From: Desulfobacterales bacterium
GTDB taxonomy: Bacteria; Desulfobacterota; DSM-4660; Desulfatiglandales; Desulfatiglandaceae
Length of the DNA stretch: 41,146 nucleotides
Reading direction: 5' to 3'
NCBI GenBank assembly: GCA_027024445.1
Contig: JALVSJ010000202.1
Span: 1-41,146, forward strand
Part shown: piece after piece, positions 1 to 41,146 of the stretch
How the letters are laid out: every line of letters starts with the position of its first letter
How positions within the stretch are numbered: the first letter of the stretch is position 1
Made by a program: the position numbers and the translations under genes
Notes under the pieces: generated by a model
The model's input: only the letters and a program-made list of their open reading frames with translations
What the model was told of the DNA's origin: nothing
Databases searched by the model: none

Positions 1-265
1 GATCATGATAAAGGGGTACGCTTTCGGGCAGGAATCCGATTCTTTCTCTCACCTGGAGGCTCTGCGTCCTCGTCTCCAGGCCGTCGATCCTTGCGCTCCC
101 TTCAGAGGGGGGCATGAAGCAGGTGAGGATCCTGAGTATGGTAGTCTTGCCCGCGCCGTTGGGGCCCAGTAACCCCACGATCTCACCGCGTCTTATCTCA
201 AAAGATATGTCCTCTATGGCGAGCTTGAGACCGTAGTATTTTGTGAGAGACTCTGCGACGATCAT
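1..265 (-). CDS. ABC transporter ATP-binding protein, N-terminal fragment (the gene continues past the left edge)
   Basis: Truncated, so absent from the ORF track. Reverse-strand translation from the ATG at 265-263 gives MIVAESLTKYYGLKLAIEDISFEIRRGEIVGLLGPNGAGKTTILRILTCFMPPSEGSARIDGLETRTQ... It has a canonical Walker A (GPNGAGKT) at the usual position for ABC ATPases. Confidence 0.85.
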   Translation of the reverse strand, partial: MIVAESLTKYYGLKLAIEDISFEIRRGEIVGLLGPNGAGKTTILRILTCFMPPSEGSARIDGLETRTQSLQVRERIGFLPESVPLYHD

Positions 266-272
266 GGAAAAT

Positions 273-307
273 AAAGTTATGAGTTAGAAGTTAGGAGTTA
301 TGAGTTA
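273..307. repeat. Five tandem heptamers NNAGTTA (aaagtta tgagtta gaagtta ggagtta tgagtta)
   Basis: Read directly from the sequence. The array fills almost the whole 39-nt spacer between the DUF362 stop (305-307) and the ABC gene start (265). On the coding (minus) strand it reads TAACTCA TAACTCC TAACTTC TAACTCA TAACTTT. Confidence 0.8.
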
Positions 308-1414
308 TATCTTAATTAACTCGTACTCACGGGACCCCAGCCCTAGCCTTTCTGCATATTCGAGCTGTATGGCCCAATCAATCCTGGGATAAATGGCTCT
401 AAACTTGTCTTCCCCTGGCTCCCCTCCCTTCGATATGCAGGAGCCTTCTGCAGCCCTTTGACTGTTTACCAGATCTACTGAGGCCTGATCAATGGCGACA
501 GGATCCCTAGAGGCCACTATTCCAATATCATGCACGATAGGGGCATCGCTGTGTCCATAGCAGTCACAGGCAGGAGATATGGCAGTGAGGAAGTTGACAA
601 ATAAAGAGCGCTTCTCTTTACCTTTGAGGACCGCCGCTGTGTACTCGACCATTTTTTTCTGAAATAGTTCCACGTCCTGTGACCACCTTATATCAATGGC
701 CTTATTTGGGCACACGATGATGCACTCACCACAACCTATGCATTTGGCCTCATCTATCCTGGCCTTCTTGTCTACTATGGTTATGGCCCCCTGGGAGCAG
801 TGCGCTACGCAATCACCACAGCCCACACACTTTTTCCTCTTTACCTTGGGGGACATATCAGAGTGTTGTTCAAGCTTGCCCCTTCTCGCAGCACAGCCCA
901 TCCCCACGTTCTTTATTGTGCCGCCGAAGCCCGCCAGTTCGTGCCCTTTAAAATGGGCTACGCTCAGAAAAGCATCTGCTTCCACAATATCCTTGCCTAT
1001 GTAAGCCGTCTTTATATACTCTCCGTTTACCTGCACCTCGGCGTAAGAGGCCCCCCTGAGCCCATCTGCAATAATCACCGGAGCATTGATGACAGCATAT
1101 GCAAATCCGTTTTCAAGGGCGGTGGTAATATGGGAAACACTGTCCCCCCTAGTACCGGCATACAGGGTGTTGCTGTCGGTCAGGAAGGGACTTGCCCCAA
1201 GCTCTTTTACTTTCTCAACTACCTCCCGGAGAAATATGGGCCTGATGAAGGCCGTGTTTCCCTTCTCGCCGAAATGAAGCTTTATGGCCACGAGGCCGTG
1301 ATTCGGAACCACATCCTCTATGCCTGCCCGGTCCAGTAAGCGAGCAAGCTTTGCAAAAAGGTTCTCCTTGACAGTGGTCCTCAGGTCACTGAAATACACA
1401 CGGCTAGAAGCCAT
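305..1414 (-). CDS. DUF362-domain iron-sulfur protein with a 2x[4Fe-4S] ferredoxin-type insert
   Basis: 369-aa ORF. The N-terminus (VYFSDLR...IKLHFGEKGNTAFIRP...FLTDSNTLY) resembles the DUF362 family. There are two CxxCxxCxxxCP motifs (CVGCGDCVAHCS, CIGCGECIIVCP). A GGAGGA RBS precedes the ATG. Confidence 0.8.
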   Translation of the reverse strand: MASSRVYFSDLRTTVKENLFAKLARLLDRAGIEDVVPNHGLVAIKLHFGEKGNTAFIRPIFLREVVEKVKELGASPFLTDSNTLYAGTRGDSVSHITTALENGFAYAVINAPVIIADGLRGASYAEVQVNGEYIKTAYIGKDIVEADAFLSVAHFKGHELAGFGGTIKNVGMGCAARRGKLEQHSDMSPKVKRKKCVGCGDCVAHCSQGAITIVDKKARIDEAKCIGCGECIIVCPNKAIDIRWSQDVELFQKKMVEYTAAVLKGKEKRSLFVNFLTAISPACDCYGHSDAPIVHDIGIVASRDPVAIDQASVDLVNSQRAAEGSCISKGGEPGEDKFRAIYPRIDWAIQLEYAERLGLGSREYELIKI

Positions 1415-1657
1415 TTTATCCTCCTGTTATAAAGTTTAACCAAAGGTTGAGTGGAAGTGCCTAAAGAGATTAAAGATCATTTGAAAACCTGTCAACGAGT
1501 ATCAACACCCATGCCTATTTTTCCGTTGACAATGAAAAGGGCCATGGATTAATAAAAATTGTTATCATTGTGGTATACTTGAATGTGCTTTCGGGCCTTT
1601 CTGATAACTTGATGAATTCCAAAGAATCTATGGAAAAGCGGTAAAGCGGTGGTTAAT

Positions 1658-2329
1658 ATGGAACGCCCTAGATATTTAGATTTAATGTTTACCAAGTCAT
1701 TCGCTCTCACGGTGTTGGTGGTGGTTTCTTATCTGCTTGTGGTCGGTCTTTTGGCCGCGGGCGAAAAAAAGGCCTGGGCCCAGGGCCCCAAGAAGATCTT
1801 GAGTATTGAAGCCTATGACATGCTCAATACGGTGCCTGATACCTATTTGATAGATATTCGCACCAGGGCTGAGTATCAATTCGTGGGTCACCCAGTAGGA
1901 GCATATTCATTCCCATACATGTTTTATACCAATACCTTGGGAAGAAGCGGCGAGAAGTTTAGCTATCTGGCCAACGTAAAAAACAAGGACTTTGTCCGAG
2001 AGATTAGCAAAGTATTCAAGAAAACAGACAACCTCCTTATCATAGGCAGAGACGGCACCCGTAGCTCTTTAGCTGCCAAAGAGCTCATGGAGGCGGGTTT
2101 CAAACATGTATTTGATGTTGAGGATGGTTTTGAGGGACCACTATTTCCCTCTTTTAAGGACGAGAACAAGAACAAATTCTATCGGCAACTAGCGAAAAGA
2201 AATAAGATTTTTGGATATAATCACAGAAGACACTATGGATGGCAGTGGTGGGGATTACCCTGGACATATGATATGGATCCGAAGTTTCTCTATCCACCCG
2301 ATGTTGCCCCCAAACCCGAGAAAAAATAA
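1658..2329 (+). CDS. Membrane-anchored or exported rhodanese-homology-domain protein (active-site Cys apparently absent)
   Basis: The ORF track starts at a GTG (1649); the ATG at 1658 (MERPRYL...) is preferred. The N-terminus has a hydrophobic helix (FALTVLVVVSYLLVVGLLAA). The rhodanese-like core reads YLIDIRTRAEYQFVGHPVGA ... LLIIGRDGTRSSLAAKEL. The position normally holding the catalytic Cys (..CRSGxRS..) reads G. Confidence 0.7.
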   Translation: MERPRYLDLMFTKSFALTVLVVVSYLLVVGLLAAGEKKAWAQGPKKILSIEAYDMLNTVPDTYLIDIRTRAEYQFVGHPVGAYSFPYMFYTNTLGRSGEKFSYLANVKNKDFVREISKVFKKTDNLLIIGRDGTRSSLAAKELMEAGFKHVFDVEDGFEGPLFPSFKDENKNKFYRQLAKRNKIFGYNHRRHYGWQWWGLPWTYDMDPKFLYPPDVAPKPEKK

Positions 2330-2343
2330 GGAGGTCTCCAAAT

Positions 2344-2520
2344 ATGGAAAGCCAAGAATTGGCCCAAATCCTGAAACAAATTGAAGAAAAAGGTATAGAT
2401 TGGGGAAAACTGGAAGAAGAACTCAAGATCTCTAAAGAGCTGCTTAACCTGTATGCTCAATCTGGCCCTGTACCTCCCCGAATAATTAATAACCTGAAAA
2501 AATTTGTTGAAGAGAACTAG
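2344..2520 (+). CDS. Small hypothetical protein (58 aa)
   Basis: Below the ORF-track size cut-off. The ATG at 2344 sits 7 nt after a strong AAGGAGG. Translation: MESQELAQILKQIEEKGIDWGKLEEELKISKELLNLYAQSGPVPPRIINNLKKFVEEN*. The composition looks helical and non-repetitive. No family was recognised. Confidence 0.4.
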   Translation: MESQELAQILKQIEEKGIDWGKLEEELKISKELLNLYAQSGPVPPRIINNLKKFVEEN

Positions 2521-2553
2521 GATTTTCCACAGTCCCGGGAAGCGAGCGAATTG

Positions 2554-2582
2554 TTGACAACTATCTCTTGAGCCATTAACTT
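2554..2582 (+). promoter_or_regulatory. Candidate sigma70 promoter for trxA-trxB
   Basis: TTGACA (2554-2559), a 17-nt spacer, then TAACTT (2577-2582). It lies about 38 nt upstream of the trxA ATG, which has a GGAAAGGAG RBS. Confidence 0.45.
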
Positions 2583-2620
2583 GAGTAAAATTCATTTGGA
2601 GATGGGAAAGGAGTTGAAGC

Positions 2621-2944
2621 ATGGGAGATATACTCCAGGTTACGGATGAAAACTTTGAACAAGAAATCCTGAAGTCGAATATTCCAGCTATGGTTGATTT
2701 TTGGGCTGAATGGTGCGGCCCTTGCAAGATGGTGGGTCCCGTTGTGGAAGAGCTGGCCAAGGAATACGAAGGCAAAATAAAAATAGGAAAGATGAATGTG
2801 GATGAAAACCGACAGACCCCTGCTAAATTCGGGATCAGGGCAATTCCAACATTGATACTTTTCAAAGACGGCCAAGTTGCCCAGACCATCGTAGGTGCAC
2901 AACCAAAAAGCGCTATCGAGGAAGAATTGAAGAAGCTTCTGTGA
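2621..2944 (+). CDS. trxA: Thioredoxin
   Basis: 107 aa with a canonical WCGPC redox motif and the thioredoxin fold signature ([11 protein letters not shown]...[14 protein letters not shown]). Confidence 0.95.
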
Positions 2945-2990
2945 TTTTCTCTAGACCTTTGAGTCACGCATTTCGATGCAAATTCTCTCG

Positions 2991-3029
2991 GCCCCGACTT
3001 GGCCTTAGGCAAAGGCGGGGTTTTATTTT
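2991..3029 (+). terminator. Possible intrinsic terminator or attenuator between trxA and trxB
   Basis: GC stem ccccg(2992-2996)/cgggg(3016-3020) with an inner cctt/aagg pairing, followed by TTTTATTTT (3021-3029). The 5' arm carries a bulge, so it is imperfect. Confidence 0.4.
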
Positions 3030-3046
3030 GAAGGGGTGATGTTCAG

Positions 3047-3961
3047 ATGAGAGATATCATTATAGTTGGAGGAGGGCCCGCAGGCCTCACTGCGGGCCTT
3101 TACTGCGCAAGAGCAAGATTGGATGTTATTCTGTTTGAAAAGATGACGCCAGGAGGCCAGGTTCTGCTGACCGATGTGGTGGAAAATTATCCTGGTTTTC
3201 CCGAGGGAATCTCCGGCTTTGAACTCATGGACAGGATGAAAAGGCAAGCAGAGGGCTTTGGGCTCCCCATTGAAATGAGAGAGGTGTTGGGATTCGAATT
3301 TAGTTCTGAGACCAAAACCGTGACAACTGACAAGGGTGAGGAGAAAGCCAGAGCCATCATCCTTGCCTGTGGTGCCACTCCAAGGAAATTGGGCATTCCA
3401 GGCGAACAGCTGCTCACGGGCAAAGGGGTATCGTACTGTGCTACGTGTGATGGGCCTTTTTATAGAGATCAGGAGGTGGCTGTGGTTGGCGGAGGAGATA
3501 CCGCAGTAGAAGAGGCCCTGTTTCTTACCAAGTTTGCCACCCGAGTATACCTCATCCACAGACGTGACCAATTGAGGGCCACCAAAATCTTACAGGAAAG
3601 GGCAATGGCCAATGACAAGGTCCAGATAATTTGGAATACAATACCTGTCAGGATATTGGGAGAAAATGGTGTGGAAGCCATTGAACTCAAGAATGTAAAG
3701 ACATCTAAGATGAGCACCTTAAAGGTGCAAGGTGTCTTCATCTTTATCGGCTACGAACCCAACACCCAGATGGTAAAAGGCTTGCTGGACCTTGACGAGT
3801 TAGGATTCATAAGAACCAATGCCGAAATGCAAACTTCTGTCCCAGGTGTTTTTGCAGCAGGAGATATACGTTCAAAAAATTTGAGGCAAATATCTACGGC
3901 CGTAGGGGAGGGAGCAACTGCTGCCTTCTCAGCAGAAAAGTATTTGGAAAGCAGTGCATAA
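3047..3961 (+). CDS. trxB: Thioredoxin-disulfide reductase
   Basis: 304 aa. It has an FAD motif (GGGPAG), the redox-active CATCDG, an NADPH motif (GGGDTAVEEA) and a C-terminal GVFAAGD. Confidence 0.95.
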   Translation: MRDIIIVGGGPAGLTAGLYCARARLDVILFEKMTPGGQVLLTDVVENYPGFPEGISGFELMDRMKRQAEGFGLPIEMREVLGFEFSSETKTVTTDKGEEKARAIILACGATPRKLGIPGEQLLTGKGVSYCATCDGPFYRDQEVAVVGGGDTAVEEALFLTKFATRVYLIHRRDQLRATKILQERAMANDKVQIIWNTIPVRILGENGVEAIELKNVKTSKMSTLKVQGVFIFIGYEPNTQMVKGLLDLDELGFIRTNAEMQTSVPGVFAAGDIRSKNLRQISTAVGEGATAAFSAEKYLESSA

Positions 3962-4032
3962 AGTCGGCTTTCGCGGGAATGACGGCTGAGGAAGGATTTT
4001 ATTACAAATCCTTCTTGAAGAATAGAAGCACC

Positions 4033-4743
4033 ATGAAAAAAACCTGTAATCTCATCAAAGTCGCAATACTTTTATTTTGTATGACCATAACCCTCAGTAG
4101 CTGCAGCCTGTATGACCAACTTTTCGGTGAGCTGGAGCCCGAGGCCCCCGCTGCACTGATGGAAAAAGGTATGGAGAGTATGGCATCAGGCAACTACCAA
4201 AGGGCCATAGATGCCTTTGAGAAGATTAGAGATCGTTACCCCTATAGCAAATACGCCATTGTGGCCGAGTTGAAACTGGCAGACGCACTATTCGGAAAAG
4301 GCTCTTACGATGAGGCCTACGATGCTTATGATGAATTTGAAAGGCTCCATCCCACAAACCCTCAAATTCCTTACGTTATATACCAGAAAGGCATGTGTCA
4401 CTTCAAACAGATAGGGTCAATAGACAGGGACCAATCCCATACAATAAAGGCCAAAGAGGAGTTTGAAAGGCTAATAAAAAGATTTCCCGATAACACTTAT
4501 GCCAGATTGGCTGAGAAGCGCCTGAGAGATTGTTTTGTTGAGCTTGCGGAACATGAACTTTACGTTGGAAAGTTCTATTACAAGATAAAGAAGTACAAGG
4601 CAGCCAAGGGAAGATTTCTTTATATCCTCCACAACTACCCCGATCTGGGCCAGTACCACGAAGCCCTCAAGTACCTGAGCCTCTGCGAGGAAAAACTGGC
4701 GGAGCAAAAGGCCAAAGAAGCAGCAAAGCAAGCAAAAAAATAA
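4033..4743 (+). CDS. bamD: Outer membrane protein assembly factor BamD (TPR lipoprotein)
   Basis: The ORF track starts at 3979. The internal ATG at 4033 gives MKKTCNLIKVAILLFCMTITLSSC, with a lipobox (LSSC). The body is TPR-rich and YfiO-like (YQRAIDAFEKIRDRYPYSKYA..., YYQKGMCHF, YARLAEKRL). Confidence 0.85.
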   Translation: MKKTCNLIKVAILLFCMTITLSSCSLYDQLFGELEPEAPAALMEKGMESMASGNYQRAIDAFEKIRDRYPYSKYAIVAELKLADALFGKGSYDEAYDAYDEFERLHPTNPQIPYVIYQKGMCHFKQIGSIDRDQSHTIKAKEEFERLIKRFPDNTYARLAEKRLRDCFVELAEHELYVGKFYYKIKKYKAAKGRFLYILHNYPDLGQYHEALKYLSLCEEKLAEQKAKEAAKQAKK

Positions 4744-4745
4744 TA

Positions 4746-7385
4746 TTATCTTTCTGCCACTAGCTTGTAAGCTCGCTCTAGTGCTTCGGCCAGCTTCTCT
4801 GCTTTAGGCCCTCCCCCCTGGGCCATGTCAGGCCTACCGCCCCCCTTTCCGCCTACTATCTCTGAAAGAACCCGTATAACATCTCCTGCCTTGAATTTAT
4901 CAAGGAGGTCTTTGGTAATCACACAAGTGAGCATTGCCTTGCCGTTTTTCCTTGCACCAAGCACTATCACCCCGGAATGAAGCTTGTCCTTCAGCCTGTC
5001 GGCGGATTCCCTGAGCTCTTTTGGAGACTCTGCCTCGATCTCCTTGGCAAGGACCTTTATGCCATTTATTTCCCTCACATCCGCCATGATATCTTCGGAT
5101 TTCTTGGTGAGAAGCTTCGCCCTGAGTGATTCTATCTCCTTTTCCTTTTCTTTAAGGTCCTGCGTCAGGCCCTTCACCCGCTCGATCACACGATCCGGGG
5201 TGGTTTTCAACATCTCGGCCATCTCTTTTAGCTGGCGATCCTGGACCTGATCATGGATTAAAGCTGCCTCACCGGTTAGTGCTTCAATGCGCCTCAGGTT
5301 GGCACCTACCGAGCCCTCGCTCACTATCCGAAACAGACCGATATCCCCCGTGCGGGAAATATGGGTTCCTCCACAAAGCTCTTTACTCACGTCTTCCCCC
5401 ACACATACCAGTCTTACGCGCTCACCGTAGCGCTCCTCAAAAATGGCCATGGCACCTGTTTTCATGGCCTCTTCTCTGTCCATTTCCGTAATACTTACAG
5501 GCAAGTTTTCACGGATACGGCGATTAACCCAACGCTCTACCTCTTGTAAAGTGTCAATGGGGATCTGAGCAAAATGGCTGAAATCAAAGCGAAGCCTCTC
5601 CGGTGAAACAAGGCTGCCCGCCTGCTTCACATGCTCTCCCAGGATATCCCGCAAGGCCGCATGCAGCAAATGGGTGGCCGAGTGATTAAGGGCCGTGGCC
5701 TTTCTTTTCTCTGGATCCACCTCGGCAGTCACGGTCTCACCCACCCCTAGTTCGCCCTTTTCCACCATGCCTTTGTGCACGATTATATTCTGAGCAATCT
5801 TTTGAGTATCATCTATTCGTACAACACACTGTTCCGTCTTGATAATGCCCTTGTCTCCTACCTGACCTCCAGATTCCCCGTAAAATGGACTCCGGTCAAG
5901 TACGATCTCCACGTTGGCGCCAGCCCCTGCCCTGTTAACTTCTCTGCCACCAGAGACCAGAGCAATTACCTTTCCGTTATCAGAAAGGGTCTCATAGCCT
6001 GTAAACTGCGTCTTAAACCCCTGGCTGAATAGTTTCTTATAAGTAGGAGGAATATCCTCTTCTCCACTGCCCTTCCACGAGGCCTGGGACATCTTGCGTC
6101 TGCCTTCCATGGCCTTTTCAAAGCCATCGAGGTCCACTGTAAGCCCCTCCTCCCGGGCCACGTCCTGGACGATATCTATGGAAAGGCCATAAGTATCGTA
6201 AAGCTTGAAAGCCACATCTCCAGGTATGACCGTGGATTTTGTATTCTTCAATTTTTCGACCTCATCATTCAGCACCCTGATCCCATAGCGAAGGGTATCA
6301 GCGAATCTTTTCTCTTCGTTGCGGACCACCCCTTCTATGAACTCTCTGGATGTAATGAGTTCAGGGTAATCTTCCCCCATTATATCTATCACCTTCAGGC
6401 AAACCTTGTTGAGGAAGGGCGGCTCCAGGCCAAGATTTTGACCATATCTGACCGCTCTGCGGATAATTCTCCTTAGAACGTAACCCCGCCCCTCATTGGA
6501 GGGCATTACGCCATCACCTATGAGAAACGCCACGGCCCTGGAATGGTCGGCGATTACCCGAAAAGACACATCCTGCCTCTCTTGCCGGCCATAGTTTTTT
6601 CCCGATAACCTCTCAACCTCGCCGATGATGTCTTTGAATAGATCCGTCTCATAATTGGATTTCACACCCTGCACCACTGCAGCAATCCTTTCCAGACCCA
6701 TACCAGTATCAATATTGGGGCTGGGAAGAGGAACAAGGGTGCCGTCAGGCTGACGGTCAAACTGGGTAAAAACCAGGTTCCAGATTTCAAGATACCTGTC
6801 ACAGTCACACCCGGGGGCGCAATCCGGGCGACCACAGCTCAACTCTTCACCCTGATCAATGAGGATCTCAGAGCAAGGACCACAGGGCCCTGTGTCTCCC
6901 ATGGCCCAGAAATTGTCCTTTTCCCCCAACCTTACAATCCTATCTTCAGGAACACCTATTTCCTTATGCCATATCTCAAAGGCTTCATCGTCGTCCTTAT
7001 ATATTGAAACATACAGTTTTTCCTTGGGAAGCCCGAAACCGTTGGTCAAAAGGTCCCACGCCCACTCGATGGTCTCCTTCTTGAAATAGTCGCCAAAGGA
7101 GAAGTTTCCCAGCATTTCAAAGAAGGTATGATGGCGGGCAGTATAGCCTACATTTTCGAGATCGTTGTGCTTGCCCCCTGCCCTCAAGCATTTTTGAGAA
7201 GTCACTGCACGGGTATAGGACCTCTTTTCTTCTCCCAGATACAACCTCTTGAACTGAACCATCCCCGCATTTGTGAACAGCAGGCTTGGATCGTCATGGG
7301 GAATCAAGGATGAACTGGGGACCACCTCATGGCCCCTTTCTTTGAAATACTCGATAAATGCCTTTCTAATCTCCCTAAAATTCAT
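4746..7385 (-). CDS. alaS: Alanine--tRNA ligase
   Basis: 879 aa. The class-II AlaRS N-terminus reads FIEYFKERGHEVVPSSSLIP..DPSLLFTNAGM. The editing-domain motif is HSATHLLH and the C-terminal DHHA1-type motif is GGKGGGRPDMAQGGG. Confidence 0.97.
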   Translation of the reverse strand: MNFREIRKAFIEYFKERGHEVVPSSSLIPHDDPSLLFTNAGMVQFKRLYLGEEKRSYTRAVTSQKCLRAGGKHNDLENVGYTARHHTFFEMLGNFSFGDYFKKETIEWAWDLLTNGFGLPKEKLYVSIYKDDDEAFEIWHKEIGVPEDRIVRLGEKDNFWAMGDTGPCGPCSEILIDQGEELSCGRPDCAPGCDCDRYLEIWNLVFTQFDRQPDGTLVPLPSPNIDTGMGLERIAAVVQGVKSNYETDLFKDIIGEVERLSGKNYGRQERQDVSFRVIADHSRAVAFLIGDGVMPSNEGRGYVLRRIIRRAVRYGQNLGLEPPFLNKVCLKVIDIMGEDYPELITSREFIEGVVRNEEKRFADTLRYGIRVLNDEVEKLKNTKSTVIPGDVAFKLYDTYGLSIDIVQDVAREEGLTVDLDGFEKAMEGRRKMSQASWKGSGEEDIPPTYKKLFSQGFKTQFTGYETLSDNGKVIALVSGGREVNRAGAGANVEIVLDRSPFYGESGGQVGDKGIIKTEQCVVRIDDTQKIAQNIIVHKGMVEKGELGVGETVTAEVDPEKRKATALNHSATHLLHAALRDILGEHVKQAGSLVSPERLRFDFSHFAQIPIDTLQEVERWVNRRIRENLPVSITEMDREEAMKTGAMAIFEERYGERVRLVCVGEDVSKELCGGTHISRTGDIGLFRIVSEGSVGANLRRIEALTGEAALIHDQVQDRQLKEMAEMLKTTPDRVIERVKGLTQDLKEKEKEIESLRAKLLTKKSEDIMADVREINGIKVLAKEIEAESPKELRESADRLKDKLHSGVIVLGARKNGKAMLTCVITKDLLDKFKAGDVIRVLSEIVGGKGGGRPDMAQGGGPKAEKLAEALERAYKLVAER

Positions 7386-7390
7386 GGTTT

Positions 7391-8404
7391 CTACTCTTCA
7401 GCTCCTTTGTGCTCTCTTAATGATTTGAGGCCACTCTTTTCCATGATAAGATCAGCAATCTTATCCCTTATGTCAGTATGCTCGGCCAGGAAACGCTTCA
7501 CGTTCTCCCGGCCCTGGCCGATCCGCTCATCTCCAAAGGAGTACCATGATCCACTTTTTTCCACTATGCCCATGGACACACCCAGGTCCAATATATCACC
7601 TTCCTTTGAAATGCCCTTTCCATATACGATGTCAAACTCCGCCTCCTTAAAGGGCGGAGCAATTTTGTTCTTTACCACTTTCACCCTTGTGCGATTTCCG
7701 ATCACCTGATCGCCTTCCTTTATTGCACCGATCCGCCGTATGTCAAGGCGTTGAGTCGCATAGAACTTGAGGGCATTGCCTCCTGTTGTGGTCTCGGGGT
7801 TACCAAACATCACTCCTATCTTCATCCTTATCTGATTGATGAATACTACACATGTTTGGGACTTGCTGATTGTCCCGGTAAGCTTTCTAAGGGCCTGGCT
7901 CATCAATCTGGCCTGAAGCCCAACATGCTGATCACCCATTTCTCCTTCTATCTCGGCCCGCGGTACAAGGGCGGCAACCGAATCTATAACCAATGCATCA
8001 ATAGCTCCACTTCGTACAAGGATTTCTGCAATGTCCAGGGCCTGCTCTCCCGTATCAGGCTGTGACACTAAAAGACTTTCAACATCCACCCCCAGATTTC
8101 TGGCATACGAGACGTCCAAAGCGTGTTCCGCATCAATAAAGGCCACCATTCCGCTTTGCTTCTGGGCCTCCGCAGCGATATGCAGCGCAAGGGTTGTCTT
8201 GCCCGAGGACTCTGGCCCAAAGATCTCTACCACCCGTCCCCTTGGCACGCCGCCTATACCGAGGGCGATGTCGAGGGAAAGAGACCCCGTGGGTATGGCC
8301 GGGACGTCCATTACAGCCCTATCACTCATCTTCATGATGGAGCCCCTGCCAAACTGTCTCTCGATTTGGGAGATAGCCTGCTCGACCGCCTTTTCCCTGT
8401 CCAT
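7391..8404 (-). CDS. recA: Recombinase RecA
   Basis: 337 aa with Walker [10 protein letters not shown], plus FIDAEHALD and the L2 region. It has no intein-sized insertion. The stop lies 5 nt before the alaS start. Confidence 0.98.
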
Positions 8405-8489
8405 GGGTTTACCCCCTTTCGACCTTTGTGATTAAGTTACAAGCTACTAGAACAGTGCTGTTTTGTAAAGCCAAGAGCCCTTCTTCCTA

Positions 8490-9071
8490 CTATTTGGCGC
8501 CCTCCAATTGCCAAGAGTCAATCTTTGTATATCTGGCCCCGTCAGGCCGCAGTTCACTCCTGAACAAGGTTAGCTCATGCAATGTATGGATAGGACTGCT
8601 GAGCTCAGCATGTTTGTCCAGCACGGCCTTGAGACGCTCGCCTCCCTTTGCCCCTTTCCTGAATCTCCCAAGGGTCAGGTGAGGCCGAAACGGCCTTTTT
8701 TCCTGCCTTATCCCAAACCGTGCGATGCGTTTGGAAATAGCGTCGCGAAAAAAACCCATCCTTTCAACATCCCCGGTAAGCCCCAGCCACAATACCCGGG
8801 GGCTCTTGAGTCCCCCAAATACACCCATACCTTTCAGCCTGATCTGGAATTGACCGTATTTCAGGCACACCCTGTTCACCTCTTCCCCCAGGGGCCCCAG
8901 CTCATCCCGGGCTACGTTACCCAAGAAGACCACGGTGAGATGGACATTTGCAGGCCTCACCCACTTTACGTCCAGGGGGCTTCCCGCAAGCTCCTGATGC
9001 ACTCTCCTCACAGTCTCCTTGATCTCTCCGGGCAGTTCAAACGCCAGGAAGGAACGGATCGCCTCTGACAT
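8490..9071 (-). CDS. thpR: RNA 2',3'-cyclic phosphodiesterase (2H phosphoesterase, LigT/ThpR)
   Basis: 193 aa with two HxT motifs (HLTVVFLG and HLTLGRF) at the typical spacing. Its only upstream start codon overlaps the cinA 3' end by 35 nt. Confidence 0.85.
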   Translation of the reverse strand: MSEAIRSFLAFELPGEIKETVRRVHQELAGSPLDVKWVRPANVHLTVVFLGNVARDELGPLGEEVNRVCLKYGQFQIRLKGMGVFGGLKSPRVLWLGLTGDVERMGFFRDAISKRIARFGIRQEKRPFRPHLTLGRFRKGAKGGERLKAVLDKHAELSSPIHTLHELTLFRSELRPDGARYTKIDSWQLEGAK

Positions 9072-10296
9072 ATCTCCTTATCCAGTCTAAAGCCATCGTG
9101 GCACTTTGTAGCTTTATCTGCCCCCTGCCACCCCAGAACCGGTATTGACGGCTGAACACCTCCCCTCCAGCGGCCAGGCCGATAAAGACTGTCCCCACAG
9201 GTTTCTCTTCTGTCCCGCTACTGGGCCCTGCTATGCCTGTCACAGCAATACCCAGGTCTGATTCCAGGGCCCGCCTGACTCCCAGGGCCATCTGCCTTGC
9301 AGTAGGATCACTTACTGCTCCGTGATGAGACAGGGTGTCCTCTTTAACGCCAAGCAACTTCACCTTGGCCCTGTTACTGTAACAGATAATCCCCCCCTGG
9401 AAATAATCGCTGCTGCCGGCAACACCGGTGATTCTGTGCCCGATAAGCCCACCGGTGCAGGACTCGGCCACTGCCACCTTCAATCCTGCCTCGCGGAGCA
9501 GCGTGCCCACCACCTCTTCCAGTGTCTCTTCGCCCCTGGCAAATATATAGGGCCCCAGCAACTCGCTTATCTCTTTGTCCACCCTTTCCAGTTCGCCCGT
9601 AACGGAGACCTGATCCTCGCCTTTAAGGCTCAGGGTGATGTGAATTTCAGGGAAATGGAGATAGAAGCCCACCAGGACGTGGCCTGTCTTATCTTCGATC
9701 TGTTTGAATATTTCGGAAAGGTCAGGTTCTCTCAATCCAAAAACCTTTATTATCCTAGTATGGATCGCCTCAGTAGGCCAGAGACTGAGCAGCTCAGGTA
9801 TCACCACCCTGTCCAGGAGATACCTCATTTGCTCCGGTACCCCAGGGAGAAAATACAGCCTGATACCCTTTTCCACCAAGCAGAAGCCGCACGCATGGCC
9901 TTCGGGGCTCAGGATCCGTGCCCCGTCGGGCATCCACGCCATCTTCTCAAGGGAAGGGGTAAGATCGACCCCCATATCTTTTACGTGCTTCTGTATGAGG
10001 CGGAACATGTCCCTGTCGAGGCACAGGGGGCGCTGGAGGGCCTTGGCCACGATCTCACTTGTCCTGTCATCTTCCGTTGACCCCAATCCCCCTGTGACTA
10101 TTACAAAGCGAGACTCCCCGATGGCCCTATTGAGAGCTTCTGCGACCATGGGATAATTGTCTCCCACTGACGTTATCCTCTTAACTTTCAGACCGCAGGC
10201 CGTGAGGCGACCCGCAGCGTATCGGGCATTGAGATTAAGGGTGCGACCCGAGGTCAGCTCGTCGCCTATGGTTATTATTTCGCCGTACATACTCAC
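9037..10296 (-). CDS. cinA: CinA family protein (MoCF-binding-like domain plus nicotinamide-nucleotide amidohydrolase PncC-like domain)
   Basis: 419 aa. The N-terminus reads IITIGDELTSGRTLNLNA and the C-terminal CinA domain reads AVAESCTGGL...TGIAGP. It shows the classic cinA-recA linkage. Confidence 0.9.
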   Translation of the reverse strand: MSMYGEIITIGDELTSGRTLNLNARYAAGRLTACGLKVKRITSVGDNYPMVAEALNRAIGESRFVIVTGGLGSTEDDRTSEIVAKALQRPLCLDRDMFRLIQKHVKDMGVDLTPSLEKMAWMPDGARILSPEGHACGFCLVEKGIRLYFLPGVPEQMRYLLDRVVIPELLSLWPTEAIHTRIIKVFGLREPDLSEIFKQIEDKTGHVLVGFYLHFPEIHITLSLKGEDQVSVTGELERVDKEISELLGPYIFARGEETLEEVVGTLLREAGLKVAVAESCTGGLIGHRITGVAGSSDYFQGGIICYSNRAKVKLLGVKEDTLSHHGAVSDPTARQMALGVRRALESDLGIAVTGIAGPSSGTEEKPVGTVFIGLAAGGEVFSRQYRFWGGRGQIKLQSATMALDWIRRYVRGDPFLPGV

Positions 10297-10493
10297 AAAT
10301 AGGAGCTATATCTATCCAAAATCGGCCATTCGCAAATGCCCCAGAAACGGGGTATAAAATGGGCCAAAGGCTCAAGGTGCAAGGAGCAAGGCAAAAGGTC
10401 TTCTCGGTCTATTTTCATCGTGCCTTGGCTTTAGGCCCAAAGCCTTATGCCTGGGGCCGTTTATGTGCCTTTTTCCTGGCAAATTTTATCCAG

Positions 10494-11012
10494 TTAGACA
10501 GCCTGCCCTAGAACTAGAATAGCTTTCACAAGAAGAAATGCCAAAATTCCCGCTATCAGATCATCTAGTACTATTCCCACCCCCCCCCGTACCTTCCGTT
10601 CAATCTGCCGTATGGGGAATGGTTTTAATATATCAAAGAGCCTAAAAAAAATGAACACTAACCCAAGACTTACCACAGATTGCGGGAGCAGAAGAACCGC
10701 CAAAAGGTACCCCGCTACTTCATCAATGACAACTACTGAAGGATCTTCTTGTTTTAGTGTAGAGGCAGAGACCGAAGAGCTTATTATTGCCAAGCCTGTG
10801 AAGCTCGCAACTATGAGGCCTCGCCACAGTATCGGAAGGTAACCCAGGAAGAATGCCGGAACGACTGCAGCCGCCGTACCGAATGTGCCCGGAGCACCGG
10901 GGACAAGCCCACAAAAAAACCACGAAGATATTGTCAAAGAGACCTTTTCGACGGCATTGGCTCCTCCGAACGCATTCCAAAAACTATGTCCCCCTCGCTC
11001 CTCTATCATCAC
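10494..11012 (-). CDS. pgpA: Phosphatidylglycerophosphatase A
   Basis: 172 aa, polytopic. PgpA signatures are present: GTFGTAAAV, VIDEVAG, FRLFDILKPFPI. Its start overlaps the larC stop by 4 nt. Confidence 0.85.
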   Translation of the reverse strand: MMIEERGGHSFWNAFGGANAVEKVSLTISSWFFCGLVPGAPGTFGTAAAVVPAFFLGYLPILWRGLIVASFTGLAIISSSVSASTLKQEDPSVVVIDEVAGYLLAVLLLPQSVVSLGLVFIFFRLFDILKPFPIRQIERKVRGGVGIVLDDLIAGILAFLLVKAILVLGQAV

Positions 11013-12196
11013 TTTGAATCATCTATTTCTGCCGCTTTACTGTGGACCCACGCGTACACCTCTTTCAAGGCAATGTTGTGTCCTCTGGCAATTCTTTTAC
11101 ACTCTTCGTATTCGGGGACAAAGACCACGCTTCCATCCTTCTCCACGGCTTTGACCCTCACTTTACCCCATGGGCTATCGAGAATCTGGGTATACCTATG
11201 TGCAATCCAGCGCTGTTCGAATCTAACTCGCACCCCCAGCGTGGTGGTTTCTTCAAATGCGATCTGGCACAATTTTCGGAGCTCGTGTGGTAACCCAATG
11301 ATCTGTACCTGAACACCCGGACGATTTTTTTTCATCTGAGCGGGGAAAAAGGCCACATCAAGTGCACCCTCTTCCAGAAGACGCTCCATGAGGTAGCCCA
11401 AGAACTCGGGACTGCTGTCATCTATATTTGTTTCAATTATTCCTATGACATCTGAGTCCATGTTCTTTTCATCATGGCGCTCCCCAATAATGATACGCAC
11501 AACATTGGGTCTGCCAGTAAGATCTCTCGATCCCGCCCCATAGCCAACACCCAGGATCTTCATTGCGGGCAGGCCCCCGAATTTTTCCACAACCTCCGTC
11601 AGTAGCGCAGCTCCAGTGGGGGTGACCATTTCAGTCTGAATGCCTGAATCATAAACTGGTACCCCCTTTAAGAGCTCCATAGTAGCAGGAGCAGGCAATG
11701 GCAGATTGCCGTGCTCTGTGACAACGAATCCTGATCCAAGGGGCAGCGCAGAGGCAAATACCTTCTCGATGCCCAGTATTCTCAAGCCCATTAGAACTCC
11801 CACGATGTCCACTATGGAATCCACACCCCCTACTTCGTGAAAGTGCACTTCCTCCACAGGGCACTCATGAATACTTGCCTCCACTTCTGCGAGGCGTTGA
11901 AATACATCTATGGAGCGGCTTTTGAGCTCATCAGGCAAGCTCGAATCATGAATGATTTTCTTGATATCGGACAATCGCCGAAGGGTCTGCTGTTTTTGAG
12001 ATGGCTCAATAATTATCTGCGTTGCTGATATCCGGCTCTTGAGAACCCTATTTATCTTTATACTGCACTCTTGTGCGAGACCCAGGGAGGAGATCATATC
12101 TTGTAATTTCTCGAGCTCCATTCCGGCATCAAGCAGAGCCCCCAAAAGCATATCGCCGCTTGCGCCGGAAAAGCAGTCGAAATACGCAACCTTCAT
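11009..12196 (-). CDS. larC: Nickel-pincer cofactor biosynthesis (nickel insertion) protein LarC (DUF111)
   Basis: 395 aa. The N-terminal signature is YFDCFSGASGDMLLGALLDAG, with HFHEVGGVDSIVDIVG further in. No larB or larE is present in the window. Confidence 0.85.
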   Translation of the reverse strand: MKVAYFDCFSGASGDMLLGALLDAGMELEKLQDMISSLGLAQECSIKINRVLKSRISATQIIIEPSQKQQTLRRLSDIKKIIHDSSLPDELKSRSIDVFQRLAEVEASIHECPVEEVHFHEVGGVDSIVDIVGVLMGLRILGIEKVFASALPLGSGFVVTEHGNLPLPAPATMELLKGVPVYDSGIQTEMVTPTGAALLTEVVEKFGGLPAMKILGVGYGAGSRDLTGRPNVVRIIIGERHDEKNMDSDVIGIIETNIDDSSPEFLGYLMERLLEEGALDVAFFPAQMKKNRPGVQVQIIGLPHELRKLCQIAFEETTTLGVRVRFEQRWIAHRYTQILDSPWGKVRVKAVEKDGSVVFVPEYEECKRIARGHNIALKEVYAWVHSKAAEIDDSK

Positions 12197-12211
12197 TTAT
12201 CCCTCCTGGTC

Positions 12212-12254
12212 TAAAAATGCCAAAGCAGCCCTGCTGATGGCAAGGCTGCTTTGG
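12212..12254 (-). terminator. Rho-independent terminator-like hairpin downstream of the Fe-S/CCG gene
   Basis: A perfect 11-bp stem, ccaaagcagcc (12220-12230) with ggctgctttgg (12244-12254), closes a 13-nt loop. On the minus strand the hairpin is followed by CATTTTTAG. It ends about 15 nt before the larC RBS and ATG. Confidence 0.6.
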
Positions 12255-12296
12255 TAAGGAGCAGTTGGGGCAGGGGACGAGTGAAGCCGCCCCACA

Positions 12297-13445
12297 CTAC
12301 AAGGCCTCTGCTAGAAGCTCTGAAATATCTTTCACTTGGATAACATCGTCCTTATTGGTTGTCTTGCGGCTGTCCTCCAGCATGGAAATACAATAGGGGC
12401 ATGCCGTGGCAAGGATTTGAGCGCCGGTATCGCATGCCTCTAATATCCTCAGGTCAGAGAACCTCCACTCGGGTTTTGTTTCCATCCAGATCCTGGCTCC
12501 ACCACCACCACAGCAAAGGCTTTCTTTGCGGATCCGCTCCATCTCTACGAGATTACCGCCTGAGACGGCAGAAAGCAACTGTCTCGGCTCGTCATATATC
12601 TCGCTGTGTCGGCCAAGGTAGCAGGGGTCATGGTATGTCACTTTTTGATCAAGGGTTTTGTTGAGCTTAAGCTTTCCCTCCTTCAATAGATCCGTAAGGA
12701 GCTTTGTATAGTGAACCACCTCGAACTCGCCGCCCAGTTCCGGATACTCTTTTGTAAACGTATAATAGCAGTGGGGCGAGGTGGTGATAATCTTCTTTAC
12801 TCCTTTGTCATTGTATAGCTGAATGTTTTTCTGTGCTATATTCATGAAAAGCTCTTCATCGCCTATTTTGCGAATGGACTCCGCGCAGCAGCTTTCCTCT
12901 TCGCCGATTACACCAAAACTGATCCCGGCTGCCTTAAGCACCTTGACGATGGATCGAGCAATATTTCGGCTCGTCTGGGCATAGGCAGAGGTACAGCAAA
13001 CAAAAAGGAAATATTCAGTATCTTCCCCAAAGACCGGAACCTCTTGGCCCTCCATCCATTCTGTTCGTTTCTCCCTTGGCTCAGACCAAGGATTTCCCTG
13101 GCTGTGCACGCTGCCTGTGGCTGTCCTCAACACCCCCGGGATTGCCCCTGTCTCGGCAATCATGGCACGCATAGCCCTTACCACGTCTATGATGGTGACC
13201 CCTCTTGGGCACTTAAGCACGCACTTATTACACGTGGTACATCCGTAAAGAATGTCATCCGATTCATAGCCCTCTACTCCGAGCTGGGCCATACGAATCA
13301 GGCGCCTCACGTTAAAGGGCCCATTAACTATACGCCACGGGCAGGAGCCCGCGCACATTCCGCACTGCATGCACAGATTCAGCTTTTCTGCACCCATGGC
13401 CACCAGGGCCTCGTTCACTTCATAGAATGGGGTTAGTGCTTCCAT
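12297..13445 (-). CDS. (Fe-S)-binding protein, HdrD/GlpC-like (4Fe-4S dicluster domain plus two CCG cysteine-rich domains)
   Basis: The ORF track starts at 13511. The ATG at 13445 (MEALTPFYE...) follows a GGAGAA RBS and is preferred. Motifs include CMQCGMCAGSCP, CTTCNKCVLKCP, CCAES and CCGGGG. Confidence 0.8.
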   Translation of the reverse strand: MEALTPFYEVNEALVAMGAEKLNLCMQCGMCAGSCPWRIVNGPFNVRRLIRMAQLGVEGYESDDILYGCTTCNKCVLKCPRGVTIIDVVRAMRAMIAETGAIPGVLRTATGSVHSQGNPWSEPREKRTEWMEGQEVPVFGEDTEYFLFVCCTSAYAQTSRNIARSIVKVLKAAGISFGVIGEEESCCAESIRKIGDEELFMNIAQKNIQLYNDKGVKKIITTSPHCYYTFTKEYPELGGEFEVVHYTKLLTDLLKEGKLKLNKTLDQKVTYHDPCYLGRHSEIYDEPRQLLSAVSGGNLVEMERIRKESLCCGGGGARIWMETKPEWRFSDLRILEACDTGAQILATACPYCISMLEDSRKTTNKDDVIQVKDISELLAEAL

Positions 13446-13621
13446 GTTCTCTGTTCTCCTTTCGAGCGCAAATTTGATGAACTCGCAAAAAACTATCAAT
13501 CTAGACGGCATAGATGGACTTTTTGTGAAGCCGTCAAATGTGATTTCTGTAACAAAGTTCCCATCCCTATGTCAACCATGAACCGTACGTGTACCGGCTT
13601 TCTTCCAACCCAATTCTGGGC

Positions 13622-14590
13622 TCAATCAAATGGGCGCTCACGTGTAAAATCTGGCACAAATTTGGGCCTCTCATGTAAACCAGGCTTTGCTTGATCCGGG
13701 AACTGCACAAATAGATTCTCAAATCCCAGATCCACAGCGTGTTTCAAGACCCTGTCAAATTCTTCTTTCGCTAGAGTCCTATTTAAAGACTCTTCTCTTT
13801 GGCGCCTCACGGGATAGTACTGGCTCATTAGGCTTAATGGCAGCCTGGGCCCGAATTCGACCCTCAACATTGTAAGAGCGGTGTACGAGTTATCCGTATG
13901 CCCTGGAAGGATAAGATGCCTGACGAGAACTCCCTTTTTGGCTAGGGGGGGATTTGTATCGGAAGTACTCAAGTACCCTTTCTGTCGCAACATCTCATCC
14001 AGTGCGGCAAGTGCCACCTCTGGGTAGCTCGGACAAGCGGAGAGTTTTTTGGCAAGCTCGGAATCAGCGTATTTGAAATCAGGAAGATAAATATCCACTA
14101 GATCTTCCCCCATCCTGAGCATCTCTACCGACTGGTATCCCGAGCAATTAATCACTACAGGGATACCTCTGCCAAAGGACTTGAGGAGGCAGATGGTATG
14201 GAGAACGTGAGGATAAAAGTGATCAGGTGTTACGAAGTTTATATTGTGGACCCTTTGCATGTTGCACATTTCTTCTATTTTTTTGGCCAGCTCATAAGCG
14301 GATATGGTCTTACCCAAGCCCTCGTGAGAAATTTGATAGTTCTGACAATAGCAACAACGCAGGCTGCACCCTGTTAGAAAAACCGTGCCAGAGCCCCGCG
14401 TCCCTGCTATTGGAGGCTCTTCACCCCTGTGGGGCCCGACATAGGCTACTTTGATTATCCCCTCTTGCTTACAAAACCCTTTTCGCCCATCAAGTTCGCT
14501 GCCACCAATTCGGTCCACCCCGCAAACCCTTGGACAGAGCCGACAGTTTCTGAGCAATTCATAGGCATCTTGTAAGAATGCTGGTATCAT
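13622..14590 (-). CDS. Radical SAM protein, PflX-like (pyruvate formate-lyase activase-related)
   Basis: 322 aa. It has a CX3CX2C motif (CSLRCCYCQNYQIS), preceded by HRGEEPPIAGTRGSGTVF and an N-terminal CRLCPRVC cluster motif. Confidence 0.8.
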   Translation of the reverse strand: MIPAFLQDAYELLRNCRLCPRVCGVDRIGGSELDGRKGFCKQEGIIKVAYVGPHRGEEPPIAGTRGSGTVFLTGCSLRCCYCQNYQISHEGLGKTISAYELAKKIEEMCNMQRVHNINFVTPDHFYPHVLHTICLLKSFGRGIPVVINCSGYQSVEMLRMGEDLVDIYLPDFKYADSELAKKLSACPSYPEVALAALDEMLRQKGYLSTSDTNPPLAKKGVLVRHLILPGHTDNSYTALTMLRVEFGPRLPLSLMSQYYPVRRQREESLNRTLAKEEFDRVLKHAVDLGFENLFVQFPDQAKPGLHERPKFVPDFTRERPFD

Positions 14591-14942
14591 AGCTATCCGG
14601 GAATTCCTTACACGAGGCAGTATTTGGACACTGCTTTTCTACGATCATATTAGTATAATATCTAGGTGCAGTGGTGTCCAAGATGGATCTGGATCTAGAA
14701 ATTCGAATCTAGAAAATTAAGCTTTTTGTTGGGGTCTATTTTTGCAGGAAAACACCTGCCTGTTATTCAAAGTCCGGTTGTAGAAAGGCGTTCACCATTA
14801 TATTATTGACATATCAACTAACTAAGGGTAGATATAAGAATTTTGGCTGGCTATGGGGCAATTTAGCCAGTAAACTTCAGAGCCGTTTTTGTTTGGACTG
14901 CCAAAAGGTTTCAAGATCACTTGCTTGCAAGGAGAGGGTACC

Positions 14943-15326
14943 ATGAAAGAACGACTGGCACCCAAAGCTGAGACTGCCCCTTGGGGGATCTTAACCAGTC
15001 TTGACATATATGATTGCAACCCCAAGACCATTCGCGATGCTGATGAAATCCGACGCTATGTTGTAGAACTATGTGATCTCATCGGCATGCGTCGATTCGG
15101 GCCATGCCAGGTTGTGCATTTTGGCGAGGACGAAAGGGTAGCGGGATATTCTATGATTCAGCTCATTGAAACCTCTCTCATAAGCGGGCATTTTGCCAAC
15201 CTTACCAATGCAGCTTACATTGATATATTCAGCTGCAAGCCCTATGATCCAGAGCAAGTTGCCGAGTTTACAAAGCAATTTTTTCAGGGCAAGTCTATAG
15301 CTATTCATGTAACAAGAAGAATGTAA
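14943..15326 (+). CDS. S-adenosylmethionine decarboxylase family (small SpeH/AdoMet_dc-type pyruvoyl enzyme) protein
   Basis: The ATG at 14943 follows GGAGAGGG, whereas the track ORF starts earlier at 14889. The segment DIYDCNP...MIQLIETSLISGHFAN...IDIFSCKPYDP matches the pattern of small AdoMetDC proenzymes (..ESHISIHTWPE..DVFTCG..), but with Thr-Ser at the expected cleavage position. Confidence 0.6.
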   Translation: MKERLAPKAETAPWGILTSLDIYDCNPKTIRDADEIRRYVVELCDLIGMRRFGPCQVVHFGEDERVAGYSMIQLIETSLISGHFANLTNAAYIDIFSCKPYDPEQVAEFTKQFFQGKSIAIHVTRRM

Positions 15327-15357
15327 TAATCATTCTCGCGCAACAATTCGTCCTCAG

Positions 15358-16038
15358 ATGCCATCGAAAGCCACCGAAAAGGGGTCTTTGCCTCACCGAC
15401 CGGGCAAAACAGCAGGCATTATATTGGCCGCTGGTGAAAGCAAAAGGATGGGCAGGCCCAAGCAACTCCTTCCAGTAGGAGGACTTCCTCTGATTTGCCG
15501 GATTCTTGGCGAGGCCCTGTCGTCAAACCTTGATTTTGTCGTGGTGGTCCTTGGCTGCCGGGCAGAGGAAATTAAGAAGGTCCTGATTCAGGAATACCCC
15601 CAGGAAAAATACCGAATCATTTACAACCCCAAATATCCCGAGGGGATGGCCTCCTCTATCCGAGCCGGGATAAAGGAGGTCAAGGGCACGTATGATCATG
15701 CCATGATCATTCTAGCTGATATGGTCCATATTGATGCTGCCCTGATCAATCATCTCTTGAAGGATTATCTCTCATCTGGCAGGCCCATCGGCGCCATAAC
15801 AGTTGAAGGCAGGAGGTCCCATCCCGTAATCTTCAGCAAGACCGTATATCCCGAACTTCTCTCCATTCGAGGAGACAAGGGAGGCAGAGACCTTTTCCAG
15901 CCTTACGAAGGCAAAATCTGCCTGGTATCTGCACCTGCCAAGTACAGAGAAGTGGATTTAGATACACCCGAAGACTATGAACATTTAGTATCTGAGCGTT
16001 ATTCGGTCACTTTACCTTCTCCTGCGCCAAAAAGGTGA
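15358..16038 (+). CDS. MobA/MocA-like nucleotidyltransferase family protein
   Basis: 226 aa. The N-terminal NTP-transferase motif is GIILAAGESKRMGRPKQLLPVGG, and later segments read MASSIRAG..ADMVHI. Confidence 0.75.
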   Translation: MPSKATEKGSLPHRPGKTAGIILAAGESKRMGRPKQLLPVGGLPLICRILGEALSSNLDFVVVVLGCRAEEIKKVLIQEYPQEKYRIIYNPKYPEGMASSIRAGIKEVKGTYDHAMIILADMVHIDAALINHLLKDYLSSGRPIGAITVEGRRSHPVIFSKTVYPELLSIRGDKGGRDLFQPYEGKICLVSAPAKYREVDLDTPEDYEHLVSERYSVTLPSPAPKR

Positions 16039-16156
16039 CACCGAGTATTTCCACGCCTAGTCCGCAGGGCCCTCGATTTTAGAGATAAAAACTTAACATG
16101 CTGGCTTCACTGTAAGTATTTCATATTTTTCAACGCATTCTCTTGGTCACTTTGCC

Positions 16157-16171
16157 TGGCACAAATCTTGA
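16157..16171 (+). promoter_or_regulatory. Weak sigma54-like -24/-12 element upstream of pilT
   Basis: The sequence is TGGCAC-aaatc-TTGAT, against the consensus TGGCAC-N5-TTGCW. The -12 GC reads GA. It lies about 50 nt upstream of the pilT TTG start. No enhancer-binding protein is seen in the window. Confidence 0.3.
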
Positions 16172-16220
16172 TAATTAATAAAACTGCCAGAGTCTCTCTT
16201 ACGGTGCAGGAGGAAGCAGG

Positions 16221-17258
16221 TTGGCCAAAATAGATGTGCTATTGAAGCTCATGGTTGAATATGGGGCCTCTGATCTGCATATTTCGGCAGGCGAGCCTCC
16301 CATTTTGCGGATAAACGGCTATCTCCAGCGGACCAAATACCACGACCTTAGTCCCGAGGAGGTGGAGGTCCTCCTCATGGAGATCTTGGATGAAGACCAT
16401 CTCTCACTTTTCAAGAAACGCAAGGATATTGATTTTGCATATGAACTGGAAGGAATTGGTCGATTTCGTGCAAATGTATTCATGGAACGCAAGGGCTTTG
16501 GTGGCGCGTTTCGATTGGTCCCAAGCAAGATCAGGACCCTCCGTGAACTCGGCATTCCTGAGTCTGTCTACGGACTAGCCCGGATGAAAAACGGCCTAGT
16601 GCTTGTCACCGGCGCAACGGGGTCAGGCAAGTCCACCACCCTGGCGGCGATGCTTGATCTCATTAACAAAGAAAAAAATTACCACATCATTACCCTCGAA
16701 GATCCTATAGAGTTCATCCACCCGAAGGGCAAATGTCTCATCCAGCAGAGACAATTAGACGTTCATATGGAAAGTTTTTCCGCAGGTCTCAGAGCTGCCT
16801 TGAGGGAAGACCCGGATGTAGTGCTGGTGGGAGAGATGAGGGACCTGGAGACGATCCAGCTGGCCCTGACAGCAGCCGAAACTGGCCTTCTCGTTCTTGG
16901 AACACTGCACACCTCAAGCGCTCCAAAGACCGTGGACAGAATCATCGATGTATTTCCCACTACCCAGCAGCCCCAAATCAGGACCATGCTGTCCGAGTCG
17001 TTGCGAGGAGTTGTTGCTCAAAAATTGCTGAGAACTGCCGATGGAAAATCTAGGGTGGCAGCAGTTGAGGTCATGATATGTACGCCTGCCATCCAGAATT
17101 TGATCAGAGAAGCAAAGACTTATCAGATACCTTCTGTGATGCAGACAGGCCGAAACATGGGTATGCAAACAATGGAAGACCACATCAAGGCCCTAGTTGA
17201 AAAGGGCATAATAGATGAGGAGGAAGCGACACAGCACCTCCACAGGGTCGAGGCATAG
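16221..17258 (+). CDS. pilT: Type IV pilus retraction ATPase PilT
   Basis: 345 aa with a TTG start after GGAGGAAG. Motifs: ASDLHISAGEPPILRING, Walker A GATGSGKST, Asp box ITLEDPIEF, Walker B/His box LVGEMRD..GTLHT, and AIQNLIRE. Confidence 0.9.
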   Translation: MAKIDVLLKLMVEYGASDLHISAGEPPILRINGYLQRTKYHDLSPEEVEVLLMEILDEDHLSLFKKRKDIDFAYELEGIGRFRANVFMERKGFGGAFRLVPSKIRTLRELGIPESVYGLARMKNGLVLVTGATGSGKSTTLAAMLDLINKEKNYHIITLEDPIEFIHPKGKCLIQQRQLDVHMESFSAGLRAALREDPDVVLVGEMRDLETIQLALTAAETGLLVLGTLHTSSAPKTVDRIIDVFPTTQQPQIRTMLSESLRGVVAQKLLRTADGKSRVAAVEVMICTPAIQNLIREAKTYQIPSVMQTGRNMGMQTMEDHIKALVEKGIIDEEEATQHLHRVEA

Positions 17259-17279
17259 CCGCAAGGCCATCTGGCTGGT

Positions 17280-19289
17280 ATGGAAAGAGACCAGGAACTA
17301 AAAAAATACATCCTTGAAAACGGCTTGCTACAGCAAGATCAATTGGCCCAGGCCGAGGACTATGCCCTTACAATGGGCTTGGCGCTAGAGCAGAGCATAA
17401 TATTCCTGCAGTTAATGGACTTTGGACAACTAGGTGGGGCCCTGCAGGCTATTTACGGAGTGCCTTACAGGCCTTTACTGCAGCAGGCACCAAGTGAAGA
17501 CATGAAGAAAGTGATCCCCCTTTCTATGGCTGAAAAATTCGGGGTTTTTCCTCTGGCTTACGACCCGGGCCATGGGCGAATCACCCTTGCCATTGATGAC
17601 CCTTTTGACCAGGAGAGGATGGACAAAATAACCCGCCTTCTGGCCCCCTCAAATTCTCCTGAATTTACGGTTGCATCGCGCCCTGAAATCAATCAAGCCA
17701 TAGACATCTATTACAAAGGCAAGACATACACACATCAAATACAGGTGGAACTTCCCAAAGAATTTACCATCGTGGCACCCAGGCCACAGCAATCTGTTGA
17801 AAAAAAGGAAAGCGCCAGCAAGAAAAAGGCTGTGATAGTGGATCCCGAGCTGGAGCGTTTTCGCGCCCTTAAAACATTGCTAAAGATCGAAGATGTGGAA
17901 ACACTTGGCTGGGTTCAGGCCCCCGAAGACCTCCGGAAAATCGATGAGATTGAATACGCCGACCTTGTGCTCATAAATGGTGAAACATACAGAGACCATC
18001 AGCCTGCTTTGGCGCCCCTAACTGGAGAAGCCTCGTTTCCTCCTATTTGCTATTATTACCCAAGGGCTATGTTATTGGACCAGGCTCCCCCATACAGGGA
18101 AATGGGTGACGCCCTTGTTTCATTGGTCTCGTTCCTCGTCAAGAAGGCCTTGAAAAAGGCCCCTTCCAAGCTCAGGCATACCCTTGCCCTTGTGAGATAT
18201 TGCAAGCTCCTCTCTTTGAGATTGGGACTGTCCCCTCCTCGGATTGATGCCGTGGTGCTGGCCGCCTGGCTTTGCACCTCGAATTTCGGATCAACCCTAG
18301 CCGAAAGCATTCAAACTCCATATGGCCTGGAACAGGTACTGGCGCCGCAAGGCGATAAATCCGGTGTCAATCGGATCGAACGAGAAATCCTCTCATTGGT
18401 CCGGGAATACCTGAATAGGAAAGAGACCGATCCAGAGGCAGTAAGGGACACCGAGGCGATCCGCAAGACCCTGGGATCACAGTATAAGACCGGGCAACGG
18501 CGCGTGATCTTTGAGACATTTGTACAGGTAATAAGAGATGAAGGATTGCTGGGGGGAATAGAGGAAGACAAGGGAACGATACTGATAATAGCTAAAGACG
18601 TGGACTCGGACTCCGACCTTATCCTCAGGCTCAACACCGAGGGCTATGAAGTGCATTTACATGAAAGCGCATCTCAGGCGAGGGAGGCCATCTTCTCCTT
18701 CCACCCTAATATTATCCTTTGCGAGATTATGCCCAACGATAAACAAGCCCTGGAATTGTGCAAGGCAGTCAAGCTGAACAAAGACATCTCGGGCATTCCG
18801 TTTTTTTTCATTGCAACTGATGACGCAAGCCCCCTTGCTACTGAATGCCTGGAGATCGGAGCCGATGACTTCCTGGTCCAGCCCATTGATCCGGATCTGC
18901 TAACCCTTAAGATAAGGCGGGCCTTAAGTGCAAGGGCCACGGCCAGACCCACGAAGGGGATAGAGGGCTCGCTGGCTGAGATGAATGCCATGGAGATCAT
19001 TCAGAGCGTGGCCACAGGAGACAAAAATGTAAAGATAACCCTGGAGCACAACGGCAACAGGGGTTCCATTTTCATAAAGGGCGGAGAGATCATCCATGCG
19101 GAAACCGGCCCGCTGGTGGGCGAAGAGGCCCTTTTTCAACTCATGGCATATCAGGACGGACAGTTTCAGGTAGTCTCGTGCGATTCCTTCCCGCAAAGGA
19201 CTATACACGCTGGCACCATGAGCTTGCTCATGGAGGGGGCACGGCTGGTTGACGAGGCCAGTGCTACCGATGAGGTGGAAGACATATGA
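17280..19289 (+). CDS. Multidomain regulator-like protein: T2SSE_N/GspE-N-like domain, unassigned middle region, degenerate receiver domain, DUF4388 (PATAN-type) domain
   Basis: 669 aa, starting 21 nt after pilT. The N-terminus (LLQQDQLAQAEDYA...MAEKFGVFPLAYDP..ITLAIDDPFD) looks like the N-terminal domain of PilB/GspE ATPases. The REC-like segment (ILIIAKDVDS...IILCEIMPND...FFIATDD...GADDFLVQPI) has Glu where the phospho-Asp is expected and Gln where the conserved Lys is expected. The C-terminus (GSLAEMNAMEIIQSVATGDKNVKITLEHNGNRGSIFIKGGEIIHAETGPLVGEEALFQLM) fits DUF4388. Confidence 0.7.
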   Translation: MERDQELKKYILENGLLQQDQLAQAEDYALTMGLALEQSIIFLQLMDFGQLGGALQAIYGVPYRPLLQQAPSEDMKKVIPLSMAEKFGVFPLAYDPGHGRITLAIDDPFDQERMDKITRLLAPSNSPEFTVASRPEINQAIDIYYKGKTYTHQIQVELPKEFTIVAPRPQQSVEKKESASKKKAVIVDPELERFRALKTLLKIEDVETLGWVQAPEDLRKIDEIEYADLVLINGETYRDHQPALAPLTGEASFPPICYYYPRAMLLDQAPPYREMGDALVSLVSFLVKKALKKAPSKLRHTLALVRYCKLLSLRLGLSPPRIDAVVLAAWLCTSNFGSTLAESIQTPYGLEQVLAPQGDKSGVNRIEREILSLVREYLNRKETDPEAVRDTEAIRKTLGSQYKTGQRRVIFETFVQVIRDEGLLGGIEEDKGTILIIAKDVDSDSDLILRLNTEGYEVHLHESASQAREAIFSFHPNIILCEIMPNDKQALELCKAVKLNKDISGIPFFFIATDDASPLATECLEIGADDFLVQPIDPDLLTLKIRRALSARATARPTKGIEGSLAEMNAMEIIQSVATGDKNVKITLEHNGNRGSIFIKGGEIIHAETGPLVGEEALFQLMAYQDGQFQVVSCDSFPQRTIHAGTMSLLMEGARLVDEASATDEVEDI

Positions 19290-19756
19290 ATTCTGATCTA
19301 CCCTCTTACAAAATAGAAACCATCCGGAAGCCAGCACGAATCTTTCTCATGGGGGGAGGGACACTGGAGGGCACGTTCTTCCTTTCCCCAATATCCCCCA
19401 GTCTCAAAGGGCCGGAAACTGTCCTGGATCTCTTAACCGATGAGCGAAGCTACCTTCCCTTTGAGACGGATCAGTGCAAAGTGATTCTGGTGCAAAAGAC
19501 AAATATCGTTAAGATATTACTGGAGGAAGCCATCCCCCATACTGTGGGTCCAACAAAGCAAACCCACATCACTGTGTGGTTCGTCGACCAATCCTCCCTC
19601 GAAGGCTGGCTATCTTTTATGATGCCGGTTAGCCATTCCCGTGTCTCAGACTTTCTCAATTCAGCAGGGGAATTCTTTTACTTACATGGCACTGGTGCCA
19701 CCTATGTAGTAAACCGGCGTCATGTAAGCTTTGTCGAACTCCTGGACGAACCCTGA
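19286..19756 (+). CDS. Hypothetical protein with an apparent internal duplication
   Basis: 156 aa. Its start overlaps the upstream stop (ATGA), suggesting translational coupling. Two roughly 60-aa halves align: ..GTLEGTFFLS...ETVLDLLTDERSYLPF...ILVQKTNIVKILLEE against ..SSLEGWLSFM...SRVSDFLNSAGEFFYL...YVVNRRHVSFVELLDE. No family name could be assigned. Confidence 0.55.
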   Translation: MNSDLPSYKIETIRKPARIFLMGGGTLEGTFFLSPISPSLKGPETVLDLLTDERSYLPFETDQCKVILVQKTNIVKILLEEAIPHTVGPTKQTHITVWFVDQSSLEGWLSFMMPVSHSRVSDFLNSAGEFFYLHGTGATYVVNRRHVSFVELLDEP

Positions 19757-22700
19757 GCCGCATTGGTTAATTTCCTTACTTTCCCCCCGATAAGTGACTC
19801 GAGTCGTGAGACCAATTCCGCCAAGGGCATAACTCTGTAGCGATTATGTGCTGCCACTGTATAGGATCCGCCATTGTCAGTTACAACTTTGAAACGAAGT
19901 TGGCACTCGCCCGGGTAAGTAAATGCCATGGCCTTTATCTCCTCCAGCAAATCCTCTGTTATTTTCTCCGCTGGTAACGTGAGTTCTAAAATCCGAACAT
20001 ATTTCTCCCTCGCAGCATCAAGTGTGGTAAGTTCCTTTGCGATAATCTTTACTGCAGTTTCAGTCTTCTCAAGGCTTCCGACCACTAGCAGGGGATCATC
20101 GCTTTTCAGCAAAGAAGAAGTGGAAGAAAACAGGTCAGGAAAGATAATCACCTCAATGGCTCCACTCAAATCTTCCAGGCTTATGATGGCCATTTTGTCG
20201 CCTTTTTTAGTCCTTTTCACCCTGAGACTTTCAACTACTCCCGCCACATGCACTGTGGAGCGATCCTGCTGATGGGATAAGTCCTGGATGTTGCACGTGA
20301 CCAAGCGGGGCAAGTCATCTCTAAACCGATCCAGTGGATGTCCTGTGATGTAAAAACCAAGGGATTCCTTTTCCCTTCTTAGTTTCTCCTTTACGCTCCA
20401 TTCCTCCACTTCCGGCAATTCGAACAGCGGCATCACCCCACCACCGTCCTGTGATACTCCAAACATACTCAATTGATTGGGATCATGCGAAGTCCCGCAA
20501 TATCTCGAAATATCATCCAGGGCAGCAAAGAGCCTTGCCCTGGCAATACCAGTAAAGTCGAAAGCCCCACATTGTATTAGGCCTTCAAGCACCCTCCTGT
20601 TTACCTTCGCCCCTTCTACCCTCCTGCAGAAATCGTGGATTGATTTAAAAGGGCCGTTAGCCTTTCTTTCTTCTATTATGGATTCAACGGCTTTCAGGCC
20701 CACATTTTTTATGGCCCCCAGACCAAACCTGATCTTTCCTTCCACAACAGAAAAGTCGGCCTCACTTTCATTTATGTCAGGTGGGAGTATTTCTATGCCC
20801 ATCTCCCTGCATTCAGCGATATTCTTTATGGTCTTGTCCTGATTGCCCATATCTTGGGTCAGTAAAGCCGTCATGAATTGAACAGGATAGTGGGCCTTCA
20901 GGTAGGCGGTCTGGTAGGCAATCATCGCATAAGCAACAGAATGGGACTTATTAAAACCATAGCCTCCAAATTTCTCTATCAGATCAAAAAGTCGCTCAGC
21001 CGTATCACGCCTCACCCCGTTTTTCACTGAGCCCTCTATGAATCTTTCCCGATGCTTTGCCATCACTTCGGGTTTTTTCTTACCGATAGCCTTTCGCAGT
21101 TCATCAGCCTCTGCCAAGGAGTAGTCCGCCAGAACCTGGGCAATCCTCATGACTTGCTCTTGATATAGGATCACTCCATAAGTCTCTTTGAGAATAGGCT
21201 CTAACTGAGGCAAGATATAATTGATCTTGACCTTCCCGTGCTTTCCCTGGATAAACTCATCGATCATGTTGCTGCCTAACGGCCCTGGCCTGTAGAGGGC
21301 AACAAGGGCAACCATATCCTCGAATACCTCTGGTTTCAGCCGTCGCATCAGATCCTTCATTCCGTCACTTTCAAGCTGAAATACGCCCGTTGTCTTACCA
21401 TCACAGCAAAGCTGAAAGGTTGCTTCATCAGTAAGGGGGATCTTCTCTATGTCTACTTTATGGCCAAGGGTTTTCTCTATGAGGTCCAGGGTATGCCTGA
21501 TCACGGTCAGCGTGCGCAGACCAAGGAAATCAAACTTTATAAGACCCAATTGCTCTATCCTGTCCATGGTGAATTGGGTCATGATTTCATCGCGGGCCCC
21601 CTTGTACAGAGGTAAGTACTCCACCAGGGGCCTGTCAGAAATCACCACTCCCGAAGCATGGGTAGAAGCGTGCCTGGCCAAGCCTTCCAGGGCCTTGGAG
21701 ATGGCCAGCAGCTTCGCCACGTGCGGCTTTTCTTTCTCCAGAGCCTGCAATTCGGGTTCGGTGGCCAGGGCCTTTTCAAGACTCACTTTTGGCCCTTCTG
21801 GAACCATCTTTGCTATTCTGTCAACTTCTCCCAGGGGAATATTGAGGGTGCGGCCCACATCACGAATAACTGCCCTGGCTTTCATGGTTCCAAAGGTGAT
21901 TATCTGGCAGACATTATCCTTCCCGTATTTTTCTGATACATAGTGGATAACGTCATCGCGGCCCTTCATGCAAAAGTCTATGTCAATATCAGGCATGCTT
22001 ATACGTTGGGGATTGAGAAACCGCTCAAAAAGTAAGCCGTACTTGATGGGGTCAATGTTGGTAATGCGCAGACAATAAGCCACCAATGAGCCAGCCGCCG
22101 ATCCCCTTCCAGGCCCCACTGGGATGCCGGAGCGTCGAGCATATTCGATGAAGTCTGCCACGATCAGAAAATAGCCAGAAAACCCCATCTTACAGATAAT
22201 ATCCAGCTCATACTCAAGTCTTTCTTCATACTGAGCTCGAATTTGCTCGTCAATGGTGCCCTCTTGCTCTTCTTTCTCCCTCAATCTGTTCACAAGCCCT
22301 TCTGTGGCCTGCTCCTTCAACAAATCTTCCAGGCTTTTGCCCCCGGGTACGTCGAAAACTGGATACTTGTAATTGCCGAAGCTCATCTCAAAGTTACAGC
22401 GTCTTGCTACCATGGTGGTGTTGGCAAGGGCTTCTTCAAACCCTGGAAGGGTTGCTTCCATCTCTTGTCTCGACTTGAAATAGAATTCATCGGTCGGAAA
22501 TCTCATTCGATTGGCATCGTCTACGGTCTTTCCTGTCTGGATGCAGAGAAGAGCGTCATGGGCCTCAGCGTCCTTTCTTTCCAGATAGTGACAATCATTG
22601 GTGGCCACCAATGGTAGAGATAATTCCTCTGCAAGACCTGCCAGCGCCTCATTTACTTTTTCCTGATCTTTCATGGCGTTGGCCTGAACCTCGAGAAAGA

Positions 22701-23226
22701 ACCTTTCATTATCAAAAATTGATGCGAGCTCCTCGGCCCTTTTCCGGGCCAAATCCATTTTTCCCTCTCTGATGGCAAAGGCTATTGGCCCTTTTAGACA
22801 GGCTGAAAGCGCTATGAGTCCGGCGTTCAACTGTTTTAGCAATTTCATATCAATCCTGGGGTGGTAATAAAACCCTTCCAAATGACCTAACGTCACAAGC
22901 TTTGAAAGGTTTTTGTACCCCGTGGAATCCATTACCAGAAGGATCAGGTGGTACGAACTGGGGCCACCATTTGAAGGTGAAGATTTATCGCGTCTGTCAC
23001 CGGGGGCTAGATAAACCTCACATCCCAGGATAGGCTTCACACCCTTTTTTTTTGCCTGATCAAAGAACTGCACTGCGCCGAACATGTTGCCATGATCTGT
23101 AATGGCCACGGAGTCCATCCCTAAAGACCAGGCCTTCTCCAGCATGTTAGGGATTCTTATGGCCCCGTCGAGAAGGCTATACTCTGTATGCACATGGAGA
23201 TGGACAAAGGACTTATTTGATGTCAT
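19720..23226 (-). CDS. dnaE: DNA polymerase III subunit alpha
   Basis: 1168 aa with an N-terminal PHP domain (FVHLHVHTEYSLLDGA), palm and fingers motifs (PDIDIDF, GLIKFDFLGL, NKSHS) and a C-terminal OB-fold region. No intein-sized insertion is present. Confidence 0.97.
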   Translation of the reverse strand: MTSNKSFVHLHVHTEYSLLDGAIRIPNMLEKAWSLGMDSVAITDHGNMFGAVQFFDQAKKKGVKPILGCEVYLAPGDRRDKSSPSNGGPSSYHLILLVMDSTGYKNLSKLVTLGHLEGFYYHPRIDMKLLKQLNAGLIALSACLKGPIAFAIREGKMDLARKRAEELASIFDNERFFLEVQANAMKDQEKVNEALAGLAEELSLPLVATNDCHYLERKDAEAHDALLCIQTGKTVDDANRMRFPTDEFYFKSRQEMEATLPGFEEALANTTMVARRCNFEMSFGNYKYPVFDVPGGKSLEDLLKEQATEGLVNRLREKEEQEGTIDEQIRAQYEERLEYELDIICKMGFSGYFLIVADFIEYARRSGIPVGPGRGSAAGSLVAYCLRITNIDPIKYGLLFERFLNPQRISMPDIDIDFCMKGRDDVIHYVSEKYGKDNVCQIITFGTMKARAVIRDVGRTLNIPLGEVDRIAKMVPEGPKVSLEKALATEPELQALEKEKPHVAKLLAISKALEGLARHASTHASGVVISDRPLVEYLPLYKGARDEIMTQFTMDRIEQLGLIKFDFLGLRTLTVIRHTLDLIEKTLGHKVDIEKIPLTDEATFQLCCDGKTTGVFQLESDGMKDLMRRLKPEVFEDMVALVALYRPGPLGSNMIDEFIQGKHGKVKINYILPQLEPILKETYGVILYQEQVMRIAQVLADYSLAEADELRKAIGKKKPEVMAKHRERFIEGSVKNGVRRDTAERLFDLIEKFGGYGFNKSHSVAYAMIAYQTAYLKAHYPVQFMTALLTQDMGNQDKTIKNIAECREMGIEILPPDINESEADFSVVEGKIRFGLGAIKNVGLKAVESIIEERKANGPFKSIHDFCRRVEGAKVNRRVLEGLIQCGAFDFTGIARARLFAALDDISRYCGTSHDPNQLSMFGVSQDGGGVMPLFELPEVEEWSVKEKLRREKESLGFYITGHPLDRFRDDLPRLVTCNIQDLSHQQDRSTVHVAGVVESLRVKRTKKGDKMAIISLEDLSGAIEVIIFPDLFSSTSSLLKSDDPLLVVGSLEKTETAVKIIAKELTTLDAAREKYVRILELTLPAEKITEDLLEEIKAMAFTYPGECQLRFKVVTDNGGSYTVAAHNRYRVMPLAELVSRLESLIGGKVRKLTNAAQGSSRSSTKLT

Positions 23227-23262
23227 TGTAGTTACTGCTCAGATATAGTTCTTTGTTGTGAT

Positions 23263-24948
23263 ATGAACAAAGGGTATGATACGTTATATGCCTATGAGCA
23301 TCAAGGCCAATCTCAGGGGCAACTTCCTCTTCCGGATTCCTCAACAATGCAAAAGATCACTAACGATACGCTACTAAAAAAGATTTCCCGTCTTGAGCGA
23401 AAAATAGATTCCTATCGCAACAAACTCAAACAGGCAAGGCAAGAAAACCAGAATCTATCCAAGATAGTCAAAGATCAACAACTGATCCTAACGGAATTCC
23501 CCGGCTGGATCATATTGATTCAAGACCGCAAGATCCTGTTTACTAACAGGAAAATCCTTGAGGATCTGGGTTATGAAGAAAATGAAGTCATTGAGCGTCC
23601 ATTTGAGGCATTTGTCCATGAGGACTCATTGAACTACGTAATGACCATGCATAGGAAGAGGCTTTCCGGAGAGGTTGTGCCGGATATTTACGATCTTGAT
23701 CTCAAAAGAAAAGGTGGTGAGAAGGTTCCTTGTGAGGCAAGAATTTCAAAAATAAGGTATCATGGACGGAGGGCTTTCTTGGCTAGTCTCACACCTCTTG
23801 AGAGGCAAAAAGAACTGGAAAAGAAGAGGCTTGAGAAGGAGAAGCACCACCTTATTTGCAGCCTCTCCAGCGGGCTGGGCAGGCAGCTAAGAACCTGTAC
23901 CAAGATCTTAGACAACTGCCTGAGCGAGCCACAAATCCATAGTATTTCAGGAAAAGAATTCTTGCATCAGTTACACACCGCTAAAAAATACCAACAGGAC
24001 ATGCTTGCTTTATTAGAGTTTATGGGCGGTAGCGGAAAAACCCAGCGCGTTCTGATGGAACTTCCTGTCGTCGTTGACGAAGCTATCAAGGCTTCGAAAC
24101 AAATCTGCTCGTCCAATCTTGCAGACATTGAATCCGCTGTAAATCTTGAAACATTTTTCAGAGCCACACCTGTGGTGAGAGGGGATCCTGACGCACTGAA
24201 GACTGCCATTTCATGTGTGATATCAAATGCTATCGAAGCATGCGTACCAGAGGGAAAGGTTCTCATCACATTGGAAGAGACACCGGGGCTTGCTCGCATC
24301 TATGTGCAGGACAACGGTCGCGGGATTCCATTTGTGGACCAAGAGAGAATATTCGATCCTTTTTTCACCACAAAAAATCGTCACCTGGGGCTGGGCCTCA
24401 CGGTGGCGTCCGCCATTTTTAACAGACATGGGGGAAAGATCGAGCTTTCCAGTCGTCCAGGCCACGGGGCTTTTTTCTCATTGATATTGCCCACCGTAAA
24501 GAAGGCCTCTCGGGTAAGAATTCCCCCACCGGGAAAGGCTCTCAAACATAAACGCATTATGATACTTGGAGAAAGTGATGCCCTTGTGGGCATTGTTAGT
24601 GAACTGCTGACCTCTAAGGGTGCACAGATGGTGGCGCCATCGACGCCGGACAAGGCCTTACGACTGCTGGAGAAGGGCAACGTGGACCTTCTCATTGTTG
24701 ACCTGGAGTTCTCCGCCCCGATGCTCCGAGGATTGCTGGCAAAGGCGTTGGAAATCATGCCAGGTCTCCCAATTATATGTACTGGCCCCCATGCACAAAG
24801 TGACGGACATGGAAAGGCCGAAAGGCTATTTGCAGACAAGGGAAACATCTTATTGGTTTCGCGGCCCATAAATACAGCTCATTTCCTTCAAACTGTTACG
24901 CGCCTGCTTATTCTAGGACACGAAACTTTGCCGAAACCCTTGTCATAG
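23263..24948 (+). CDS. PAS-domain sensor histidine kinase-like protein with a C-terminal degenerate receiver-like domain
   Basis: 561 aa with a coiled-coil N-terminus and a PAS-like block (FTNRKILEDLGYEENEVIERPFEAFVHEDS). HATPase_c boxes are intact: N (VISNAIEA), G1 (DNGRGIP), F (FDPFFTTK), G2 (GLGLTVA). No clean H-box is visible (region EKHHLICSLSSGLGRQLRT). The C-terminal REC-like segment reads MILGESD..DLLIVDLEF..PIICTG. Confidence 0.75.
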   Translation: MNKGYDTLYAYEHQGQSQGQLPLPDSSTMQKITNDTLLKKISRLERKIDSYRNKLKQARQENQNLSKIVKDQQLILTEFPGWIILIQDRKILFTNRKILEDLGYEENEVIERPFEAFVHEDSLNYVMTMHRKRLSGEVVPDIYDLDLKRKGGEKVPCEARISKIRYHGRRAFLASLTPLERQKELEKKRLEKEKHHLICSLSSGLGRQLRTCTKILDNCLSEPQIHSISGKEFLHQLHTAKKYQQDMLALLEFMGGSGKTQRVLMELPVVVDEAIKASKQICSSNLADIESAVNLETFFRATPVVRGDPDALKTAISCVISNAIEACVPEGKVLITLEETPGLARIYVQDNGRGIPFVDQERIFDPFFTTKNRHLGLGLTVASAIFNRHGGKIELSSRPGHGAFFSLILPTVKKASRVRIPPPGKALKHKRIMILGESDALVGIVSELLTSKGAQMVAPSTPDKALRLLEKGNVDLLIVDLEFSAPMLRGLLAKALEIMPGLPIICTGPHAQSDGHGKAERLFADKGNILLVSRPINTAHFLQTVTRLLILGHETLPKPLS

Positions 24949-25032
24949 AACCCAAATTCGTTGTATAAGCCCGTTCTGGACGTATGAATAGTGTTAATCG
25001 CCAAAATCTTATTTATCAGGAGGACATTCAAG

Positions 25033-25908
25033 ATGGCCAGAATAATTAAGTGCGGATTGATACAAACCCATTGCGAGCTTTCAGGAGAAGAATCCGTTGA
25101 GAAACTCAAGGAGCACATGATTAAAAAAAACATGGGATTAATCGACGAAGCAGGCAAAAAGGGAGTTCAAATCCTGTGTCTTCAGGAGTTGTTCTATGGC
25201 CCTTACTTTCCTGCTGAGCAAAATGTCAAATGGTACAGTGCTACAGAAAAAATTCCAGAGGGTCCGACTGTAAAAATGATGCAGGACAAGGCCAAACAGT
25301 ACAACATGGTTATGATAGTTCCTATTTATGAGGAAGAGATTACTGGGGTCTATTATAACACTGCCGCGGTAATCGATGCTGATGGCACGTATCTCGGAAA
25401 ATACAGAAAGAACCATATCCCTCACACACACCCGGGATTTTGGGAAAAATTTTATTTCAAACCCGGAAACCTGGGCTATCCCGTCTTTAGAACTGCTTAT
25501 GGTGATGTTGGAGTATACATATGTTACGACCGACATTTCCCCGAGGGCGCCAGAATCCTTGGTCTGAACGGCGCTGAAATCATATTTAATCCCTCTGCCA
25601 CTGTTGCCGGGCTGTCTGAGTATCTGTGGAAACTGGAGCAACCTGCCCATGCAGTGGCAAATGGATACTTCGTGGGTGCTATCAACAGAGTAGGACACGA
25701 ACAGCCGTGGGATATCGGGGAGTTTTACGGAACCAGTTATTTCTGTGACCCCCGTGGGCAGATTGTTGCAGAGGCCTCCAGGGACAAGGATGAACTGGTG
25801 GTGGCAGATCTGGATTTTGACATGATTCGAGAAGTTCGCAACGTGTGGCAGTTTTACAGGGATCGTCGGCCCGAAACATACGACGAAATGATTGAGCTAT
25901 TGCCTTAG
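25033..25908 (+). CDS. Carbon-nitrogen hydrolase (beta-ureidopropionase / N-carbamoyl-amino-acid amidohydrolase-like)
   Basis: The ATG at 25033 follows CAGGAGGA, whereas the track ORF starts upstream at 24991. Nitrilase-superfamily E-K-C contexts are present (CLQELF, YRKNHIP, VYICYDRHFPE). It is the first gene of the pyrimidine/hydantoin cluster. Confidence 0.85.
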   Translation: MARIIKCGLIQTHCELSGEESVEKLKEHMIKKNMGLIDEAGKKGVQILCLQELFYGPYFPAEQNVKWYSATEKIPEGPTVKMMQDKAKQYNMVMIVPIYEEEITGVYYNTAAVIDADGTYLGKYRKNHIPHTHPGFWEKFYFKPGNLGYPVFRTAYGDVGVYICYDRHFPEGARILGLNGAEIIFNPSATVAGLSEYLWKLEQPAHAVANGYFVGAINRVGHEQPWDIGEFYGTSYFCDPRGQIVAEASRDKDELVVADLDFDMIREVRNVWQFYRDRRPETYDEMIELLP

Positions 25909-25945
25909 GGATAAACCTTCATTTTACAAAGGAAAGGAGAATCCC

Positions 25946-27331
25946 ATGAGCGAGTTAGAGAACAGGGTTATTGAGTTTACTCGGCATACCTTTGGTACCT
26001 GGAACAGACAAAAGGCATGGCATAGTCCAATGGTTGTCAAAGATGCCGAGGGTGTATTCTTTTATGATGACAAGGGAAAGCCTTATATCGACTTTTCCTC
26101 GCAGTTAATGTGCTCTAACCTGGGGCACAAGAACAAGGCAATAATTGAAGCTGTGGTAAAACAGATAGAAAAGCTCCCGTACGTGGCTCCAGGCTTTGTC
26201 ACTGAGACCGCCATGGCAGCGGTCGAAGCACTCAAATCTGTGATGCCGGGGGGACTTACAAAGTATTTTTTCTCAACCAGTGGGACAGAGGCCAATGAGG
26301 CCGCACTTAAAATGGTACGCCAATCCAAGGCTCCTGCTTACAAAGTGATTTCCCGTTATCACTCCTACCACGGTGCTACCCCGGCCGGAATCACTTTCAC
26401 AGGTGACCCCAGGAGGTGGTATGCTGAACAAGCCCGCTGTACCGTTCAAGGGGTTCGCTTTGCTCCCGATTGCTATTGTTATCGCTGCCCATTTGGACTC
26501 AGTTACGGGGACTGCAATATCCAATGTGCCAGGTATCTTGATTACATGATCAAGGAAGAAGGCAACGTCGCCGCCATAATAGTGGAACCGGTAGTGGGCA
26601 CAAATGGCAGGATTGTCCCTCCCCCTGAATACTTCCCAATGGTCAGGCAAATCTGTGATGAAAACGATGTATTACTCATCGCAGATGAGGTAATGACCGG
26701 GTGGTTCAGAACAGGCAAGGCATTCGCCATGGAGCACTGGGGAGTAACCCCTGATATACTCACCACAGCCAAGGGAGCTACAGGGGCCTATACCCCGGCA
26801 GGCATAACTGCTGCCACGGAAAAAGTGGCCTCCTTTTTTGATGAAGAGGTCTTCTGCCACGGTCATACTTATGCCTATCACGCAGTTGCTCTTTGTAGCA
26901 TCCCTGCTGCGGTTGAAGAGTACAAGAAACTCATGGCAACAGGACTTCCTCAAAGGGTCAGTGAGTATCTCAAAGAGAAATTATATGCTCTGGCAGACCG
27001 CCACGTATCTATTGGCGATGTCCGAGGAATAGGTCATTTTTGGGCCTTAGAATTGGTGAAGAACCGTGAGACGAAAGAGCCCTTTAACGTAAAGGCCGAT
27101 AAATTTGGCGGTGGGCCGTTGATGACCGCTCGGGTGGCAGGAGAAGCCATGAAAAACGGGCTTTACATGGCTGCATGGTACGACAACCTTGTGGTGGCAC
27201 CGCCTCTCATCATAAAGCAAGAAGAGGTGGATCAGGCCATAGAGATCTTGGATAAAGCCCTGGAGATAGCCGACTCCGAGGCAACAAGCACAGATATTCC
27301 GGCTTCCAGAAGTTCCGAGTTCTCAAAATAA
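25946..27331 (+). CDS. Class-III (omega) aminotransferase, beta-alanine/omega-amino-acid transaminase-like
   Basis: The ATG at 25946 follows GGAAAGGAG (the track start at 25892 is rejected). PLP-fold type I class III motifs are present: STSGTEANEAALKM, LLIADEV.TGW.RTG, and the Lys context DILTTAKGATG. Confidence 0.85.
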   Translation: MSELENRVIEFTRHTFGTWNRQKAWHSPMVVKDAEGVFFYDDKGKPYIDFSSQLMCSNLGHKNKAIIEAVVKQIEKLPYVAPGFVTETAMAAVEALKSVMPGGLTKYFFSTSGTEANEAALKMVRQSKAPAYKVISRYHSYHGATPAGITFTGDPRRWYAEQARCTVQGVRFAPDCYCYRCPFGLSYGDCNIQCARYLDYMIKEEGNVAAIIVEPVVGTNGRIVPPPEYFPMVRQICDENDVLLIADEVMTGWFRTGKAFAMEHWGVTPDILTTAKGATGAYTPAGITAATEKVASFFDEEVFCHGHTYAYHAVALCSIPAAVEEYKKLMATGLPQRVSEYLKEKLYALADRHVSIGDVRGIGHFWALELVKNRETKEPFNVKADKFGGGPLMTARVAGEAMKNGLYMAAWYDNLVVAPPLIIKQEEVDQAIEILDKALEIADSEATSTDIPASRSSEFSK

Positions 27332-27366
27332 TGATAAGCTGAAAATGCTAAAAGGAGGTATGACGC

Positions 27367-28590
27367 ATGGCTGACAATGTGGACATAGATCTCTCTATAG
27401 ATTTTTGCGGGGTCAAATTCAAGAACCCTTTTATCCTAGCATCTGCTCCTCCCACCACAACCGGGAGCATGATAGGACGGGCCTTTAAGGCCGGTTGGGC
27501 AGGGGCTGTCACCAAGACATTAGTTGAGGATGCTAGTACCATTATCAACGTGACGCCTCGTCTCGCCTCCTTGGGATTCAAGGATCCTGAAAAGAGAAAA
27601 AAGAAAAATTATGCCTTGGAAAATATTGAACTCGTGACTGACAGAGAACTATCCGTGTGGCTAAAGGAGATTGAAGAACTTCGGACCAAGTATCCGGACC
27701 ATGTGGTTATTGCCAGCATCATGGATGATGCCAGCGAACCTGAAGGATGGCAAAGGATGGCAAAGAAGTGCGAGGATGCGGGTGCCAATATTATTGAACT
27801 AAATTTGTCCTGCCCCCACGGAATGCCGGAGAGGGGCATGGGATCGGCCATAGGCCAAAATGCTGAGCTTTCAAAAAGGGTGACCGGCTGGGTGGCAGAA
27901 GCGGTAAACATACCTGTAATAGCTAAAATGACCCCCAACGTGACTGAGGTAGCACTGGTGGCCGAGGTCTGCATGGAAGCAGGTGCCAAGGGCATATCAG
28001 CTATTAATACTGTAGCAGCCATTATCGGGGTTGACTTGGACACTCTAGTGCCTCTCCCCAATGTTTCTGGATTCTCAGCCCATGGAGGACTCTCTGGGCC
28101 TGCCGTAAAGCCCATTGCACTAAAGGCAATAGCATCTATCGCAAAGGAGACCGGTGCACCTGTGTCGGGGATAGGTGGTATCACCACGTGGGAAGATGCT
28201 GCCGAATTTATTCTTTTGGGGGCATCCACACTTCAAGTTTGCACTGCTGTTATGTTTTACGGCTATTCCATAATCGACGATCTTAACAGCGGCCTTGCTC
28301 AATATATGAAGAAAAAAGGTTTTGGATCTATTACTGATATGGTAGGGGCATCTTTAGACAAGCTTGTGTCTTTTGGTGACCTGGACAATAAGACGCGACG
28401 CAAGGCATACATAGACAACAGCCTCTGCATCCAGTGTGACGCTTGCTTTATATCATGCAGAGATGCCGGTTACCAGGCAATCACCAGGGGATCTGACAAG
28501 GTTTACAAAGTGACTGAGAAGCTGTGCACCGGTTGTTCCCTTTGCTATCAGGTCTGCCCCGTAGATGGCTGTATAAGTCTAAAGCCATGA
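27367..28590 (+). CDS. preA: Dihydropyrimidine dehydrogenase PreA-like subunit (DHOD-like FMN domain plus C-terminal 2x[4Fe-4S])
   Basis: 407 aa. The active-site context is ELNLSCPHGMPERGMG, with GGI.T.EDA further in. The C-terminus carries CIQCDACFISC and CTGCSLCYQVCP. Confidence 0.88.
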   Translation: MADNVDIDLSIDFCGVKFKNPFILASAPPTTTGSMIGRAFKAGWAGAVTKTLVEDASTIINVTPRLASLGFKDPEKRKKKNYALENIELVTDRELSVWLKEIEELRTKYPDHVVIASIMDDASEPEGWQRMAKKCEDAGANIIELNLSCPHGMPERGMGSAIGQNAELSKRVTGWVAEAVNIPVIAKMTPNVTEVALVAEVCMEAGAKGISAINTVAAIIGVDLDTLVPLPNVSGFSAHGGLSGPAVKPIALKAIASIAKETGAPVSGIGGITTWEDAAEFILLGASTLQVCTAVMFYGYSIIDDLNSGLAQYMKKKGFGSITDMVGASLDKLVSFGDLDNKTRRKAYIDNSLCIQCDACFISCRDAGYQAITRGSDKVYKVTEKLCTGCSLCYQVCPVDGCISLKP

Positions 28591-28650
28591 TTTGTAACAA
28601 AGGCCATACGATATACAGCACCGCTAACTACAAAGACATAGGAGGGTGTT

Positions 28651-30030
28651 ATGGATTACAAGATTATTAATGGTACTATCGTAACGGCGACTGATACATA
28701 CCGTGCAGACATTGGGGTCCAAGGAGGGAAGATTGTTCAGATCGCAAAAAAGATAAAAGAACCAGCTCAAGAGGTTATTGATGCCAAAGGATTATATATT
28801 CTCCCTGGAGGCATTGACATCCACACCCACCTTGACATGCCGTTCATGGGCACCTCTTCCTCGGACGATTTTGAAACAGGGACCATTGCTGCTGCCTTTG
28901 GCGGCACCACCTGTATCGTTGATTTCGCTATTCAGGGCAAGAGACAGAGTCTAAAAGGGGCACTCAAGACATGGATGAAAAAGGCTGCCAATAAGGCAGT
29001 AATTGACTACGGTTTCCACATCGCCATTACGGACCTTAATAATAGGGTAATGGCGGAAATCCCGGAAATGGTTGCTGCCGGGGTTACAAGCTTCAAATGT
29101 TTCCTCGCCTACAAAGGTGCGCTGATGATAGATGATGGGGCACTTTACAGGATATTGCAGGAGTCAAAGAGGGCTGGTGCCCTTGTTATGATTCATGCCG
29201 AAAATGGTGACGTACTTGATATCCTGATCAATGACTACATCTCCAAGGGCCTTACAGAGCCAAAATACCACGCTCTCAGCCGTCCTCCTGAAGCAGAGGC
29301 TGAGGCCACGGGGCGAGGAATAGCCATAGCACAAATGGCAGGAGCACCTATTTACATTGTACACCTCAGTTGTAAAGAGGCGCTGGCCAAGGTTAAGGAG
29401 GCAAGAGATGCGGGGTTTCCTGCCTACGCCGAAACTTGCCCCCAGTATCTGTTAAAATCTTATAATAACTACCTTGAGCCTAATTTTGAAGGAGCCAAGT
29501 ATGTGATGTCTCCTCCTTTGAGGGATAAGTCCAATTGGGAACCCCTGTGGAAAGGGCTTGCATATGGAGACCTCCAGATTGTCTCCACCGATCACTGCCC
29601 GTTCAATTTCAAAGGGCAGAAGGACAAAGGAAAAGATAACTTTGCAGCCATTCCCAATGGAGCTCCGGGCATCGAGCACAGGCTGATGCTCATGTTCCAT
29701 GAAGGGGTCAATAAGAAACGCATCACTCTCAATCGCTTTGTGGACCTCGTATCCTCTACCCCGGCCAAACTCTTCGGTCTATTTCCGCAAAAGGGAACAA
29801 TAGCTGTGGGTAGTGATGCAGACCTTGTACTTTGGGATCCTAAGGCCCAATTTGAGATTAGCGCCAAGAACCACCACCAGAATGTGGACTACACCCCGTA
29901 TGAAGGATTCAAAGTCAAAGGTCTGCCTAAGGTGGTGCTGGCCAACGGAAAGGTGATCGTAAAGGACAATCAATTCTTGGGAACAGCAGGGTCAGGAAGG
30001 TTTATAAAGCGCAAACCAGTACGGCTGTAG
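28651..30030 (+). CDS. Dihydropyrimidinase / D-hydantoinase (cyclic amidohydrolase)
   Basis: 459 aa with metal ligands GGIDIHTHLDMP, the carboxylated-Lys context SFKCFLAYKG, then IHAENGD and STDHCPF. Confidence 0.9.
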   Translation: MDYKIINGTIVTATDTYRADIGVQGGKIVQIAKKIKEPAQEVIDAKGLYILPGGIDIHTHLDMPFMGTSSSDDFETGTIAAAFGGTTCIVDFAIQGKRQSLKGALKTWMKKAANKAVIDYGFHIAITDLNNRVMAEIPEMVAAGVTSFKCFLAYKGALMIDDGALYRILQESKRAGALVMIHAENGDVLDILINDYISKGLTEPKYHALSRPPEAEAEATGRGIAIAQMAGAPIYIVHLSCKEALAKVKEARDAGFPAYAETCPQYLLKSYNNYLEPNFEGAKYVMSPPLRDKSNWEPLWKGLAYGDLQIVSTDHCPFNFKGQKDKGKDNFAAIPNGAPGIEHRLMLMFHEGVNKKRITLNRFVDLVSSTPAKLFGLFPQKGTIAVGSDADLVLWDPKAQFEISAKNHHQNVDYTPYEGFKVKGLPKVVLANGKVIVKDNQFLGTAGSGRFIKRKPVRL

Positions 30031-30054
30031 GAATCAGTAACAATTCCAGAGAAC

Positions 30055-30089
30055 AAAAGGCGCAGGTTATTAAATATCCTGCGCCTTTT
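30055..30089. terminator. Bidirectional intrinsic terminator between the convergent dihydropyrimidinase and methyltransferase/NCS1 genes
   Basis: The sequence is aaaaGGCGCAGG-ttattaaatat-CCTGCGCCtttt. An 8-bp GC-rich stem is flanked by an A-run on one side and a T-run on the other, so it is usable from both strands. Confidence 0.7.
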
Positions 30090-30127
30090 AAGCTTATGCG
30101 GAAAGAGCAGATAGTTCGCAAACGCAC

Positions 30128-30745
30128 CTATGATCTCTCAGGGTTTTTCGCGAATCCGTAAGGGATTATAAAAGGTACCTTTTTTCTGTACTCCAAATAC
30201 CTTTCTCCAAATAGCTCAATCATCCGTTTCTCCTCCTGCACTGACTCATACAGAACAAATACAGTGAGAAGCACATTGTAAAATATAGTGAGCAAGTATG
30301 GCCTACTCAGCACTATCCCCCAGCTAGCAATCAGCCATCCCGCATACATGGGATGCCGGCATATGCTATAGGCTCCGGAGTAGTAAAAAACCTTTGGATA
30401 CTCCTTCACTCCAAAAAATTGGGGCAAGCGGCGACTTTTCGCCACTTGCCCCAGTGCCATACCAGCAATCCAGAAGGCAAACATTGTAGGTACTATCGCG
30501 ATCAGACCCATAACAGGATGAAAAAGCCTTAGGGTCTCAGGCGCCCACCTGAACAGCGCTACCAGCGATAGTACCAACAACGAAAGCGATATAAAAGAAC
30601 GCAACAATGCGTAAGTTGATATACTCAGGCCGAGCCTGGAGCGAATGCCACTTTTTATCTGTTCTCTGGCCGTCAGGCTGTGAAATGCTCCAAAGCACAC
30701 CATAATGAGGGAAATCCCCACATATGGGTACATCAAAAACCTCAA
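30128..30745 (-). CDS. Membrane methyltransferase of the isoprenylcysteine carboxyl methyltransferase / PEMT-like family
   Basis: 205 aa, polytopic. The C-terminal signature is CRHPMYAGWLIASWG...EEKRMIELFGERYLEYRKKVP. It starts 6 nt after the NCS1 stop, so co-transcription is likely. Confidence 0.7.
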   Translation of the reverse strand: MRFLMYPYVGISLIMVCFGAFHSLTAREQIKSGIRSRLGLSISTYALLRSFISLSLLVLSLVALFRWAPETLRLFHPVMGLIAIVPTMFAFWIAGMALGQVAKSRRLPQFFGVKEYPKVFYYSGAYSICRHPMYAGWLIASWGIVLSRPYLLTIFYNVLLTVFVLYESVQEEKRMIELFGERYLEYRKKVPFIIPYGFAKNPERS

Positions 30746-30751
30746 AAAATA

Positions 30752-32401
30752 TTATTTTGCCCCCTCGGGAATAGCAGGAAAATACTTTTCATACCATGCT
30801 CTATAAAGAATCCAATAGGCGAAGAAACCTATTATGGCCCCAACAAACCATGTCCATTGCGACAGGACCGAGCTGTATTTTGAAAGCACTAGTGAGCCCA
30901 CAATACCGGTAAATAGGGCAAGTACGCCTGCAAAGTTTACGCCTTTTGCCTTGCTAATGTACAGGTAAATACCTGCTGCCAGTCCTAAGAACAGAACTAG
31001 AGTCGTCAGGGTAGAAGGCCAGCCTGTGCCCAGGATGGCCCCTGCTTTCCATAGCCAAACCGTTGCTGCCAGCAGGATGATTCCGTATATAACTGCCACC
31101 CAACTGGTCTTGCCGGCATCGTAATTATAATACCCGTCTCTGATATAGATATCATATAGCTTGATTTTCTGTTTTCGTATGACCCAGTAGTCACAGATGA
31201 TCACCCCCGCAATTCCTCCAGTAAAGGCACCATAGCCCAGCAGCCAGGTCCAGATGTAAGCCTTGGGGTCAGCCAGGAATTTCCAGGGCTGCATTAGCAC
31301 GCCGATAAGGGCGATCAGAATCGTCGTCCTCTCCCAGTTGAGGTACTTGGGAATCAGGTTCATGAAGTCATTAATGGGGGAAACCATGTTTGCCGTGATG
31401 TTGGTTGTAAGAGTGCCCAAGATAACGAAAAGCAAACCGACAAAGATGTAAAAGGGAGTCCCGATCTTTATCATGAGTTTGATAGGATCCCAGATGGCCG
31501 TGCCGTAAATCACCACCGTAGCAGATGTGACAGCAACTCCAAAAAACGAATAGGCCGTCATAGTAGGCGGAAGCCCAAGGGCCTGCCCTAAGTACTGGAC
31601 TTTCTGGTTCTTGGCAAAACGGGTCAGGTCAGGGATATTGATAGCCAGGGTAGACCAGTAAGCGACCATTGCAGTCAGGAACGCAGGCCATTTAGACCAG
31701 GGGGCTGTACGGGGTTGCTCAAGGATCGGACCCCATCCCCCAGCGTTCTTAACTCCCCAAATAAGGAGCATGATTCCAATGAAAATCAAAACAGGCGAAG
31801 CCAGGTCGTTTAACCATCTTATACCGGGAGATGCCTTCCACGGTGGAGAGACATAGCAAATGACAACTGTCATCAACCATGAAATCAGAAATGAAATAAC
31901 GACGTGTCCCTCCAGTCCGAAAAACGGTACACTGCCTTTTATGGCTCCGTATGATGGGAACACCTTCACCAGTATACCGTCAATGGCATAGGCCATAATC
32001 ATAGTTTGGATACCAAACCAACCACAGGCAATGATTCCCCTCAACAGGGCCGGAATGTTAGCGCCGAAAAGACCGAAAGCAGAACGAAGGAACACCGGGA
32101 AAGGAATCCCGTATTTTGCTCCAGCAAATGAGTCCAGAATCATCGGTATGAGCACAATGACGTTACCGAGAAAGATGGTAAAAATGGTAGTCAGCCAGTC
32201 AAACCCTGCTGATATCATACTCGCGCCCAGCATCCACGTTGGTACGCAGACACTCATTCCCACCCACATGGCGAAATACTCATAGTAGCCCCAGGTCCTT
32301 CTCTCTAAGCGCACAGGCGCAAGGTCCCTGTTGTAAAACTGACTCGCGGGTAGCTCCTTGGTCAGCTCAAACCTGCCGTCAACCTCTCTTACAATATCCA
32401 T
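30752..32401 (-). CDS. NCS1-family nucleobase/hydantoin:cation symporter
   Basis: 549 aa. The N-terminal NCS1 signature is YNRDLAPV..ERRTWG.Y.YFAMWVGMS, and the rest is 12+ TM-like hydrophobic segments. An AGGAGGAG RBS is present. It appears to carry extra C-terminal hydrophobic segments compared with typical NCS1 proteins. Confidence 0.85.
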   Translation of the reverse strand: MDIVREVDGRFELTKELPASQFYNRDLAPVRLERRTWGYYEYFAMWVGMSVCVPTWMLGASMISAGFDWLTTIFTIFLGNVIVLIPMILDSFAGAKYGIPFPVFLRSAFGLFGANIPALLRGIIACGWFGIQTMIMAYAIDGILVKVFPSYGAIKGSVPFFGLEGHVVISFLISWLMTVVICYVSPPWKASPGIRWLNDLASPVLIFIGIMLLIWGVKNAGGWGPILEQPRTAPWSKWPAFLTAMVAYWSTLAINIPDLTRFAKNQKVQYLGQALGLPPTMTAYSFFGVAVTSATVVIYGTAIWDPIKLMIKIGTPFYIFVGLLFVILGTLTTNITANMVSPINDFMNLIPKYLNWERTTILIALIGVLMQPWKFLADPKAYIWTWLLGYGAFTGGIAGVIICDYWVIRKQKIKLYDIYIRDGYYNYDAGKTSWVAVIYGIILLAATVWLWKAGAILGTGWPSTLTTLVLFLGLAAGIYLYISKAKGVNFAGVLALFTGIVGSLVLSKYSSVLSQWTWFVGAIIGFFAYWILYRAWYEKYFPAIPEGAK

Positions 32402-32724
32402 GTGAACTCCTCCTGTTATTAGTTATTGCCAATTCCGATTCCCTGTCAGGAACCAACTCATTTCCAATCAGCCAAACGCCTCAGGAGAGGCCACATTTTC
32501 GCAATCTTTCTTGGTATAAATGCCTGATCAAATCCGTCTTCGTCAGCCGCAGGATAAACAAGCCGCAATCAGGAGCTACAACTCGCAGGGTAAACATTAG
32601 CGCACTATTGCAAAAAACACCCATCTGTGTCAAGAGAAGTTCTAATGAACTCTATTCTGGTGCTTGAATGTGATCGCTTTAGCACGCCAAATGCATTGAT
32701 TTGAATTTCTTCAGGCCTCCTTCA

Positions 32725-32753
32725 TTGACATACTCTATTATTTTCCATAGTCT
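32725..32753 (+). promoter_or_regulatory. Candidate sigma70 promoter for rarA
   Basis: TTGACA (32725-32730), a 17-nt spacer, then TAGTCT (32748-32753). It lies about 85 nt upstream of the rarA ATG. Confidence 0.4.
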
Positions 32754-32839
32754 GAATTAATAGACCACGAAAGCTATTAACTCCCGCTCGATGTTTGACT
32801 TGTTGCAAGGGCGAGCAATTGGGAAAAAGTAAGTGACTT

Positions 32840-34156
32840 ATGTGTCGGACTGCTTCCAACATTCACGTACCCCTTGCTGAACGGATGCGACCCTCAAGTT
32901 TTGATGAGATAGTAGGCCAGGAGCACCTGGTGGGAGAGAATACTGTGCTGCGCAGGGCTGTGGAAGCGGGAAAACCTTTTTCCGTTATTTTCTGGGGGCC
33001 ACCCGGCTCCGGGAAGACCACCCTTGCAAGGCTCATTGGAAAATATACAGGCCACCCTTTCCAGTCCTTTTCTGCTGTCACCTCAGGTCTCAAGGAACTC
33101 CGCCAAATCATAGATCAGGCGGAAAGAATACGAAATTTGAACGGACAACCTACCCTTCTCTTTGTGGACGAAATCCACCGTTTCAACAAGGCCCAGCAGG
33201 ATGCCTTCCTGCCCCATGTGGAAAGCGGGCTCATTATCCTAATAGGGGCAACGACCCAGAACCCTTCTTTTGAGGTCATTCCTCCTTTACTGTCCAGAGC
33301 GCGAGTCTTTATCCTAAAACCTCTTGATAAGGAAGCCGTCAGGAAGATCCTTCTCAGGGCCATTTCTGACAAGAACAAAGGATTGGGCGGGTCCCGGCTA
33401 GACATCGACAAAGAGGCATTGGACCTCCTTGCAAGTTTCTCGGAAGGAGACGCCCGGGTTGCCCTGAACAACCTTGAGACTGTGGTTTTTCATCATCTCG
33501 AGCTACACAAGGGAGGAGACGCCGTCCACATAGATCTTGGTGCTGTAAGCGAAGTGCTTCACCGCAAAGCGCTCACCTATGATAAGGCAGGGGAGGAGCA
33601 TTATAACTTGATCTCCGCCTTTCATAAAAGTATGCGCGGAAGTGATGCGCAGGCCTCCCTTTACTGGCTCTATAGGATGCTAGAAGCGGGGGAAGATCCC
33701 CTGTTTATCTGCCGAAGGATGATTCGCTTTGCATCGGAAGACATCGGGCTGGCTGATCCACAGGCACTCCGGGTGGCACTGGCAGCCTTTGAGGCCTGGG
33801 AGAAGGTGGGTCCTCCGGAGGCAGAATTAGCCCTTGCCGAAGCTGCTGTCTATCTTGCCACAGCACCAAAGAGCAATGCCCTCTATGTTGCAGAGAAAGC
33901 GGTCAAAGATGAGATCAGGCAAACCGGGGCACTTCCTGTCCCCATGCACATCAGAAATGCCCCCACTGGTTTAATGAAAAAACTCGGATATGGAAAGGGA
34001 TACTTATATCCCCATAACTACCCAAACGCCAGGGTTGAGCAAGAATATTTACCACACGGAATTAGACGAAGGACCTTCTATTATCCAACGGACAGGGGGT
34101 TCGAAAAAGAAGTGAAAAAACGCCTGGCGCATTCAAAAATGAAAAGAGAAGAGTAG
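32840..34156 (+). CDS. rarA: Replication-associated recombination protein A (AAA+ ATPase)
   Basis: 438 aa. The N-terminus PLAERMRPSSFDEIVGQEHL matches the MgsA/RarA start. Other motifs: Walker A GPPGSGKTT, Walker B LFVDEIHRFNK, and C-terminal MgsA_C motifs (HYNLISAFHKSMRGSD, YLYPHNY). Confidence 0.93.
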   Translation: MCRTASNIHVPLAERMRPSSFDEIVGQEHLVGENTVLRRAVEAGKPFSVIFWGPPGSGKTTLARLIGKYTGHPFQSFSAVTSGLKELRQIIDQAERIRNLNGQPTLLFVDEIHRFNKAQQDAFLPHVESGLIILIGATTQNPSFEVIPPLLSRARVFILKPLDKEAVRKILLRAISDKNKGLGGSRLDIDKEALDLLASFSEGDARVALNNLETVVFHHLELHKGGDAVHIDLGAVSEVLHRKALTYDKAGEEHYNLISAFHKSMRGSDAQASLYWLYRMLEAGEDPLFICRRMIRFASEDIGLADPQALRVALAAFEAWEKVGPPEAELALAEAAVYLATAPKSNALYVAEKAVKDEIRQTGALPVPMHIRNAPTGLMKKLGYGKGYLYPHNYPNARVEQEYLPHGIRRRTFYYPTDRGFEKEVKKRLAHSKMKREE

Positions 34157-34337
34157 GGAGAATCTATAGTTGCACCATGAACTAGGTTAACCGCTTATGC
34201 GCATGTTAACTGAACAACCCTCGTCTACAAGCCGAGAGGTTCAAAAATGTTGATTAAAATCAACTGCGCCCGGGCCCACTCCGGAAGTTATGCCGTGTTT
34301 GACCCGGCATCCGGAAATTCTAGGCATCAGATTTACT

Positions 34338-34364
34338 GGATTCCGGCCCGGGGGCCGGAATGAC
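34338..34364. repeat. REP-like GC-rich palindrome (ggATTCCGGCC-cggg-GGCCGGAATgac)
   Basis: A perfect 9-bp inverted repeat is read directly from the sequence. A related half-site, cgcgGGAATGACgg, occurs at about 3973-3988 just after trxB. It is embedded in a 367-nt non-coding convergent spacer with further hairpins (atgccg/cggcat at 34290-34310; tcgcc/ggcga at about 34395-34408). Confidence 0.6.
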
Positions 34365-34523
34365 AAGTAGCTCCGCGACAACGTGAATTTTTCTTCGCCT
34401 GAAGGCGAGGGCCTTCCACCCTGCCTGGCTCCCAACAGCAGACAGCCCTGCCTGACGCAATCTGTAGCCAGCCATCCCCGAAAGACACACTAAAACTAGG
34501 AATGAAACTATAGCTATAGTTGT

Positions 34524-36896
34524 TTATTGTGTGCTGCCCTGGAATATCCCGGTTGCACCATGACCTCGTCCGTCAGTCATTCCCCAAGCACCACCAACGT
34601 ACTCCGCATTTGGGCCATAGAAGGAGCCCGCTCCAGAATGTTGATTCGCAGTTATGGAGCCAGCAGCGGGCGTAGAAAGCCGCCAGGTGCCACCGGAGAG
34701 GCTGAATTGTCCCCCGTTAAGCGCACCACCCGCACCTATAATGGAAGCTCCATAGCCCCCGCCTGATACTGCAAGGTTAAAACCAGAAACGTTTCCGCTG
34801 GTGAAGTCCACCTGGCAATTGAAATTGCCGTTCATCAGGATACCCCCACCATTGCTTAAGGCTCTCCAGAAGGTACCATAGGCGTTTCCGCTATACCCCA
34901 CAACACCAGTCAGGCCAGAAATGACTTCGTCCCTAGTTGTCAGGCCGAACAAATAGTAAGCCCTATTGTCGACCTGAAAGTCCTGCCCGGTACTAGGGTC
35001 TGTCCAGGCCGAGGTCATTGTCCAGTATCCCCACTCCATATATGAATTGTGCCCTAGCTCTGTTGCAGTTATTGGGTATGCAGTTCCAAGTGGGCCCGAA
35101 TCGACATACCCTGAGTCCGTGACTATTCTCGTCACATACGAGGTTGTATTATCAACAAAGCCCGGATTCAATGTCATCAAGTCGCCACCAGTTGATACTG
35201 AGGTCGCACTGATACTGGAGGAGTCGAAATCCTGGCCACTTCCGCTAACGTAGACATTTGACAAAGTTAATGTGTAATTATCCGAGAGAAGCGCTGAAAA
35301 ATATCCTATGTGTCTTCCGCTCGTCGTGTTCTCGGGCACATTCTGATCATTGGTGCTGTCGCCCTGTTCACCAATTGCACCTGCAAAAGATCCATCAAGC
35401 AGGCCAAATGGGATTGCTCTTTCTCCCTTTTTCTCTGCTTTTACCCTTTTCTCTGTTTCCACCCCGGTGTCTTCTTCGAATTTCCTGAGATAGTCAGGGG
35501 TGTAGGGAACAACTTGCCCGGTTTCACAATCATACTTGTACCCTGCAGGAACCTCTTTGCCGTCTACAGCCAACAGCCCGTCTGCGCAAAAGGCCTCGGT
35601 ACAATACTGTGCCCCTCCGCCCCCCGCTGAGGCCAGCATGAAGGCCTGGGCAGCATCGGTTGACGCAACCATCGGACACCCCTCTGATGCTGTCTTCTCT
35701 TCTATGCGCCTCACATACACGCCAAATTTGGTTCCCCTGACACCCACAACCGCAGTCGGCGTCTTTACGCGAAAAGCCATCTGTTTGTACCTGAACAGGC
35801 GCAAGGCAAAAAACATGGCCTTGCCCTTCAGCATGCTGAAAAATGAGGTCTTCTTTTTCTCCTCCCTTTTGTCCTGGTACTGGTCAACTGCAAACTCTGT
35901 GTTGGCTGCCATGCTCACCAGGTCATCATCAAAAAAGTTGATGCGGCATCTGGAATTGTCCAGGGTATAGACAGCATCGTTTTGATAAATGATATCCCCG
36001 GGTCTTGCAAAATATGCCTCTCTGGTGGCCCTGTGCAGGACCACAACATGGCCCAGCATGGCCTGAATAGACCCGGCCCGTTTTTCTGTGCTCGGGACAA
36101 AATAGTCTCTGATGGTAATCCCTCTCAGGGCCTCCGGCAGGGGGCCTGCCACAGGCGGGGTTCCTCTAGTTGGTCTGGTCTGGGGCTTGGCAACCACTCT
36201 GGGTTTGGGTTTTGAAACAGGAGCGGGTTTTTTCTGTTTGAAAAGTGGTACACCCTCTTCTTTTTTCTTCCTTGGGACAACCTTGGGCCTGGGAGCTTTT
36301 TTCTCCGCTACCCTGGGGGCAGGAGGCGGCAGCAGCATTCTTACTGCTTCAGAAACATCTCCAAAAACATGGATCTCACTTCTACGGTTGAGCGCTCTCC
36401 CGGAAGTCGTCTTGTTGGAGGCTATTGGATTTACGGGTCCATATCCATTGACAATTATACGCGAGGGGTCAAGATAATATTTTTCGACTAATACACGTTT
36501 GACCTCTTGAGCACGCTTGAGGGAAAGCCTTTTATTCAACCACGCAGGGCCGGTATTGTCGGTGTATCCTCTTATTACAAGGCGGTATGAACGCCTCTCG
36601 GGAGTCTTTAGTGCGTCTGCTAATTCAAGCAGCAGCTTCTGGTACTTCTTCCCCACCGCGGCTGAATTTACCGGGTAGTGGATAGTGAGTACCTTCCCCA
36701 GGTAGACCTCTCCCTTGGCATTCTTGTGGGCCAACTCCTGGGACTTTAAAAAAGCAAGCGGGCTGAGGGGCTTGTTCCCTGCTGCCGTTACTGTATGTGC
36801 AAAACAAATGGATAGTCCCAAAATCACAGCACCAAAAAGATGAATGACCCGGGCTGCTTGTCCTCTTTGCTTGCCTTTTCTCTGACATTCCATCAT
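34524..36896 (-). CDS. Exported multidomain protein: OmpA-like peptidoglycan-binding domain, Pro/Lys-rich linker, FecR-like domain, and a C-terminal TbpB/fHbp-type beta-barrel-like domain
   Basis: 790 aa. The signal peptide (VIHLFGAVILGLSICFAHTVTA|AG) has LSIC, which is not a canonical lipobox. OmpA_C-like motifs read RGYTDNTGPAWLNKRLSLKRAQEV...NRRSEI. The linker reads PPPAPRVAEKKAPRPKVVPRKKK...KPKPRVVAKPQ. The FecR-like block reads GHVVVLHRATREAYFARPGDIIYQNDAVYT...SMAANTEF. The last ~133 aa (approx. nt 34527-34925) read VGYSGNAYGTF...NFNCQVDFTSGNVSGF...GGQFSLSG...GAGSFYGPNAEYVGGAWGM...ATGIFQGS. That fits the Y.G.A.G / DF...(I/V)SG / G..F.G / G.FYGP.A.E.GG / G.F pattern of transferrin-binding-protein-B-like barrels. 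Confidence 0.7.
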   Translation of the reverse strand: MMECQRKGKQRGQAARVIHLFGAVILGLSICFAHTVTAAGNKPLSPLAFLKSQELAHKNAKGEVYLGKVLTIHYPVNSAAVGKKYQKLLLELADALKTPERRSYRLVIRGYTDNTGPAWLNKRLSLKRAQEVKRVLVEKYYLDPSRIIVNGYGPVNPIASNKTTSGRALNRRSEIHVFGDVSEAVRMLLPPPAPRVAEKKAPRPKVVPRKKKEEGVPLFKQKKPAPVSKPKPRVVAKPQTRPTRGTPPVAGPLPEALRGITIRDYFVPSTEKRAGSIQAMLGHVVVLHRATREAYFARPGDIIYQNDAVYTLDNSRCRINFFDDDLVSMAANTEFAVDQYQDKREEKKKTSFFSMLKGKAMFFALRLFRYKQMAFRVKTPTAVVGVRGTKFGVYVRRIEEKTASEGCPMVASTDAAQAFMLASAGGGGAQYCTEAFCADGLLAVDGKEVPAGYKYDCETGQVVPYTPDYLRKFEEDTGVETEKRVKAEKKGERAIPFGLLDGSFAGAIGEQGDSTNDQNVPENTTSGRHIGYFSALLSDNYTLTLSNVYVSGSGQDFDSSSISATSVSTGGDLMTLNPGFVDNTTSYVTRIVTDSGYVDSGPLGTAYPITATELGHNSYMEWGYWTMTSAWTDPSTGQDFQVDNRAYYLFGLTTRDEVISGLTGVVGYSGNAYGTFWRALSNGGGILMNGNFNCQVDFTSGNVSGFNLAVSGGGYGASIIGAGGALNGGQFSLSGGTWRLSTPAAGSITANQHSGAGSFYGPNAEYVGGAWGMTDGRGHGATGIFQGSTQ

Positions 36897-36983
36897 TAGC
36901 CCCCTTTACTTACCTTAAGAAAACCGGGATGTCGGTTTTTCATATCTTCTCCACTTTTAGTTTCCCAAATATCCCATCATTCC

Positions 36984-36993
36984 ATTATACCAA
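36984..36993 (-). promoter_or_regulatory. Extended -10 promoter element (TGgTATAAT) for the 790-aa gene
   Basis: The minus strand reads TTGGTATAAT, a perfect TATAAT with an upstream TG. It lies about 90 nt upstream of the ATG, and the leader contains the hairpin aaaaccg-acatc-ccggtttt. An AAGGGGG RBS precedes the start. Confidence 0.45.
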
Positions 36994-37069
36994 GTATCCT
37001 CAGTAAACGGCCATGTACAAGCAGACGAGCAAATGAGAGTTTTTGAAGCTTGAAATCAGGGCATATTAA

Positions 37070-38530
37070 CTAGTACTTCACTCCCACCTGCAATCCGTAA
37101 ATGGTCTTGTCGAACTCATAAAATGGTGTGTTGGAGTCGTTATTGATATAATTGAAATAGATTGTTCCGAAACAATATTTTGAAAAATTTCTGGTCAACC
37201 CGGCATAAAAGTTGTGCCTTTCGTCCTCCCTGTCTCCAGTAAAGCCAAACAGTCTGGCGGGGGGCGGCTGCCCCTTGTAATCTCTATCACTGTATTTGTA
37301 CCGCAGGTAGCATTCTAGGTCCCAGGGAAGCCTCTTTAACAATGATATTCCCAGGTTATATCCATCATAGCTGTATCCATAATCATCAGCGTTGAGATTC
37401 TCATTCGAATAAAAGACAGAAATAATGTCCTTTCTTCCGTTAAGATAAAAATTTGACCTCAACTCCCAGATTCTGTTGATGTTATCCTGTGTCTGCCGCT
37501 CTCTCGAATCATAGTCCTCATCCACATAAGCAAATGTGGCCTTCAGCCCCAGCCATTTAAATACAAAATACTCAAAGGATGGAGCGAAGTCCCAGGTATC
37601 ATATAAGGTATCATCATCGTAGTAGGCCTTTCCATATCCAATTGGCGCCTTAAAGACCATTCTCGAACCCACCCACCATGGACCTGTGGAAACATGCCAC
37701 AGACCAAAGTCAAATTCATCATGGTCAAAATTATGGGTGAAATAGACATTGCCAGCGGCATTCCACATCATGCCATCTCGTTTCCCGAGGTCATAGACCA
37801 CGCTGCCCACGCCACTCAAGACCCCAACCCAATCATCAAGTTCCTGTTGTGTCTCACTGAGCGTGATTAAGCCTCCACCCGGGGTGCCTATGGTCTTTCG
37901 ATCCGGCCCCGCGCTGACATTGCTGTCGTGCTGTACACCAATGCCAAGGCGGGCATGCGGAAAGACCTTCTTCGTCCGCGCATCAATGGCAGCCATCATT
38001 TTTTCAATATTAGCTTTCACCTGTTTAGGGGGATTCAAGGCAAGCACGGTCTTCAGATTCTTGCGCGCCTCCTTATATTGTCCTGCCTGGAACTGGGTAG
38101 CAGCCAGATCAAGCCTTACGCGGTGAAGATCAGGATCAACTGCCAGCATCTCTTTATATTTCTTTATTGCCAGATCCAGCTTTCCTGCACCACGGGCACA
38201 ACTGGCCAGCCAGAACTTGACGTCCATTGTTTCAATCTTTGAGGCCACTGCCTCAAACAAGGGCAGCGCTCGCCCGTACTTGTGCTCATAAAACAGGGTC
38301 AGGGCCTTGGAGAGCTTATCATCAAGGGACTTAATTTCCTGTGGCGACATTTCTTGAAGCTTCTGCTTTGCCTTTTCGTCAAACGCACGGGCAGCAGGGC
38401 TCTTGGCCATGAGCCCCTTTTCCAAGTACCGCTTAGTCCCCTCTTGGGCCAGGGTATTGGACGTAATCAGCCATGAAAAGGATACCAAGAACACTGCTAG
38501 GAGCGTAAAAACGAAGCGATTGATTCTCAT
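37070..38530 (-). CDS. TPR plus outer-membrane beta-barrel protein, Slam/DUF560-like (surface lipoprotein assembly modifier; type XI secretion candidate)
   Basis: 486 aa with a signal peptide (FTLLAVFLVSFSWLITSNTLAQE). About 150 aa are TPR-like (YEHKYGRALPLFEAVAS...AIKKYKEMLAVDPDL...AGQYKEARKNLKTVLALNP). The Gly/aromatic-rich remainder alternates in a beta-strand pattern, opens with GIGVQHDSNVSAGPD and ends in an OMP-type terminal aromatic (..YGLQVGVKY*). The size and layout match Slam proteins. A generic TPR-barrel protein cannot be excluded without an HMM search. Confidence 0.55.
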   Translation of the reverse strand: MRINRFVFTLLAVFLVSFSWLITSNTLAQEGTKRYLEKGLMAKSPAARAFDEKAKQKLQEMSPQEIKSLDDKLSKALTLFYEHKYGRALPLFEAVASKIETMDVKFWLASCARGAGKLDLAIKKYKEMLAVDPDLHRVRLDLAATQFQAGQYKEARKNLKTVLALNPPKQVKANIEKMMAAIDARTKKVFPHARLGIGVQHDSNVSAGPDRKTIGTPGGGLITLSETQQELDDWVGVLSGVGSVVYDLGKRDGMMWNAAGNVYFTHNFDHDEFDFGLWHVSTGPWWVGSRMVFKAPIGYGKAYYDDDTLYDTWDFAPSFEYFVFKWLGLKATFAYVDEDYDSRERQTQDNINRIWELRSNFYLNGRKDIISVFYSNENLNADDYGYSYDGYNLGISLLKRLPWDLECYLRYKYSDRDYKGQPPPARLFGFTGDREDERHNFYAGLTRNFSKYCFGTIYFNYINNDSNTPFYEFDKTIYGLQVGVKY

Positions 38531-38621
38531 GAGGCCTCCGTTTCCCAGGATTTGATTGATTGTAGGTGAGCCATGTTTAGCTTAAGTACAGGAAAGCGAA
38601 GTCAAAACAAGACACGGTGTT

Positions 38622-38651
38622 AAAGTAGCCGATAGTTAGGTTTTATGTCAA
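38622..38651 (-). promoter_or_regulatory. Candidate sigma70 promoter for the Slam-like gene
   Basis: The minus strand reads TTGACA (complement of 38646-38651), an 18-nt spacer, then TACTTT. A GGAGG RBS lies just before the ATG at 38530. Confidence 0.35.
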
Positions 38652-38672
38652 CCTCAAAACGAGTAGATTGGT

Positions 38673-39617
38673 CTATCCAAGTCGATACCTAAAACCATTT
38701 TTGATAATCTCCTTCACTTCCTTTTTGGTAAATCTGAACTTTTCATACAAGATCCTGTACTCACTAGGCAAACTTACCTGGAAAAAGGCAGGGTCATCCG
38801 TGTTCAAGGTAACGGGCACACCGTACTCATAAAGCATCCTGATCGGATGATGGGCCAGATCAGAGACTGCCCCCAATTTCACATTGCCAGTCAGGGAAAT
38901 ATCAAGCGCTATATCCTCATTTGCCAGGTATTCTACCACCCCCCTATCCTTAATGGATGAAATCCCGTGGCCAATTCGATGGGGCCTCAGTTCCCCCAAG
39001 GTCTCCCACACAGCCTCCGGGCCCAGAAATTCTCCGGCATGGGCCACTGCCCCAAGGCCTATTTCCCTTGCCCTCTCAAAGACGGCGGCAAAGGGCCTTA
39101 TGGTTCCTGGCCTCTCCTCACCGGCAAGGTCAATCCCGACAATGCGCCTGTGGGGATACATTTCGATCCAATCAAGTGTTTTCTCTCCTGACACAGGCCC
39201 AAGATTCCTGGGTATTGTGCATATAATCCTTGCGTCAGGGCCATCGTGGGCCTGTAACTCATCAAACGCCCTCCCAACGGCCTCCATGAGGTCCTTAAAA
39301 TCTATGCCCCTTCGCACATGCACATAAGGCATTATTGAGACCTCGCAGTAGACGATATTTTCCCGCTTCAATCTCTCACCAAAAGACCTGGCAATCTCGT
39401 AGAAGTCTTCCGGGGTGTCAAAGTATGGTCCAAGGGCAGGGAAAAGGGCATCGAATTCTTTGAAGTTGGAGAAGCGGTATGGACTTTCCTCAAAGGCAGA
39501 CAACCCCTTTTTTGCAGCCAGATTGTTCAAGGTCTCAACAGATATGCTCCCCTCCAGATGCACATGAAGTTCGGCCTTCGCAATGGTGGCAAGCTCTGTT
39601 ATTCCTTCTTGATCCAT
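38673..39617 (-). CDS. add: Adenosine deaminase family protein
   Basis: 314 aa. The metal-binding signature is AELHVHLEGS, followed by GIDLAGEE, HAGE and TLNTDDP. Confidence 0.85.
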   Translation of the reverse strand: MDQEGITELATIAKAELHVHLEGSISVETLNNLAAKKGLSAFEESPYRFSNFKEFDALFPALGPYFDTPEDFYEIARSFGERLKRENIVYCEVSIMPYVHVRRGIDFKDLMEAVGRAFDELQAHDGPDARIICTIPRNLGPVSGEKTLDWIEMYPHRRIVGIDLAGEERPGTIRPFAAVFERAREIGLGAVAHAGEFLGPEAVWETLGELRPHRIGHGISSIKDRGVVEYLANEDIALDISLTGNVKLGAVSDLAHHPIRMLYEYGVPVTLNTDDPAFFQVSLPSEYRILYEKFRFTKKEVKEIIKNGFRYRLG

Positions 39618-39691
39618 GATCGTTTCCCTCTTTCCTGATTACCTCCAGTATTTATTAAACCTAGCCGTGGCCTTAGCAAAAGATGTGGCAG

Positions 39692-40150
39692 CTATGTCTC
39701 AACGCAATATTTCCGCTGTTTTTTTCCTTCCGAATTTTCTTGGTCTCTCATTTTCACCATATAGTCATGAAGGGCTGCCTGGAGTGTCTCTTCTGCCAAC
39801 TGTGCACAATGAAGATGGCCAGAGGGCAGGCCACCTACATATTCGCTAATGCGGATGGCATCAATTTCCAGGATCTCATCAGGTGTCTTACCCTTAGCCA
39901 GATCTGCCGCAGCACAAACTGAATTGTAGCTATGGGCACAGCCATCGGTCCAGCACGAAGTATCAACAATCTTCCCATCCTGAAATTTTAGAGAGATCTC
40001 CATAGTGTCCCCACACTTCCCCGTTATCTTGGCATGACCATCAGGATCCTTTATACTCGGGTTAAGCAGGTAATAAACAATAAACCAAAGCCCTACTATG
40101 ACAGCCAATATTACTGCTCCCAGGATCAACCACAACAGGTTGTGAATCAA
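39692..40150 (-). CDS. IscU/NifU-N-like Fe-S scaffold domain protein with an N-terminal transmembrane anchor
   Basis: 152 aa. The N-terminal hydrophobic helix reads LLWLILGAVILAVIVGLWFIVYYLL. The three scaffold Cys contexts are GKCGDTM, DGCAHS and HLHCAQLA. Confidence 0.75.
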   Translation of the reverse strand: MIHNLLWLILGAVILAVIVGLWFIVYYLLNPSIKDPDGHAKITGKCGDTMEISLKFQDGKIVDTSCWTDGCAHSYNSVCAAADLAKGKTPDEILEIDAIRISEYVGGLPSGHLHCAQLAEETLQAALHDYMVKMRDQENSEGKKQRKYCVET

Positions 40151-40291
40151 TTTTCACACCCCCCTGTCTCTATTCGAACGCCTCCCGGACAAGCCATGAA
40201 GATATCTCTGGGTACAAATTTTGAGTAATTTTCCTTTTAGGCGCCTTTAAGTTATTATGACGTACTACAGCACCAAATTTAAAGGTTGTCC

Positions 40292-40320
40292 TTGACAGGC
40301 ATATTGATTGCTATCAATAT
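40292..40320 (+). promoter_or_regulatory. Candidate sigma70 promoter overlapped by a perfect 8-4-8 palindromic operator
   Basis: TTGACA (40292-40297), a 17-nt spacer, then CAATAT (40315-40320). The palindrome ATATTGAT-tgct-ATCAATAT (40301-40320) covers the spacer and the -10 element. Confidence 0.45.
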
Positions 40321-40416
40321 AGTTAGATCTTGTCCGTTGCAAGGGGATTCTGCAATAGGGCTGGTCGCGCACAGGGTTAACCCCAGATTATGTGCGAAGC
40401 CCAACCGAATCAATTT

Positions 40417-40681
40417 AAGGCAATGGGATGTTTCCCCTGCCGCCGGCAGACAGGGAAGCAGCGTCGGGAGGTCCTTGGAGGACTGCATCTACCGAATGAG
40501 CCTTCCTTGAACTCTCGTGGCGGTCCGAGCAGGGATGCTCAGGTTACGAACGGCGCAGCCCATCACGATACTCTCGGGCATCCCGTATGGGAGGACCGCC
40601 CCCCTGTAAGGAGTCAGATGCAGTCTGAAAAGGATCTCCCGACGGCGCAGCGAACGTAGCAAAACGATGTCCCATTGCCTT
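40417..40681 (+). ncRNA. Unclassified highly structured element (retron msr/msd-like, or a MITE-like palindromic element); strand tentative
   Basis: Pairings read directly from the sequence. The closing 12-bp stem is aaggcaatggga (40417-40428) with tcccattgcctt (40670-40681), extendable with G-U pairs. A small hairpin spans 40432-40457. A rod-like helix then runs as follows: cgtcgggag (40462-70)/ctcccgacg (40636-44), tcctt/aagga, gactgcatct (40481-90)/agatgcagtc (40616-25), ttccttg/taaggag (with G-U), ggcggtcc (40519-26)/ggaccgcc (40593-600), gggatgc (40532-38)/gcatccc (40578-84). The G-U pairs exist only on the plus strand. No coding ORF is convincing here. Confidence 0.4.
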
Positions 40682-40762
40682 TCATAAAACAGGTGACGCC
40701 GAAAGACTGTTACACGTTGCTCCACAACGCAATTTGAACATTGGCGCATAATCTGGGTTAAT

Positions 40763-41143
40763 ATGAAACTCACCATCTTACTATCAGATATATATCGTGC
40801 AACACTGGCTGAGGACTGCGGAAACGAAGGCTATATAGGTATTGCTCCTGACGGCTCGTCTTACCACGTGGTCGTGCCGGTAGATCGCCAGTTGGCTAGA
40901 GGCCTAAGCCCCATGAGTCCGCCTTCGGATGGGACCCCATTTGCAGGATATAAAGGATGGCACTATTTCTGCTGCCTGACCCATCATAATGACAAGCAAC
41001 ACCCTGACAAGGCAAAACAATATCGCCTTGAGAGGGCAAAAGAAAATGCCTGGCTCATCGAAAGATGGGCAAAGGGTCTCAAATTGGACTTGGAGATCCT
41101 TGACGATCTAACTTCCTCTCCAGATGATAACCTGTCCAAATAG
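40763..41143 (+). CDS. Hypothetical protein (126 aa)
   Basis: A complete ORF that ends 3 nt before the window edge. The composition is non-repetitive (..GWHYFCCLTHHNDKQHPDKAKQYRLERAKENAWLIERWAKG..). No obvious Shine-Dalgarno is present and no family was recognised. It starts 82 nt after the structured element. Confidence 0.4.
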   Translation: MKLTILLSDIYRATLAEDCGNEGYIGIAPDGSSYHVVVPVDRQLARGLSPMSPPSDGTPFAGYKGWHYFCCLTHHNDKQHPDKAKQYRLERAKENAWLIERWAKGLKLDLEILDDLTSSPDDNLSK

Positions 41144-41146
41144 CTC

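Follow-up and report, generated by a model that had tools for sequence, protein, structure and literature searches.

The established cargo of Slam proteins, the outer-membrane components of type 11 secretion (T11SS), includes TbpB, LbpB, and the hemophilins. In the case of Slam1, unfolded cargo is translocated from a C-terminal specificity motif (PMC9090332). Published T11SS work includes DUF560 proteins of delta-proteobacterial origin, and we found no cargo analysis for this delta-proteobacterial cluster in the T11SS literature. Moreover, ten cargo architectures have been described, and neither a FecR nor an OmpA domain features in any of them. In contrast, both are present in the 790-aa cargo protein considered here, which is encoded on the minus strand (positions 34524–36896) of a 41,146-nucleotide stretch of DNA (the window), 173 bp downstream of the gene for a 486-aa Slam/DUF560-family outer-membrane protein (37070–38530, minus strand), both open reading frames lying just where the sequence-only reading had placed them. 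Very probably, these two proteins are a cognate pair of outer-membrane protein and cargo, and the best reading of the pair is that it represents a T11SS with a previously undescribed cargo class.

Judged by its sequence, the 486-aa product is composed of a signal peptide, a TPR_Slam domain, and a DUF560/SlipAM region. The signal peptide (approximately residues 1–28; 38447–38530), as read from the translation, is of the signal-peptidase-I type without a cysteine, with cleavage predicted between SNTLA and QEG. Next comes a TPR domain of presumed periplasmic location (residues 45–188; 37967–38398), whose helices have block-mean pLDDT values of 61–91 in the AlphaFold model, and in which residues 74–158 match TPR_Slam (PF24575) with 42.2 bits against a cut-off of 35.2. 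The β-barrel region (residues 196–486; 37073–37945) carries GIGVQHDSNVSAGPD at about residue 197 and terminates with an aromatic residue (...VGVKY). Here, residues 196–476 cover profile positions 6–278 of the 288 in SlipAM (PF04575) with 32.6 bits, which is above the Pfam gathering score of 22 and bears out the DUF560 assignment made earlier from the letters. The single-sequence AlphaFold model has pLDDT values below 50 across this region. Among the 53 family members searched against Pfam, SlipAM was matched at E < 0.01 in 31 (best 1.2e-12) and TPR_Slam in 52, while three relatives scanned singly (31–39% identical to the window protein) span SlipAM positions 1–286 or 1–288 of 288 with 33–43 bits. 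A further relative, with 33% identity over 89% of the length, is named "surface lipoprotein assembly modifier" by NCBI. Of the 97 Slam-like homologs, all those with a source-named taxon are delta-proteobacterial or of the Desulfobacterota type, except for one MAG labelled Anaerolineae, and the 80 related loci that come from GTDB genomes are without exception of the same affiliation, as had been supposed for the host of the window. Other barrel classes were also considered for the 486-aa protein, among which BBP2_2 gave only E 0.17 and DUF2860 was found in five of the 53 members, with none outscoring SlipAM.

The cargo protein was modelled by AlphaFold with a mean pLDDT of 80.4, which rises above 90 for residues 529–790. 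As modelled, this C-terminal part is a TbpB/NHBA-type lobe, made up of a handle (or pedestal) domain (residues 529–660; 34917–35312) and a β-barrel (residues 661–790; 34527–34916), the latter being the presumed Slam-recognition module. With Foldseek, the modelled lobe matches the TbpB C-lobe (E 2.6e-9), NHBA (TM 0.66–0.70), LbpB, and the HphA hemophilins. Similarly, a profile of the cargo family finds NHBA (E 1.7e-7), with NHBA and TbpB C-lobes at about 1e-7, and its positions 408–597 align with residues 43–235 of a TbpB C-lobe (PDB ID: 5kkx), and hence with both handle and barrel; signature motifs common to the lobe and the known structures extend up to the last residues. The TbpB-type fold that had been suspected from the translation (with such strings as YSGNAYG, VDFTSGNVSG, GSFYGPNAEYVGGAW, and GIFQG) is thus confirmed at the level of model and profile. 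When searched as a single sequence, the window protein had no match in the PDB, and its Pfam match to TbpB_B_D is sub-threshold (17.1 bits against a cut-off of 26, E 0.0082, positions 5–122 of 126). Among 56 cargo relatives, TbpB_B_D was found in 23 and FHBP_C in eight. Nearly all of the best 150 of 230 representative clusters carry the lobe at the very C-terminus, and each relative has between one and six lobes, those in tandem being joined by Pro-rich linkers. By mean pairwise identity, the handle (25%) is the most variable folded part, with the barrel at 36%.

Preceding the lobe is a FecR-like β-domain (PF04773, 43.8 bits), which, together with the mature-N-terminus motif (RGTPPVAGPLPEAL), takes up residues 244–400 (35697–36167). 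This is the best-conserved part of the cargo (56% mean pairwise identity), and within it Asp301, Asp307, Asp325, and Arg387 are invariant. It is followed by a small β-subdomain with a helix (residues 428–478; 35463–35615) that has no family match, in which AlphaFold places strands at residues 430–464 and a helix at 467–477 (block-mean pLDDT of 85–91 over 431–480), and then by a second linker (residues 479–528; 35313–35462) with one predicted helix, pLDDT below 50 for residues 482–525, and 18% mean pairwise identity; this linker is of low complexity in all four relatives that we inspected directly.

At the N-terminal end, the cargo translation shows a signal peptide (residues 1–38; 36783–36896) with the string GLSICFAHTVTA followed by AG, cleavage being predicted after VTA. 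The tetrapeptide LSIC lies within its hydrophobic core. Of 81 N-termini in the cargo family, nearly all by eye have an AxA-type end and only nine contain a lipobox-like string, and so the earlier claim of a non-lipoprotein holds for the family as a whole. The mature protein starts with a conserved helix and an OmpA-like peptidoglycan-binding domain (residues 40–193; 36318–36779; PF00691, 69.5 bits), for which Foldseek returned AbOmpA in complex with a peptidoglycan fragment (PDB ID: 3td5; TM 0.82, 38% identity), as well as OprF and Pal. Its motif for binding peptidoglycan and diaminopimelate (GYTD..N..LS..RA..NRRSE) is preserved intact in the fused protein; among the separate forms that were aligned, only one departs from it. 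The disordered linker that comes next (about residues 194–243; 36168–36317) has pLDDT values below 50 at residues 206–238. Regarding the "TonB-like" label once given to this spacer, the Pro/Lys composition is real (17 Pro, 12 Lys, and 6 Arg among the 64 residues 189–252), though a TonB domain is absent in the Pfam scan.

In sister lineages, the OmpA-like domain is a separate open reading frame of 140–196 aa with its own signal peptide and no lipobox, and at 15 of the 23 loci listed there is a 4-nt overlap between its stop codon and the start of the cargo gene. The window protein is thus a fusion of two genes, with the Pro/Lys-rich linker occupying the position that in unfused relatives holds the stop codon of the one gene and the start codon and signal peptide of the other, the cargo gene. 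Moreover, the motif that opens the mature cargo in those relatives (RG..VP...LP) persists internally in the window protein directly after the linker. While the sequence-only reading took the combination of FecR-like domain and lobe as the oddity, this is the rule in its own lineage; what is peculiar to the window, by comparison of sequences, is the fusion to an OmpA-like partner. Since the OmpA-like gene is absent from the operon in 53 of 68 relatives, anchoring is no general requirement of the system. In one variant cargo (locus L035), the sole replacement that we identified, the N-terminal part has given way to TPR and CsgG-like modules, which are again of the periplasm type.

Our preferred overall reading, with belief and doubt about evenly balanced, is a cognate T11SS pair in which the lobe is exported and the N-terminus is held on peptidoglycan. 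Here, both proteins would enter the periplasm by the Sec route with their ordinary signal-peptidase-I signal peptides, and the 486-aa protein would insert into the outer membrane as a TPR domain plus DUF560 barrel. The lobe at the extreme C-terminus of the cargo would then be recognized by the Slam-like protein and moved to the cell surface, as modelled on the C-terminus-first, unfolded-chain scheme for Slam1 and TbpB. We infer this export from homology, by which surface exposure of the lobe is probable. The OmpA-like domain would fold in the periplasm and bind peptidoglycan, so that translocation could not be completed, leaving the mature cargo as a tether between peptidoglycan and surface lobe, with the FecR-like domain probably in the periplasm and the disordered linker in or beside the Slam barrel. 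If so retained on the wall, the cargo would reach across the outer envelope and not merely be released, and it may serve in binding or adhesion at the surface, with coupling to the cell wall. Retention of the N-terminus is the more tentative part, with chances that we place somewhat short of even; the split-gene evidence and the intact peptidoglycan-binding motif strengthen the envelope-spanning idea, and we found no precedent in the T11SS literature for a protein chain that stays permanently in a Slam barrel. The FecR-like domain is conserved to the same mean pairwise identity as the TPR domain of the Slam-like family (56% for both), while handle, barrel, and lobe number vary, as would be expected if the interface in the periplasm is conserved and the parts at the surface diversify.

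Whether the two genes belong together at all can be judged from their adjacency, for a FecR-plus-lobe gene lies immediately downstream of the Slam-like gene on the same strand in 68 of 72 informative species-level Desulfobacterota genomes (Desulfobacterales, Desulfatiglandales, Syntrophales, and Syntrophobacteria; 33–74% identity). Likewise, in metagenomes a Slam-like gene is directly upstream of 31 of the 36 decidable full-length cargo genes, though some full-length cargo paralogs lie away from any Slam gene. The proposed co-conservation is thereby upheld, with the pairing being beyond chance and the operon type fixed in the chromosome across Desulfobacterota. Synteny of the flanks, in which rarA adjoins the locus in all cases and dnaE is also nearby in relatives, is kept among close relatives as well, and an incidentally inherited adjacency of non-cooperating proteins could be argued from this. 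However, we regard such an explanation as highly improbable, given the recurrence over these lineages, the variation of the surrounding genes in the flanks examined, and a partner in which the fold known from Slam cargo is always present, including those cases with a swapped N-terminal domain. In some relatives, a gene for a hybrid histidine kinase/response regulator is also found at a distance of two or three genes, and this, with the many invariant charged residues of the FecR-like domain, might suggest trans-envelope signalling, the surface lobe sensing a ligand and the FecR-like domain relaying this in the periplasm by analogy to FecA-FecR. Yet the cargo has no cytoplasmic anti-sigma domain or transmembrane segment, the kinase gene lies on the other strand and is missing from the window neighbourhood, neither an ECF sigma factor nor a TonB-dependent transducer occurs there or in the relatives' neighbourhoods examined, and the family profile does not match the solved FecR/PupR structures, making this quite improbable, if less so than mere adjacency.

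Closer to the preferred reading of an exported lobe with a wall-held N-terminus is canonical, complete secretion, in which the whole 790-aa protein is translocated like hemophilin or HrpC and then released or held at the surface, its OmpA-like domain either having a glycan or muropeptide outside the cell as its ligand or being clipped off at the Pro/Lys linker. All characterized T11SS cargo is fully translocated, with soluble non-lipidated examples known (PMC8406197; PMC12282271), and the multi-lobe forms resemble multi-TbpBBD surface proteins already published for Sphingomonas and Psychrobacter. The absence of an OmpA-like partner from most operons fits as well, and the FecR-like domain could itself be external, as it weakly matches NCBIfam Lsa33, a family named for a Leptospira surface adhesin. 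Even so, we consider complete secretion unlikely: the diaminopimelate-binding motif is under selection in fused and split forms and its known ligand is periplasmic, a DUF560 barrel would hardly let through a folded domain of roughly 15 kDa, and the split OmpA-like protein has neither a lobe nor a recognizable Slam signal but is translationally coupled to the cargo, which suggests a periplasmic partner. Slightly less likely again is a periplasmic scaffold without export, in which the Slam-like barrel is an outer-membrane docking site only. The OmpA-like domain would be bound to peptidoglycan, and the lobe or FecR-like domain would either be bound to the TPR domain or act as a plug in the barrel, and such a staple from outer membrane to wall would function like Pal, OmpA, or Lpp. 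OmpA, FecR, and TPR are indeed typically periplasmic modules, the tight operon coupling suggests a stoichiometric complex, and a conserved place among housekeeping genes by rarA (with dnaE in relatives) would suit a structural envelope function. Against this, no role is known for the TbpB-type lobe other than that of a surface-exported module and Slam targeting signal, as many as six Pro-linked lobes in tandem are a poor fit for the periplasm, and the lobes are the fast-evolving part, as is typical of exposed surfaces.

Regarding expression of the pair, each gene had been read as having its own promoter-like element. This was not reproduced, as a consensus scan gave none on the minus strand in either upstream region, and its total of seven promoters is not above expectation (4.7 ± 2.4 in shuffles). 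By eye, the intergenic spacer (36897–37069) has a single promoter-like feature, an extended −10 (TGgTATAAT), along with a hairpin (36919–36940) just 5′ of the cargo start. The scan for minus-strand terminators returned none between the two genes, and co-transcription is therefore at least as likely, while an Rfam search of the 173 bp gave no family. Compared with its closest relatives, in which the spacers are 45–67 bp and the part bearing TGgTATAAT is missing, the window spacer is longer by about 110 bp.

The two genes that the sequence-only reading had taken for a Slam/DUF560 translocon and an adjacent OmpA-FecR-barrel cargo were recovered by translation as consecutive open reading frames on the minus strand, with the Slam-like gene (37070..38530) encoding 486 aa, the cargo gene (34524..36896) encoding 790 aa, and a 173-bp spacer separating them. 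All of the motifs quoted in that reading were likewise found, as the Slam-like protein contains GIGVQHDSNVSAGPD and has the C-terminal end ...VGVKY, and the cargo contains GLSICFAHTVTA↓AG, YSGNAYG, VDFTSGNVSG, GSFYGPNAEYVGGAW, and GIFQG. Translation of the Slam-like gene also showed that the protein starts with a signal peptide of the signal-peptidase-I type and ends in an aromatic residue. A Pfam search placed TPR_Slam (PF24575) at residues 74-158 (42.2 bits versus a cut-off of 35.2) and SlipAM/DUF560 (PF04575), over profile positions 6-278 of 288, at residues 196-476 (32.6 bits versus a cut-off of 22). The next-best barrel family was BBP2_2, at E 0.17, and by sequence criteria the proposed Slam/DUF560 identity thus holds, with both families above their Pfam cut-offs and no other barrel family scoring better.

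Among 53 aligned relatives of the Slam-like protein, TPR_Slam was matched by 52, and SlipAM at E < 0.01 by 31 (best 1.2e-12). Moreover, three relatives (31-39% identical) that we scanned singly aligned to positions 1-286 or 1-288 of the 288 in the DUF560 profile, and one of the three, which is 33% identical over 89% of the length, carries the NCBI name "surface lipoprotein assembly modifier". Since the DUF560 match of the window protein and of these relatives is weak (33-43 bits), we assign them to a divergent clade, and by sequence the window protein is classified as a divergent DUF560/Slam family member. In a single-sequence AlphaFold prediction, the TPR helices (residues 45-188) were modelled and pLDDT was below 50 for residues 185-486, and a crude amphipathic-periodicity count on the family alignment gave 15 overlapping segments that are uninterpretable as the strands of the expected 14-stranded barrel. 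The 60 PDB matches listed for this protein were all TPR proteins, with no Slam-family entry among them.

As for the cargo, the window protein by itself gave a sub-threshold match to TbpB_B_D (PF01298; 17.1 bits versus 26, E 0.0082), which extends over residues 664-785 and nearly the whole profile, and among 56 cargo relatives this family was matched by 23 (best 1.6e-6) and FHBP_C by 8. When searched against the PDB, the cargo family profile found the NHBA/GNA2132 C-domain (E 1.7e-7) and TbpB C-lobes (E 4e-7), with the TbpB alignment covering both the handle and the barrel, and the cargo has in common with NHBA and TbpB the signature Y.G..G / G.F..V(N/D)F / G.(F/L)YGP.AEE.GG / GvF.GK+, which reaches the last residues. 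A phmmer search of the PDB with the lobe alone returned no match, and TbpB and NHBA came up with the family profile only. The AlphaFold model of the cargo, built with a 56-sequence alignment, has a mean pLDDT of 80.4 that rises above 90 for residues 529-790, and the low-confidence parts are the signal peptide, the Pro/Lys linker (residues 206-238), and residues 400-427 and 482-525. Foldseek comparison of this model with the PDB gave a TbpB C-lobe (E 2.6e-9), NHBA (TM 0.66-0.70), LbpB, and the HphA hemophilins, and DSSP assigned 8-10 strand elements to residues 665-789, a range that includes the eight strands expected of a TbpB-type barrel. TbpB, LbpB, and the hemophilins are established cargo of Slam, or type 11 secretion (T11SS), proteins. 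A TbpB-type fold at the C-terminus, as proposed from the sequence, is thus borne out, with family profile, AlphaFold model, and Foldseek agreeing on a handle-plus-barrel lobe.

The barrel lies at the extreme C-terminus, as the match ends at residue 785-789 of 790, and the lobe is also C-terminal in nearly all of the 150 representative-search matches listed. A word-indexed homology search with the lobe alone retrieved 4 proteins, and an exhaustive scan of 1.84 billion representatives was needed, in which the lobe type occurred in just 230 clusters. Lobe conservation is mainly at structural Gly and aromatic positions.

At its other end, the cargo has a Sec-type signal peptide in which, by eye, an n-region, a hydrophobic core, and a VTA↓A site can be recognized. 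Here, the LSIC string has Ile at −1 and lies within the hydrophobic core, before the VTA↓A site, and any lipobox-like string is present in only 9 of the 81 N-termini of the cargo family, nearly all of which end in an AxA-type site (again by eye) followed by the mature motif RG..VP...LP(E/D). The claim that the cargo is not a lipoprotein accordingly stands. As there is no lipobox with an acylatable Cys at the mature N-terminus, we rejected classification as a surface lipoprotein (SLP), and soluble T11SS cargo is the better class.

The OmpA-like domain was readily identified (PF00691; 69.5 bits, residues 76-171), and Foldseek matched the N-terminal domain to peptidoglycan-binding OmpA-like domains, led by AbOmpA with a peptidoglycan fragment (TM 0.82, 38% identity). 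Moreover, the predicted peptidoglycan-binding motif is intact (GYTD...NKRLSLKRA...NRRSE), with the Asp and Arg of the diaminopimelate site both kept. The "TonB-like" spacer of the sequence-only reading was sustained in its Pro/Lys composition and not as a TonB domain, with no TonB family among the Pfam and NCBIfam results; because the likeness is limited to the composition of the linker, the cargo was rejected as a TonB homologue. The FecR-like domain (PF04773; 43.8 bits, residues 308-394) was confirmed as well, and in this region D301, D307, D325, and R387 are invariant, and H288, C317, K349, K357, K359, R366, and K390 are near-invariant. FecR/PupR anti-sigma regulators share the same PF04773 beta domain, although they differ in having a cytoplasmic anti-sigma domain, a membrane-spanning helix, and ECF sigma and TonB-dependent transducer partners. 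Since PF04773 is the one part of such a regulator seen in the cargo, and neither the anti-sigma domain nor the helix is present, we rejected it as a FecR-type anti-sigma regulator. Neither the window nor those loci of relatives that were examined showed genes for ECF sigma or TonB-dependent transducer partners, and the cargo family profile gave no match to solved PupR/FecR structures.

Scanning the Slam-like alignment over the GTDB species genomes returned 80 loci, all in delta-proteobacterial/Desulfobacterota-type genomes, namely Desulfobacterales, Desulfatiglandales, Syntrophales, Syntrophobacteria, one Geobacteraceae, and an Olavius symbiont. In 68 of the 72 informative loci (those with at least 400 bp present after the Slam-like gene), a FecR+lobe gene is located directly 3' on the same strand. 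A cargo-centred test on metagenome contigs placed the Slam-like gene directly upstream of 31 of 36 decidable full-length cargo genes, and the co-conservation of the pair is thus upheld from both sides. In this manner, a DUF560-family protein proves to be dedicated to a partner ending in a TbpB-type lobe.

Among the 68 loci with the pair, 53 are without an OmpA-like gene, 11 have a separate OmpA-like gene (~180 aa) in between, and 4 carry the OmpA-like part fused to the cargo, like the window. Where it is encoded separately, the OmpA-like protein has a signal peptide of its own without a lipobox and, with one exception, keeps the peptidoglycan-binding motif, and a 4-nt overlap between the OmpA-like stop codon and the cargo start was seen in 15 of the 23 loci listed. 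Furthermore, the mature-N-terminus motif of the cargo (RGTPPVAGPLPEAL) is internal in the window protein, where it directly follows the Pro/Lys linker, and OmpA-fused cargo is confined to the closest clade of the window (Slam identity of 52-74%). Because such separate, coupled OmpA-like genes exist, because the mature motif has become internal, and because the fused form is restricted to the closest clade, the window cargo gene can be said to derive from a fusion of two translationally coupled genes in which the second signal peptide was lost. By the "Rosetta stone" argument, such a fusion points to physical contact between the OmpA-like protein and the cargo. Metagenome matches of low identity that begin at about residue 25 were considered as independent OmpA fusions; this was rejected, as they proved to be three-gene operons joined by tblastn.

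When compared with known systems, the pair resembles Neisseria Slam1 and Slam2 (SSN cluster 1A) in the translocon's signal peptide, TPR, and DUF560 barrel, in its length (~480-490 aa), and in having an adjacent cargo gene, and it resembles TbpB, LbpB, fHbp, and HpuA of Neisseria in that the cargo ends in a handle-barrel lobe with the motifs G.FYGP.AEE.GG ... GvF.GK. In contrast to Neisseria, the cargo is not a lipoprotein and has FecR-like and OmpA-like modules at its N-terminus, neither a TonB-dependent receptor gene nor iron-uptake genes lie near the pair, and the hosts are environmental delta-proteobacterial/Desulfobacterota-type genomes, whose orders are free-living anaerobes. A likeness is also seen with hemophilin-type cargo (Hpl, HrpC/HrpB, and HphA, with HphA structures being among the Foldseek matches of the window cargo), as these are also Sec-dependent, non-lipidated, and equipped with a C-terminal barrel and a dedicated adjacent DUF560 protein. 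However, hemophilins are heme binders of ~220-270 aa that are released to the medium, whereas the cargo family described here extends from 570 to 1970 aa and has a conserved FecR-like domain, one to six lobes, and a domain or partner that binds peptidoglycan. Where "FecR" is named in T11SS papers, the one on hemophilins included, it denotes separate regulator genes in the neighbourhood and not a cargo domain. Tandem handle-barrel pairs with Pro-rich linkers are also found in the multi-TbpBBD surface proteins of Sphingomonas and Psychrobacter, for which export by a T11SS has been predicted (Grossman et al. 2025, PMC12282271), and are shared by three relatives of the window cargo (the protein P0008 and the cargo of loci L081 and L023). 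Here, though, the Sphingomonas and Psychrobacter proteins have Pro-Thr repeat N-termini, are mostly lipoproteins with cluster 1 OMP partners, and lack a FecR/OmpA module.

In the published DUF560 network, SSN cluster 7 comprises 30 nodes that are ~97% environmental (Grossman et al. 2021, PMC8406197, Table S1), and the entries examined from it are Desulfobacterales and Syntrophobacterales DUF560 proteins; the window OMP most likely falls in or next to this cluster. Slam homologues in Desulfobacter, Syntrophus, and Geobacter were listed earlier, with Desulfobacter curvatus, Desulfospira joergensenii, and Syntrophus aciditrophicus among the species named (PMC5449769), in a study whose neighbourhood survey scored lipoproteins only (Hooda et al. 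2017), and cargo analysis has dealt with clusters 1 and 3 only. Our literature search found no cargo analysis or experiment for cluster 7 and no papers on a FecR domain together with Desulfobacter and the outer membrane. FecR and OmpA modules are absent from the ten described T11SS cargo architectures, neither is mentioned in the main text of the 2025 Grossman paper, and FecR is also absent from the main text of the 2021 Grossman paper and, for the 2017 and 2021 papers, from those supplements that were searched. The kind of transporter and the presence of DUF560 in the Desulfobacterota-type lineage are therefore already known. The cargo class and its near-universal pairing, in contrast, seem not to have been described before, and neither do the accessory that binds peptidoglycan and its fusion.

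According to Huynh et al. 2022 (PMC9090332), neisserial Slam1 acts autonomously as a translocon, recognizes a C-terminal specificity motif of the unfolded cargo, and passes the chain outward, and the cargo then folds outside. By analogy, the Slam-like protein would export the C-terminal lobe of the cargo, and the OmpA-like domain, being first out of Sec, would fold and bind peptidoglycan; as it could not then follow through the barrel, the cargo would end up as a wall-to-surface tether. The FecR-like domain would probably remain periplasmic, where it may contact the TPR domain of the Slam-like protein. We are highly confident that the two proteins form a cognate pair. Incidental adjacency of their genes is contradicted by 68 of the 72 informative loci and can effectively be excluded. 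The lobe is likely to be surface-exposed, and an envelope-spanning topology of the whole cargo we infer only tentatively, at somewhat under an even chance. More specifically, the Slam-like barrel could be a stoichiometric partner and not a catalytic exporter, with export starting at the lobe and then stalling, since a fused or separately encoded OmpA-like protein would keep the N-terminal end bound to peptidoglycan, and with the linker left threaded in the DUF560 barrel; this version we consider rather unlikely.

Against a topology that spans the envelope, the whole cargo might be secreted completely, as with hemophilins; we hold this to be improbable. Alternatively, the protein could be a purely periplasmic staple between the outer membrane and the wall, and this we judge to be somewhat less probable still. 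A signalling device is weakened by the missing anti-sigma domain, transmembrane helix, ECF sigma factor, and TonB-dependent transducer. Should the envelope-spanning topology be right, the system would resemble inverse autotransporters (intimin and invasin), which have a periplasmic peptidoglycan-binding module, a chain that passes through an outer-membrane barrel, and repeated C-terminal surface domains. Such resemblance would be a functional analogy only, as there is no homology (no intimin or LysM family in the Pfam results) and the barrel is a separate protein. If export does stall, the pair would form a two-partner, inverse-autotransporter-like tether that spans the envelope and links between one and six variable lobes on the surface to the cell wall, and this would be a new T11SS end-state and a phylum-wide envelope structure in sulfate reducers and syntrophs.

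Overall, reading the locus as a T11SS pair with an unusual cargo is supported. Experimentally verified T11SS cargo, according to the 2025 study, all come from the animal-associated cluster 1 (PMC12282271), and the window locus offers a confident candidate cargo for the Desulfobacterota DUF560 clade, with its partner conserved across several orders. This new cargo class consists of a FecR-like domain with one to six TbpB-type lobes and is never lipidated, and in one order it is accompanied by a peptidoglycan-binding partner that in the window is fused to it. A wall-anchored, non-lipidated, FecR-bearing cargo conserved across the phylum would surprise a T11SS specialist. With an N-terminus built for the periplasm, such a substrate raises the question of how Slam translocation terminates and whether the barrel can stay occupied, and the window cargo is a natural construct with which to probe C-to-N directionality. 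If the tether model is true, anaerobes of environmental importance would have a further, new means of connecting their wall and outer membrane with the cell surface.

Turning to the locus itself, the sequence-only reading had given each gene its own promoter, and this was not upheld, as a promoter scan showed no minus-strand consensus promoter 5' of either gene and a total count not above that of shuffles. The lone promoter-like element in the spacer is an extended -10-like TGgTATAAT, and this stretch is absent from the closest relatives, in which 45-67 bp separate the two genes. A terminator scan found no terminator between the two genes, and an Rfam scan of the region gave no family in the spacers. 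We also observed a hairpin with a 9-bp stem at 36919-36940 (AAAAACCGA-catc-CCGGTTTTC on the coding strand), located 20-40 nt 5' of the start codon of the cargo gene, within that part of the spacer which is specific to the window, and without a T-tract or an Rfam match. It may affect translation or stability, or may have no function at all. On the opposite strand, a sub-threshold Rfam match to "drum RNA" at 38615-38703 (+) spans the gap between the Slam-like and adenosine deaminase genes (29.1 bits versus a gathering score of 43, E 0.013) and is probably due to chance. The flanks are housekeeping genes (rarA/mgsA, adenosine deaminase, NifU-like, NCS1 permease, and amidohydrolase), and there is no TonB-dependent receptor or sigma/anti-sigma pair in the window neighbourhood. 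Just 3' of the pair, rarA/mgsA (32840-34156, +) is convergent, as it also is in four relatives (loci L001-L004; cargo identity of 35-66%) that have dnaE nearby, and this conserved chromosomal position indicates vertical inheritance and not a mobile island. At the window edge, a 126-aa ORF (40763-41143, +) has no Pfam match at E <= 1e-5.

Mean pairwise identity within the family is highest in the FecR-like region of the cargo and the TPR domain of the Slam-like protein (56% each), followed by the Slam-like barrel (44%), the cargo barrel (36%), the handle (25%), and the inter-domain linker (18%). Two cargo variants are FecR-less, and in one of these (locus L035, 7384-9516) a TPR and CsgG-like module (PF03783) replaces FecR before the same lobe. 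The most distant Slam-like relative is followed by a 447-aa TPR and CsgG-like protein (locus L150, 7418-8761) and then by a 940-aa Invasin_D3/PD40 protein, and Table S1 of PMC8406197 has Elusimicrobia entries as CsgG+DUF560 fusions in SSN cluster 11, which together suggests that DUF560 barrels are linked more widely to CsgG-like periplasmic modules. Two FecR+lobe paralogues, P0061 and P0047 (loci L005, 6001-8358, and L006, 6001-8665; the aligned parts share 32-41% identity with the window cargo), have no adjacent Slam-like gene. In two genomes whose upstream neighbours differ, each is directly followed, in the same orientation, by a gene for a small cytochrome c3 and by the rnfCDGEAB operon. 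A connection with redox processes or extracellular electron transfer may lie behind this arrangement, or the gene order may simply have been inherited, and no Rnf/cytochrome link was evident at other Slam-less cargo paralogues, as judged from heme-motif counts and ORF N-termini only.

In two metagenome contigs (L102, 5471-7201, and L104, 541-2271), a 326-aa FecR ORF and a ~199-aa lobe ORF lie ~150 bp apart; either the cargo is really split here, or the low-complexity linker may have a frameshift. FecR-only ORFs of ~310-340 aa that are related to the FecR-like domain of the cargo, with neither a lobe nor a nearby Slam-like gene, occur in L125, L126, L138, L139, and L140, and short ones directly follow the Slam-like gene in L017, L019, L066, and L068; these may be truncations or a real lobe-less form. 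Seven loci (L020, L031, L038, L043, L065, L078, and L115) have two FecR+lobe genes per Slam-like gene, in tandem or flanking it, and here one translocon may serve several cargo paralogues. At the other extreme of size are cargo with FecR and six tandem handle-barrel lobes (L081, 7321-13200; 1959 aa), at least five lobes (L023, 4003-9354; runs off the contig), and three lobes (L058, 7447-10998; an 1183-aa ORF), and in the three-lobe P0008, which appears to be the same protein as that of L058 and which we inspected directly, Pro-rich linkers join the lobes. These giant multi-lobe variants look like surface fibres or adhesins.
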